Positions 1-64,000 of a stretch of DNA of 64,000 nt are shown here, in pieces. Source of the DNA: Oopsacas minuta. Its lineage: Eukaryota > Animalia > Porifera. The translations under genes and the position numbers were made by a program. The stretch is from assembly GCA_024704765.1 (NCBI GenBank), contig JAKMXF010000111.1, positions 574,619 through 638,618 of the forward strand. The letters are read 5' to 3'. The notes beneath the pieces were generated by a model. That model ran no database searches. It was not told where the DNA came from and saw only the letters and a list, made by a program, of their open reading frames with translations. Each line of letters starts with the position of its first letter. The first letter of the stretch is position 1.

Positions 1-1616
1 GCGACTACTTGAGTGAGAAACCATTCCAATCTCTAATGTTCCTTGTTAGGGACTGGTACCATCTGGGTGATAATAAATACGGGGACAGTGGAGGAGGAGA
101 ATATTTACAGTCTGTGCTAGAGGTATTTTGATGCCCTCTCCCATCACAACTATTATAATATATATGTATTATAGGTGCATTACGGACAACAGGAAGAACT
201 ATCAGTCACAAGGAAACATATTTATTTCTGTTTTGACGATATTCGTTGTTACCTAATGCCTCACCCCGGTATGAAGGTAGCTGTAGGAGGAAAGGAATTC
301 TCTGGACAGCTGAAACGTAATTTTCTAATAAGATACAAATTCTTGTGTTTATATTTGATATACATATGTAGATATCGATGAGGATTTTGTGGATCATTTG
401 AAACAGCTGATGCCTACTATATTGGATCCGGTTAATCTGGTTGTTAAGAAGATCAGTGGGAATGTTATAACTGGCAAGAAACTAGTGCATTATGTAGAAG
501 TGAGTGTCTTAACTTTGCTGTATTCAATTTCTAACATATCCGTTCACACTTCCCAACCTTTTCCACCCATAGAGCCCAGGTTGCGAACCGTTGCTTAATA
601 TATATTTATTCTATAGAGCTATGTAAAGATATTCCAAGCAGGAGAACTGCCTGAACCTAAGAGCATGCTTGAAGTGAGTAACAGCTGATTATTGTATTTA
701 CTTGTAATTTATCAGTAATTGTATTATTCTAGGCAACAGCAGAAGCTAACCATCTAGCAGCTAAAGACGATTCTTTGGATTCATACAAACGTACAATGGA
801 TGAGGTAATGATACGTGATAGCTTAATTTTATGAATTTCTCACAAGGAATTATTCCTATATAACAGTTTTATCGATATGAAATATTATTAATGACAATGA
901 TTTCGGTCCCGTGAGTTCCACAATCACTGAGTGTGACTATACATCTATCGCAAAATATTTGTGCTATGTATTACTATGATAGAATATTCTTACAGATTTG
1001 TGGTCCAACCACTCCCTTCTTAAATCCTGATGAACTAGCGGTATCACATTCTCAAGCTAAAGAAGATTCCTTAAATGTATTCAAATTGATTAAGAAGATG
1101 GGTGGTAACATTATGAGTGAAAAATACGAACTCTTGTTAGATGAAGAGATAGAGAAATTGTTCTTAGATTATAGCAAGACAAATGATAATAAGAATATAT
1201 TCATGGCAGCAAGGACGCCAGCTGTCTTGACAACAATTGTTGTAATTTGTTATCTCTCATCTGGTGTCGTAGGGCTGATTAGCGGATTCCTAGCTAACCT
1301 TATTCTCATTCTATTGGGAGTAACTCTCTTGCTATTGACTGTATGGGCTGTGTCTAGATACACTGGTCAGTACAGAGACCTAGCATCTATGATAGACAGC
1401 CTTGCTAGTTTTATTTTTGAAGAGGTTTGTTACCATATTTGTTGTAATTCATTTACAGTAAACTTTCAAGCAAAAAATAATCACTTCGTTATATCCTACT
1501 TTAAGAAAACAGGAGTTTACTGTAATATATCATAGGCAATCTACCCTTACTACAAATCTGCTATAACCAGAGGATCTAGAACAATAATGAAGCAGGTTGT
1601 GAAGCAGAGAATATAG
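1..1616 (+). CDS. ATL: Atlastin (ER-fusion GTPase), 5' part outside window; multi-exon
   Basis: Spliced exons give LMPHPGMKV...IDEDFVDHLK...KKISGNVITGKKLVHYVE...EANHLAA...KKMGG...NDNKNIFMAARTPA, then two TM helices and RYTGQYRDL. GT-AG introns at 123-174, 317-371, 501-617, 805-995 and 1426-1535. Stop TAG 1614-1616. Confidence 0.9.
544..593. mobile_element. Degenerate hAT-type MITE remnant in an atlastin intron
   Basis: Right end AGGTTGCGAACCGTTG is nearly the reverse complement of the left end of the 27944 element (CAACGGTTCCCAATCT). Left end TTCCCAACCT is present. No TSD recognisable. Confidence 0.4.
901..941. mobile_element. Degenerate right end of a pogo/Tigger-like MITE (family A) in atlastin intron 805-995
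   Basis: CGGTCCCGTGAG...GTGACTATA matches CGGTCCCGTGAG...GTTGACTGTA at the right end of the 6814-6980 element. Left end not recognisable. Confidence 0.4.
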
Positions 1617-1874
1617 TACACATCCTCTCTCATCCATCCTCACGTCGTTACGCCAGTAGTGACTGTAAATAATCTATGAATAGATTGATTCTTTGAGTAA
1701 TGTTCTCCTCTCTTACGTGGTTTGTTTAACGTTATAATTTGAGTGAAAATTACTTTGTGGTTTATAGTTATTGTGAATGTTATTACATTAGGATTGGATA
1801 TTGAATTTATTTGCAACGAATTGCCCTTATATGGTGTTCTCCTCAATTTCTCAATTTCCAATTAATTACAGTGT

Positions 1875-1940
1875 AACCTTCACAAACGGGTTGCAGGGAC
1901 GCCGATAAATGCTACCCCATTTCACCGTTTGTGAGAGGTT
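1875..1940. other. Intergenic stem-loop upstream of ADH
   Basis: AACCTTCACAAACGG (1875-1889) pairs with CCGTTTGTGAGAGGTT (1925-1940) with one bulge; 35-nt loop. Confidence 0.55.
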
Positions 1941-2061
1941 CATTTGTATGGAAATAGGAATTCCCTCTAAATTATTGACTCCGTTTCCGAAAGTTCTGTC
2001 CATTCATGTAGGTAATACTGTAACCGATATATCCCATCTTTCACCAGTATTAATACTTTAA

Positions 2062-3213
<1,152 letters not shown>

Positions 3214-3521
3214 CTATGAAACTATTAGTTCTTTCTACGAATTTATTTCTTAGTTTCTTACACAGAATAATCTTATAATTGTTCATTGATAAATAGTTCT
3301 TTTCAGTTTTGGTTTTCCAAAATAATAGAATTTGGTTCTTAATTATTCAGCTAATAATTCAAGTAACACAGATAATAACTGAATATATATTAACATATTC
3401 AATATACGATATGCTCCAGCTATGTCCAGTGGCCATACAATATTGTGACTCTAGACTGAAATAGGCATTTATTTGGAATCTTATAAAGTCAGAAATTTTC
3501 ATATACTTTTATACTATCAAC

Positions 3522-4628
3522 ATGTCAGGATTCGATTCGCGTAGTACGCTTGAAAAATATCTGTCACTCGACCAGAGGGGATTCGTCCAGGTGACTTATA
3601 TATGGATCGACGGGACCATGACTGGGTTACGTTGTAAGACAAAGACAATTGACTTCATCCCCAAATCCCCTGACGATCTCCCGGTATGGGATTACGATGG
3701 TTCTAGCACTATGCAATCAAACGGAACCAATTCAGATATATACATACGCCCTAAGGCTCTGTTCAGTGATCCATTCCGCGGTGACCCAAACAAACTGGTG
3801 TTATGCGAGACCTACACCCATGAGGAAAAGCCTCATCCCACCAATTCTCGTCACATATGCAATATGTACATGAGTAACCCAAAAGTGCAGGCAGCTCACC
3901 CATGGTTCGGTATCGAGCAGGAGTATACCATCATGAATAGGAACGGTCGTCCTTATCAATGGCCTGAAAATGGTTACCCCCCAGCTCAGGGTCCATTTTA
4001 CTGCAGTATTGGTGCTAGTCGTGTGCATGGACGCTCTATACTTGAGGCTCATTACCGTGCCTGTCTGTACGCTGGTGTGAAAATAGCCGGTTCGAATGCG
4101 GAAGTAATGCTCTCTCAGTGGGAGTTCCAGATTGGACCATGTGAGGGTATCGAAATGGGAGATCATCTTTGGGTGGCTCGGTTTTTGCTGGAGCGAGTTG
4201 CGGAGGATTTTGGTTGTGATATTTCCTTCGATCCTAAACCTGTTCAAGGAAATTGGAATGGCTCTGGAGCTCACACAAATTATTCTACCTTGGAAATGAG
4301 AGAGGACGGAGGGTTAGCTAAAATGTACCCAGCGATAGAGAGAATGGGCAAAAACCATGAATGGCACATAAAATATTATGACCCTCACGGGGGTGCTGAC
4401 AACGCACGGCGTCTTACCGGCCTCCACGAAACATCTGACATCCATAGTTTCTCTAGCGGGGTAGCAGATCGTGGCGCGAGCATAAGGATCCCCCGCCATT
4501 GCTCCAAGGACGGTAAAGGTTATTTTGAGGACAGACGACCCTCTGCTAACATGGACCCCTATGTGGTCACCGAGGTAATCGTGCGTACTACGATCCTCAT
4601 GGAAGATCACTCAGGAGTTAAAGTGTAA
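3522..4628 (+). CDS. GLUL: Glutamine synthetase type II, intronless
   Basis: [76 protein letters not shown]. Confidence 0.97.
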
Positions 4629-4977
4629 CAGACACATTCATAGCTCGTATTATATTTATTTTTTTTCCTTCATTTCTTCAGAGTTATTTTGCAATATAGA
4701 TTCATTTTGGTGTATATTACTTGAGTAGTTCAGTGAATATTATCTCTTGGGATATTTTTTCTTTGGAATTATTAACTCAACAGTCTATACTTTGTTACCA
4801 ATGATCGTGTTGTACACTGCAACAATTCGCACATGTCGTAAAAGTTGTAGAGTAATATTGACCTATGTGTCATAAAATATATTTCGTAACTAGAATTAGC
4901 TAAAGTGATAATTTAATTATCTAGCTGGCATTCTTATTGACGATACGTTTCTGATTAATCAGAAATTAGTACACTTT

Positions 4978-6477
4978 ATGTCAAAATCTTCTGAGCTCTA
5001 TCCTGTCTCTAAGTTTGCTGGTTTATCCACTAGAGCTCGTCTCTCGTACTTGCTCCCTCTCCTCACAGCTTGTTCCCATGAAGAACTATTGTCTGTACAG
5101 TCAAGCCTCAATCTACTGTTCTTTAGAGAATTCATTCCAGACCTTCCTCCCAACCTATCTCTTTTAATTCTAATTAAACTGACGCTGAAGGATATATTTG
5201 CTTGTATGTTAGTAAGTAAGACATGGTGTGAGGTCATAAATTCAGAGTACTGTACTCCCCTATGGAGACACCATGCAATGCTATTAGCTCCCACATATCA
5301 CCGTAGTTTGTGTGATAACCAGTGGAAGGTAATATGTCGGAATGCTAGACTATTCCAACTCAAATTATGTAAACCAATAAACTATTGTGTAAAACAATTT
5401 GAGGATGATGGTCACTGTCATATTGAAAATGTTAAAGTTTATCAGTTGTTTACTGATGAAAATTATTTGGTTGTACATGGACTTGCTAACTTGAATTTCT
5501 GTTTATACAAGGATGTTGTTCTTGTATGGAAATGGGAGGGTGACCGGGGAGGTTTTAAGTATAAGTTGAACATCTTAGAAGAAATGGATATCGCCAGTTA
5601 TCCTAGTTCAATAGAAACAAAGAATGGTAGTAATATTACAGTCAGCTTTACCTCCAATTTCTTGTTCATACTGCATGTATATATAGAGGTGTTTAACTTA
5701 GATGTTCTCTCTTTCTGTTCTCGGGTGCGGCTACCCTCAATGTCTGAAGTCCTCGGCCTAGACTATTCCCTGAATACTGATCGTTCCCTAAAATTAATAG
5801 CTATTGCATTTTTCGACCGATCTATCTACATCATTGATCCTTCTCATGGAGTTACTATTCACGAAGTTATTATTGAAGATAGATATCCATTTTACTTCTC
5901 ATTCCTCGATGGACCTGACCCTAGATTTTTGATCTATTCAGAAATGGGCTTTCGCTATTTTGATGTTTCTAGCCAATTAGCTCCCAAAATAATTTCTGAT
6001 CTTTTGACAATAGAGCCGACAAACTCACACATTTCGGTTAACATTTCTAAAAATAAGGAAATTGTTGCGATACTAGAAATAGAATTGATAAGCTCAATTC
6101 AAACTCCGAAATTATTCATATTTTCAACCAATTCTTGGAGTCTTCTTTTCCATAGAGAGTTATCCCCCTCGTATAATCACTACAACATTCTAGCTGTGGG
6201 ATCTAGGTATGTAGTCCTGCTAGGCTATAGAGCTAAACTAGAATTCATTATATTTGATTTATTAACATACGAACCTCCTCGCAGTGTTGTGTTCAAGAAT
6301 ATTATAGCTACTCAAGATGTCTACTCTGTAGATTCTGTATGTGTATTGTATATAAACGGATGGTTGAATGGAGAAATATTTGATGAAGTAGAAAATGAAG
6401 GAAAATCAATACCAATATTCCTTGTATATAGTAAATCTATTCAATTTTCTCTAAGTATTCTCTCTTTAAAATATTGA
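4978..6477 (+). CDS. F-box protein with divergent beta-rich C-terminus
   Basis: REFIPDLPPNLSLLILIKLTLKDIFACMLVSKTWCEVI..LW is an F-box, preceded by an FBXW-like helical segment. The C-terminal half is beta-rich without canonical WD repeats. Confidence 0.75.
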   Translation: MSKSSELYPVSKFAGLSTRARLSYLLPLLTACSHEELLSVQSSLNLLFFREFIPDLPPNLSLLILIKLTLKDIFACMLVSKTWCEVINSEYCTPLWRHHAMLLAPTYHRSLCDNQWKVICRNARLFQLKLCKPINYCVKQFEDDGHCHIENVKVYQLFTDENYLVVHGLANLNFCLYKDVVLVWKWEGDRGGFKYKLNILEEMDIASYPSSIETKNGSNITVSFTSNFLFILHVYIEVFNLDVLSFCSRVRLPSMSEVLGLDYSLNTDRSLKLIAIAFFDRSIYIIDPSHGVTIHEVIIEDRYPFYFSFLDGPDPRFLIYSEMGFRYFDVSSQLAPKIISDLLTIEPTNSHISVNISKNKEIVAILEIELISSIQTPKLFIFSTNSWSLLFHRELSPSYNHYNILAVGSRYVVLLGYRAKLEFIIFDLLTYEPPRSVVFKNIIATQDVYSVDSVCVLYINGWLNGEIFDEVENEGKSIPIFLVYSKSIQFSLSILSLKY

Positions 6478-6539
6478 ATTATTGAATGCTCATTTGTGTG
6501 TAAATTTAATTATTTGTTTTGATTTGAATGATAGAACAA

Positions 6540-7949
6540 ATGAAGTTCATAACTCCGGAAATAGTCTGGCATAGCAAGGAACCAGTATTTAGTATAGACT
6601 TTAGCGTACAGCCGTATTGCTACCGTCTAGCCTCCGCCGGAGCTGACAAGGATATCAAGATCTGGGACGTATCTCTTGTAGAAGAGAAGATACAGCTAAA
6701 ATATCTATTCAGTCTAACAAGGCATGATAGAGCTGTGAATACTGTCAGGTTCAGTCCTGATGGCCGCTTCTTAGCCTCTGGAGGTAAGTTTAAATATAGC
6801 TCAAATTCGAATACACACAACTCCCGTCATATCAAACACGGATATACCGAAATATCCGCCTATATCGTAGTCTGATATTGTACAAATATGGTCCCAAACC
6901 CCTCAAAGTAACACAAATTACAACCCTTATTGAAGTAATTATCGCGGTCCCGTGAGCTTCAGTATGCCAGGAGTTGACTGTAGTTATTTTATTGTATTTC
7001 TATAGGAGATGATGGATGGATAATTATTTGGAATGTTACCAGTGATGAAGATATTCTCGGAGAGAGCGAAGAGAAAATGAGTGTTCATAAAGTATTGAGG
7101 GGACATCTTGAGGATGTATCTGACCTCAGTTGGTCATTGGATGGTTGTCGCTTAGTCAGCGGATCTGTAGACAACACTGCCATCTTGTGGGATGTGGAGA
7201 GAGGACAAGCATTATTCAGGGTGAGGGAACACAAACATTATGTCCAAGGGGTCGCATTTGATCCGATCAAACAGTACATAGCTACACTGAGTAGTGATCG
7301 TACATTAAAATTCTTGAATCTGCACACTGGTATGACATGTGTGTCATCTGTGAGTAAGGTGACAGCTCCTGACCAATCTCATTTCAAAGCTTTTAAAGAC
7401 GAAACCCTGTCTACTTTCTTCCGTAGACTTTCCTACTCTCCTGACGGGAATATCTTAGTAGTACCATCCGGACAATACAAACAGGACACTGAAAAGACTG
7501 TAGATTGTACATTTATATTCTCGCGGAATTGTCTGACGAAGCCAGTCATGTATTTACCGACCCTAGACAAGCCCTCTGTACTGGTCCGCTTCAATCCTCG
7601 CCTATATAAACTCCTTCCAGATGCAACTCCTATATTCAAACTAGCATACCGAATGATCTATGCGGTTGCTACGCTCTGCACTGTATACCTATACGATACA
7701 CAGAGACTGGAGCCCCTGGCTGTTATCGGACAGATACACTATGCTAATCTCACAGATATGTCATGGTCTAGTGATGGTCGTCTATTAGTAATATCATCTA
7801 CAGATAGTTATTGTACGGTTATTCTCTTTTCTGAGGGAGAATTGGGAGAATTATACGAAATTAAAAAGGCTCAAACACACGGTTCAGGAGAGCAGATCCT
7901 GATTGAGCCTGATACCATATCAAGTGGGGAGATGGATACAATTTATTAA
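6540..7949 (+). CDS. CHAF1B: Chromatin assembly factor 1 subunit B (p60/Cac2), 2 exons
   Basis: MKFITPEIVWHSKEPVFSIDF, LTRHDRAVNTVRFSP, SGG|GDD across intron 6784-7005, LRGHLEDVSDLSWS, FFRRLSYSPDG, IHYANLTDMSWSSDG. Confidence 0.95.
6814..6980. mobile_element. 167-bp pogo/Tigger-like MITE (family A) in the CHAF1B intron
   Basis: TA|CACACAACTCCCGTCATAT...GTATGCCAGGAGTTGACTG|TA. Imperfect TIRs, TA flanks, and internal TGGTCCCAAACC..TCAAAGTAACA shared with 56951-57097. Confidence 0.75.
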
Positions 7950-8033
7950 TAAAAGCAACCATTCACACTACAAATTGAATTATTATTTTATTAAACTAAC
8001 AAATAAAAGAGCTCTTACAAATATGATATACGT

Positions 8034-9131
8034 TTATCTTCTTTCCTTCCTTACATGTCCTGGAAAGCGATACTGATGTTTCCCGAGCATTCTATTGCGC
8101 TTAACATAGGCTATCACGTAGCTAATCTGTATTACCAAATTCATTAAGATAGACAACACAATGTACCCTATTAATGATAATCTCTCAGCCATCCTCAGTA
8201 CATTAGTGATAGCATCTTTTAAAGAAGCAATTGTTTGTATGTTTGTTGGAATTTGTATTGAATAGAAATAGTTTGCCCAGCATGGCATGAAGAATAGCTT
8301 AAATATTCCTTTTTCAAAAATAGTGAACATTGATAGGGTTATCAATAGGAATACGGCAGGAATATACGTAATACGAAAGCCCCACTTGTATGTTCTAACC
8401 CGACTCTTCAAGTATTTCTGATCCCTTTGGCTGATTCCTATGTCATTACCTTTTGCTACTAATGCTTTCAAGAGATTTCTACCCGATCTTCTCACTGGTA
8501 TTAATATTTGATATATAATTATGAGATACGCAGTCACTACTCCGAGTATGTATGTTAATTCCACCGAATAGAGTGTGAAAATTATTAGATTTCTCCAGAA
8601 GATCCATTCAAACGATCGTTTAATGCTCTTTATATCAATTTTAGATGTCAGATAAGCAGTGGTGAAGAATTTTGAAAGGATAACAAGCATAGATAAAATA
8701 CTGCTAATTAATATTGCAGTCAAGCCTTCGATTGAGAGACATAGGGGACCGAGAAATACCATACATACCATCGTTTGGGAATTGTACATAGAGCAGTTGG
8801 CTGGGACTATACTGCTGAAGTAATTATTTGCTGCATTTTCTAACATGTGATATTCTATGGATGGAATCAGACTGGTTATTGAGATTAGAAATTCAGAAGA
8901 CAAAATGAGAGCTGAGAGAGAGTACTTAACGTAATGCAACATGGATTCCTTATAACCATTCAGGTTTTCAAGGTCTTTTGCTGATCGACATTTATTTTTC
9001 CAATTAATCGCTTCTTTTGACAGCAAAATAATATTAATAATTTCCAGGAATGATTTTAACACATAAATTGCTAATATGAAGTGATCAACATTTTTACTTA
9101 GCGTGATCTGGGGAATATTCTTGAGGTCCAT
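8034..9131 (-). CDS. Orphan multipass membrane protein (about 6-7 hydrophobic helices)
   Basis: 365-aa intronless ORF with alternating hydrophobic segments and basic loops; no family motif recognised. Confidence 0.7.
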   Translation of the reverse strand: MDLKNIPQITLSKNVDHFILAIYVLKSFLEIINIILLSKEAINWKNKCRSAKDLENLNGYKESMLHYVKYSLSALILSSEFLISITSLIPSIEYHMLENAANNYFSSIVPANCSMYNSQTMVCMVFLGPLCLSIEGLTAILISSILSMLVILSKFFTTAYLTSKIDIKSIKRSFEWIFWRNLIIFTLYSVELTYILGVVTAYLIIIYQILIPVRRSGRNLLKALVAKGNDIGISQRDQKYLKSRVRTYKWGFRITYIPAVFLLITLSMFTIFEKGIFKLFFMPCWANYFYSIQIPTNIQTIASLKDAITNVLRMAERLSLIGYIVLSILMNLVIQISYVIAYVKRNRMLGKHQYRFPGHVRKERR

Positions 9132-9486
9132 ATTTCATTTATCTTAGCATACACACTCTCATATTTATACTAAAAGAGCCAGTGATTAGCATTAGTATAA
9201 TATATTTGAAGCAAGGCTTTCTAGGAATGGCAAACTAATTACAAATATTATTTCAATTCGATAGAGTACAAGAATTGTCTTTCAACATCCTGACAAATAC
9301 TGGATTACGTATATGGCAAGTGTAATATGCAAGAATAGAATTGATTTTATTAAATTTAGCATTTAGCTAATGCCAAAATCGATTCTATTATTGTAAATTT
9401 ACCTTACTATGTACTTTGTATGTCTATCACGCTTGATCATATTTACTAATATTGACGGTTTATCCCATAGGAATTTAGTGATTAGA

Positions 9487-11046
9487 ATGAGTATCCAGCC
9501 AAATACCCACACAATATCATCTGGTGATATTCCTGTAGATACCCCGGATAACTCCATAGGAAGGAGTGCTCCCTTCCTCATTAAATTTCTAGAAGATTAC
9601 GTCTGTATTCCATGTGGTGTAAGTCCTAAAGTTAAAAGGATATTTTATCTTTCCTCAGTTTGGATAATTACATTTATTTGTTACGCATCGTTTCATCTCA
9701 GTCGCAAGCCTACATCCGTTGTTAAGGGGACCCTGAGGCCCAAATGTGTCCAACCCAATATTCCTGTAAACACCTCTAACGGCACTAATGATAGTATTAT
9801 ATGTTTTCCTGGTTGGGCACCATTTGATGGAGATGATGGTAACACCTTGCTTGGTAGTTTAGACTACTCATTCCTATTCAGCTATGCTATCGCTATGTTT
9901 TTCAGTGGGCATATAGGAGATAGAGTACCCCTGAGATATTTCTTAACAGTCGGTATGATCGGTAGTGGTTTGATGGCTTGTCTATTTGGAGCAGGCTACT
10001 TCTTTAATATCCATGTTATTGAGTATTATCTTGCTGTACAGATAGTTGGAGGAATGTTCCAATCGACAGGATGGCCGGGTGTTGTAGCTGTTATGAATCA
10101 TTGGTTCGGGAGAGGATATAGGGGATTCCTATTAGGGATATGGAATGTCCATACTAGTGTAGGTAACATTCTAGGTTCTGTTATACCGGGTATATGGGCT
10201 GATACTGATTGGGGATGGTCGTTCATATCCGCAGGACTAATAATAATCGTCTGTGGGGTACTAGTCTTCCTAACTCTCGTATCCAATCCGGACCAGGTAG
10301 ATCTTCCTCCTCCTACACATAACAAGCCTCCAGAGGATCCTGAAAATGACCTGACCCCCCTAATCAAACCAGCTACATCAACACAAGCTATAGGGTTCTT
10401 TAACGCGTTTCTAATACCAGGAGTACTCGAGTATTCATTCTCTCTTTTCTTTGGGAAGCTAGTAAGCTATACTTTCCTATTCTGGCTGCCGTTATACATA
10501 CAGAACACACAGATAGGAGGCAAGACATATAACGGTATGGTCAGTGCAGATCTGTCCACTGTTTATGACGTAGGAGGTATTATAGGAGGAATTACGGGCG
10601 GTTTATTATCAGATATATTCAATTCACGGTCTATCGTGTGTGTTACTATGTACTATCTAGCTATTCCCTGTCTATTCGCTTATCTAAAATTGGGCTACAT
10701 AAGTCTCCCATTCAATATGGGGCTAATGTGTTTATGTGGTATTCTTGTTAACGGTCCGTACGGTCTCATTACGACTGCAGTTACAGCAGATTTGGGTACA
10801 CATCCATCACTGAGGGATAATACAAACGCTAAAGCAACGGTTACAGCTATTATTGACGGTACAGGCTCTATTGGAGCTGCACTAGGTCCCCTGTTAGCTG
10901 GCTGGGTATCAGGATATGGATGGAATTACGTGTTTTATATACAGATGGGATCTTGCTCATTAGCTGCTATCTTGCTCAGTAGACTTGTTATCAAAGATAT
11001 TATTGAGTTTGCAACATATTTATACAAAAAGTTACTCATTTTCTGA
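9487..11046 (+). CDS. SLC37A2: SLC37-family sugar-phosphate exchanger (MFS), intronless
   Basis: [95 protein letters not shown]. Start taken at the internal Met 9487; ORF opens at 9409. Paralogue (A1/A2) uncertain. Confidence 0.9.
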
Positions 11047-11166
11047 GACCTGTAAAACTGTAAAAAGTGTAAATTCTCATATATTTTTATTTGTTTATGG
11101 AGTTATTATAATGTGTTTTAATATTTTTGAAGTAGAAGACTACCCGCCATTATTGATAAGCAAATA

Positions 11167-11308
11167 CAATAGTTGCCAGTTATATGAATACCGGGTATAA
11201 GAACCATCCTCTGGAAAACTGTTCTCACATATTCTTCTATCATTTGCATCGGTTATAAGAACATGTTTGCTACTCCCAACCATGTTCTTATAACAAGCAC
11301 AGCCACTG
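11167..11308. mobile_element. 142-bp TA-flanked MITE (family B)
   Basis: TA|CAATAGTTGCCAGTTATATGAA...GTTCTTATAACAAGCACAGCCACTG|TA with internal GGTTATAAGAAC repeats; related to 52518-52631. Confidence 0.6.
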
Positions 11309-11574
11309 TATTATCTCTGAATCGACAATTTTACTACATTTAATCTAGCGGTAAGAAATGTTAGCTCAGCAAAATATTAATAATATATGATAGTACATTT
11401 GTAATAGTGTAAGCGGTCAAATCTCCTCCTATTGATATGTGTAGACTTTCATCGTTTATACTTTCGATTTAATTATTAGCAAGCAAATACTAATTATATA
11501 CCACTTGCTTATTAATTAATCACAGTTATATATTACACTATTAATTCTGGAATTGAAAACTCTTGTTAGACTAG

Positions 11575-11592
11575 TGTGTGTGTGTGTGTGTG
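11575..11592. repeat. (TG)9 microsatellite just upstream of the receptor start
   Basis: Directly visible TG run. Confidence 0.9.
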
Positions 11593-11618
11593 TGGACTCC
11601 AAACCAAAAGACAAAGAA

Positions 11619-14600
11619 ATGAATATCCAACGTGTAATCGCCTCCCTGATGCTAAGCCTTATATTTATATTTTCAATTTTGCAAGAGATGCTTGCAAGTC
11701 ACATAGACCTTGCTGGGTACACACAAATTCCTTCTTCAACGAATATTATCGCTACATCTACAAGCTCTATAAGTGAGATATCGTGTTTCTCTCCACAGAA
11801 CCAAATCTATAGGAATATTCTACATGATCCAGTTAGTTAAAATTCCCAACAAATAACTAAACAATTACAATTCTGTTCTATCTATAGCCTCCGTCAGCTG
11901 TACTACGAGATAACGATTTTGTTATTTCTATAAGGATCAATCCTTCCTTGTCAGAACGAAGGTATTTCCAGAATTATTTGTTACAAAAATTACCAATTTT
12001 TATAAATATTTTCTTTTGCAGATATTTGTTGCTATACATCGATCAACCGAGTATGGAAGTATTCTTTAGCTTTTACGTTAATCCTGGGTCCTTTGAAGCA
12101 GGGATTACTTACAAGACATGCAGCGGGGAGACTAATACGATCCCTATCTTCAATTCAGGGATACGAATATTCACTGATATATTCCTAGCTATATCTGTAT
12201 CTATGGTTAACTCTACTCATCTTCTTATAACTTCATTAATAGGAGAAAACAATGAGGCTTCTGAAGAGGTTGTTAGTGGGTCTATGGAATGCTCATTCCC
12301 TCTGGACAAGAAATATATTGCAAACGCTATTCCCAGCACAGAAGGTATTCTTAGATTCCTTGGGCAGAGTATGAATCTTCTTTTGGTTGGAAAATCTCTT
12401 ACTTCAGAGGAATTAATATTGTTAAAGGAAAGAGGAGATCTGAATGGAGATATTACTTACTCAAATTCGGATTGTTTATGTCCTAAAGATTATGATATAT
12501 TAACCGAAGAGTGTTGCTATAACTCACAAAATAATATCACATCAATTAGGTTAGAATTATTTTATACTGTATGGACTATGGATTAGTTATACGCACATTT
12601 TATTTGTAGGATAACCTCAGATGATTACAACCCTGAATCAGCTATTGATGACAACCCGTGCACTTATTGGCAGTCCGCCTCAGATGAAGAGAACGTAAAC
12701 CTCTCCATCTCTCTCTTTCCTATTGTTCCTGAAATACAGCTGATAAGAATTCAGTTTGAATCTCCTCCTTCTAAGCTCACTCTAACAGTGAAATCATTAG
12801 AAAATATCTCTATTGTAGCCTATGTAGACGATAATTGTGATACTTATAGCTCAATTTACATATGTAAGAGGTTAGTATCTTATTCGTATATTAAGGAGTC
12901 ATACTTGGTATGCGTATTGACTCAATAAATAATCGTTATACAGTTAACACCGGTAACTCGAACCCTCGGGAAAATCTAAATCTGTTCGAGTAATTACCGG
13001 GCATTCTAGTTACGGATATTGACTGTATTTCTAAATAGGTATCTGGCTGATTTTGATGATATTCCTTGCTGTGTTACTACCAGTCAGCTGATCGATAATC
13101 CTCTATTAGAAATCCTGGTAAGAAATATTAATATTAATACAGGAATACAAATATTTATTTACTAAATTACAGTTCTCTAGCGTTACTCCCTTACAGAATA
13201 TATCTTCTGTCATCTTATCTCTTACAGAATTCTCTCCAAATTCTCGTTACTATTCTATTTCTAATTTTAACCTCTACGCTATATCTGAGGTGGATATTAT
13301 AAATATCAATTCTTCTACAATAAGTACTATGGGATATACTCAGACATATATACCAACCAAGAGTCCTATATCTTCACAAATGTTCACACCTTTTGTTTCT
13401 ATCCCTAAATCATATTTGACATTTCAAACATCTATTCCTGTTCATCCTACAAACTCTACAAGTATTACAAGAATGACTAGCAAGCAGACTAAAGTAATAT
13501 CAAAAACTAGTCAATTCATGACATCATCATATATCTATACTATTCCTTCTCCACAGACATCAATGTTTACATCTTTATTTACAGCTGTATCTTCTATCAT
13601 GCAATCTATATCTCCTTATTCATCTTCATTACATACTAGAATAACAGATACTCAAACAACCACCTTACATCAAACAGAATCCATTATTCCTACATCTACT
13701 AAACCCTTTTATAATTATAGTACATCTAGCTCTCTATTCTCTTCCTTGATGCAAACTTCTATTGGTGATAGTATGACGTCATCTCCTCTTATTTCATCTA
13801 CAAGTATACCTGCATCCACATCTACAGTTTTGCATACATCTTCGTCGACAACTATGCCTACTTATACAATATTATCTACTACATCTACTGTATCACCATC
13901 TACTACCCCTACAAGCATACCTACTACTTCTACTTCTACTTCTACAATATTATCTACTTCTACTTCTACTTCTACAATATTACCAACTTCTACTTCTACT
14001 TCTACAATATTATCTACTTCTACTTCTACTTCTACAATATTACCAACTTCTACTTCTACTTCTACAATATTACCAACTTCTACTTCTACTTCTACAATAT
14101 TACCAACTTCTACTTCTACTTCTACAATATTACCAACTTCTACTTCTACTTCTACAATATTACCAACTTCTACTTCTACTTCTACAATATTACCAACTTC
14201 TACTTCCACAGTATTACCTACATCTATGCCTACACCTCCCCCTACTCCTATTCTACCATGCACCAAGCCTATACCTACGTCACATATAGATATAACTGTA
14301 CCTGATAGTATTGGGTATAAGCAGTATCATTTCATTAATAATTCTATTGATGATAGCCAAATCTTAATTATACAAACTCGTATGGATAGTAACAACATTT
14401 CAGTAGATATACCCTTTGGTTTAACGAAGATATTACAGGTGACGTTTTCACTCCATCCTGTTTCAATACTGGATTACTTTATCCATTCTAGCACTATCTG
14501 GTATCAAGATAATTATCTACGAGTATCTATAACGGGATTAGATGAGTATAATACATTTAATGTGAGAGATACAAACATTAGTGTATCTCTTTTACACGAG

Positions 14601-17600
14601 GATATATTATTTTCTCAAAATATTATTCTATCAGGTTCTTATAATCATAAAATGATAATGTTCACGTTACCAGATGTCTGGTTTACTAATTCAACTCAAA
14701 TAATATCACCTTCCCTTCTGGCTACATCTGTATATACTGTCCTAATCAACACTACACTATCTCTATTGTTACCGAGACTTCCTCCTAGCTTACAGGTACC
14801 AACAGAACACCGCCCTGTCGTTATAATTACTCTCCCACAATACCCTCTCTCTGCAGGTGATACAGCTATATTACCTGTATATCTACTCGCTAATATAGGA
14901 GCTAGATACATAGCTATTGAGTTTAATTACCCTTTAAACTCATCTCTTATTAATCTCGATCCTTCATACAAATGGGAGTTCACTTATGACCTCAACAAGG
15001 TTGTTATCAGTGGATTTGTTGATGTCCCTCTAGGATATACAGCTGCTTATAAATTGTTTGATATAACTATTTTATTACTCAGCAGAGATAGTCAAGTATC
15101 TTGTCAATTGAAGCAGGTATTTGACACTACATACACATCACTCGTGACTACAGATTTACCTATTTGTTATTTCTCTGGACTCTATGGGGTAGTTGAATCA
15201 CCTGGTTACCTTAACATATCTGATGATAGTGCTATTAGCATATCTGCATACCCCCAATACTCAGTACTATACAATCATGCAGTGTTATCTCAATCTGTGA
15301 TAAATATCCCTGTATATACATATATCTATACTATCAATGGTGTTAGCACTGATTACAGTCTACTGAATTGTTATTCTAGCGATGTTTCTATAGCTAAGAT
15401 ATCTCAGGATTGTACTCATCTGTATGTAGATGGAAGCGAGCTAAAAGGATCGAATAACTTGACTATACATTTTGGTTATGAAGATTTGAATACTGAGTTC
15501 TATGTAAAAGTATTCTATCCAGATATTCCTATTACATTGAGGCTTACAGATCCGATATTGAATATTATACCGGTGTATCCTTACAGATACGATTGTACTT
15601 CTAAGTTCCAAACCAGCAAATTACTAGTTTATACAAACTTCTCTTCTTCTAATGAAATTACTCCAAATATAGATATCAGTCAGTATATTGGCAGCTCCCT
15701 ATATGTAAGCCATACAAATATAGCTGTATTAGATGATATGTATTTAGAAGGTATATCTGCTGGATATGGGAAGGTTTATGTGGAGATTAGTAATACGAAA
15801 ATTGGCTTTACAAATTTCGTTGTGTCGATGGAACCTGTTGAGCTGTCTTGCTATTCTCCTCGTATATACTCTGATAATATTGATTACAATACAAACACAC
15901 TATACACGAGTTTGTACCAGTCTATGAGCTTTGATTTGATACTGTCAAGGACTTTTCTATTCAATTCTACCATAGGATATTCTAGTGTAGTCCTACAGTT
16001 CTCTGATAGCAATACACAGCCTGTATCCTCCTACAATATCAATGCAACAAATAGTGTTAAATATACAAGTAACACATATACTCTCTTGGATAATTCTATG
16101 ATTACATTCAATCTTCCAAATAGCTGTCCCTCTCTCTCCTCTCTCCCTTTCATTACTCAAATAAATCTTAGTACTCCAGATGATTTCTACATATGCATTT
16201 CTTCACGAATACTAACAACAGAAGGTGATATTGCTTCTAGATTCGGCTATAACACATTTGCTGTATTGAGAATATTGTTAGTATATAATTCTCAATTAGT
16301 AGAAGCTACTGGTGCTGGGTTTATAGATATTAGCATAATAAATCCTAATATTATTAACCTGGTTATGTCAGATAATGGAGCAGTGCTGTATAGTCAAATA
16401 TCTTCTGGTCAAACCGAAGTTATGATTTCATTAACTCAACCTGCTTTAACCAAATCAGTTATGATACAAGTTGTATCTGCTACAGGAGTACAGAGCTCTC
16501 TATTCTCTCCTTCCTCTCTAAAGCCCATTTATACTCTCTCTAAATTAACAGCTGATACATTCCAAACTGGGTATTTTGAAGTTGAGTTAGTTCTCTATAA
16601 CTCTCTGACTATTCTTATCACAAATACTTCTGAACTACTTCTTGAGGTAAGAGAATTCTCTGAGTATATAGATACACAAGCCCCTATATCAGATAAAGCA
16701 TATTTCATAGACAATATACTGCATGTTAACGCTAGTGCTGTTACAAGAGATACTACGGTTGTATTATCAGCTGTCTATGACACGTTCACTACTAGTTTTG
16801 TAGTCTCTATTTCAACTAATATTTTGTTTATTTCTAATTTCTCAGAATTTGAATTTATTCCAAACTTGACAGGTGTCCTGGCTAGTCAGTTCTCTGTAGA
16901 CTTTGGTATAATACTCAGTGACGGGACCGAAATAGTGCGGTACTTTGATAACGGTCTCATATTCCCTGATCTCCGTTTTGAGGTATCGGATCCCACTTCA
17001 ATATTCTTCTCCCCCACAACAGGTCTAATAACATTAATCGGTAATTCTAAGGATATTGTATATCTTAAAGTAAGCAGTGATAACGTGTCTAGAATTTCTA
17101 ATGGATTTGCAGTCAACCTATCTCCGTCCGGAAATGGTATTGATCTAGGGAATGAAGACGGTTTAGCTCTCCCTCCTCAGCAAATAAATTCTACATTTAA
17201 AATTCCGATATGGTTACAAACAAGTTCAGATTACAAATCAATAGATATATCACTATCCTATGAAGCTAGTGTATTATCTCTAGTTAGAATATTACCAGAC
17301 TCCTCTTTTAACGGTGGAATATTCCTCTCTCAACACGAGACCCTAGGAGCTATAAGGCTAGGCGGTATATTACCTTTAGAAATAGCAAGAGATAGAATTC
17401 TTATCGCAGAGATCGAGATGTTAGCAATACAATCTAGAGACGCTAATATTCATGCTGAAGTTATCACACTATCTGGTCCATTTCCTCTCTATTCCAATCT
17501 CCTTAACTTTACTCACCCTGTGGTTACTAATCTAACCCAGGTAGTGTATTCTAAGAATAAATTAATTCCGAATATTCCATTCTCCACAAGTAGATTCCGT

Positions 17601-20600
17601 AATGAGAGGAGTGTAATCTGTTTAGAAAAGACTGTCACATCCTCTGGTAGAAATATTTGTATTAAATGTAGTATAGAAGTTATAGGAGATATTAATAGTG
17701 ATTGTAAGTTCAATCTTAATGATGTAGTTTACTTACTGGACTATGTAACAGCATCTTATACGGAGTTCAGCTCTGTTTCAGGACTTCTAATTAAGGAAGA
17801 GTTTGACTCTCTCCCTCTCCCACGGTCTGATATAAACCAAGATGGAGAGATCTCTATTACAGACGTGTACTATCTAATGTGGGTTAATTACGGACTATTC
17901 TACTTCTTAGAGTCTGTAGATACTTCTCTCGTCTTTCCTACAAACGCATTACCTTCTGTATACAACTGTGAATTATTTGTGAAAATTAACCTAGTTAACC
18001 CCCCTCTATCAAACAATCAATTCCACACATACATAGAGCTATCTCATTCTAATACAGTAAGGCTACTCAACATAACACAAGGTGATTATGTCTCCAATAT
18101 AAGTAGAGATGATATTTATAGTGATATTTATAAAGCATCTAGTTTTATAATAAGAAGAATTATACCATCAGTGTTCAGCGGACAGATTGGTATATCTCCT
18201 ATACTAATAGCTACAGATGGAGCTAATAATTTCCAGCAGATATTCATTGATAGATCTCCTCCCACACTAAACTACCCTGAGCTAAGAACTACTATTCCTT
18301 TCTTGTCCTCACAAGTATCTTTATACATACCGGAAGGGTACTCCCCCTACACAAGCTACACCCCCCCTCAGGTCTGTGGGGGACAGTTTGTATATCTTAG
18401 AGTTTTGGGAGAGATGCAGGCTAGCGAATTCACGATATACTGGCCTCAGACTGGAGGAATTGGTCCATTCTCTTTGAAGAGAGTATTTTGTTCTATGATA
18501 GGTCGTGAGACCAATAACATACACATCCCTTGTAACCGACAAATAACAACAAATACTGATATCATATTTCCAGAGTATAAAGTTACAGGTCTTAACCCGT
18601 ACTCTCTTTATCAATTCCAGATGGAAGTCAATGGTAGGACTTCTCAATGGACACAGTTCTTAACACCAGAAGCAGGTGAGTATACGTACACACAATTATA
18701 TTATTTATATATAACTAATTCTGTTAACAATCACTGTAATGTCTCATAAACTATAGCTATAGTATTTGAATACAGCCCATCGGCTTCTCACTCACACTGA
18801 TAATATTCCCTGATGCATTGATAGCGATACCAGCTGGTTTAAGGAAATTGATTGTTTCTCGATTTCCCAGTTTATAGAGTAGTTTCCCTTCTTGATTGAA
18901 TATACAAATCAGGTTACTGTCTTTATCGCTTATTAGCAGATTCCCATACACATCTATGGTGAAGAACCAACTGCACAGTACGTCTCTTTTCAGACCTTGA
19001 GTGATAAGATGTATTTTGATTCTGGATGTAATTTTATCGAACATTTGTATGCAAGGATCATTCTCATCTAATATGTACACAGTCTCAAGACAAACTTTAA
19101 TGTCCCTCGGCTGGTAGATAAGTCTGTCTGTAAATATCCCTTTAAACACGAGATTATGTGAGAATACTTGAATTCTATTATTCAGTCTATCACATACATA
19201 AAGCTCTTTCTTCCTCGAATCAAAATCCAGTCCTGTCGGGTCGATGAACTCTCCCTCCTTATTGCCATACCTTACTATCCCATCACAATATTTGCCTTGC
19301 ATATCAAACATTTTCACAGCTGCATGCTTACTACTTGTCCTACTCTCTGTCACATATATGTTGTTACCATGGCAACAGAGCCCCCACGGGCCATCCATGT
19401 TGTTAACTAGGCCCATCATCCCTGGATGCTGGAAACTGAACTTCAGTTTACCCCATTGGGTATACGCTGATACTCTATTATTGTTATAGTCTGCTACAAA
19501 GAAACTGTTATCTTGGCAGACGGCTACACCAGCTGGATTGCTCAGCTGATCGATCTCTGACCCCACTGAGTAACTCTCTACCTTAGGATACTTTATAGCT
19601 TTATAAGAACTAATGTCCTCATTCATAGCATTGCTATCCTCTTTATGTATTTCTTCCTTATCTTCTACCGGCTCGTCTTTGTCAAGTTTCTTGTTAACTT
19701 CTATATTGCCTAGTTTTGCTATTTTCCCTTCAAGCTGGCCATCCCATCTGAATCTCACGGTCTTCTCGTGATTAAGGTTCCCTAAGTAATCTATCTCTCT
19801 CTGTATCCCGGTAAGCACCCTTGTCTGTACCTCATTCAACCGATTATCGTTCCTAGACCCACTCTCATAGGTAGACATTACTGACCTCAACTTTGCGAGT
19901 TCGTTTCCCCGAACATCTTCAAGTTCAATATACTCCCTCTCCAAGTCATGAATCTCATCTTGCAGTTTAGATTTATGTGAATTGATAGATTGTATTAAAT
20001 TCTCGTATTTATCGTCTACTTGTGTTAAAGTAAACTTCAACAGATCCAGATAGTCCGAATTTCCCTGAAGAATTTCTTTTTCTGCCATTCTAGCAATTAT
20101 AAAGTATTTTGAAAGTAGTTTATGATATACCTATAAGTTTATTATGTTTGTCATATTAATTGCAAAATTAATCATAACTTAGCCTATTTACTGCTCTTAT
20201 ATACACATTTTATTTACAGCTCCTGTGTCTCTCCTCTCACCCTTACTCACAAGATACAACATAACCTGTACTCATCTCACTTGGGAGGAACCTGAAATAA
20301 CCAATGGTGTAATTACAAGTTATTCTCTAATTCTGAATAACACAATTAAACAAGAGTTTGATAACAAGACAAGAGCCTATCTACTGTGTGTAGCTGATAA
20401 GGACCATGAATATATTATCGTAATACAAGCTAACAACAGGTAAATATCAATAATTAATATTATTATTATTATTTATTACATTTAACAAATTTGATAAAAC
20501 AGGGAGAATAATTTTATTTTATTAAACCGCATTAATCGTGTACAACCAGGAGTTTATCAAAACCTACACTCCTGTCTCTGTTCAGTACACTGACTAACTC

Positions 20601-23600
20601 ATGGTTAAGAGATCTAAGAAATTCTGTAACACGATGTTCCTTCTCTCTCAACCTTAATATATCGTATATGTATTGAAGAGTATTCATTTTTGCTTCATCA
20701 AAGTCTGCCTCTGAATCTTGATATAAACTTAAATTACTAGCTTTGAAGTTCTGAGTATTCTCTTCAGGATTGTAGCAAATAGAACGTACTATCCTCCTGC
20801 TATGGACTATCCTGTAATACTTATTCAAGCTGAAACCATCAATATTCCCATCTCCCACTCTTTCCTGTGATAAGCTTAGTTGAGTTATGTCCCCTTGCTT
20901 AATCAGATCCTTAGAAATCTCTTTAGCTATTGGTTCCCATCCGTATTGTGCTCCTTTCCACTCCCTTGGTATTGTGTCTGCTCTTAATGCCATTAACGCA
21001 GTTATCAGCTCTTTGCCAGTAAAACTCTTACGCACGCAACTGAGCTTAACATCTAGAAATGATATTATTTCAGGACGTGAGAGCCCTGTATGTGCTGTCA
21101 GCGTATTTTCCATATCAAGAGATGGGTTCTCATTATCTAAACTTGTATTACTAAACTCTATCTGATAACCTCCACTGCATTCTCCCTTCAATACTTTGAA
21201 TAGTTTCAACAGTGCGACAGACTCCAGTAAATGGAAGTGCAGTAGATAGCTGAAGAACTCAGAAGTATCCATGAGCAGATGTGAATCTAATCCCCCTTGA
21301 TCTGGAGAGCATTTAAAGAAGTTTATCAGACACGATAATACATGTAGATAAAGTTCTGTAATCGCTCTGGCTCTCTGAGTTGAGTTAATACGTTTTAAAA
21401 TGATCTTAGCTTTATTCTCCAAGCCTCTAATAATGTTATACCATATCCTCTGTAGCGAATACCTGAATACATCTGGGTATAGATATCTACCAAGAAAATT
21501 CAGACAATCTCCTAAGTAATTCAGTGCTGGGGCTAGCCGCTGCTTCTCGTTAAATTCAGGAAGATTTAGTTCTATCAGGACAGAGAAGAATTGTAGGAAA
21601 CCACTGTTTATTTTATATGCTAGGACGTTTACTTCCAATTTCAGAGCTTTCTCTAGCTTAATCTGTGTTTGTGCAGCTGTATTTGCATCTATCTCATTCT
21701 CACTCTCATTTGAGAAAGAGTATATCTGATCCTCCCCCTCGCCAAGGGACCTGTTCCCTGTCAGAGGAGTCTGCATATCCGTGGTGCTTGTACTCCAGAA
21801 GTAAGCGCTTTGAGGAACAATATTCTGAGTACTCATTTTCTCGAGTAGCCGGGAGTTCAACTCCTCCCACATAGTAGTTATAACATAGAGGTTATTGATA
21901 CGTAGAGCCATTTCTTTTGATAGCTTTTCTATCGTCTGATCACCTGTATGTCTCTTCCCAGTAGCACACAAGTGTGAATAGTCACCTGACTGTATTGTAT
22001 GTCTACAGCCATATGTAAGTTTATCTCTAGTCAGCTGTTCCAACTGCTCTAACAAGTTATCTTTATCACCGTTCATTATTTCTAATGTTTCATCTCTACT
22101 CAATCCACAGTAATCCATGCAAATAAAGTTATAAGCAAATGTAAGGCAAATCTTACTGAGTGTATTGCTAGCTTCTGTGTAGAGTGTTTGTTTCATTTGA
22201 GCGTTGATTGTTCTCGTATAATCCACGAATTTCTTTACTTTCAGAACTTCTAGGGGTAGACCGGCATGAACTATATGTGATCTGTTCCTAATGAATTTTA
22301 AAGGAGATAGTGTTTGTAGGATGTTAATAATAAGAGAAGTGTAACGTGACAGCATAATAAGTACATCGATTAGACTGTTACTAACTGGTAGCTTTCTCCT
22401 GACGTTACCTAGCTGGTTAGAGTTCGGTATGGGACGGGGAATTGTTGTATTATTATTATTATTATTCACAGGAGTATATCCTCCTTCTTCTTGATCTGTA
22501 GAGCTCTCCCGCTTTGAGAATAAGGTCAAGTTTGATGAATTGTGCTTGGACTGTTTAGTGTCTGAGTTCTCACTAGTAGTTGTGTGTTGAGATTGTGAGC
22601 AATTACCTTCATTTATGTCGTAATCTAGAATATTGTTAAAATCACTAGAACTAGGACTCATGTATCTATCTCTCATGCTCGCTTCATCTTCTGTTGTGCT
22701 GGGGTTCGGAGAGAATCCTATTGTCTGATTTCCGTGGACGCTCTGTGGGATCATTGGACCATTGTCACTATCCTCTGAGAGCAAGCGGGGGTTCGGTTGT
22801 GGAAACAAACTTGAGAAAGCAGAATTTGGTGATTTAGCGAATTCTTGTTTCAAAGAGGATATTGGTGTAGCTTTATATTCATTAGTTATTGGATCAGCAA
22901 TTCTAGTTTCCCACTTATCACTCTTTATTATAGATTTGATGAAAAGTGTCATTTCGTTTTGTATTCCGACATTCCATTTCTCAATGAATAACCTCAGAAA
23001 CTCGTTTCTCCAGGCGATTGACTGTTCAGGAAGATAGCTAGTCCACAACACTGTATCATTGTGATCTAAATTAAACATCAATCCCATCATGTTCAGGTCC
23101 CTCTCTTCTGTCATTCTCAATTTCCCAGGCTCTATACTGAAGTTCCTACAGTGTCTCCTACACAGATATTCAATGTCTTGACAGATAAACTTGTAATATT
23201 CCGAGGTAACCAGTTGAGATACATTGAAATAGTTTCTCAGAGGTTCTTGATAATATTCTCTCATCCTCCTTATTTCCAGTGACACGACTGACAGCAGTTT
23301 ATTTACCATTACTGGATTGAGTGTATTGGCAGAACAATCCTCTGAGTTTTCAGGATTTTCCGTATTGTGATCTTTTGCTATTCGTAGCTTCTGATGGCCA
23401 TAAGTCTCTGCTACGAAGCTCTTGAACCATCTGGTTAGCATAGCTTCTACGGAGAGCATATTATTCTTTGACTTAGTTTGTATGTTAGTTAGATTCTGTA
23501 GAGTACCGTGTGTATCCATTACAAGCTCTAACAGTACTATAGCTCCGTTGAGTATACGCTTAATCGCTTTATGATTATTATGCACACAGTTAGCACTAGC

Positions 23601-26600
23601 TATCTTCTCAATCCCAATCGTTATCAGCCCCTGGATCTTCTTGCTCAGCTGATGGAGGGTTTGAAGGAAGATGTTCCTCTCCTGTTTGAGGAGGGTTGTG
23701 GTGGGACATTGGGGTCTGGCTGGTCTAGGATGAGCGCTTATGATGTCACCAAGTTGGTACAGTTTAGAGATTAACTTTGCTATTATCGACTCTATTATTC
23801 TGCAGTCCTGTATTGTTTGTATACAAAACTCTCTGCTGAGACAATCAAGGAAGGCTAGGTGTCTGTAGGTTTCTCCTACCCCGTAACGTAAGGCGTACTC
23901 CTCTAGCAACCGAGTTGTGGAAGGATGGAATGTTTGCTTGTCAGTCTGATTGTAATAACGTCTCAGCTGTTGAATACTATCAAAACTATCTGTAATATCG
24001 GTATTAGCATTCTCCCGCCGTGGGGTTAGATATCCCGTTAGACAATTACTTAGCTCATACTGTAATAAAATACTCAGTAATATACTGTAGCATTTGTGTA
24101 AGTCTCTAGGTAGAGGGACTCTTATAACAGGCTTACTGCGTGTATCAGCCTCTATCCTGTGGTAGAAACGGTGTATTAGAATATTAATTTCATTCTTCTC
24201 TTCTCTTAGCCAATACTCATACGCTGCTTTTGATGGAAATGCATTTTGTCTGTAATAAGGGTGCTGGCTCTTCTCCAGGACTTGGAAACGATGCAATAAC
24301 TCTCTGTAAAGAGTCTCAGATTTCCCTGTGTAGCTTTTCACGAAGAGTCCTGCTTTAGAACGAACTGATTTCCCAATCAAGTTAAAATCACCTATCACTA
24401 GTCCGAATGCTTGTCTCAAATGTGTCAGTAACATCTCTACAGTTTCTATGTGTTGAGACTCTGTAATGTGACTATTCGTGAATCTCCCGTTATGTTGCGA
24501 TACAGTACTCTCACTGGATACCTCATTCAGTGGAGGGAATGGTTTCTCCTTAACTCTACTATCTTCTGTCTGAATAGATAACGGTGATATTGTATTGGGA
24601 TGTGAGCATAATGAACTAGTGTCTATTGACTGGAATATTACACTATCATGATTCTGATTTGGGAGATCAACAACTGATAAGAACTGGAGCGTCTCTTGAT
24701 GCTGATGGGGATTGTTATTATCGTCCTCTTCTTGTTCCAACTCTGGGGGAGGGGGAGCTGAGAGGACAGGAAACTCCGCACACAAGTAAGCTAGCTCTAG
24801 AGATCTCTTCTCATCTTCACACAAATCTCCAAGTTGTCTGTTCCTTCCTAAATCCCAACGCACCTTCAGTCCGTCCATATGCGCAAACCTTGAAGACATG
24901 GGTTCTTCCAGCTGCTGTATGGGTCTGAGAAGAGAAGATGGATAGGTGAACCCTTTCGTAACCTTTGGGGGCGGAGAGGCAATACAGAGTTTTACACAAG
25001 CATTATTCTTTGTGAATCTTAGGAAGTATCTGTGTAAGAGAATCAGATTCTTAGAATGAGAAAGACAACTTCCAGCCTTGTTAGAAGTTAAATCTGGTAG
25101 CACGTGAGCATTTGGAGGGATAGGATTCTGAGATCTGGCGCTCTGGAACTTGTTCCAGGTCTCCAACTCCTCCCCCAATATCTCTTCTAATACTTGTTTA
25201 GTTATGACAAGGAGACATCCTGCTTGTTGTTCGGGAAGAAATTTCCATTTCAGTTTACCCTCTACCTTAATATAATGTGTAAGCAGAGACGTGCATGAGG
25301 TATACGATATATTGGATGTCTTTTCTGTATTCGATCTTAGTTTAGAGAAATTGTTATGAATGGAAGGGAATATATTAATTCCAGTCTCACTCAAGTTACT
25401 ACTATCAGTTGTCTTCCTTACCACAGTGAGGGGGTTTTCAGTCCTCGTAGGTTCCTCTGTCTCCCTCTGAACTATACTAATTTCATCTACTACATTAGTC
25501 GCCATGTATTTAAAATTTAATTGCTTGCATTTTATGAGAAAGACTATTATAGTTTAGTTTCAGGATAACCTCCTTTTCAGAATATAAAATGAGTTCAAAT
25601 TTCACTGTCATTCGATCTAATCAATGACTAATATATTCAAAATTATGGAGTATAAAGTTCTATTAGCTAATCATAGTGCTGTACCCAAAAATATGTGTCG
25701 TGTTTAGTTGGCAACTAAGTGTAATTGTAAATCTTCTCAATTACTCAATTAACCTTCTATTCAGTACGTATTAATACTTTGATTTATAGCGCTGGAAGTG
25801 CTAAGAGTAATGCAGTGCTCTCAAATTCAAGTAAGTTGAATCCATTTTCTACGATTTAGACTAGGAACCGTTGTTATATCTTTGTGTATTTAGTTGGAGA
25901 TGCTACGGTGATTAATAGTCGGATAAGCTCCAGTTGTGTGGAGCTAAGCTGGACTCATCTTATCTTCAATTTATCTTCTATCGCTTCTGAAACGTTTATT
26001 ATATCTATTGACAACACTACTATAGCTACAGAGCATAACGGTACTCTTATTCTGGTATGTAACCTCATTACAGATGGTATCCCTTTCTATCTGGAAGTAA
26101 CAAGTTCTAGGTAATTCGTCAGGGAATAATTAGCAATATTTGATTTTAATTAATTTGTATTATAGAGTTGGTAAAATATTCTCCGGCAGTATAACAATTC
26201 CTCTCTCCATTTCATTCCCCTACTACATACTCCTAGCAGTCCTACTCCCTGCCCTTGTTGCCTTCCTACTCCTATTATGCTGTATTGCTATTGTTATATG
26301 CTGCTGGAAATCTAACAGATATGCAATATTCAAAGTACAAAAAGATAGCAATAAAGGAAGAAACTACTGGTCTAAAGAGGAAGAGTTTGTTGTTAGTCAA
26401 ATTTATTTATTCAATATCAGAATTTTATATAATTAATCCTGTTAGGAGGTTTCGCCAGTAGACATCCAACCGATGGAAGAAAGGTTATTTGTTCCTCAAC
26501 AGAATAGAGACAGGAGCGGGACATTTGATTCATCAGCTGATTCGTGGATGGATAGAGGACGGGTAAGCTAGCACATACCCTGTGTGTGTTATTGATTTTA

Positions 26601-27708
26601 TTCATATGCTAATTAGTTGCAGGATGTAGAGCAGGGAGTAACACGTAATCACAATAGAGACAATTCATTCGACAGCACTTCTTTCATCTTATCTGAGGCA
26701 CCAGATGACTCTATGTATTGTAACACTATCAATACTACAATGGCTTCAGATGACAGATCTATTTCACCTAGGAAATATTCCTCACTGAGAGGTAGGCCTC
26801 GCTTCCTGCCTCCAGGCTCAGATCTGAGGAAAGCTAAAAAGAGTCATTCCTGGCATAATCTGAGACATAAGCGTTTTAGGAGGTCAGCTAGTAAGCTGAA
26901 TGATACAGACAAGAGATCTTCTGAACTCTACAAGAATAATAATAAAGATGAGTCTACACAGAATATAGGAGAGAGCATTACTACTGTGACAGATTCATCT
27001 ATTGAGATGTATGATAATCCTAGCACAGATATACAACCAGTAGAGAGTCCTCCTATAGCATTAATCGCTGTATCTACTGAGTTATATCAGGGCAATGAAC
27101 CTGATAATGTTATTGAACCTGAATACAGAAGTACATCTATATCAAACTCATCTACTGATATAAGCAGAGATTCTACTGAGGATATTATACTTGATCCATC
27201 AGAGCCTGTCTCTAAACCCATTGTATCACACACCCCAGCTTCTGGTCCCATACAGGACAATACTCTCCCTACATTCTCAGAGATATATGACAACAGAGTA
27301 GCTACATACGATTTGGATGAACCAATTACTCCAATTGATATTTCAATAGAAGAGGCTACTATTGCTACTTTTCTGCCTAAAAATAACAAGCATGTGACTC
27401 GACCCTCTCTCGACCTCTCAGCTGGTCACGTAATGGGTATGACTATAGCATACGAAATAGGGGACCTACCCCTTGAGGAGAACAAACCACGCCCCATACG
27501 TCATGACCGCTCATTCACTAGCCTCCCCCTTGAAGAAAATGTACCCTCCCGTAGAAGTATATTCCAGATTCCTGGAGAAGAACCACTTAACCTCTCCTAC
27601 GATATGGAACCGGATCAGTCAATTATTCTTATGGGACCACCTGAACCAAGCAACCAAGTGACCTCTCAACCAACTGAGGACACAATTGATACACAAAATA
27701 CAGAGTAA
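11619..27708 (+). CDS. Giant type-I membrane adhesion protein: signal peptide, LamG-like and laminin-N (usherin-like), Thr/Ser mucin stalk, TMEM132-like cohesin/BIG region, second cohesin, dockerin, FN3 repeats, TM, long cytoplasmic tail
   Basis: Signal MNIQRVIASLMLSLIFIFSIL. Exon near 12611-12870 NPESAIDDNPCTYWQS...IQLIRIQFESPP (LamNT). TMEM132-like CYSSDVSIAKISQDCTHLYVDGSELKG and LRLTDPILN...CTSKFQ. Dockerin at 17685-17890. Phase-compatible downstream exons 20220-20439 (FN3), 25790-25830 (NSAGSAKS), about 25893-26110 (FN3), TM exon YYILLAVLLPALVAFLLLLCC, tail to TAA 27708. Confidence 0.8.
12941..13025. mobile_element. 85-bp pogo/Tigger-like MITE in a receptor intron
   Basis: TA|CAGTTAACACCGGTAAC...GTTACGGATATTGACTG|TA; imperfect 17-bp TIRs with TA flanks. 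Confidence 0.7.
13926..14195 (+). repeat. Coding minisatellite, 9 x 30 nt (TSTSTSTIL[P/S])
   Basis: Nine near-identical ACTTCTACTTCTACTTCTACAATATTA(CCA/TCT) units plus a partial unit to about 14220; no spacers. Confidence 0.95.
18757..20088 (-). CDS. Coiled-coil + NHL-repeat beta-propeller protein, nested antisense in receptor intron 18676-20219
   Basis: N-terminal coiled coil, then NHL repeats LSNPAGVAV..FFVADYNNNRV, GPWGLC..IYVTE, GEFIDPTGL..LYVCDRLNNRIQVF, FLKPAGIAI. No RING or B-box. Confidence 0.88.
   Translation of the reverse strand: MAEKEILQGNSDYLDLLKFTLTQVDDKYENLIQSINSHKSKLQDEIHDLEREYIELEDVRGNELAKLRSVMSTYESGSRNDNRLNEVQTRVLTGIQREIDYLGNLNHEKTVRFRWDGQLEGKIAKLGNIEVNKKLDKDEPVEDKEEIHKEDSNAMNEDISSYKAIKYPKVESYSVGSEIDQLSNPAGVAVCQDNSFFVADYNNNRVSAYTQWGKLKFSFQHPGMMGLVNNMDGPWGLCCHGNNIYVTESRTSSKHAAVKMFDMQGKYCDGIVRYGNKEGEFIDPTGLDFDSRKKELYVCDRLNNRIQVFSHNLVFKGIFTDRLIYQPRDIKVCLETVYILDENDPCIQMFDKITSRIKIHLITQGLKRDVLCSWFFTIDVYGNLLISDKDSNLICIFNQEGKLLYKLGNRETINFLKPAGIAINASGNIISVSEKPMGCIQIL
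20532..25505 (-). CDS. MUN-domain (Munc13-homology) protein with a DEP-like C-terminus, intronless, nested antisense in receptor intron 20440-25789
   Basis: MHD2-like RLAPALNYLGDCLNFLGRYLYPDVFRYSLQRIWYNIIRGLE; MHD1-like FIEKWNVGIQNEMTLFIKSIIKSDKWE; LLEEYALRYGVGETYRHLAFL; DEP-like FTGKELITALM...ISKDLIKQGDI. No C2 domain recognised. Confidence 0.65.
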   Translation of the reverse strand: MATNVVDEISIVQRETEEPTRTENPLTVVRKTTDSSNLSETGINIFPSIHNNFSKLRSNTEKTSNISYTSCTSLLTHYIKVEGKLKWKFLPEQQAGCLLVITKQVLEEILGEELETWNKFQSARSQNPIPPNAHVLPDLTSNKAGSCLSHSKNLILLHRYFLRFTKNNACVKLCIASPPPKVTKGFTYPSSLLRPIQQLEEPMSSRFAHMDGLKVRWDLGRNRQLGDLCEDEKRSLELAYLCAEFPVLSAPPPPELEQEEDDNNNPHQHQETLQFLSVVDLPNQNHDSVIFQSIDTSSLCSHPNTISPLSIQTEDSRVKEKPFPPLNEVSSESTVSQHNGRFTNSHITESQHIETVEMLLTHLRQAFGLVIGDFNLIGKSVRSKAGLFVKSYTGKSETLYRELLHRFQVLEKSQHPYYRQNAFPSKAAYEYWLREEKNEINILIHRFYHRIEADTRSKPVIRVPLPRDLHKCYSILLSILLQYELSNCLTGYLTPRRENANTDITDSFDSIQQLRRYYNQTDKQTFHPSTTRLLEEYALRYGVGETYRHLAFLDCLSREFCIQTIQDCRIIESIIAKLISKLYQLGDIISAHPRPARPQCPTTTLLKQERNIFLQTLHQLSKKIQGLITIGIEKIASANCVHNNHKAIKRILNGAIVLLELVMDTHGTLQNLTNIQTKSKNNMLSVEAMLTRWFKSFVAETYGHQKLRIAKDHNTENPENSEDCSANTLNPVMVNKLLSVVSLEIRRMREYYQEPLRNYFNVSQLVTSEYYKFICQDIEYLCRRHCRNFSIEPGKLRMTEERDLNMMGLMFNLDHNDTVLWTSYLPEQSIAWRNEFLRLFIEKWNVGIQNEMTLFIKSIIKSDKWETRIADPITNEYKATPISSLKQEFAKSPNSAFSSLFPQPNPRLLSEDSDNGPMIPQSVHGNQTIGFSPNPSTTEDEASMRDRYMSPSSSDFNNILDYDINEGNCSQSQHTTTSENSDTKQSKHNSSNLTLFSKRESSTDQEEGGYTPVNNNNNNTTIPRPIPNSNQLGNVRRKLPVSNSLIDVLIMLSRYTSLIINILQTLSPLKFIRNRSHIVHAGLPLEVLKVKKFVDYTRTINAQMKQTLYTEASNTLSKICLTFAYNFICMDYCGLSRDETLEIMNGDKDNLLEQLEQLTRDKLTYGCRHTIQSGDYSHLCATGKRHTGDQTIEKLSKEMALRINNLYVITTMWEELNSRLLEKMSTQNIVPQSAYFWSTSTTDMQTPLTGNRSLGEGEDQIYSFSNESENEIDANTAAQTQIKLEKALKLEVNVLAYKINSGFLQFFSVLIELNLPEFNEKQRLAPALNYLGDCLNFLGRYLYPDVFRYSLQRIWYNIIRGLENKAKIILKRINSTQRARAITELYLHVLSCLINFFKCSPDQGGLDSHLLMDTSEFFSYLLHFHLLESVALLKLFKVLKGECSGGYQIEFSNTSLDNENPSLDMENTLTAHTGLSRPEIISFLDVKLSCVRKSFTGKELITALMALRADTIPREWKGAQYGWEPIAKEISKDLIKQGDITQLSLSQERVGDGNIDGFSLNKYYRIVHSRRIVRSICYNPEENTQNFKASNLSLYQDSEADFDEAKMNTLQYIYDILRLREKEHRVTEFLRSLNHELVSVLNRDRSVGFDKLLVVHD

Positions 27709-27943
27709 AATCTTCTAACAAATATTTACAATTTCATATTTTATCGCAGCAATAACAAATATTAGAAGTTTGTATTAGAAGAATTATATCTTATTTTTAG
27801 CATTATCGCTCATTTCTTCTGGACCTGTTCAAATAGTTCTTCCTATCCCAAATTAAGGGATTTTCATTTATTCTTTCTGATTAATAAAACGGGAACAAAT
27901 ATGGAAACGGTCATAGAAATATAATTAACAGATGGCAATAAGG

Positions 27944-28071
27944 CAACGGTTCCCAATCTTGGACCCCTATACCAATTTTTACGCGTTATGTGGACACCTG
28001 AGTCCTGAGATCCTGTGGCTGTCGTCCGTGGACCACCAAAGGGTCAATGGACGCCAGGTTGGGAACCGATA
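27944..28071. mobile_element. 128-bp hAT (Buster/Charlie-type) MITE
   Basis: CAACGGTTCCCAATCT...AGGTTGGGAACCGATA with 8-bp TSD caataagg / caatatgg (1 mismatch; TA at positions 4-5). Confidence 0.8.
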
Positions 28072-28857
28072 CAATATGGAGACAGACAGATTAGTTTATG
28101 GAATACTTAATAATATCAGGGTAAAAAGGAAGGCTATTAGGTACATTCGTGGAGGACGAGTAGGCAAGCAAGATGTTAATATATGATGCTAAAACTACAT
28201 TAGAACCTATTTAAGTGGGGGAAGTCGGGACAGCGAATTTCCTGATAACCCCCCCCATTCCCCATTCCCCATTTATAATTTCTAATGTAAAGTATTTTAA
28301 CCTGAGCTTTTTGAGTCAAAATACATAGCCACTTCCTCCAACGACTGTTTTTCAATGATATTTTATTATTATAATGTGCCTTAAGGTTGTTGGTTAAATA
28401 TAAAAACTTATAAGGAAGTTTTTTCAGGAGAAACCCAAAGATTTGAATCCATCAAAGAGCGATGAATACATATTTTTTCCAAAGTTAACATAAAAATTTA
28501 TTATTCACGAAAATTTATCGTAGATTTCCCCGATTTTATAGCTTTGTTTCTATGGAAAGGAATGAAGATGGACAGAAATAGCCCCGGTCATATAAGTTGT
28601 ATTATACATTAATAAAATATTTAATACGTAATTGTAATACTCCCCCAGATTACAGACAATATAAGAAACACATTAATTGACTGATAAAGAAAATAACTGA
28701 TCCATTTAATTAATTAAAAGCATACCTAAAGAGTAGTAGTGTATCTATGGCAAGACAAGCTAACATGTGGTTAAAAACTACAGCTCTACTATATTGCCTT
28801 ACAATGGAGAGGAGCAGTATGTATATAGACCGCTGTGATTTAGGGAATGTAGGGGCA

Positions 28858-30072
28858 TTATTGGGCCGGGATAGACGTGTGATTGACTGGGATTGAGTCT
28901 TTTCCTTGTCTCTCCTGTACCAGTTCTTTCTCGAGTTGTGCCACTTTAGCTTTGAGGTCTTTCGACTGTTCGAGGGCTGATTTGAGAAGGAATTCTGCCT
29001 GCCTCCGTTTCTTGACTTCATCTAAGTGTTGATTAGTCATCCTCTCTAGAGCTGAGGAGAGATGAGATATCTCTGCGTTAGGACTCCCTTCATCCGGAGA
29101 TAGACCCAGATCTTCTGCTACAGCTGTCAGGTCCAGACTGGTGACGGAATCATTGGTGAAAGGATTGGTCCCTCCCTCTGCGAACGGATTAGGCTGTATC
29201 AAAGGCTTAGAAGAGTTCGATTTCATCTTTATGTACACAGAGCTAGCTGGGGTCCTGAAACTAATAGGATCATCATTGACAGGACGCCAGGGGTCCGAGA
29301 TTGTAGCTGATCGTCCTGGAGGAGTGGTAGTTCCTTGTACGGGATTAACCGGCGGAAGTAAATTCGCGACAGGATCAGATAAATCTACTAATAATACTTC
29401 GCTAGAACTTTTCTGAGGTAAAACTTCTTTAGCTGTCTCTTCTGTTTTGGTAACTTTCACTTCTTCAGTAGCTGGTGTGACCTCGTTCTTCTCCTCTCCG
29501 TTCTCATCAGCTGGCTTCTTTGGAGGTGGGTTCAGTTTATGACACACCTCGAAAGCTTGTCCTATCGTCCTAACACATCTGAGACTATGTCTCTTCTTAC
29601 GACCTTTAAATACAGAGCATTTGAAGGAGTCATCTACTGGGTCACGGTAGATATAACTATAAATCTTCTTGTCACGTGAGTCATGTGAGACATAGAATAT
29701 TTTGTAAATCGGGTTAGAAGCTAGCACCTCTTCTTCCTCGTCCCACATTTCGTACTGAGCAGCTGGTCGGAAATAATTACGTCGTTTCTTAGGACGCCGA
29801 ACTACTTTCACTCCTTCGATTGAAATTATTAGAAGTACTCGAATTTTCTTGACACGCCGTTCCCGAAATTCTTGGCGAGTTCGTCTCATAGCTAGAATAA
29901 TATCAGCCTTATTGTTCGGCTTGTTAATTTCTAGAGTCCCAATAAATCTGGCTTTATAAGGGATCCCTGTTTGGAACTCCTCGTCCGAATGTTGCCACAC
30001 TTGGTCATCTTCTGTCAGTCGTCTGTGTCCTCCTGAGCGTCGCACGCTGGCCCGAGCCTCGTCCGTGTTCAT
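28858..30072 (-). CDS. NOS1AP: NOS1AP/CAPON-family PTB-domain adaptor, intronless
   Basis: FQTGIPYKARFIGTLEI, AMRRTRQEF, PIYKIFYVSHDSRDKKIYSYIYRD, VRTIGQAFEVCHKL, and a C-terminal coiled coil. Confidence 0.9.
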   Translation of the reverse strand: MNTDEARASVRRSGGHRRLTEDDQVWQHSDEEFQTGIPYKARFIGTLEINKPNNKADIILAMRRTRQEFRERRVKKIRVLLIISIEGVKVVRRPKKRRNYFRPAAQYEMWDEEEEVLASNPIYKIFYVSHDSRDKKIYSYIYRDPVDDSFKCSVFKGRKKRHSLRCVRTIGQAFEVCHKLNPPPKKPADENGEEKNEVTPATEEVKVTKTEETAKEVLPQKSSSEVLLVDLSDPVANLLPPVNPVQGTTTPPGRSATISDPWRPVNDDPISFRTPASSVYIKMKSNSSKPLIQPNPFAEGGTNPFTNDSVTSLDLTAVAEDLGLSPDEGSPNAEISHLSSALERMTNQHLDEVKKRRQAEFLLKSALEQSKDLKAKVAQLEKELVQERQGKDSIPVNHTSIPAQ

Positions 30073-30550
30073 TATATCTTAGAAACGCTAGATTACACGA
30101 GTTAGTTTGCAAATAATACTATTTTGGTCACTACGAACTCAACTATTATATAATATAACCAATGCCTATATTACAATGAAGAGGAGATGGTATTATGAGA
30201 ATGGACTCAACAGAAATAGGATATTAATCCCACTCTCTGATTCTTCCTATCACTAATAAGTTCATTATATCGTTAACACATTTATAACATCAATAGTATC
30301 ATCGTCTGTGAAAATATTATCAGCGGTTTGAGGTAATTACAAACTTTGAATTCAAACAAAAGAAAGTCAAATCTAAATTTTGAATTTGAAGATTACTCTA
30401 ATGATATTTTAGATTGTTCATATAATTATCTAATTTGGCTTTGTGGGAGTAAAACATAGAATATTTCAATATTGTGGTAGAGATAGCTAATCCAGTTATG
30501 TATGGAGGTTTTTGATGAATTATTATTGCTAGAAATTATCATAGACACAT

Positions 30551-32167
30551 ATGGCTGAAGCTAATCCAGCCTCATCACTCCCCACTACTAGCGAAATAAC
30601 GACAGCACGACCTGCTTATGACGTCGCTTTTCTTGATGATTTATTGACAGAGGATGAAAGTGGAAAAGTCATAGCAGGTAAAACAGGGACAGCAGCCACG
30701 ATAGACTCCCAGGCACTTGATGCAGTAGTCAGTGAAATGTGTGAGTTTCCTGAGAAGAAGTATGCATACCTAACGAACCCACCCGTTGCTAAGAGAGGTC
30801 CAATAAGCTCTTTCTGTAACTTTGTGGGTGGAAGGTTTAACAGAGAGCCAGAACACATGGTAGACACACGGACGGGTAGGAATTCATTGCAAAGTATATC
30901 CATTAGTTCTAATTACACTCTATTATGTCACAGGGTTAGTTACGTTATCACCAACAGCTCAGCGAATAATAAGAACTTGTTTCACTGACATATCTCCTGA
31001 GGAAATCGTGGATTATCATACTCATATTATTGGACACGGAGAGGACACTTCAGGGTCCACAGGGTGCTATTTACACCCTGCTATGAAGTCATGGAAGCAC
31101 CCTACACAGCACCTGAAAGGTCTTGTATTCCTATCTGCTTGTCAAGTAGCAGATAAGCATTTAGGAGACCTGCAATTCATTTCTAGGTAACATAACTTGT
31201 AGTATATACTTATTTAAATGAACTTATTACTTGTCTTAGATTGCTTCGATTGAACACAAACTTTGTTCCATCAGCTCTCCTCCCTGTACCTTCCCCCTAC
31301 ACATTTAGACACGGACATAACTGCATATTAGCATTTGACAAACTCTACACACTAGCAGGAGAGGAGGATCTCGCTCACACCTCCCTGTATGTGCCTAATA
31401 ATTACGTATTGGAATTAGCTAAAGATAGTCCTGGTTCATTTTACCCTGTGGGATCAGTACACCCCTATCGTGCTGATGCTATAGCAGAGCTAGAGAGATG
31501 TAGCTCTCAAGGTATATCTATCATAAAATGGTTACCTAATTCTCAAGGAATAGATCCTAGCTCTGAGTTATGTGATCCATTCTACAACAAAATGGTACAG
31601 CTAAACCTTACACTACTGATACATACAGGGTATGAACACGCGGTTAATTTCGCTTACCTCAATAACGCATATGGAAATCCATTGCTCTTACGACGTCCTC
31701 TGAACATGGGTGTCAGAGTTATAGCTGCTCATGTAGCTACAGAGGGGTCATCGGAGGATACGGAGTCTGTACCTCCCAAGAATGTCCCTTGTTTCGATCT
31801 CCTCCTCCGTCTCATGCGAGAGGAGCAATACAAACAGACTCTATTCGCGGATATTTCCGCTATAACCGGGTTTAAACGTATACCATATCTTCATCGTCTG
31901 CTAGCTGCTACTGACATACATTCTAACCTAGTGTATGGTTCTGATTACCCTATACCAGCTATTAATATAGTAGTTAGTGTGAGTAAGATTGTTAACGCTG
32001 GATTACTCACTTATCAAGATGGAGTCTGTCTGAAAGAGATTTATAATTACAATCCACTTCTATTCGATTTTATCCTTAAGAGGAGACTGACTGGAGAAAA
32101 TTCACAGAGATTTCCAGTATCAGTTTTCAAAAAACATTCAAAAATTCCTCCTTTTAGACCTTTTTAA
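30551..32167 (+). CDS. Metal-dependent amidohydrolase (Amidohydro_2-like TIM barrel), 3 exons
   Basis: DYHTH, GSVHPYR, KWLPNSQGIDP, LIHTG, IAAHVA, ADISA, YGSDYP. Introns at about 30876-30933 and 31188-31239 join the track ORFs in frame. Confidence 0.85.
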
Positions 32168-32430
32168 CTATCAAATTTTTTGTCAGTAATTATCATATTT
32201 TGTAGATATTTATTTGATGACGGAATGTATCATTCTATCGATGGAGTCAGACTACGTAATTATGGTTTAATAGACTAAATATAATTTAGAGATACGTACA
32301 ATACTTCGCTTAATTAGGACACTTGTTCTTAAAAGTCTGATTAAGCTGACGACGATTAGATTGACTATATTTCTATTCTTGTCACACTTAGCAAATCTTC
32401 TTTTAACTTTTATACAAATATTCTAAGGTT

Positions 32431-35400
32431 ATGTATTGCTGGGGGAATTCTGCAAATGGAGAGTTGGGACTAGGAGGGACCGAAGCTCAGATATTCAGTC
32501 TACCTTTCTTGAACAAACATTTTCAGAACGTACGAGTACAAGATATAAGCTGTGGCTATAACCATACAGTAGCTATTCTAGACAACGGACAAGCAGTATC
32601 ATTTGGAGCTAACGAATATGGTCAATTAGGACAGAATGTCAGCGAAAAGAAACCCGGAATAGTAAAGACATTAGCCGAGCTTCGCTGTGTGAAGATGGCA
32701 GCTTGTGGTGCAAGGCACACTCTCTTTCTAACAACCAATTCACAAGTATATGCCTGTGGGGATAATAGCATGGGACAGCTAGGACTAGGAGATAGAGAAC
32801 CACGCAACAAACCTAGATTACTACCTCGTCTGCAACAAGATAATATTATTCAGGTCACATGTGGTAAGTTCCATTCTCTTGCACTTACTCAAGATAGTGT
32901 AGTATTTGCTTGGGGCTGTAATGAACAGGGACAACTCGGTACTGACAGTATAGACAAATCCTGTGTGTGTCCTAACCCAGTGGTCACATTGCTATCACTA
33001 TTCATTGCACAGATTAACTCGGGGGCTAATCACTCGTTTGCACTGACTTCCAGTGGTTCCCTCTTCTCCTGGGGACGTAACACTTTCGGACAGCTTGGAC
33101 TAGGTGATACAACAGACAGACGGTTACCTACACTAATTGAGTCTATTCAGAACAAGTTTGTAGTCTCAGTAGACGGAGGAGAGGAACATTCTCTTGTCTT
33201 AACACAAGAAGGATCTGTATTTTCATTTGGATGTGGTGTATACGGACAATTAGGTCATGACTCCAAAGCTAATCAACTCACCCCCAAGCAGATATTCGAC
33301 CTCATGGGATCAGTAGTTATACAGATAGCTTGTGGTCGTATGCATACGCTTGTAGCTAAGCTGGTACCGCCTACTATATACGCATTTGGTCTTGGAATTA
33401 ATGGTCAGTTAGGTACTACAATAAAACTAGACTCTGTTACTATTCCTGTAGCAGTTAGTAAGGATAGTCACATACAAGATCCAGCGTATCAGATAGTAGC
33501 TGATAGATTTAGGGAGAAATCTCATCGAATATACGCGGGAGGGGATCAGTCCTTCATGTCAGTGTTCCCCTCAGGGGGTGGACACATGTTGGACATGAGG
33601 ACGCGGTACTACTGGATGCCTGACATGCTATCCTGTGGTCATTTTACCTCTCTCCTGGACTCTATGAAATCTAGATCAAAGCAGTCTGATATAGCAGCTT
33701 CTACTAGGTTAATTCTTAAAGTGTTCTCACAGCCCTCTCTTCTAAGCGGATCATTCCTGACTGCTCAACCCTATAGGACAGGGTTTTTGGAAGAGGATAC
33801 ACTCCCTGGTCTGGATATTGAGAATTTAAAATCCTTACTAACTCATGATTACTTTAAAACTGATAGGAACTTGATTGCACTTCTCTGTGAGTCAGTATGT
33901 AACTTGCTTACGTCATTACGTTTCCCTCTTGCACACCCTGAAACTCTAAGAGTATTCTTAATCATTCCTTGCCTCCTCTCACTCAAAGATTGCGATCTAA
34001 TCAATAGAGTACTTCCTGTCTATTTAGATAAATTCCTATCTTTAGGGGAGCAGTACATAAGGATACTGGGTATCTGGTATAACTTGATACATCCATCATT
34101 TTTCCATCATTTCGTAAACCTCGTAGTACACAGCATCAGTTTAATAATTGAGAATAGAAGTACAGATGAGACCTTACTGAAGAGAGTCACAGACTCTATG
34201 CGAGTGCTACAGTATTCTAATTTCATCAATTACAGATCTATAATTCCTTATCAAACATTTTATATCAGAAATCTACCGAAATATGTAGATTTATATGATG
34301 CATATGACAGATACCAGAAGAATAATTATCTATTCTCTTTCTGCAATTATCCCTTTATTCTAGATGAAGTTTCTAAAACTAGTCTATTGAAAATATCAAA
34401 CTTATTTCAAATGAAACAGGAAATGTCAAATGTTCACAAACTCCAGATGGCTAATTCAGATATTCTCTTCAATGATAAAATACAATACTTCACTCTTGCC
34501 GTTTCTAGGAAGAACTTAATTCCTGACACACTAGACAACTTGACGCAGGGACACATTAAATACTTAATTCGTAAACCACTAATAGTTCAATTTAATAATG
34601 AAATGGGTCAGGATGATGGCGGACTTAAAAAGGAATATTTTATGATTTTAGTTAAAGAAATCATGAGTCCATCTTTCGGTATGTTAAAGGCAGATGATGA
34701 GAGTAATCTGCTATGGTTCCACGGATTCACATTTGAAACACCAGAATTCTTCCGGCTACTCGGGATTATTTGTGGACTTGCAATTTACAATGACGTAATC
34801 GTAGATCTTCCATTCCCTCTTGCCTTGTATAAGAAGTTGTTAGGTAAGAAAGTTGATATCTTAGATTTGATAGAATTGCATCCATCTCTGGGAAATTCTA
34901 TGAAAAGTATACTCGAATTTGATGGAAATGATTTTGAAGAAACTTTTTGTTTGACTTTTGAGATTACTCAAGAACATTTTGGTGAGTTTGTTAAAATTAA
35001 TTTGATTGAAGATGGGGATAAACAACCAGTAACCATCCAGAACCGTGGTTTGTTCGTTGACAAATACATCGATTATGTCTTCAATAAATCTGTAGATATT
35101 CAATTTAATGCTTTTGAAGAAGGTTTTTACTTCGTTTGTCAATCTCCAATTACCAAAATGTTCCATCCGAATGAACTACGTTTAGTAATGTGTGGTACGC
35201 CAGAGTATGATTTTGCAGAGCTCGAGAGCCATACAACCTATGCTAATGGATATTACAAGGAGCATCCTACCATTGTTATGTTCTGGCAAACTCTAAACTC
35301 ATTCTCTGACGAACTAAAGAGAAAATTTTTAAGTTTCCTAAGCGGCTCAGACCGTGTCCCCATAAGCGGATTGTCTAGCCTCAAATTTAAGATCCAACAG

Positions 35401-35541
35401 ATGGGATATGGTTATGAGAGACTGCCTATAGCTCATACTTGTTACAATATACTAGCTCTTCCCCCTTACACAGATAAAACTGTGATGAGAACGAAACTCT
35501 TACAAGCGATTAACTTTTCTGAAGGATTCTTACTTGTCTAG
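32431..35541 (+). CDS. HERC4: Small HERC E3 ligase (RCC1-like repeats + HECT), intronless
   Basis: RCC1 repeats (CGYNHT, GANEYGQLG, GRNTFGQLGLG); HECT QDDGGLKKEYF, SGSDRVPISG, LPIAHTCYNILALPPY. Paralogue (HERC3-6) not resolvable. Confidence 0.9.
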   Translation: MYCWGNSANGELGLGGTEAQIFSLPFLNKHFQNVRVQDISCGYNHTVAILDNGQAVSFGANEYGQLGQNVSEKKPGIVKTLAELRCVKMAACGARHTLFLTTNSQVYACGDNSMGQLGLGDREPRNKPRLLPRLQQDNIIQVTCGKFHSLALTQDSVVFAWGCNEQGQLGTDSIDKSCVCPNPVVTLLSLFIAQINSGANHSFALTSSGSLFSWGRNTFGQLGLGDTTDRRLPTLIESIQNKFVVSVDGGEEHSLVLTQEGSVFSFGCGVYGQLGHDSKANQLTPKQIFDLMGSVVIQIACGRMHTLVAKLVPPTIYAFGLGINGQLGTTIKLDSVTIPVAVSKDSHIQDPAYQIVADRFREKSHRIYAGGDQSFMSVFPSGGGHMLDMRTRYYWMPDMLSCGHFTSLLDSMKSRSKQSDIAASTRLILKVFSQPSLLSGSFLTAQPYRTGFLEEDTLPGLDIENLKSLLTHDYFKTDRNLIALLCESVCNLLTSLRFPLAHPETLRVFLIIPCLLSLKDCDLINRVLPVYLDKFLSLGEQYIRILGIWYNLIHPSFFHHFVNLVVHSISLIIENRSTDETLLKRVTDSMRVLQYSNFINYRSIIPYQTFYIRNLPKYVDLYDAYDRYQKNNYLFSFCNYPFILDEVSKTSLLKISNLFQMKQEMSNVHKLQMANSDILFNDKIQYFTLAVSRKNLIPDTLDNLTQGHIKYLIRKPLIVQFNNEMGQDDGGLKKEYFMILVKEIMSPSFGMLKADDESNLLWFHGFTFETPEFFRLLGIICGLAIYNDVIVDLPFPLALYKKLLGKKVDILDLIELHPSLGNSMKSILEFDGNDFEETFCLTFEITQEHFGEFVKINLIEDGDKQPVTIQNRGLFVDKYIDYVFNKSVDIQFNAFEEGFYFVCQSPITKMFHPNELRLVMCGTPEYDFAELESHTTYANGYYKEHPTIVMFWQTLNSFSDELKRKFLSFLSGSDRVPISGLSSLKFKIQQMGYGYERLPIAHTCYNILALPPYTDKTVMRTKLLQAINFSEGFLLV

Positions 35542-35679
35542 TTTGTTAGAAATTCATTTCCTACAAATTTTATTACTGCTATAATAATATGGATTGTGTG
35601 TTACGTTTTAAGAAAATTGTTCATTCTTGATAATGAGGTTATTTGAGCAAGGTTGTTAGATCAATGCAAATTATAATTA

Positions 35680-35812
35680 CAGTACAATTCAGATAAGATA
35701 TCCCCCCATGACAACAAAAATGTATACGTTTCATCTGAGTATTTTCCTATACAATTAGTAACACCGTTTTGGAGAAAAGTACGTCTACATACATACTAAC
35801 CGAGTTCTACTG
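35680..35812. mobile_element. Degenerate Tigger-like MITE
   Basis: TA|CAGTACAATTCAGATAAG...CTAACCGAGTTCTACTG|TT; imperfect TIRs, right flank is not TA. Confidence 0.45.
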
Positions 35813-36004
35813 TTCATGATATCACTCTACCCACTTTAAATAATGGTTACTTATATATCACAGAGTAATCCGTTTAAATATTTATAATTATGGTAATATT
35901 AATCCAGAGTTATTAAATAGCTTATCAATTTATTGTCAGGCTACGTTGCCTTCTCGTGGACTAGCACATGATCTTAGTACTAGGCATTAGTAAGACATAT
36001 ATTT

Positions 36005-38004
36005 ATGAGCCAAATAAATCAAAGATCTAAAACTATTAAAATGTTTACCGTTAAAAAGAAGAATATTAATTCGTCCCTCTTAATGGCTACATACCACGCT
36101 AACTCCTCAACAAATGAGGGAGATTCTAATTTAGAGCAAACTTTTGAACCTTTGCTTAACTACAAGCCCCCTAAGAAAAAATGCTTTCAAGTATCAGGTA
36201 TATCTATCCTTTACATTGTGTTATTTTTCCACAGACTGACTCAATTCTCTCTTACATGGGCCTTACAGCTAGAGCTACTAACTCTGCTTAAAGTTTACGA
36301 GAATGTATTCTCTACATCTACTGAATCTGTATTTGAAAGTTTCATAATTATTGGTAACATCATTTCTTATGGGCTCGGCTATCTATTATCACCAATTTTC
36401 GGGTATTTAGCCGATGCGTACTTCGGGCGATATCGTGTCATTCTCGGCTCGCTTTGTCTGTTATTCGTCTCTCTTCTTAGTAAAGTTATTTTCATAGGTA
36501 TTCTTATGCATCTCTGTCCACAAGTTGTAACTTTACAAAATATATTTATTCCATCCACGAACCAAACATTCGGTTACTTTAGTAACTTTACGTGTTTTCA
36601 ATCTCATTCATCAGAGATTCCTTCACACACTGCATTGGGAATAATAGCTGGAATTGCTATAGTCTCCTTCTTGGTGGTAAGCAGTATATCATTTTCTGGA
36701 TTATTCGCGAACTTATGTCCTTTCTTTGTAGACCAGGTGGAGGGTTCCTCAGAAGTTGCACTTAGCACACTTTTCCATAAATATTATTGGGTGTCCAATT
36801 TAGGATCTGTTGTAGCTGCTATTCTTATCCCAATGTTCCAATATTTCAGTTTGTCAATATCTCTTGTCATCTCTATAATATCCAACGTCACCACTATTAT
36901 TCTATTTTTTATGTACAGAAAAAGGTTTATTTCTCAACCTCCACACAAGCCATACCCACTTAGCCTCATCAAAAAGGTTGTAATCAGTTCCTTTAGGAAA
37001 CGGGATGATGATTTAGATGATTTAGATGATCGAACTGTGCTGAGAAGAAGACCGATGCTCTGTCATCCGACAGGGGTGCTCGATAGAGCTAAAGTTAGTA
37101 ATGGTGGTAGATTCCAGGTCGAGACGGTGGAAGATAGCAAGGCCTTCTTTAGACTATTGGCCGTGTTTCTATCCTTCATGGGGCTATACTATATTCAAAT
37201 CCAGGTTCGTTATAACTGGATTTTAACTATAGCTATTTATCACTTATGTTTAGGCTTTAGGAATATTTTCATTACAAGCCTTCTACCTGGATCTACCAAA
37301 CCCAGCTAGCATATACCAGAAAGTACTCACATATTCTATCGTATCGAATAGTTTACAAATCTTTGACTCGTTTGCTGTACTCATAGCTCAACCAATTCTC
37401 ATGTTGACCCTACGTAAGCTAGGCCCTTGGGCTCCTAATCTACTACAGAGGATGGGGATTGGGTATGTGCTAGGATTGTTGGGTATAGTGATGGCTGCTC
37501 TAGTTGACGTGTTGAGGGTAGAGTTCCCCTGTATGATCAATCTATTCATTCAGATACCTCAGTATACTTTGATTGGGCTGTCAGAGTCAATTGGAATAGT
37601 CTCTCGTAAGTATTTGTAATTTCTAATTATCATAGTGATACTTATATGATAATATTATTTCATTAGATATGGAGTTTACATATGCTCAATCTCCATATAC
37701 CATGAAAGGAATGTTGTTCGGATTCATGCAGTGTTCACGAGGGATCGGTATCTACATACTAACAGCGCTGGTTTTACTAGTTTCTCTAGCTAGTAATTGT
37801 GGCAATGGTGATATATCTGACATAGTCGATTATATAGACTGTAATCGAGTTGATAATACAACTTGTCTGTACTACAGTGTTGGACTGTCTCCTAAAGCGC
37901 GTTACTTCTGGCTTATGAACCTTCTCATTGCTCTTGTGGGGCTACCAATATTCTCCTATATTGCATATCGTTATTCACAGAGAAGAAGGCATTATACTGA
38001 CTAA
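36005..38004 (+). CDS. SLC15/POT proton-coupled oligopeptide transporter, 3 exons
   Basis: FGYLADAYFGRY, ANLCPFFVDQV, FHKYYWVSNLGS, GGRFQVETVEDSKAF, LLQRMGIG, QIPQY.LIGLSE, EFTYAQSPYTMKG. Introns at 37205-37253 and about 37606-37666. SLC15A4-like; true start may be the later Met (MATYH). Confidence 0.85.
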
Positions 38005-38146
38005 TGATTTAATGTATTTGTGTCTATCTTTATTTTATTTGTTTTCAAACTTTTAATAATTATTTTATTTATGACATATTATTAATAGAATTTTAACTAT
38101 CATTTGTTTTGGATGTATGACACAGCAAGAATATTAGTAGTTCCAA

Positions 38147-38524
38147 ATGGCATCTGTTAGTTTGAGTACTTCCAAACTTGTACAGTATATTGTTGTACGG
38201 AGGGACCTTCTAGGAACCGCAGGTTGGTCGCTAGGTGCTCTCATAGCTCAGGCTTGTCACGCCTCTACTGCCGCTCTCTATCTCTATCATGATCATACTC
38301 ACACACAGGAATACTATAGTGACCTTGATAGGATGCATAAAGTTATTTTGGAAGTTTCTAACGAGAGTGCTCTGAAGGAACTTAGCGTAAAGCTAACTGC
38401 AAATGAAATAGAGTTTAAACTTTGGGTAGAACAACCGGAGAACTACCCCACAAGCCTAGCAACCAGACCGTATCCTCAGAATTTAATAAAACCTATGTTT
38501 ACTGCGCTTAAGTTATTCAAATAA
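38147..38524 (+). CDS. PTRHD1: Putative peptidyl-tRNA hydrolase PTRHD1
   Basis: VQYIVVRRDL, WSLGALIAQACHA, MHKVILEV, KLWVEQPENYPTSLATRPY. Confidence 0.93.
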   Translation: MASVSLSTSKLVQYIVVRRDLLGTAGWSLGALIAQACHASTAALYLYHDHTHTQEYYSDLDRMHKVILEVSNESALKELSVKLTANEIEFKLWVEQPENYPTSLATRPYPQNLIKPMFTALKLFK

Positions 38525-38605
38525 TATTTATTATTATTATACACTAAATATAAATATTACCAGAATTGGAGAATGTAATAATATTTAATAAGTAGGTTTA
38601 TATAG

Positions 38606-39616
38606 ATGGCAATTCGTTTCCGTACAGCTTTTGACTACTCTCAAGTTCCATTACTAATGAAGTCTAAATCAGCTGTCCCTTACAAGATCCCTCTGCACAT
38701 CCGTAACGGAGTTAAGAGGATCCTCTCCCTTGTACATTTGTCGGATATGTTGATAGAAGTTGTAGATTCCAGAACTCCTATCTCAGGACAATGCACCCTG
38801 AGTGAATCATACCTCCCTTCGTATAAGCCACGAATAACTCTATTTAACAAAAATGATTTATCAGAAAAGTTAGAAGAGACTGAGCAGCATTTGATAGCAC
38901 AAGGCCTTACTAGAGATAAGTTTGTAATAGGGAGAACTAAATTAGCTAAAAAGGCTAGGAAAGTAACTGCCTCTACTACTCGAACAGTAAACCAAATACT
39001 TACGAAAGTTAAAACTCATATGGTAGGTTTTGACTCAGAGGCTGAAGACTTTAAACTGCTAATAATCGGTAACCCAAACACAGGAAAATCCTCTCTAATT
39101 AACGCTATGCGATATGTAGAGAGATTTAAGCTAGGAGAGGTAGATAGAGTTAAGAAATTATCTGTGAGGGTAGGTAAGAAGCCAGGCATGACACAAAGTG
39201 TTACTACACCTATCCTGGTTTGTAGAGACCCTAGAATATCTATTTTCGATACCCCTGGTATCCTCCCTCCCTCATCACCGGATCCTGAAGTTACTATGAA
39301 AATGGCCGCTGTACACAGTCTCTGGGATGAATACGTTAGCCCAGATATAGTCGCTGATTTCATACTTTTCTCGTTGAATTTGCAACAAAAGTTTGATTAT
39401 TGCAACTATTACGAACTAACCTCCCCTACTGACAATGCTACAGAACTGCTCACGTTTATAGCAGAGAAACGAGGAGCCAAGAAGCGTAGCGGAGGGTGGG
39501 ATCTGTTTAATGCAGCTCAAGTGTTTCTGAAAGCATTCAGGAAAGGAGAGTTAGGCACTATTAATTTAGATTTTAATTTGTTGCAACAGGAATCACAAAT
39601 AAATATAAACAAATAA
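38606..39616 (+). CDS. MTG1: Mitochondrial ribosome-associated GTPase 1 (RbgA/YlqF family)
   Basis: Circularly permuted G motifs: IEVVDSRTP, NKNDL, IGNPNTGKSSLIN, VGKKPGMT, DTPGIL; FLKAFRKGELG. Confidence 0.88.
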   Translation: MAIRFRTAFDYSQVPLLMKSKSAVPYKIPLHIRNGVKRILSLVHLSDMLIEVVDSRTPISGQCTLSESYLPSYKPRITLFNKNDLSEKLEETEQHLIAQGLTRDKFVIGRTKLAKKARKVTASTTRTVNQILTKVKTHMVGFDSEAEDFKLLIIGNPNTGKSSLINAMRYVERFKLGEVDRVKKLSVRVGKKPGMTQSVTTPILVCRDPRISIFDTPGILPPSSPDPEVTMKMAAVHSLWDEYVSPDIVADFILFSLNLQQKFDYCNYYELTSPTDNATELLTFIAEKRGAKKRSGGWDLFNAAQVFLKAFRKGELGTINLDFNLLQQESQININK

Positions 39617-39788
39617 AATTTTGCAATTACACAATGGAAAAGTTAAAGATTTGGCTGAGGCATCCATTCCCAACCTGGAGCCCACTGGGCTAAGGTATTC
39701 TTTGCATTCACTGATATGTAACCATCGATCGATCGAGAATATCTTTACAGTTTACAAAGCTAGAAGCTTGTCTTAATTTAGTAATTAT

Positions 39789-40808
39789 ATGCTTTCTCGT
39801 GTTTGGAATAATTTTTCAGTAACCGGAATAATGAAAGCTATTCGCATAGACAGTTTTGGAGGCCCAGAGGTGCTCAAACTCCAAGGCTCCCTCCCTGTCC
39901 CAGAAATCGGTACCAGACAAGTACTAATCAATGTACACTCAGTCAGTATTAATCCAGTAGACACATACATACGGTCTGGACAGTATGCTCGACTACCTAC
40001 CCTCCCTTATACTCCTGGGAATGATTGTAGTGGAGTTATTGAACACGTGGGAGCTGAGGTAAACAAGTTTAAACCAGGAGACCGTGTGTACTCCCTCCGT
40101 ACAATAACTGGGAGCTACTCCACACATGCAGTATGCGATGTGGAGTATGTTAATAATCTACCAGATTGTCTCCCTTTCAATGAGGGGGCGTGTCTAGGCA
40201 CCACCTACTACACTGCATACAGAGCTCTGATTCTAGTGGGTAAAGCTAAACCAGGACAACTAGTCCTTGTCCATGGAGCTAGTGGGGGCGTGGGGACCGC
40301 TTGTCTACAACTCTGTAAACAAATGGGTATCAGAGCTGTAGGCACAGCAGGTACACCTGATGGAGAGAAGGCTGCTCTCACCTCGGGAGCTGATACAGTA
40401 GTTAACCACAGACAAGATAAGTACGTAGATACATTGAAGGAATTGTCTTCAGCTAACGGAGGATTTGATATAATTTTAGAGAATGCAGCTCATGTCAATT
40501 TAGCTACGGATTTAGATCTGGTAGCTAACAAGGGTGTTGTTATAGTGGTGGGTAGTAAGGGGATGAATAGCATAGAGATGGTACCTAGGAAACTAATGGC
40601 TAAGGAATGTAGTGTAACTGGCATATTATTCTGGAATATTTCTCCTGATGAACTGGTACAATCTCATGCTGCTATTCTAGCTGGTGTAAAGATAGGAGTA
40701 CTTAAGCCTGTAATTAGTAACTTGTTTGAATTGGGAGAGGCAGGGAAAGCTCATGAACAGCTTATGAGTGGAAAAGGAGCAGCTGGACAGATAGTATTAG
40801 TACCTTAG
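39789..40808 (+). CDS. CRYZ: Quinone oxidoreductase / zeta-crystallin
   Basis: FGGPEVLKL, INPVDTYIRSG.Y..P.LPYTPG.D.SG, Y.TAYRAL, VLVHGASGGVG. Confidence 0.9.
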   Translation: MLSRVWNNFSVTGIMKAIRIDSFGGPEVLKLQGSLPVPEIGTRQVLINVHSVSINPVDTYIRSGQYARLPTLPYTPGNDCSGVIEHVGAEVNKFKPGDRVYSLRTITGSYSTHAVCDVEYVNNLPDCLPFNEGACLGTTYYTAYRALILVGKAKPGQLVLVHGASGGVGTACLQLCKQMGIRAVGTAGTPDGEKAALTSGADTVVNHRQDKYVDTLKELSSANGGFDIILENAAHVNLATDLDLVANKGVVIVVGSKGMNSIEMVPRKLMAKECSVTGILFWNISPDELVQSHAAILAGVKIGVLKPVISNLFELGEAGKAHEQLMSGKGAAGQIVLVP

Positions 40809-40913
40809 CTTAGCCGTATTCGAAGTTATTGTATATTTTCATGTTAGTAATATATTCTACTCTATTAATGATATTTTTTATTGCTGATATACTCAAATAG
40901 AGCAATATAGAAT

Positions 40914-41780
40914 TTACCAAATTGGTTCTTGAGCTTTCAATTCCTGTTGGTTAACATAATGTCTACTTTGCTGTATTCCTGATTTATTTTGGCTATTTAT
41001 TGCTGCTGGGTTAATCTTGTTATTGCCTCTACGTATACCTAGAATTATAAGTGTAGCTATTATTAGTATCAATATTTCTAGAGCAATAAATCCACCTCCT
41101 CCATACAAAGCGTATGGGTTATCTTGTATTGTATTGAATAATGCCTCCACACATCCATCTGTATTCAAATTGATACCATAGCGGTCTATAGCCAGAGGAT
41201 TAGTAGCATCTAGTACTCCATATCCACACTGACTATTAATACGTAGCTCCAGTTTACAGCAAGACATAGGAACACCACAAGCCTCTACTCCTGGAGCAGT
41301 GCAGTTGAAGTATCTATTCATTTGCCAGTCGTTTGGTCCTGTAGCTCCACAGCATTGTAGCAGAGTTTGCATTTGGTCTATAGCGTTGCGGAGATCATTA
41401 TCTTCTCTGTATTGAACAATGAAATTATCTGTTACAGTAATTAGTACATCTGTTAGTGAAGGTTTTGCTATCATAAAGTAAGCTATGATTCCTCCCTCTA
41501 TAACCAATGCTAGTAATACCACACCTAAGTACAGGATTAGGATAATCTTGTTATCTCTGAGAGCCCCTACTATACCTCCCAAGCCCAATAGCACGATGAA
41601 GCAACTTGGTATTATTATTATAATTGATGCATTTGTTAGGATAAAGCCAGCATCTCCTAGGTCCCTACCCTCTAGATAGCTGTACACTCCTATACCGAGC
41701 AGACAGCTTCCTATCATAAACACGATATAGTTAAAACTAACGAATAATATCTTCAATAGCCACAAGAGATACTTTGCCAT
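40914..41780 (-). CDS. Tetraspanin, TspanC8 subfamily
   Basis: Four TM helices; large loop QCCG..GPNDWQMNRYFNC...EACGVPMSCCK...QCGYG...GC with eight Cys. Confidence 0.9.
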   Translation of the reverse strand: MAKYLLWLLKILFVSFNYIVFMIGSCLLGIGVYSYLEGRDLGDAGFILTNASIIIIIPSCFIVLLGLGGIVGALRDNKIILILYLGVVLLALVIEGGIIAYFMIAKPSLTDVLITVTDNFIVQYREDNDLRNAIDQMQTLLQCCGATGPNDWQMNRYFNCTAPGVEACGVPMSCCKLELRINSQCGYGVLDATNPLAIDRYGINLNTDGCVEALFNTIQDNPYALYGGGGFIALEILILIIATLIILGIRRGNNKINPAAINSQNKSGIQQSRHYVNQQELKAQEPIW

Positions 41781-42019
41781 ATTTGAATCTTTTCTTTTCA
41801 GAAATTCATCAATTTATACCATCACCTTTCTGGTCATATCTCTCCCTATTCATTATATGTATATGCAATGTAGTCGTCATATAATGCGATTCTTTTGTTC
41901 CTCTTTTAAGAAGAACCTTTTAAGCTATAGAATAATCTCATATTGAGTTTCCCCTCAAAATTTCATATTTTAAATAAAAATTATTTCCACTTTTAGTAGT
42001 TTAGCTACAACACAGGAAT

Positions 42020-42448
42020 ATGTCCATATTAAATCAAGAACAGCCTCAACTTATTGACAATGGTATTGAAGGGGTATGTCATGTAACGTCACACTCCTTC
42101 CCATCCTATCCCTCTTCTAAGATAAGAGCAGGGGTAATGCTCTACATAAAGACATTCCAAGGCAACACCCTTGCAATAGAAGTGGATCTAGACTACGACA
42201 CAGTAGCTGTTGTGAAGAACAAGATAGAAGATAAGATCGGAATTTCTAAAGATGAGATGATTTTGGTGTTTAATGATAACGACATGTCTGATGAGAGGAG
42301 TCTACGCTCTTACGGTCTCAAGCGGGAAGATACGATGCATCTCGTCCCTAAGAGAAATATAAAAGCGGAATCTTCTCGTACTCAAGCTACTTCGACTGAA
42401 GAAAATACTGCACCCCCAACTCCATGGTGGAAATGCAATATACTATGA
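42020..42448 (+). CDS. Ubiquitin-like protein with C-terminal CaaX (CNIL)
   Basis: LYIKTFQGNTLAIEV..VKNKIEDKIGI...LRSYGLKREDTMHLV; no GG terminus. Probable 48-nt in-frame intron 42074-42121 at the same position as in the paralogue. Confidence 0.8.
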   Translation: MSILNQEQPQLIDNGIEGVCHVTSHSFPSYPSSKIRAGVMLYIKTFQGNTLAIEVDLDYDTVAVVKNKIEDKIGISKDEMILVFNDNDMSDERSLRSYGLKREDTMHLVPKRNIKAESSRTQATSTEENTAPPTPWWKCNIL

Positions 42449-42699
42449 GTATTACAAATATAGACTAGCTATGAGATTTAGAATTATCATTTGATTATTT
42501 TATTATTTAGCTTGTTTGATAATTTTGAGTGGATTTTTATTAATTTTTATTACCTGTGCTTACATAGAGCAGTTATAATTGCTTATCTCAGTTTAAAAAG
42601 CTAACAATTGTGTATTTAATATGTCCACTAAATACGGATATTTATGCTTAATAATATTATTATTGTATATAAATAAGGGTAGTTGATTAAGATTTGTAA

Positions 42700-43266
42700 A
42701 TGGAAGTTACAATCAGGAGTATAACTGGACAAAGCTACCCTCTAACAGTTGAGAAGGAGGCGAGTTTGTTTTCTCTCAAAAGAGACGTATCACTACTGAC
42801 TGATATCACTCCAGATCAGCTACAACTATTCTCACACTCCTCTTTCCTCAAGGAGCCTTCCCTAATCCTCTCAACAGGAGATGAGATACAAATATGTTCT
42901 AAGGTAAGGTCCATAAGGAATGCAACTAATCTATATTTCTACATCTCTTTCTAACAGATACGTGCTGGTGTACTGATCTTTATAAAGACATTCCAGGGAG
43001 ATACAAAAGCATTTGAAGTGGACTTACACTACGACACTATAGCAGTAGTTAAAAATAAGATTGAAGAGAAGATATATATTATCAACAGTGATCAGATGAT
43101 GCTCGTATTTGATGGTAAGGAATTGAGTGATGAGAAATCGTTAGCCTTTTACGGAATTAAGAGAGAGGACACTCTGCACCTTGTCCCTAGAGGAAGGAAT
43201 GGGACGTCACAAGGATCGGGACATACACAGAAGAAAAGGGAGAAAATGATCTGTACTATTTTATGA
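42700..43266 (+). CDS. Di-ubiquitin-like protein with C-terminal CaaX (CTIL), 2 exons
   Basis: Exon 1 is a degenerate UBL (MEVTIRSITGQSYPLTV). Intron 42904-42957. Exon 2 IRAGVLIFIKTFQG...DGKELSDEKSLAFYGIKREDTLHLV...KKREKMICTIL. Confidence 0.8.
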
Positions 43267-43404
43267 GTATTTGTTTGTTCATTATTATTTTGCTGGTTTT
43301 TACTCAGTTTGTATCTTTTATATTACCAATATGCTTTCAGTTTGTGACAATAATTACAACCACAATACCATTGTTACACTTAATATTATTGTGCCTTCTA
43401 TAGC

Positions 43405-46353
43405 ATGGAAACCACAGCCATTATCGTGGATAGCGCTGCACATAAATGCCCTCTGCACTACAGCTATAGCGAAGTGTTACTACGTATTACAGAGCTAGCT
43501 AGCTCTATACATGATTTATTAGCAGATACCCAGCCTGTACATATTGGTGTGTTCTGTGAGAATAGCTTAGAGTTGGTTATATCAATACTAGCTGTATTTT
43601 CAACACAGCATTCCTATGTACCTCTAAATTCACGTAATATCAGTCTGGTTGTTAGCTTGTCTATACCATTAGTAATCGTGAGTATAGAACAGCTGGATGA
43701 GTTCTTATTAACTGATTGTATCAGTCAGTTATCCACTTTTAATACTCAGCTATCACATATTGGTATTGTTATAGTTTATTCATCTATTCCTATACTCAAG
43801 AAAATATCTGATACATCTAACAATCTATCTTTATATGACTTATTTCATAACTCGTTAAAATGTAATTTCTGTCCTCTCTCTACCTCCCTAAACCTATCTG
43901 AGAGGATAGCATATGTCTTACAGACGAGTGGTACTACAGGTTTCCCTAAGCTAATCCGTGTTCCTCACTCCTGTTTAATTCCCAATATTATTGATCTATC
44001 TCGTATCTTCTCTCTCTCTTCTAGTGACGTATGTGTCCTGTCAGCTCCTCCCACATTCGATCCCTCTCTTGTCCAGATCTTTACCTCTTTATGCAGAGGG
44101 TGTACTCTCCTTATTGCCCCTTGTTCTCCATCCGTTATAACTCATCATAACACTACTGTATTACAGAGTACTCCCTCTTTATTCCGTACATACTCTCTAG
44201 ACAGTTGTAGATCTTTACTGGGTGAATCTAGCTGTATACGAGTACTAGCATTTGGGGGAGAGATCTGTCCTCCTCTTTCGTTGCTCAGACACTGGAGGCA
44301 CCCTAACAACCAAACTGAGTTATACAATGTGTATGGAATCACTGAGGTATCGTGTTGGTCTACTTGTCATAAGTTACAACTTGACAACACACCTGTAGAT
44401 AGTAATGTAGATGACGTACCTATTGGACAGGCACTGAGTAACACCCGGGTAGAGCTGAGAATGAGGGAGGGAGTTAATGAAATATGGGTAGGAGGATCTA
44501 ACAGGAGGTGTGAAATAGAGGGCGAGCAGTCAGAGGACATGAGGAACACAGGAGACATAGGTATGACGTCAGATAATGGAGATGTTCTATGTGTAGGCAG
44601 GAGAGATCAGCTGATCAAGAGACTAGGCTGTAGAGTTAGCTTACTTAGTGTAGAGAGAGAATTGAGAAAGATAGGAGAAATAAATAATTGTATAGTTATG
44701 CGGGATAGTGATGTTATAGTAGCTTATATAGAGATTAGTGCTAGTAGTGAGTTAATGGATGTTAGACGGAAAATTCAAACGAATATTATTTCAAAATTCC
44801 GTCCTGATGTGATTAGAAACTTATCTCATATTCCATTGACTACTCATGGTAAGCTAGATATCTCCTCTCTCACATCTCTCTCATTTGATCGCCTATACAC
44901 AGATCTATCAACAGGTGTAAGTAAGTTCTTAGAGACAGAGTTGTCTCTGTTGTCCATTACCCCCTGTCCCACCCCCTTGTCAGAGCTAGGGGTAGATTCA
45001 TTCGAGTTGGTAGGTATTATCAACAGATTACAGGATCTGCTAACTCAGGACTATAGTATTAATATAAATGACGTATTTGACAGTTTTTATGATTTCCTAT
45101 CTTCACATCCTTCAGAAGATCTTACTACTACAATTATACAAACAATAGAAGAATACACTACATGTGTACCCTCTTCAAAACGTATACGTATTGATTCTAC
45201 TAATAACCCTACTTTTATCGAAACACAATCTTCTCCATTTATTTATATCCGTAGAGGAACTGTCTCGTGTTCCCTTGATACCCTCCCTCCCCCTCTACTA
45301 TCCCCTCCTACTCCTGTATCAATAATTCTAGGTTGGAATTATGTTACAGGGCGGTGTGTAGACTGCTCCCCTCTTCTCTGCTACCATACTGTCTCTCTAG
45401 AACTAACAGTATTCACAGGGTCACATTCTGCCCTCTTCTCAGCAGTTAGAGTATCAGATGGCCTCTGTCTATGGACCAGACAGCTGGATGATAGAATAGA
45501 ATCTAGTGCTGTACTCTCTCAGTGTGGTTGCTATCTAATAGTAGGTACATACAGTGGTAAGGTATGGGTGCTTGAGAGAGAGGGAGGAAAGATACATTGG
45601 TTCTTCTCTACAGGACCTGAGCCAGTTAAGAGTTCTCCTTGTGTAGATATATCTACAGGATTAGTATGGATAGGTACACATAATCATACTCTAGTAGCAC
45701 TCAGTGTTACTCAGAAGAGATGTGTATTCTCTATCAATACAGATAGTGGATCATGTTATTCCTCCTCCTTATCAGACCCCAGTATGAGAGCTGTGTATGT
45801 AGGGACACATGGAGGTGATCTATTATGTGTATCGGGTATAACTGGGTGTGTAGAATGGAGGAGGAGCTTAAAAAGCGCTATATTCTCATCCCCCTGTCTC
45901 CTCCCTGATCACAGTATTGTAGTTGGTACAGTAGATAATAATGTGTATTGTGTAAGTAGAGATAATGCTGTAATGTGGATATATGATACGAATAGTCCCG
46001 TGTTCTCTAGTCCATGTATTTTGTATTATAGCCAGGGTACCAATATTCTGATAGGTACATATGATAAACGGATTGTATGTCTAAATACTTCAGGTAATGT
46101 TGAGTGGGAAACTAGTGTTGAATCTGAAATGTTTAGCATTCCATTTGTGTTACCCAGCAACCATTCTAAGAAAATTGGTCTTATCGCTGCTGCATTAAAT
46201 AATGGAACAATTCTTCTGTTAGATTTCACAGGTTTACAACTCTGTAGCTACAAGCTACCAGCTGAGGTGTACTCCTCTCCTGTATTAGTAGGTGATCAGC
46301 TGTTTGTAGGGTGTAGGGATAATAACCTGTATTGTCTCAAAATCCTAGTGTGA
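43405..46353 (+). CDS. AASDH: Beta-alanine-activating enzyme (A domain + carrier domain + PQQ-like propeller), intronless
   Basis: AYVLQTSGTTGFPK, YNVYGITEVSCW, TGDIG..GRRDQLIKRLG, carrier ELGVDSF, and propeller repeats (RIESS, PVKSSP, IFSSP, VYSSP). Confidence 0.92.
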   Translation: METTAIIVDSAAHKCPLHYSYSEVLLRITELASSIHDLLADTQPVHIGVFCENSLELVISILAVFSTQHSYVPLNSRNISLVVSLSIPLVIVSIEQLDEFLLTDCISQLSTFNTQLSHIGIVIVYSSIPILKKISDTSNNLSLYDLFHNSLKCNFCPLSTSLNLSERIAYVLQTSGTTGFPKLIRVPHSCLIPNIIDLSRIFSLSSSDVCVLSAPPTFDPSLVQIFTSLCRGCTLLIAPCSPSVITHHNTTVLQSTPSLFRTYSLDSCRSLLGESSCIRVLAFGGEICPPLSLLRHWRHPNNQTELYNVYGITEVSCWSTCHKLQLDNTPVDSNVDDVPIGQALSNTRVELRMREGVNEIWVGGSNRRCEIEGEQSEDMRNTGDIGMTSDNGDVLCVGRRDQLIKRLGCRVSLLSVERELRKIGEINNCIVMRDSDVIVAYIEISASSELMDVRRKIQTNIISKFRPDVIRNLSHIPLTTHGKLDISSLTSLSFDRLYTDLSTGVSKFLETELSLLSITPCPTPLSELGVDSFELVGIINRLQDLLTQDYSININDVFDSFYDFLSSHPSEDLTTTIIQTIEEYTTCVPSSKRIRIDSTNNPTFIETQSSPFIYIRRGTVSCSLDTLPPPLLSPPTPVSIILGWNYVTGRCVDCSPLLCYHTVSLELTVFTGSHSALFSAVRVSDGLCLWTRQLDDRIESSAVLSQCGCYLIVGTYSGKVWVLEREGGKIHWFFSTGPEPVKSSPCVDISTGLVWIGTHNHTLVALSVTQKRCVFSINTDSGSCYSSSLSDPSMRAVYVGTHGGDLLCVSGITGCVEWRRSLKSAIFSSPCLLPDHSIVVGTVDNNVYCVSRDNAVMWIYDTNSPVFSSPCILYYSQGTNILIGTYDKRIVCLNTSGNVEWETSVESEMFSIPFVLPSNHSKKIGLIAAALNNGTILLLDFTGLQLCSYKLPAEVYSSPVLVGDQLFVGCRDNNLYCLKILV

Positions 46354-46606
46354 TTTATTTGATACTTTTTATCACCCATTAAGATAGTCGTATATGATTA
46401 CAAGATGATGTTGTCTCTCCATTGTTGTTAATGAATTAATAGATACTTTGATTGATTTCCAAACACTATCCATTGTATTGTTTATTCTCAGCTTAGACAC
46501 CATTAATTAAGTCTCAATGCTATAAGAAGAGCTATTTAATATTATAACGAATGTTTAGTCAAATATTTTACTCTAACTAATTATGTTATATCAGCGTCAT
46601 AGTAGA

Positions 46607-49410
46607 ATGAGCACCAACTTCCTGAACCAGATCCGCAAATCTATTTCCAGCCCAAAGTCTAAGAGAAAACTTTCTTTTCAATCTTCTGGGACAAAAGATT
46701 TATTGGACAGATCCGCCTCCCCATTTGGGGTCCGGGTGTTTGGCTCTACCCTCCCTGAAGTGGCCAAAGAGTATCCGACAAAGAACGGGGTCCCTTTCAT
46801 AGTTTGTAGAATAGCAGAGTACCTCACTGAACACGGACTTGATCAGGAGGGATTATTCAGGAAGAATGGGAATATTAGAGTTATGGACAATCTCAGGTGA
46901 ATATTGGTAAATTCAAAATTAACTTGTATCCATTTGAAATAATTGGTATTTTTAGATACAAATTTGAATCGGATGGAGATGCTGACTTAGAGGCAGCTAA
47001 TGACGTATTCGCAGCAGCCTCGTTGATGAAACAATTCTTCAGAGAGTTGAGAGAACCCCTAATATCTGACGAATTAATCGACCAAATGATTCGCGTCAAA
47101 CAAGAGTTCGATTTTGATTCTCCTGGTTTTATCAAACAACTACATCCGATACTTGATGAACTACAGTTAGTCAATTATATAACGCTAAAGTATGTAGTAC
47201 AGTTTCTATTGCGTGTATCAGTCCATGAGTCAAGTAACAAGATGAGTATCCTATCCCTTGCTATTGTATTTGGTCCTAGCCTATTCAGGTCTGCACCAGG
47301 GATGGTTGGCTTGAAAGAACAAGGAATTATTACTCCAATCTTGATAAAGTTTATACAACATTCACATGGCTTATTCAATAGAATACTGACGGACTCTACA
47401 ACTCATAGACTATTGAATACAGCTCAGTTATTAGCAGCACCTGATGCTAAACCCTCTCCTCCTCCTAAACCTAAGAGGAAGCCTTATCTCTTTAACACTT
47501 CTCCGTCCTCTCCAGCATCAGATACCTACTCATCTCCTCAGATTACGCTAAACTTCAGACCGATGGAAGACTCCCCCTCCCTCAGAGAGGTCATGTCTCC
47601 ATGGCAGTGTAGACTCAAGAGTCCTGTTAGTCCCTCTCCTGCCTCTAGTGCTAACTTCAAACAAGATCTACAGATGATTATACGAGAAGCAATAGACCTG
47701 TATATGTGGGGAGACCTGAGTGAAGAGGAGGAGGGCTTGAGAGGAGAAGAGGGGGGAGAAACACCTCGTACACACAAGTCAGATCAGAGACTGAGTGTCA
47801 AATCTCTAGTTTCTCAATTTGAGGATTCTTCCGTAGTATATGGTACAGCCTTTAGGATATCTGACATATCTAATGCTAGTACTACTACTACTCTCAAACA
47901 TTCTACTTCTAACTATGATATACATTTATTGACACGTCATGGAGAGACAGCTACAGACGAGGAGTTATACATACCAGCTGATAATCTAGAATTCTTAACG
48001 CTAGATAGACCGAGAGGACCTTCTTCTAGGAAAGTTCCCTCTAGAGAGGGACGTTCACGATCTGCTTCTAATGACCTATCAAATTCCGAGCTAGACAGCT
48101 TCTTTGGGGTAGATACGACAGGCAACACGACCACTTCACACCTTACACAACTCAGTCAGCTGAGCACAAATACTCCAAACACCTCACAACCTATTACTGA
48201 TAAATCGGGTTATACACAATATGCTAGTGTAGAAACTAACAAGTCATCTGCTCATGGTAAACTGGTGGAAGAGCTGAGAGAAGTGAAGAGAGAGATACGC
48301 CGATTCCAATTAGAATTCAGACAGAAGAACGGACGTAAACCTACCTTACAAGAGAAGGAGTGTATCCGTCCTGTGGTAATGAGGTACGGAGAGATTAAGA
48401 ATCAGCTGGGAGAGGGGCATGATGGTACTCTGGAGACCACCATGTCCCCCATGAGTCCCAGACACGTGTTAAAAGGAAGCAAAGGGAGTCAAGTCTATGA
48501 AATTAATGACACAATAGCTAGTGATAGTAGTGAGACAGGTTGGAAGTATAAAATAGAAATGAATACAATAGCTAATACACTACAGGAGAAGAGAAGCCAA
48601 TCTGCCAGACCCTCACAAATACATGCTATGAGCTTTGAACAGCTGAAACAGGAGAAGCGTGACCTCCAGAAGGCCTTACTCGTGTACGAGGGGAAATATG
48701 GACGACCTCAGGGTGAGGCAGTTATTGTTATGAGACCACTTTACGACAGATACAGAGCTATAAAACAGTTTCTACACAAACACCCAGATGGACGGTTAAA
48801 CCCGTTAAAATCTGGTTGTGCTTCTCTACAGTCTCTGAATTCATTGCATCAGACAGAAAACACTCTAAGCACTATATACGCCTCTCTGGGGTCTGTGTAC
48901 CCCCCTGAAACCAGTACAGCTGTTCTACTTAACAGCGGGAATATGGATAGTTATCAGATACCACAGAATGCCTCGGGTATTAGTATACAATCAAATCCAT
49001 CAGCTGCTAGTCTCATATCTCCTGAACACAAATTCCCTAGTCCCATACAGACTACTCACACCAACTCTCTCAAAGATTTCTCTCTGATTTCATCTCTGCA
49101 TGAGTACAAAGAGTTCCTAGCCTCTGAGAGCAGTCTAAAGCCACAGGACTACTGGCTGTCTTACCATTACATCCGAGCTAGGAAGAAAGATCTGAAACAA
49201 AAACTCCAAGACTTTGAGAAGGAATTTAAAGAAAAGTTCGATCGTAAGCCAAACAAAGTTGACAGAGACCCTATGCTGCTAGACTACAAAGAATATCGAC
49301 TGTTGAAAGATAAAATGTCATTCCTTGAGAGTAACTTTAATGTTAATATTCGAGGACAAGGAGGACAAGGAGGACAAGGAGGACAATTAGAGAATGAATT
49401 GAGTCCATAA
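46607..49410 (+). CDS. FAM13: FAM13-family RhoGAP-domain protein, 2 exons
   Basis: RVFGSTL, GLDQEGLFRKNG, LMKQFFRELREPL, NKMSILSLAIVFGPSLF; intron 46897-46955. C-terminal repeats EFRQKNGRKP, EKRDLQKALLVYEGKYGRP..MRPLYDRYR, LQDFEKEF. Confidence 0.9.
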
Positions 49411-49799
49411 GTACACAGTTAGTATTTTTTTTTGTATCTACGTGAGTGGCGACATTTCAAACGGTGTACATATCCAAGCAAATGTAAATTCCAACACCTC
49501 TTCATATTTAAATGTCAGTGTTGAACGCCACTAGGATATTTCTAATCGTGTCAGCTTACTAGTCATGTATCTCTACGTGTTTGTGTTGTTTTTATGCTTT
49601 CTCTTAATATTGTCAAGTTGATGAAACTCAATTTATGCACATTACTTGTGATTTGAATTTCTCATTACATTATTAGCTTAGTTAATTCAATGTTTAATAC
49701 TCATCCATGGATTGCATATTGACTCTAATGTGAATGAAGTTGTTCTTATGCGAAATATAAAGCAACAATTATGTAACAGCACGAATTATGTCTTTATTG

Positions 49800-49874
49800 C
49801 AGTCGTTCCCAATGTTTTCGCTTCCTGTGTACTCCTGCTGTTCTCCGTGGACTACTAAGGGTTGGGATTCGACG
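49800..49874. mobile_element. 75-bp hAT (Buster-type) MITE
   Basis: ctttattg|CAGTCGTTCCCAA...TCCGTGGACTAC...TTGGGATTCGACG|ctttattg; perfect 8-bp TSD with central TA. Confidence 0.8.
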
Positions 49875-50032
49875 CTTTATTGGGTCATTATAATTTATAA
49901 AGGGGGCTGTATGGCAAGCTAATACCATCAGAAATACGCCCTGGTTATAAGAAATATTTTAACAGTGATGTGCCTTATAATTATAAATAACCAAATGACA
50001 TAGCTAATAACTCACGAATAAAATATCAAAAT

Positions 50033-51352
50033 ATGGACGATAATACCCGTATATATCATATAAAACAGCGTTATGGTAAGAATGAATGGAGCGAGCATTA
50101 CTCTGTATTGAAAGATGGTAAATCGATACAGAAGCGAACAGCTGATGAGCCTCGTAGCAGGAACACTACAACCCTATTCACACGAATCTATGTATCTATA
50201 CTACAAGTTATGCGAGAGGTATTCCTACCAGAAGGATACCCAGATACTGTCAGTAGCGATTATTTAGCTTACCAATTCTGGGATACCCTACAGGCTTTCT
50301 GTTCCTCTATCAATAACATACTCGCTACACAGGGGGTGCTCAAGGGATCTGGGATAGGTGACGTTAAGGCTACTGTTATGGCCGCTACCGTTACATGGTT
50401 ACTAAAGAGTGGCAGTGGAATGTTAGGCAGCATTCTGTTCGCATGGACACGAGGTTCCCATTTAGATTGCTATTGCAAACAATGGCGCTTCTCAGCGGAT
50501 GTTCTCAATGACTTTGCAATATTTGTTGAGATTTTAGCTCCATTAGTTGGACCTGATTATTTCCTATACGTAATGTGTATATCTGCTATTGCTAAGTCAA
50601 TCGTGGGCGTAGCAGGCGGATCGACACGTGCTGCTGTCACGAGCCATCAAGCACGTCATGGTAACATGGCAGATGTCAGTGCTAAGGACGGCAGTCAAGA
50701 GACAGTTGTTAATCTATCTGCACTAGTAATTGGGCTAGTAATGATACCTATAGTCAATGAGAATACAACTACTATATGGTCTCTATACATTGTATTAACG
50801 GCTCTACATCTCTATGCTAACTACAGAGCTGTACGAGCTATTGAAATGGAGTTTGTTAATCTTATTCGTCTACAGATATTAATAAAATTCTACCTAACAT
50901 CAGGGAGAATAAAGTCTATACAAGAAACTAACAGAGAAGAACCCATATGTCTTAATTTCTTTACTAGATCAAATGAGTATGAACTGGGAGCCAAACTAAC
51001 AGCTGATGGATCTAATCAACTGTTTTGTTTAGAGAGAGGATTATTTATTCAGAAGAAACGCGGGAAGATAAGTATAGTACTAGAAGAGAACTTTTCAACA
51101 GTAGCACTGCTGGAAAGTATTTTCTATGCCGAATTATACATATATTTACAATACAAACCGACTAATCTCACTACATTGTCCTGGACACAAGACCCTGAGC
51201 TAAATACTACAGTAATGTATAACGAGTTAAAACCTGGTAGCAAAGACTATATAATGCTATTTCAAGATTTTAACATTAAGTTTAATAAGAGTGATTGGAA
51301 TGCTGACGTCATTAAAGTCAGTACAACTCCATGGAGATACGAACAATATTGA
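50033..51352 (+). CDS. RUSF1: RUS1-family (DUF647) protein
   Basis: VFLPEGYPDTVSSDYLAYQFWD, KQWRFSADVLND, GVAGGSTRAAVTSHQA..NMADVSAKDGSQET, HLYANYRAV. Confidence 0.93.
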   Translation: MDDNTRIYHIKQRYGKNEWSEHYSVLKDGKSIQKRTADEPRSRNTTTLFTRIYVSILQVMREVFLPEGYPDTVSSDYLAYQFWDTLQAFCSSINNILATQGVLKGSGIGDVKATVMAATVTWLLKSGSGMLGSILFAWTRGSHLDCYCKQWRFSADVLNDFAIFVEILAPLVGPDYFLYVMCISAIAKSIVGVAGGSTRAAVTSHQARHGNMADVSAKDGSQETVVNLSALVIGLVMIPIVNENTTTIWSLYIVLTALHLYANYRAVRAIEMEFVNLIRLQILIKFYLTSGRIKSIQETNREEPICLNFFTRSNEYELGAKLTADGSNQLFCLERGLFIQKKRGKISIVLEENFSTVALLESIFYAELYIYLQYKPTNLTTLSWTQDPELNTTVMYNELKPGSKDYIMLFQDFNIKFNKSDWNADVIKVSTTPWRYEQY

Positions 51353-51529
51353 TATCTTATTTATTGTGATATATATTTATGACATACCAAAGCCATTGCT
51401 ATTGATACTATTAATTGAGTTGTTCTAACAAGCAAAAAGGTCTGAGTAACTTAAAATATACACTAAAACTACACAAATCCTCTAAAATACACACGAAAAT
51501 ATAGATTATATGCTTTGGTGGGGGCTATG

Positions 51530-54500
51530 CTATGGTGAAGCTTGAAAGTTCAATTCTTCCTCCTGTTCTTGTATTTTTCTCTTCTTCCTCTCATCTTCAT
51601 ACTCTGCATACTTAGCAAGATATTTCTCCCTGTACAGCTGATCTTTAATCTCAGCAGGAATGTCAGGTACAAGGAAGGCCACGAGAACAACAGTAGCGAA
51701 TATAATATGCTAGAATGATACAGTAATTATTAAATGATGTTACTTTTGTATGTGAATATATTCGCATTAACTAAACTAACAAACCTCGAATACAACTGTG
51801 AATAAGAGACGGACCATCATAGTCCTATAGTATATAATCTGCTCAGTTTGATCAGCATAAGGATTCAGCTGGTAGGTAGGTCTATATCTACATTCTATTT
51901 GTCTGTTAATTATGTTAACATTACAACCGTCGTAATACTCTCCAGGTATAAAATTAGGTGACCCAGCCATTAGCTTAGTAGGTTCTGTAGCTAATCCATT
52001 CCTAGGACTATCCTCATCTAATCTACCGTTAGTATCAATCTTATAATAAATTCCTGAAGCGAGAGAGAATCTATCTCCTTGAGAGAACATGTTTTGTCTG
52101 TCTAGAGCGTTACAGCAGCTAGTTGAGTTTTGTAAGAGTCCTGTTGTGTTTAAATACCTTCTCGCCACCATAGCGTTAGTGTTGTTATCCGCACTATTTA
52201 CACAACAATGTTGAACCCCTATAACAATAAATATTCTAAACAGCTTCTAGTAAATATAATTATATTTCTTACCATCGTTCAAACACGATCCATTCCTAAA
52301 ACCAGAATTCTGTCCCGCATTAGCTGGAATGGTAGTTTGATTCCTTAGATATTCACAACATGTTGTCAGAGAATTTTTTGTACTAATTGTAGCGTTCACT
52401 TCTACGAATCTATCACACCCGTTCGTGCAATAGTATGATGTTTGGTCAAAGTAAGGCTTATACAGAGGAGTAGATTCATCATTCAGAATTACACTAGATA
52501 ATTACATATATCATATACAGTGGATGCCGGTTAGAAAACGGTTGTGATATAATCCTGTATATTTTGTGCCGGTTATAAGCAGGTTACATGTACTGCAAGT
52601 CCCAAGGGGTTCTTATAACCGGCATCTAGTGTACTAATAAATTTAATAAAGACTTACTTGATGCTTCTTGAAGAAAATTCAGGAAAATCTTCTGTCAAGA
52701 TGAAGTTATGAATAGGAATCCTATTCAAGGTTACATTTAAGAATCCATTGAGTCCATTCACGCCCATGCTAGTCTCACCTTGGTAGAGAATCCTGTCGAT
52801 GAAGCCACCAGTGAATGGTATTAGAAATGCCTAGAAATATTCAAATGAACCTGATAGCTATATACGTATATGGATTATATACTCACATTTGTAACAACTG
52901 CTATCTTGGATATTATATCCAGAATGCTGTACCAGGGCCCGATGTCCTGAGACTTAAGAGCAAGCGGTCTCCTTGTTAGGATACAGAATTTAGAAGCATC
53001 TATTCTAATCTCGAAATAGTTATTGAAGAGAGCGAAGAAAGGTGCCAGTGGGAAGGCTGCTGCAAATATTGTAACGAATCCAAATTGTATAACTAAAATG
53101 AAACAAATTTCATAAATTACATCCAATTTTATTATATTTAATACGAACCTAATTCGAGATACTCCCAAAATAGCCCGTGATCTCTCTCTGGAGCTAACTG
53201 GTAGTCTCTCCCCCAAGGGGTAGTAGCCGCCAGTTTCTTTCTGATCCCCTCTTGATCCTTATCTTCTCCTGGAACTGTGCTCCTCTTAGAAAGATACAGT
53301 TTAATGTATTTGATCACGATTTTAATAAGTGGGATGCCTAGCTCCACGAAATTGTTAAGTGTTTGCTTCAATATGAATATTGTTATAAGTTGTATAGTGA
53401 GTTCTAGCAAGCATCCATAAGCAGCACACTACTCAAAGAAGAGTATATAGCTAACAAATTTACTTATAGATATAAAGTCTCACCTGTTCCAATCCTCTCC
53501 ACTCGCCATAATCTCTTCCTGGGAAATGTACAAGTATACGCCCTTTGAAGAAAGCAATGTAGAACAAACTTGAGTAGAAGTTAACAAATTGAAACAGATA
53601 CATTTTGACTGTGAATGAATCCTCATGTTCTGACTGTGTTCTATGCAGTTCCCAAGCTGTTAAGAAGACAGCAATTTTCTCGTATACCTTGTTCATAATG
53701 AAGATAAATATCAACTGAATGAGAGCGCCACTTGTTGAAACTAACAAACCACCAAAAATACTGAGAAACTGACTGAGTGCGGTCAAGTTTTCGCTTGAAG
53801 CTCTTGAGGTAGCCGCAGCAATGAGAGGACTTACAGCTGCTCGATAGAATATAACTCCTACTACTATAGCTACTACTACGGCAACTAGTGTACCCAGAGC
53901 GGTAAGGGTTGCAGCAAACTTAGCTTTTATTTTATAATCTTCTTGAAAGAACTCAATTGTCTAGAAATACAATCAACCTTAAATTTCTGCAGACCCCATG
54001 AATTATACTGTAATTACCTTTGTGATAGGATTTTCATAGCGGATCTTATCCTTCCTTTGGTTGTCCTTAGCTTTTTCCCAGACACGTCTCATCTTAGTCT
54101 CAAACTCTGGCCTCACAGTTTCCTCTACAACCTCATACTCTAGCACGTCCCATTCGTACTGCAGATAGAATTGCTGTCTTTTCCAGAATTCCAGGAAGAA
54201 CACGGCCCATAATGACATTGCTATAGCAAATACTACAGTACCCCAATAGTCGAACATTAGAGAGAACTATAAATTATATCGTTATTATATGCTAATTATA
54301 CTAATACTGTTGCTGTTGGGTACGGTACTTACCCTGTATGAGATACAAGAAGACGCTAAGCTGGTGAAATCACAAGCCTGTGCACATCTGGGACACATGT
54401 AGAATAGTTTCCGTTCATTCCAGTTTGTCACATTACACACTTCTTCTCTACAGCAACAGTATAAATATAGTTATCCGTGATGTGTGACGTAACGAACTTA

Positions 54501-57500
54501 CGCAATGGGATTCACTCCAATTGTATATAAACTAACAATGAACACAGCCAGTCCAATTATTGTAGCGAAGTGTAGCCATTTAGTGTAGAATCCTGTTGAA
54601 AGAAGCAGACTATCTTTATGCTAGTTTCTATACAATTCCATACTTACCTAGCCATGCAAAATAGAAGGCTATCTTCTCTCCAAAGTAGTGTCTATGAATA
54701 GAGACTATGAAATACCATATTAAGTACAACGGGCGTTCAATAAGTAGTCGTTATCACATTGTAATTCTAAATTTTTCTAACATAATTGTGTATTCAGTGA
54801 TGGAGTTTCTCATAGGATTCCCCTCCGTGCTGTAAAACCAATTTCAGCCTTTTTATCCAATCGAAAAATACTTTTTTGTAGTCTTCGGTTTGTACACCTT
54901 TCATATACTGGAAAATCGCCGATCCTATCTGAGCTCGACTCTCGAATTTCCTGTCTGATAGATGTTTCTTTAGCTTTGGAAACAACCAAAAGTCACAGGG
55001 AGCTAGATCTGACGAGCAGGGAGGGTGATCTAGCTTCACAATCTTCATAGCTTCTAACTTTTCTTTAACCAGCTTTGTCTTGTGCGGTCGGGCGTTATCA
55101 TGCAATATTCGCAATCCACGAGTTCCAGTCCTTGGCCGTCGATTTTGGTAGAATTTTTCAACCTCTGTTAGACACTCATTGGTGTAGAAGGAGCCCGTTA
55201 TTGTTTGGTATTTGGGGACACGAATCTGGCACACTGGACCATTAGAATCAAAAAATATACAGCACATAACCTTCGGGTCCCGAAAGTCATGTCGAGGGAT
55301 CATTGGTAGGTCCTGTCCTTTTGCCACCCATACTTTGTTTGCTTCTTTTGATAAAGGCTCAGAATAACGTACCCAAGTTTCGTCACCTGTTACTATCTCA
55401 AATAACCTTCTGAGGTCAGCTCGATCAAACTCAGCGAGCAATTTAGTAGCGCATTGGACCCTCTTTGCTTTCTGGGCCTGAGTTAGTAAATGCGGCACCC
55501 ATCGAGCACATATCTTTCGGAATTTCATATTATCATGTACAATAGCTTGAGCAGTTCCCGTTGAGATCCCAACCGCATCAGCTATCTCCACAAGCGTGAT
55601 ATGAGGGTCTTCTTCAAGTAACGCAGATACCTCAAGGATATTTTGTCACTGGCGCTGGAAACTTGTCTCCCTATTCTTGCCCCATCTTCAATGGACACTC
55701 TACCTTCACGAAAGCGTCTAGCCCAATCAACAACAGTGGAATATGGAAGTGCTGTATCCTTATAAACTTTTTCTAAATCTTTGTGGACATCTGTTACTGT
55801 TGGTGAAACTTTGAGCAGTGTTTTGATCTTCACATATGCTCTCTGCTCAATTTTGAAATCTGTACTTTTTGAAGCCATTAAAATGTTACTATAATAATCT
55901 GTCAAAATGTAAATAGGTACAATATTAGAACGAGACATCGGAATCAAAAATGCTTTGCATTATTAAATTCACAATGGATGGATTGTTATTAGAAAATTCA
56001 GTTTGATCTGGGTCGAAATATTCCGACTTACAAAATTTGGAATAACGACTACTTATTGAACGCCCGTAGTAATAATTGTGTGCTATACTACCTAATCTGG
56101 TCAAGAGGTTGAGTTTTGAAAAAGGCGTTGACAGTAGGTGATCCCCAGTTATGGTATAAGAACTGACGCTCACTCATAGCCTGGTTATTCTCTCTTTCCT
56201 CCCTCGTTAACTTGAAGTTCCCCTAAATCAATTTAATAATTATTCTGAAAGATATTACTCGATCTGATGCTTACCTCATGCAATGGAAAAGCGTCAATAT
56301 AGGTCTTATTCCTGAGTAGCCTGTTTATACCCAGCCTTACTTCTTCATTCTCTATATGGTACGGAGTCTTGTTGAGGATATAGTTAACGATGAGAGCTCT
56401 CTGAGCAGGAGAGAAGAAGTTATCGATATCATCATGATTCAGATATCTAAGTTGCAATAGTAGTTAATGTTAGGAAAATTCTCAAATAAATACAGAACTT
56501 ACTTTGTAAGTTTTGACTTGATGAATATTTGAGTGGGTGCTTCTGGTATCTCCAATCTATCAGGAATCTCAGGAACTGTAAAACGGAATATTTTCCTGCA
56601 ACCTAGTCTATCCCAAAGAGTTCTGTTGATTTTCTTGTTATCCCCACTTTCAGTATCCTAAATATATTCAAGATATGAACTTAACTTACCAGAATTGTTA
56701 TAGAGTAATAACCTTGATTGGTGCGTATAAATGAAGCTCTTCTGCAAAGGTACATAGCACATGCCAGGGAGCATGCAGCTTCACAAAGTGAAAAGGATTA
56801 GACTTCTTAGTGGGAGTAGAAGGTATCTCTTCACCTCCAGCCTGTTGCGAAGTTGTACGGGTTCTTAGTCTGTCTATTGATTTGTTTGTCCAGTTTCCAA
56901 TAGTTTTTAAACCTTGACCTGTACTTTCATCTTCCTGAAAAATAAGTATACAGTCAACTCCTGTTTTATGGAAATCTCGTTATATCTGTCTTTAATTGTA
57001 TGAATTTGGTCCCAAACCTTCAAAGTAACATATATTTTATCGGTTTTCGAACTCAGCTTATATTGAAGTATTCTGCTTCGATAACCGGAGTCGACTGTAT
57101 ATTAATAGTCTATAAGTTTGGATCTCAAACACTCACATTACTATCTTGCTGTGCAGTCTCAAGTTTCAAACCGATTTTCTCAAGTTCTTTATGAAAAAAA
57201 TCTCTCTTCTTTGCTCTGTTCTCAAAATCATCACTATGTTTTTCGTCTCGCTTAGCTACATGGTCTTGGTACACCAGTATGTAATCTAAAATCATACAAA
57301 TGTAGCAAATTGTCGTACAAGTTACAAGGAAGTCTTCCAAAACACTCACCTATCCTCCTATGGCCATCTTCAAAGAATTGCGTGTGCTAGAAAGATGGAA
57401 TGGTAAATTAGTCTTAGATTAGTTTTTATATTTTAGCTACTGGCAGCATAATTTCCTAGAAATTTCCTGTAAAACAACACGTGAATGTAGCTTACATGAG

Positions 57501-58340
57501 AGCTAGGTTGATCCACCTCATTATCATTGCAAACATCCATCTCATAAACATCAGAGAATGCCATTACAAGATGCTATCTCTGATAATTTATATATTTACA
57601 GGAATGTATATTATAGTCTAATGCACAGAATAATTATTACTTAGAGCCTACTTCTTCAAAGATCACTTTATTTTGCTTGGCTTTGTACAAGTTGGGTTTC
57701 TTATAGTGAAGAGAGCAACGTAGTTAGTGCTAACCCCTATAATTATTTATTTCTGCAATTGTAATTCGTTCTAACTCGAATTTCAATAATTCGTTAGAAA
57801 TTGCTGTATTTCTAATAGGATGGACAAATGTTATGTGCGATGGCTGTAAGGTTTCGATATTTCAGGATCTCATATACTAATGACTATTTGACTCACCGGA
57901 TGTACTTCTCCAAGCCCCAGAGACACCTTACTCTCTCTCGCATATTCTCTAGCACCTGAAAGTAGAGGTGTATTTTCATGATCTGGAAAGAAATTAATAG
58001 TTGCGATGCGAAAATATATTCCACATTGGTCCGATCGTGAGTTTACGGAAATATTCAAGGATTTATCTAGGAGCAGGCGACGCTCCTTTAGGTACTTAGA
58101 AGTTTAGTCTGATTTAAATTTTATTTTAATATAAATTTCCTCAATTGTCATGCTCGAACGATCATAACTTCAACAAATACTTGTGCTACAAAAATCTTGC
58201 TTACCTGTGTCTATTGTTATTTCTGGTGGCGCCCTTGCTATCTCCTTTTCCGGTTCAAGCATAGGATAAGTCAATTTGTCTTCATTGGAGACACTGAGGT
58301 CACCTAAGATATTGTCGAATCCGAGCTTATGTTCAGTCAT
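51530..58340 (-). CDS. ANO: Anoctamin/TMEM16 (Ca-activated channel/scramblase), many exons
   Basis: Exons give FFSPAQR..IVNYIL, AFPLHE, QPLDQIR|HYFGEKIAFYFAWLG, FLEFWKR, FTVKMYLFQFVN.YSSLFYIAFFKGR, ELTIQL, EYLEL, IQFGFVTIFAAAFPLAP, EIRIDASK, IGPW, FE|HIIF, PDIP..REKYL. Stop at 51530. The start Met at 58340 is less certain. Confidence 0.92.
52518..52631. mobile_element. 114-bp TA-flanked MITE (family B) in an anoctamin intron
   Basis: TA|CAGTGGATGCCGGTTAGAA...TTATAACCGGCATCTAGTG|TA, plus a perfect internal 13-bp inverted repeat TGCCGGTTATAAG / CTTATAACCGGCA. Confidence 0.75.
54727..56069 (-). mobile_element. Mariner (DD34D) DNA transposon, 1343 bp, in an anoctamin intron
   Basis: 28-bp TIRs CAACGGGCGTTCAATAAGTAGTCGTTAT / ATAACGACTACTTATTGAACGCCCGTAG (1 mismatch); TA on both sides. 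Confidence 0.97.
54794..55878 (-). pseudogene. Mariner transposase split by one frameshift
   Basis: HTH EQRAYVK..YSTVVDWARRFREGR, WVPHLLT, VTGDETW, ILHDNARPH, CSSDLAPCDF (34 residues between D2 and D3). Frame change in the T4 run at 55641-55644. Confidence 0.92.
56951..57097. mobile_element. 147-bp pogo/Tigger-like MITE (family A) in an anoctamin intron
   Basis: TA|CAGTCAACTCCTGTTTT...GATAACCGGAGTCGACTG|TA; internal motifs shared with 6814-6980. Confidence 0.8.
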
Positions 58341-58807
58341 TTTCTTCCCTAAACGAATACTCAATCTCCTACTTGTTCATGTTTTATAGTCTCTTCTGTG
58401 CATTTCATCTTATTCACCTATCTGCAATATGCCCTGTAAACTGATCTCAACACTCTCTTTGCCTGATAATAGCAGATCTAGTTTCACTCTGTCCTTTGCA
58501 TTATTTATTAGCTATACATTCACCTCTAGACTAATGAATATGTAGCTAAGTAGCTTAATTAATTATACTGGATTGTCATTTGACTTGAAATTAGGCACTG
58601 CTAAATACTAATTAGGTCCATATTTATGTAGAATAATCCTATATGTAGGCCGCCTATTTGTATAGTGTTGTCCAGGTTTTTTCGGTTGTATTAGGTTCTA
58701 TGGGAGTTTATAGACCGTCTGCATAGTATAAGATAGCTCTAATTTATCATGTCTACATCATAGGTTGTATAGTAGCTATTTATAGATACTAGTGCCTCAG
58801 ATTCTGC

Positions 58808-61204
58808 ATGGCCGATCACTCTCATTATGTAACACAGGCTAAAGGGGGTGGTGCTAATAAAGGAAACATAAGTAGGACAAATCCAAAACAGGGACAACGC
58901 TACCCAAACACTATGTCCAATGGACAGGTGGCTTACAAATCCTCTCATACTGCTGCTCAATACCAACAGCCCTACCAATATCAAACTGGTTACGTCAACT
59001 CTAATTCTGCTCCGTCAAATAATCCTAACCACACCTTCAAATCCTCTCCCAATCCTCCTGCTAACCATGTCAATAATCTCCCGACACATCCGGTAGGGTT
59101 CTCCAAGAGTGCCCCCTCTCCTGATATGGCTCCCGAACAAGTAAACGTGCCACATTCCACAGAGTCTAATCCTGTTGCTACGCAACCTACTAGCTCATCT
59201 GTATCCACTCCAGATGATCAAACCTCTGCAGTCCCTCTTATACCCCAACAACCAACAGCTAATGTGCCTAATAATCTTCCAGAGGATCTTTCTACTCCAA
59301 GTGATAACTTTCATCCTGTCAATAACAAGGCTCCCTCTCCTGCCCCAGACTCCCATGATACAGATCCAGAGCCTCAAGAGAGCTCTCTCTCCCAGGAGTC
59401 CTGTCCTCCACCTGGTGACCATCCCGCTCAGCCAGAGGGTCGTATTGACCAGAATGATCCTCAACAAATAGCTCAGATGCAAGCTATGATGAGTAATATG
59501 TATATGAGTCAGATGCTGATGAATCCTTGGATGGGTATGATGCCTTGGATGCCTTTCTACCCGTATTCTGGTGTTCCACCCTACCTCCATTCTCAGGCTC
59601 AAGCACAGGCTCAGCCCTATCAGGGTCAGTATCATAACCAATTCCCTGTACCACCTCAGGAGAAACAGTCCCCTACTGATCCGCCTCCTAAACCAGACAC
59701 GCCTTCCTCCATTCAGCTACAACAGACCGATAATTATAGCTCAGGACGTGAACCAGACTCTGAACAAATCGGTCAGGAACTGAATGAGTCTGTTCCGGTA
59801 CAAGATTGCTCCTCTGTTACTCTGAGTGATGATCCTCCTCCTGATAGCTGTAGCCCTGAGCCTCTCATCTCTAACACTACACAGAGTTCTAGTCCCTCCA
59901 GCTCCAGACAGCAATCTAAACTCTCTCACTCCTCTCTCAATGATGAACCCCTCAACTACGATACCGGACATACGTACACTGAACAATCCCACGGGTCACA
60001 TCTCCCCTCACAGGCCGATGCAGGTATGGGTCAGCTGGGTGTAGCTGTAGGTAGCACGCTAGCTAACTGCACTAGTTTTGGAAACTGGCCCAATTTCGGT
60101 AGTCCCACCCCTGTACAGCAACTAATGCGACCTAAACAGATCCCTATTGCAGGTGCTGGACCAGGGATTATCAGCTCAGCTGTCCTGCAGGTACAGCAGA
60201 CCAATCAGGTTGGAGCTGGGTTTGGACCATTCTCTCCTGTCGTGCCTCTTGCTAATCCCGCACCAACCACAAGTCAGGCCTTTTCAATCGGATCTACCCC
60301 CGGTGCAGCTCCTCAGACTGCTAATACTGAGCTTCATTCTGTACCTAAATCCACAGCTATATCATCTGAAGCTCCACCTCAACCCTCAGGATTTGACAAT
60401 AACACAACAGCTGAGCCTCGTAATCAGCACGGGATTGTAGAGAAGGAGAGCAGCTCTGAGTCTTATCAGAGTAATGAAGACGATCTGGAGTCTCATGAGC
60501 ATGAACCTTCCTTTGTACAGCTAGAGGTAGGAGGACGATCTTTCCAGGTACACGCTGCTTCCTTTGATAACTTCCCAGACAGTAAGCTGTATAAGATTAT
60601 TCATTACACAGAACCTGCCACACAGAATCTAAGCGGTGCTTATACTTTTGACAGAGACAGTAATATGTTTGAAGTTATTCTCAGTTTTGTGCGGACAGGA
60701 AGACTAGACTTACCCCCGTACTTCAATCTTAAGGCTATAGAGAGAGAAGCTGAGTTCTTTGGTATGAAGGATTACATGTTTGAGCAAGGAAAGCAGATCT
60801 CTCCAGGATCTCTCTTCTCTTTCAAACGTTGTCTAACTCTAGACATGGAGCTACAGCCTGGAAATGATAAACAATTTCAATGCATAGCAGTACTTGATTC
60901 AGTTGATCACCTCACGTTTGAGGAAGTAGTCTGTGAAGGGTTCTGCCATCTCCTGATGGAAGCTGTTGATCTTACTGGTATCTTGATAGGAAGGAAGATT
61001 ATTTACGATAATCAAGACCCTAATGCATGGAAGGGTACACAGCATTCATATGAACAGAAACCAGTCACTGTGTATCTCATCTTAATCCGAAAACCATCAA
61101 GTGCTCAGCCTGCGAACACCACCAGCTGTAAGGCTAATATAAGATACAGCACTGTATTTACATTTGATACTGAATCACATATGCCTGGATACTATAGACG
61201 ATAA
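58808..61204 (+). CDS. KCTD/T1-type BTB protein with a long disordered N-terminus
   Basis: VQLEVGGRSF...FPDSKL...FDRDSNMFEVILSFVRTGRL...IEREAEFFGM, preceded by about 570 P/Q/S-rich residues. Confidence 0.85.
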   Translation: MADHSHYVTQAKGGGANKGNISRTNPKQGQRYPNTMSNGQVAYKSSHTAAQYQQPYQYQTGYVNSNSAPSNNPNHTFKSSPNPPANHVNNLPTHPVGFSKSAPSPDMAPEQVNVPHSTESNPVATQPTSSSVSTPDDQTSAVPLIPQQPTANVPNNLPEDLSTPSDNFHPVNNKAPSPAPDSHDTDPEPQESSLSQESCPPPGDHPAQPEGRIDQNDPQQIAQMQAMMSNMYMSQMLMNPWMGMMPWMPFYPYSGVPPYLHSQAQAQAQPYQGQYHNQFPVPPQEKQSPTDPPPKPDTPSSIQLQQTDNYSSGREPDSEQIGQELNESVPVQDCSSVTLSDDPPPDSCSPEPLISNTTQSSSPSSSRQQSKLSHSSLNDEPLNYDTGHTYTEQSHGSHLPSQADAGMGQLGVAVGSTLANCTSFGNWPNFGSPTPVQQLMRPKQIPIAGAGPGIISSAVLQVQQTNQVGAGFGPFSPVVPLANPAPTTSQAFSIGSTPGAAPQTANTELHSVPKSTAISSEAPPQPSGFDNNTTAEPRNQHGIVEKESSSESYQSNEDDLESHEHEPSFVQLEVGGRSFQVHAASFDNFPDSKLYKIIHYTEPATQNLSGAYTFDRDSNMFEVILSFVRTGRLDLPPYFNLKAIEREAEFFGMKDYMFEQGKQISPGSLFSFKRCLTLDMELQPGNDKQFQCIAVLDSVDHLTFEEVVCEGFCHLLMEAVDLTGILIGRKIIYDNQDPNAWKGTQHSYEQKPVTVYLILIRKPSSAQPANTTSCKANIRYSTVFTFDTESHMPGYYRR

Positions 61205-61609
61205 ATATTTACCTCCAACTATCTCATTTCATAGACTAAACCTGATAACTGATAAGAAGTGTATTAAGCTATTATAGTTTGTAAGTAGTGTGTCTTTAAT
61301 TCAACTTATTTTACCTTGCTATTTTCTCTGTCTCACACAACCACGGCACGCGTATGGACAAAGCTTCACGGCAGGAGAATGCCAACCTAGATAATGAACT
61401 TTTTATTCTGTGTTAATGATTGATGGATTAAACATAGAATAAACTATTATGTCATAATTATGAATAATCCTGTTTTGACAGATCGAATTTATCTCATATT
61501 TTATAAATTAGTGTGTCTCCCACCTGTGAGGTGTTTTATTGTGTTTTACTGATTAATCATATATTCACACCTTCTAGGAGTAGTGAACTTTAGATTCTAT
61601 AAATTAGAA

Positions 61610-61996
61610 ATGATGTATCCTGTCTTACATTCAACTAAAGCTGAATTATTTCAGATTTGACATAAACCCTGGTGGAAGGAATATATACCTTTTGCTAGAA
61701 AGAAATGGATACCATTTGTAGACGGGGTAGTCGACATTCACCTATTTCTTGAGGAGCAATATAATCAATGTAGACTAATAGCATGTGATTCTAATCAGAA
61801 TATAGTATTAACTTGTGATTGGCAGTTCGTGATGAATTTTACTAAAGTTTCAAATATTTCCTGTAAAACAAATGGACGTGAGAAATGTGGGCTGAGTTTC
61901 AGCTCAGAAAATGAGCTCAATCAATTCCTTGAGGAGTTTGAAAAGATTAAAAAGCGGTTTAGGAGGTTCATATATTCACACCGTTACACAAGCTAG
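61610..61996 (+). pseudogene. Homer-like EVH1/WH1 domain ORF with one in-frame TGA (not in the ORF track)
   Basis: MMYPVLHSTKAELFQI*HKPWWKEYIPFARKKWIPF...CRLIA...MNFTKVS...GLSFSSENELNQFLEEFEKIK resembles Homer PIFSTRAHVFQI..KKNWVP..MTFTKTS..GLGFSSEHHL. TGA at 61658-61660. Confidence 0.6.
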
Positions 61997-62181
61997 ATTA
62001 TTTCCTTTATAGTTTAGCTCTAATTTTTGTATTTTCTTATATTTTATTTTTGTGTGTTCTCCACTTATAATATTTCAAAAATTTATAATTATTAATATAC
62101 TTCCATATACGGATACATTATTAGCTGTGGGTGGTCTAGTTAGTTACAAGTGAGTACAGGCAGAATACATTAGTTTGACTG

Positions 62182-63348
62182 ATGGCAGACACACAAACAA
62201 GTAGACCTGAGATTAATGGTAGTGTCCATCTATCCTCACAACCTGAGACAAGCATCATAAGACAAGGTTAGTATTTATAATAATTTCTAGAGAAATTGTT
62301 TTACCCTCTCTTCTTAAAAGTGAGATCCATCCTCTACTGGGAGAACACTTTCACAAGTATCTGCTCTCTCCTGATAACATTAATGATATTACAAACCTTC
62401 AGTTTCTATCCTGGTATACATGCTACTCTGTTAGTACTGTTGGGAAGTTACACAGCATCTCTGCTATTTATTTTATCCTTCATCATATACTGTGTAGTTG
62501 TTGGTAGAGAGCCACACAACCCATTCAAGTGAGCTACAGTTATTTATTAAACGAGCCTTTGGCTCGTCGCTTCGCGATGAACTCCGCGCATTGCGCCTCG
62601 AGGTATTCAACAGACAAACAAACAGACAAACAACAATTGAGATGTAATAACATTGATGTTGTTTACATTATTCAGACTCAGCATACTCGATTACCCCAGT
62701 ATAGTCGTTGAAAGCATGATTCTACCTCAATTTTGAAATTTGTTTACTTTATATTCATAAAAACAACAATAAATTTACATATGATTAATCCAAAAGTGTG
62801 AAAATCGGATTCAGCATTTTCGAAATTTTTAATAAAGTTTTATTGAATTATTATTACTTCCTTGATAAACACGATAAATACATAGTTATGCTACAATTTC
62901 AAAATTGCATACCATAAATCCTTCCTTGACAACACGGACAAACAAACAAACAAACAACAATTGAGATTTAATAATATAGATATTTAAATGGTAATTGTAA
63001 TCTCTATCCCTTTCTTGTAGTGTTTGGCTATCTGACTTTAAAGTAAATACAGGTTGGGTAAGTTCTCTCATTTCTTAACTCAAATAAATACAAATAAATT
63101 CAATAAACTCTTTCAGATTTTGAATCAGCTGGGTATACTATTAGACTTGATATCACCTTATTTTGTATCTTCATTGAGACTGATATTCTTCTTCAATCTC
63201 AAAGATTCCTTAACAGTAAGTTATCTCTGTTAGGTTATACCAGACCCTGGAGAATACATTAATAGTATTATATTATAGGTAATGACACTACTTTGGATTA
63301 TGAGTTATTTTTCATCCTATATCTCTCTGCTAGAAATAACCTACGTAG
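62182..63348 (+). CDS. RTN: Reticulon-domain protein, multi-exon; 3' end unresolved
   Basis: VRSILYWENT...HNPF|N, LRLIFFFNLKDSLT, VMTLLWIMSY. Exons 62182-62266, 62291-62528, 63021-63057, 63117-63215 and 63279-63348 join in frame. Confidence 0.8.
62547..62980 (-). mobile_element. Non-autonomous Helitron-like element in the reticulon intron
   Basis: Minus-strand 5' end A|TCTATATTATTAAATCTCAATTG followed by a (TTTG)n run. 3' GC hairpin ACGAGCC-AAA-GGCTCGT, then TTAA|T (a non-canonical CTRR). No TIR or TSD. Confidence 0.6.
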
Positions 63349-63447
63349 GTTAGTTTATTTATTAAAACTGTGCTCATTAACTCTAATATATTCATTGTTT
63401 AAAGTGCAATTACATAGTTTGATTATACATAGCTCATTAGCACTGTA

Positions 63448-64000
63448 ATGAGAATCAGACTCATAAAGTCTACATTCCAACTATCACTACAGCTTCTAGA
63501 GTCCCGGGTTGGTACTCGTGGTGTTAAGATCTACACTAAGACAGGTGACAAGGGTTTAACAAGTAATTACGTTGGAACTAGAATACCGAAAGATGACGTC
63601 ATTATAGAAGCATTGGGTACTACAGATGAGTTATCGTCTCAGATAGGCTTAATACGTGCCTGGATAGCCAGGATACACTCCAACAATTCAGATCATCAAC
63701 ATCTCCTCAAACTACTAGCTAGTGTACAGTGTCATCTACAGGATATAGGTAGTCATATCGCTACGCCTCCTGACACAAAGCAAGCTGGTACACTGCCTGT
63801 ATTCAAACCAGAGCTTGTGAAAGAGCTGGAATATGAGATAGACGAGATGACGTCACGACTCCCTCCTCTCAAACACTTCATCCTACCAGGTGGTGGAATG
63901 ACAGCTGGGTATCTACATGTAGCTAGGTCTGTGTGCAGGAGATCGGAGAGGAGGGTTGTGCCCTTGATACGAGCGGGAGAACTGTCTGATAGAGTAGGCG
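63448..64000 (+). CDS. MMAB: Cob(I)alamin adenosyltransferase (PduO-type), runs off the window end
   Basis: KIYTKTGDKG, EALGTTDELSSQIG, VQCHLQDIGSHIATP, LPPLKHFILPGGG, HVARSVCRRSERRVV. Confidence 0.95.
   Translation, partial: MRIRLIKSTFQLSLQLLESRVGTRGVKIYTKTGDKGLTSNYVGTRIPKDDVIIEALGTTDELSSQIGLIRAWIARIHSNNSDHQHLLKLLASVQCHLQDIGSHIATPPDTKQAGTLPVFKPELVKELEYEIDEMTSRLPPLKHFILPGGGMTAGYLHVARSVCRRSERRVVPLIRAGELSDRVG

What the first reader, a model, noticed from the sequence alone, without database searches (positions are those of the whole stretch)
17136..17890. Cellulosome-type cohesin and dockerin side by side in an animal surface receptor
Seen: a cohesin-like beta-sandwich (GIDLGNEDG...FKIPIW...SIDISLSYEASVL...GAIRLGG) is followed by a duplicated Ca-binding dockerin motif (GDINSDCKFNLNDVVYLLDYV ... 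SDINQDGEISITDVYYLM) in the ectodomain. An earlier cohesin-like domain lies at about 14815-15125. Known: cohesin-dockerin is the high-affinity plug-and-socket of bacterial cellulosomes, and TMEM132 proteins carry a cohesin but are not known to carry a dockerin. Inference: one membrane protein with both partners could self-assemble in cis or trans as a Ca-dependent adhesion or scaffolding system.
Basis: partly seen in the sequence, partly recalled or inferred. Interest (0 to 1): 0.88.

Follow-up and report, generated by a model that had tools for sequence, protein, structure and literature searches.

The report
Cohesin-dockerin clasp in a sponge receptor
A glass-sponge membrane protein carries a true bacterial-type cohesin and dockerin side by side, joined by a loop with a protease cut site; the same cassette occurs in hundreds of sponge and choanoflagellate adhesion proteins and probably works as a calcium-dependent clasp holding the cut protein together.

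Summary
Window 17100-17912 (+), inside a 5.4-kb exon of an Oopsacas minuta gene (NCBI name 'Lefftyrin'), encodes three parts. The first is a cohesin: the AlphaFold model has pLDDT 88.6 and its best PDB matches are all cohesins. The second is a flexible loop with an R-N-E-R|S site. The third is a disulfide hairpin plus a dockerin, whose separate model has pLDDT 93.4 and whose first 37 PDB matches are all dockerins, not EF-hands. Both DxNxDxxx(N/S)xxD calcium loops are intact.

The upstream domain at 14814-15125 is a TMEM132-type cohesin (hhalign 96%, E 2e-9). RNA contigs splice the exon to FN3 exons and a transmembrane exon, so this is a membrane protein.

The cassette is not unique. A profile finds 295 representative proteins, in three sponge classes and in Salpingoeca rosetta. 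Of 245 dockerins, 235 follow a cohesin directly. The loop carries R-x-K/R-R in 57 of 74 members.

My reading is one intramolecular clasp across a convertase cut, not free cis/trans self-assembly. Domain identities are shown; cleavage and binding are inferred. The scan had already noted this cassette in three other genes of this genome. The cohesin in these families is published; I found no paper on the dockerin, but two key papers were not readable.

The parts
13290..18675 (+). Large coding exon (1,795 codons plus 1 base) of the Oopsacas minuta gene annotated 'Lefftyrin'. The true donor is at 18675|GTGAGT. The NCBI model reads on into the intron as far as the stop at 18749.
   Evidence: ORF. 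100% match to P0001. An RNA contig of run X3 joins the exon end to 20220 (loose end at 20217). Sequence of the donor.
13926..14206 (+). Mucin-like stalk. It has 9.4 copies of a 30-bp repeat (TSTSTSTILP) inside a stretch that is 64% Ser/Thr/Pro (13311-14261).
14739..15218 (+). TMEM132-type cohesin-like domain with no dockerin beside it. The aligned core is about 14826-15131.
   Evidence: hhalign of A5 against A6: probability 96.3%, E 2e-9. 10 of 35 relatives hit PF23039. Iterative HMM search.
15249..15785 (+). TMEM132 Ig domains: the 4th at 15249-15524 and the 5th (weak) at 15591-15785.
   Evidence: Pfam Ig_TMEM132_4th E 2.2e-15; 5th E 0.006.
17100..17555 (+). Cohesin domain, a beta-sandwich (ORF residues 1271-1422).
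   Evidence: AF2 pLDDT about 90. Foldseek top matches are all cohesins, with TM by target up to 0.81. The family profile finds only cohesins in the PDB. Pfam Cohesin in 61 of 74 members.
17556..17618 (+). Flexible Coh-Doc linker. It holds the minimal convertase site R-N-E-R|S at 17598-17609. The first basic site of the family is degenerate here (N-K-L).
   Evidence: pLDDT 63-65. Family columns: P4 is R in 63 of 74, P2 is K/R in 59 of 74, P1 is R in 71 of 74. RX[KR]R density is 31 times the background. R167 and R170 are invariant in 7 hexactinellid orthologues.
17619..17681 (+). Cysteine-rich beta-hairpin in front of the dockerin. Conserved Cys lie at model positions 174, 187 and 190, and a fourth Cys sits inside calcium loop 1 (position 202).
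17682..17912 (+). Dockerin. It has calcium loop 1 (17688-17723), helix 1, a linker helix, calcium loop 2 (17829-17864) and helix 3.
   Evidence: Pfam Dockerin_1 22.7 bits. Family profile against PDB dockerins E 1e-8. AF2 pLDDT 93.4 and the first 37 fold matches are all dockerins. Loop positions 1 and 12 are Asp in 73-74 of 74 members.
18757..20088 (-). Antisense NHL-repeat gene nested in intron 1 (18676-20219). It is not part of the receptor.
   Evidence: The same arrangement is seen in locus L001.
20220..20439 (+). FN3 exon.
   Evidence: Acceptor and donor sequence. The RNA loose end at 20217 carries the end of exon 1. Pfam fn3 E 0.007. In frame.
25790..25830 (+). 41-nt mini-exon that completes the FN3 G strand.
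   Evidence: RNA joint 25830 to 25894, GT..AG, in run X3. Sequence. In frame. The junction from 20439 to 25790 was not seen directly.
25894..26110 (+). Membrane-proximal exon (FN3-like).
   Evidence: RNA joints 25830 to 25894 and 26110 to 26166. In frame.
26166..26400 (+). Exon with the transmembrane helix (26221-26307) and the start of the cytoplasmic tail. The 3' end of this exon was not determined.
   Evidence: RNA joint into 26166. Translation.

Best explanation
Window 17100-17912 encodes one conserved cassette: cohesin, exposed basic loop, disulfide hairpin, dockerin. It sits in the membrane-proximal ectodomain of a single-pass TMEM132-like sponge surface protein.

Shown here:
- Both domains are true homologues of prokaryotic cohesin and dockerin.
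- The calcium ligands are intact.
- The dockerin almost never occurs without a cohesin directly before it.
- The loop carries a proprotein-convertase consensus that is conserved across the family.
- The gene is spliced to FN3 and transmembrane exons.

Inferred:
- The dockerin binds its own neighbouring cohesin in the same chain, in a calcium-dependent way.
- A furin-type convertase cuts the loop in the secretory pathway. In most relatives it would cut at two sites and release a spacer.
- The outer part (mucin stalk, TMEM132 cassette, cohesin) then stays attached to the membrane stub (dockerin, FN3s, TM helix, tail) only through the cohesin-dockerin clasp.
- The Oopsacas cohesin side has no cysteine, so no disulfide would bridge the cut.

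Such a joint could bear load and could let go on calcium loss or high force. In this it would resemble the furin-cut, calcium-stabilised Notch heterodimer, or SEA and GAIN domains.
For: Domain identity.

Calcium loops: positions 1, 3, 5, 9 and 12 are conserved. Asp at positions 1 and 12 is found in 73-74 of 74 members.

Fixed arrangement of the pair: the two-domain AF2 model has pTM 0.84 and pLDDT above 90 in both domains. Two independently tumbling domains of 150 and 100 residues should not reach that value (the last step is my inference).

Obligate pairing: 235 of 245 dockerins lie within 120 residues after a cohesin. Giant cadherins carry 2-4 complete pairs.

Cut site: P4 is R in 63 of 74, P2 is K/R in 59 of 74, P1 is R in 71 of 74, and P1' is a small residue. 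A second basic site sits right after the cohesin. RX[KR]R density is 31 times that of the whole proteins. The loop has low pLDDT. All four conserved Cys lie on the dockerin side.

Membrane anchoring: RNA joints and an in-frame splice product with a TM helix.
Against: - No cleavage or binding was measured.
- The model's coordinates and PAE were not available, so I could not check whether the predicted contact uses the canonical cohesin face.
- The Oopsacas site is only the minimal R-x-x-R, with Glu at P2, and its first basic site is lost. This particular protein may therefore be cut poorly or not at all.
- Prokaryotic proteins with the same tandem pair exist without any convertase, so the pair has a function independent of cleavage.
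- AFDB models of those prokaryotic tandems superpose on this model only with high rmsd.
Confidence: 0.5

Rival explanations
1. Intermolecular assembly. The dockerin binds a cohesin of another molecule or another part of the protein. That could be the upstream TMEM132-type cohesin at 14739-15218, or cohesins of the giant cadherins. Binding would be in trans between cells or in cis on one membrane, and would build a calcium-dependent adhesion or scaffold network.
For: The protein has a second cohesin-like domain with no dockerin beside it. Cohesin hits without a following dockerin are common in the family, 44, and many of them are of the TMEM132 type. Bacterial cohesin-dockerin pairs work between chains (established knowledge). 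Other genes of this genome carry the cassette too.
Against: Dockerins are almost never free of an adjacent cohesin (235 of 245). That 1:1 arrangement is not what a plug-and-socket network needs. AF2 places the dockerin confidently relative to its neighbour (pTM 0.84). The conserved convertase loop has no role in this model.
Confidence: 0.2
2. Uncut structural module. The cohesin and dockerin pack together as one rigid, calcium-stabilised spacer of the stalk, as in the prokaryotic tandem proteins. The basic motifs would not be processing sites; they might bind glycosaminoglycans or be a quirk of composition.
For: The same tandem exists in bacteria and archaea, which lack furin. The Oopsacas site is weak (R-N-E-R) and its first site is lost.
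Against: The position-specific conservation of P4, P2 and P1 Arg with a small P1' residue in 57-71 of 74 members matches the convertase consensus closely. The motif lies in the one low-confidence loop of the module. Hexactinellid orthologues keep P4 and P1 Arg invariant.
Confidence: 0.22
3. Not a dockerin at all, but an ordinary EF-hand pair next to an Ig-like sandwich that resembles cellulosome modules by chance.
For: Pfam scores for the Oopsacas sequence alone fall below the curated cut-offs: Dockerin_1 22.7 against 22.9, and no Cohesin hit.
Against: The family profiles hit dockerins and cohesins first and with significant E-values. The fold matches are exclusively those folds. Position 12 of both loops is Asp as in dockerins, not Glu as in EF-hands. 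Only 1 of 74 members hits EF-hand_7.
Confidence: 0.03

Closest known systems
Non-cellulosomal tandem cohesin-dockerin proteins of bacteria and archaea (for example the Archaeoglobus fulgidus cohesin, PDB 2xdh)
   Same: The order is the same, a cohesin directly followed by a dockerin in one chain, and the folds and calcium-loop pattern are the same. These are the nearest clusters by language-model features and by AFDB fold search over both domains. 2xdh is the best PDB sequence hit for the cohesin profile. From memory, not readable here: Peer et al. 2009 noted that both modules can occur in one protein.
   Different: The prokaryotic proteins are small or enzyme-linked. They have no convertase loop, no disulfide hairpin, no Cys in calcium loop 1 and no TMEM132, cadherin or FN3 context. 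The dockerin linker here is about 12 residues longer than the Pfam model.
Cellulosomal type I cohesin-dockerin pairs (for example C. thermocellum 1ohz, 4fl4, 4dh2)
   Same: The fold matches (TM by target 0.65-0.82 for the dockerin, up to about 0.7 for the cohesin). The calcium loops are duplicated.
   Different: There the partners are on different proteins, a scaffoldin and an enzyme. The dockerin repeats are near-symmetrical and carry Ser-Thr recognition pairs. Here the two repeats differ, the partners are in one chain, and no scaffoldin or enzyme is involved.
TMEM132 family and the premetazoan lefftyrin, coherin and hedgling proteins (Sanchez-Pulido and Ponting 2017, PMC6030884; Nichols et al. 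2012, not readable here)
   Same: The TMEM132 cohesin-like and Ig 4th/5th domains are present. The protein is single-pass with a cytoplasmic tail. PF00963 cohesins were already reported in choanoflagellate and sponge proteins.
   Different: Vertebrate TMEM132 has no PF00963 cohesin and no dockerin. The paper states that dockerin homologues are not detectable in vertebrates and leaves the partner open. This protein has no cadherin repeat and adds a mucin stalk, the Coh-Doc cassette and FN3s.
Furin-cut, non-covalently held surface receptors (Notch S1 heterodimer, FAT cadherins; by analogy SEA and GAIN domains)
   Same: By inference only: a convertase consensus lies in an exposed ectodomain loop flanked by domains that could hold the halves together with calcium.
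   Different: The holding domains are unrelated, and cleavage is not shown here. This comparison rests on established knowledge of those receptors, not on a tool result.

Membership tests
Cohesin (Pfam PF00963) | Flattened beta-sandwich (jelly-roll) fold that superposes on solved cohesins | tested here: met
   AF2 pLDDT 88.6. All top Foldseek PDB matches are cohesins, with E down to 3e-8 and TM by target up to 0.81.
Cohesin (Pfam PF00963) | Sequence-profile membership | tested here: met
   The Oopsacas sequence alone gets no hit. Its orthologue P0004 scores 25.8 against a GA of 24.1. 61 of 74 homologues hit at E <= 0.01, the best at 3.7e-13. The family profile finds only cohesins in the PDB.
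Cohesin (Pfam PF00963) | Binds a dockerin | not testable with these tools
   Only indirect evidence: pTM 0.84 for the two-domain model and obligate adjacency.
Dockerin type I (Pfam PF00404) | Two 12-residue calcium loops with ligands at positions 1, 3, 5, 9 and 12 (Asp at 12), each followed by a helix | tested here: met
   Both loops are intact in Oopsacas. Family conservation. Helices follow each loop.
Dockerin type I (Pfam PF00404) | Dockerin fold rather than a generic EF-hand | tested here: met
   The first 37 PDB fold matches are all dockerins. The profile hits dockerins at E 1e-8 and calmodulin at 0.003-0.03.
Dockerin type I (Pfam PF00404) | Pfam gathering score | tested here: inconclusive
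   22.7 bits against a cut-off of 22.9 for the isolated segment, and 15.4-19.1 in longer contexts. 40 of 74 relatives hit at E <= 0.01, the best at 2.3e-7.
Dockerin type I (Pfam PF00404) | Near-symmetrical duplicated 22-residue segments with a short linker (dual binding mode) | tested here: not met
   The loops start 47 residues apart, so the match needs a gap of about 12 residues against the Pfam model. The two repeats have different conserved signatures.
Cellulosome system | A scaffoldin with several cohesins that recruits dockerin-bearing enzymes | tested here: not met
   No enzyme domain and no scaffoldin. The context is mucin, TMEM132, FN3 and a TM helix.
TMEM132 family | Cohesin-like 3rd domain followed by Ig 4th, 5th and 6th domains, then a single TM helix and a tail | tested here: met
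   4th domain E 2e-15 and 5th weak. 3rd domain by hhalign and via relatives. TM exon joined by RNA. The 6th domain was not detected in Oopsacas.
TMEM132 family | Overall architecture as in vertebrate TMEM132 (nothing between the Ig domains and the TM helix) | tested here: not met
   About 1,100 further residues follow, including Coh-Doc and FN3s, and there is an N-terminal mucin stalk.
Lefftyrin / cadherin superfamily (the NCBI name of P0001) | Cadherin repeats | tested here: not met
   No PF00028 hit at E <= 1 in the 1,819-residue ORF or in the first 420 residues of P0001. Relatives with the same cassette do carry cadherins.
Convertase-processed receptors | R-x-K/R-R in an exposed loop | tested here: inconclusive
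   Oopsacas has only R-N-E-R|S. The strict motif is present in 57 of 74 relatives. The loop pLDDT is 63-65. Cleavage itself cannot be tested with these tools.

The most novel reading that the evidence does not exclude
The Coh-(convertase loop)-Doc cassette is a pre-animal, calcium-dependent, non-covalent mechanical joint. It was inherited from a prokaryotic tandem module and built into holozoan adhesion receptors, both TMEM132-like proteins and giant cadherins. After furin cutting, these receptors would be chains of pieces held only by cohesin-dockerin clasps. That would give them a force- or calcium-gated release point. It would also supply the missing dockerin partner for the animal cohesin question raised in 2017.
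Probability: 0.4. Interest if true: 0.85.

Novelty: new variant of a known kind. Interest (0 to 1): 0.68.

Why it matters
Cohesin-dockerin is one of the strongest non-covalent protein pairs known, and it has been treated as a microbial device. Cohesins were noticed in choanoflagellate and sponge cadherins and in TMEM132. The partner was left open because no dockerin is detectable in vertebrates (PMC6030884).

Here a genuine dockerin sits right behind the cohesin, as a conserved cassette with a convertase loop. It occurs in sponges of at least three classes and in Salpingoeca rosetta. This turns a vague 'adhesion domain' annotation into a concrete, testable mechanism: a calcium-dependent clasp across a proteolytic cut, in the adhesion toolkit that predates animals.

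The dockerin mostly scores under Pfam's cut-off, which may explain why standard annotation lists only the cohesin.

Tried and rejected
- Pfam on the Oopsacas segment alone gave no cohesin hit and a sub-threshold dockerin.
- A PDB profile search with only the 7 close orthologues was weak (E 0.16). It became significant only with the 74-sequence family alignment.
- One Pfam call failed because of an out-of-frame reference.
- Nichols et al. 2012 and Peer et al. 2009 are not held. I therefore could not check whether eukaryotic dockerins next to these cohesins were already listed there.
- Three literature searches for dockerin together with sponge, choanoflagellate, cadherin or metazoan terms found only PMC6030884.
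- Taxon look-ups were mostly blank. Of 30 cluster look-ups and three homologue searches, only Oopsacas, Corticium candelabrum, Sycon ciliatum and Salpingoeca rosetta came with names. The range in cnidarians and bilaterians is therefore unknown.
- My first guess for the acceptor after the FN3 exon (25865) was wrong. The RNA contigs show a 41-nt mini-exon (25790-25830) and an acceptor at 25894.
- The model's coordinates and PAE are not exposed, so the Coh-Doc interface could not be inspected.
- I considered covariation analysis but dropped it. About 235 pairs are too few, and there is no structure to validate against.


Full report
**Where we are.** The finding lies in one uninterrupted ORF, 13290-18749 (+), of 1,819 codons. 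The ORF is 100% identical to the C-terminal 1,819 residues of an NCBI protein of the glass sponge Oopsacas minuta named 'Lefftyrin' (P0001, 2,220 aa). Six orthologues at 51-65% identity come from ENA assemblies. One of them lies on a sponge-metagenome contig with the same gene neighbourhood.

**The observation.**
- GIDLGNEDG starts at 17136.
- The two calcium loops lie at 17688-17723 (D-I-N-S-D-C-K-F-N-L-N-D) and 17829-17864 (D-I-N-Q-D-G-E-I-S-I-T-D).
- The upstream domain begins at 14814.

On the Oopsacas sequence alone, Pfam gives Ig_TMEM132_4th (E 2e-15), a weak 5th Ig, and Dockerin_1 at 22.7 bits against a cut-off of 22.9. It gives no Cohesin hit. Taken alone, that is suggestive but not proof.

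**Bringing in relatives.** Among the orthologues, P0004 passes the Pfam Cohesin gathering score at the homologous position, and four others hit weakly. I aligned the cohesin-plus-dockerin stretch of the seven orthologues (A2) and used the profile to read all 1.84 billion representative proteins.
- It found 295 proteins at E <= 0.001 and 117 at E <= 1e-10.
- In most, the match covers the whole 277-position profile, that is both domains together.
- Many are proteins of 4,000-8,000 residues.
- Pfam on samples shows cadherin repeats, TMEM132 Ig domains and solid Cohesin hits (up to 65 bits) at the homologous site.
- Of 74 aligned members (A3), 61 hit Pfam Cohesin (best 3.7e-13), 40 hit Dockerin_1 (best 2.3e-7) and only one hits EF-hand_7.

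**Folds.** AlphaFold2 on the Oopsacas segment with A3 gave mean pLDDT 88.6 and pTM 0.84. It shows a beta-sandwich, a low-confidence loop (pLDDT 63-65 at residues 150-170), a beta-hairpin, and three main helices with a short helical turn.
- Foldseek against the PDB returns cohesins almost exclusively. E reaches 3e-8 and TM by target reaches 0.81.
- A separate model of the hairpin plus dockerin (A4) has pLDDT 93.4. Its first 37 PDB matches are all dockerins, with TM by target 0.65-0.82. EF-hand proteins appear only far below.

Sequence profiles against PDB chains agree.
- The dockerin profile hits about 25 dockerins first. The best are 4dh2_B at 1.1e-8 and 4fl4_A at 1.3e-8, the latter over both repeats. 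Calmodulins come at 0.003-0.03.
- The cohesin profile hits only cohesins, the best being the Archaeoglobus fulgidus cohesin 2xdh at 1e-7.

Calcium ligands at loop positions 1, 3, 5, 9 and 12 are conserved. Asp at positions 1 and 12 is found in 73-74 of 74 sequences, and position 12 is Asp as in dockerins, not Glu as in EF-hands.

**The upstream domain.** An iterative HMM search within the session's proteins links ORF residues 484-643 to a repeated module of the family. 10 of 35 members hit Pfam PF23039 'TMEM132 cohesin-like domain'. Profile-profile comparison with the true cohesin gives probability 96.3% and E 2e-9 over 106 columns. The protein therefore has two cohesin-fold domains and one dockerin.

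**Anatomy of the cassette.** Across the 74 members the cohesin ends in a strand (consensus F-V-A-G-x-V). After it come:
- a first basic patch, with K/R in 42, 67 and 59 of 74 at three consecutive columns;
- a spacer of variable length;
- a second site with Arg at P4 in 63, K/R at P2 in 59 and Arg at P1 in 71 of 74, followed by a small residue.

This is the textbook proprotein-convertase consensus. The strict R-x-K/R-R motif occurs in 57 of 74 linkers, at 31 times its density in the whole proteins. 25-40 linkers hold two separate sites.

Directly after the second site comes a hairpin with conserved cysteines. A fourth conserved Cys sits at position 6 of calcium loop 1 (68 of 74). All four conserved Cys are on the dockerin side.

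The Oopsacas protein has R-N-E-R|S at 17598-17609. P4 and P1 Arg are invariant in the seven hexactinellid orthologues. Its first site is degenerate, and it has no cysteine at all on the cohesin side.

**Pairing.** Of these, 235 start within 120 residues after a cohesin. Most of the rest lie at the cut N-terminus of fragments. Giant cadherins hold two to four complete pairs 1,500-2,800 residues apart. In seven of seven proteins checked, the pair lies 617-728 residues after an Ig_TMEM132_4th domain. The unit of evolution is therefore a TMEM132 cassette followed by Coh-Doc.

**Mechanism.**
- Shown: the domain identities, the intact calcium sites, the obligate 1:1 adjacency, the conserved convertase consensus in the one flexible loop, and the high pTM of the two-domain model.
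- Inferred: the dockerin binds its own neighbouring cohesin; a furin-type enzyme cuts the loop (in most relatives at both ends of the spacer); the two halves then stay together only through the calcium-dependent clasp.

I put this at about 0.5. Three rivals remain.
- An uncut rigid spacer, as in prokaryotes, which have the same tandem but no furin (0.22).
- A chance EF-hand (0.03).

Points that weigh against the clasp in this particular gene: the site is weak (Glu at P2), the first site is lost, and I could not inspect the predicted interface because coordinates are not exposed.

**Is it a surface receptor?** Yes, as far as the 3' half goes. Contigs of run X3 behave as RNA.
- One carries the end of the big exon fused to 20220.
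- Others show the joints 25830 to 25894 and 26110 to 26166, both GT..AG.

Together with the sequence this gives exons 13290-18675, 20220-20439 (FN3), 25790-25830, 25894-26110 and 26166 onwards. All are in frame, and the product runs into a 29-residue transmembrane helix at 26221-26307. The NCBI model misses the donor at 18675 and ends in the intron. The junction from 20439 to 25790 was not seen directly, although its phase fits. The signal peptide and 5' end were not examined. No cadherin repeat and no phosphatase domain were found. The name 'Lefftyrin' is therefore a similarity label, not a tested membership.

**Distribution and what is known.** Named members are Oopsacas (Hexactinellida), Corticium candelabrum (Homoscleromorpha), Sycon ciliatum (Calcarea) and the choanoflagellate Salpingoeca rosetta PTSG_03507. 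The cassette therefore predates animals. Most hits carry no taxon label, so its range elsewhere is open.

Sanchez-Pulido and Ponting (PMC6030884) describe the TMEM132 cohesin. They note PF00963 cohesins in choanoflagellate and sponge proteins, and they say the TMEM132 cassette is shared by lefftyrins, coherins and hedglings. They leave the partner open because dockerins are not detectable in vertebrates. They do not mention a dockerin in the premetazoan proteins, in the main text or in the supplement legends.

Three full-text searches found no other paper. Peer et al. 2009 and Nichols et al. 2012 could not be read. From memory, Peer et al. state that cohesin and dockerin can occur in one protein and exist in 'primitive eukaryotes', so prior listing of some of these dockerins cannot be excluded.

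The nearest relatives by language-model features and by AFDB fold search are small or C-terminal tandem Coh-Doc modules of bacteria and archaea.

**Earlier notes of this scan.** The same cassette had been noted in three other genes of this genome. One note describes 'three cohesin - furin site - dockerin cassettes' in a cadherin, and its follow-up reached the same clasp reading. I saw those notes after my own alignment and counts. They agree with this report but are not independent evidence.

**Verdict.** I class it as a new variant of a known kind, with interest 0.68.

Noticed in passing
window 18675-18749: The NCBI protein model (P0001) reads through a canonical donor (G|GTGAGT at 18675/18676) into the intron and stops there. 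RNA contigs show that the transcript continues into FN3 and transmembrane exons. The public model therefore lacks the membrane anchor and the tail.
   Followed up: yes
window 18757-20088 (-) and 20532-25505 (-); L001:9346-15351: Two antisense genes sit in consecutive introns of the receptor gene: a 443-aa NHL-repeat protein and a 1,657-aa protein. The same order (receptor exon, NHL gene on the other strand, a short FN3 ORF, a long antisense gene) is kept on a contig from a sponge metagenome that encodes the 64%-identical orthologue P0004.
   Followed up: partly
window 25790-25830: A 41-nt mini-exon completes an FN3 G strand. It is supported by an RNA joint (25830 to 25894). An ORF-based reading would miss it.
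   Followed up: yes
window 13926-14206: A near-perfect 30-bp tandem repeat (9.4 copies, 97% matches) encodes TSTSTSTILP. It lies inside a 317-residue stretch that is 64% Ser/Thr/Pro, a mucin-like stalk that probably varies in length between individuals.
   Followed up: partly
window 26617-27705 (+), putative cytoplasmic tail: There are two WIRS-like motifs (L-P-T-F-S-E and I-A-T-F-L-P) against 0.43 expected in shuffles, and no RVxF motif. TMEM132 tails are reported to carry a WIRS motif (PMC6030884). The exons after 26400 are not verified by RNA, and the motif is short.
   Followed up: partly
proteins P0008-P0031: Giant cadherins of 5,000-8,000 residues carry two to four complete Coh-Doc cassettes about 1,500-2,800 residues apart. 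Each follows a TMEM132-type Ig block by about 620-730 residues. If all are cut, these proteins would be chains of several clasped pieces.
   Followed up: partly
window 17619-17705: Four conserved cysteines lie on the dockerin side only. They form a hairpin (C-x(n)-C-x-x-C) plus a Cys at position 6 of calcium loop 1, where bacterial dockerins have Gly. This is probably a eukaryotic disulfide brace tying the hairpin to the first calcium loop.
   Followed up: partly
P0078 (Salpingoeca rosetta PTSG_03507), residues 1250-2258: A choanoflagellate protein without cadherin repeats (it has TNFR-Cys and Golvesin_C domains) carries the same TMEM132 Ig block followed by Coh-Doc with an R-R-M-R-R site. Here calcium loop 1 has Gly instead of the Cys.
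   Followed up: partly
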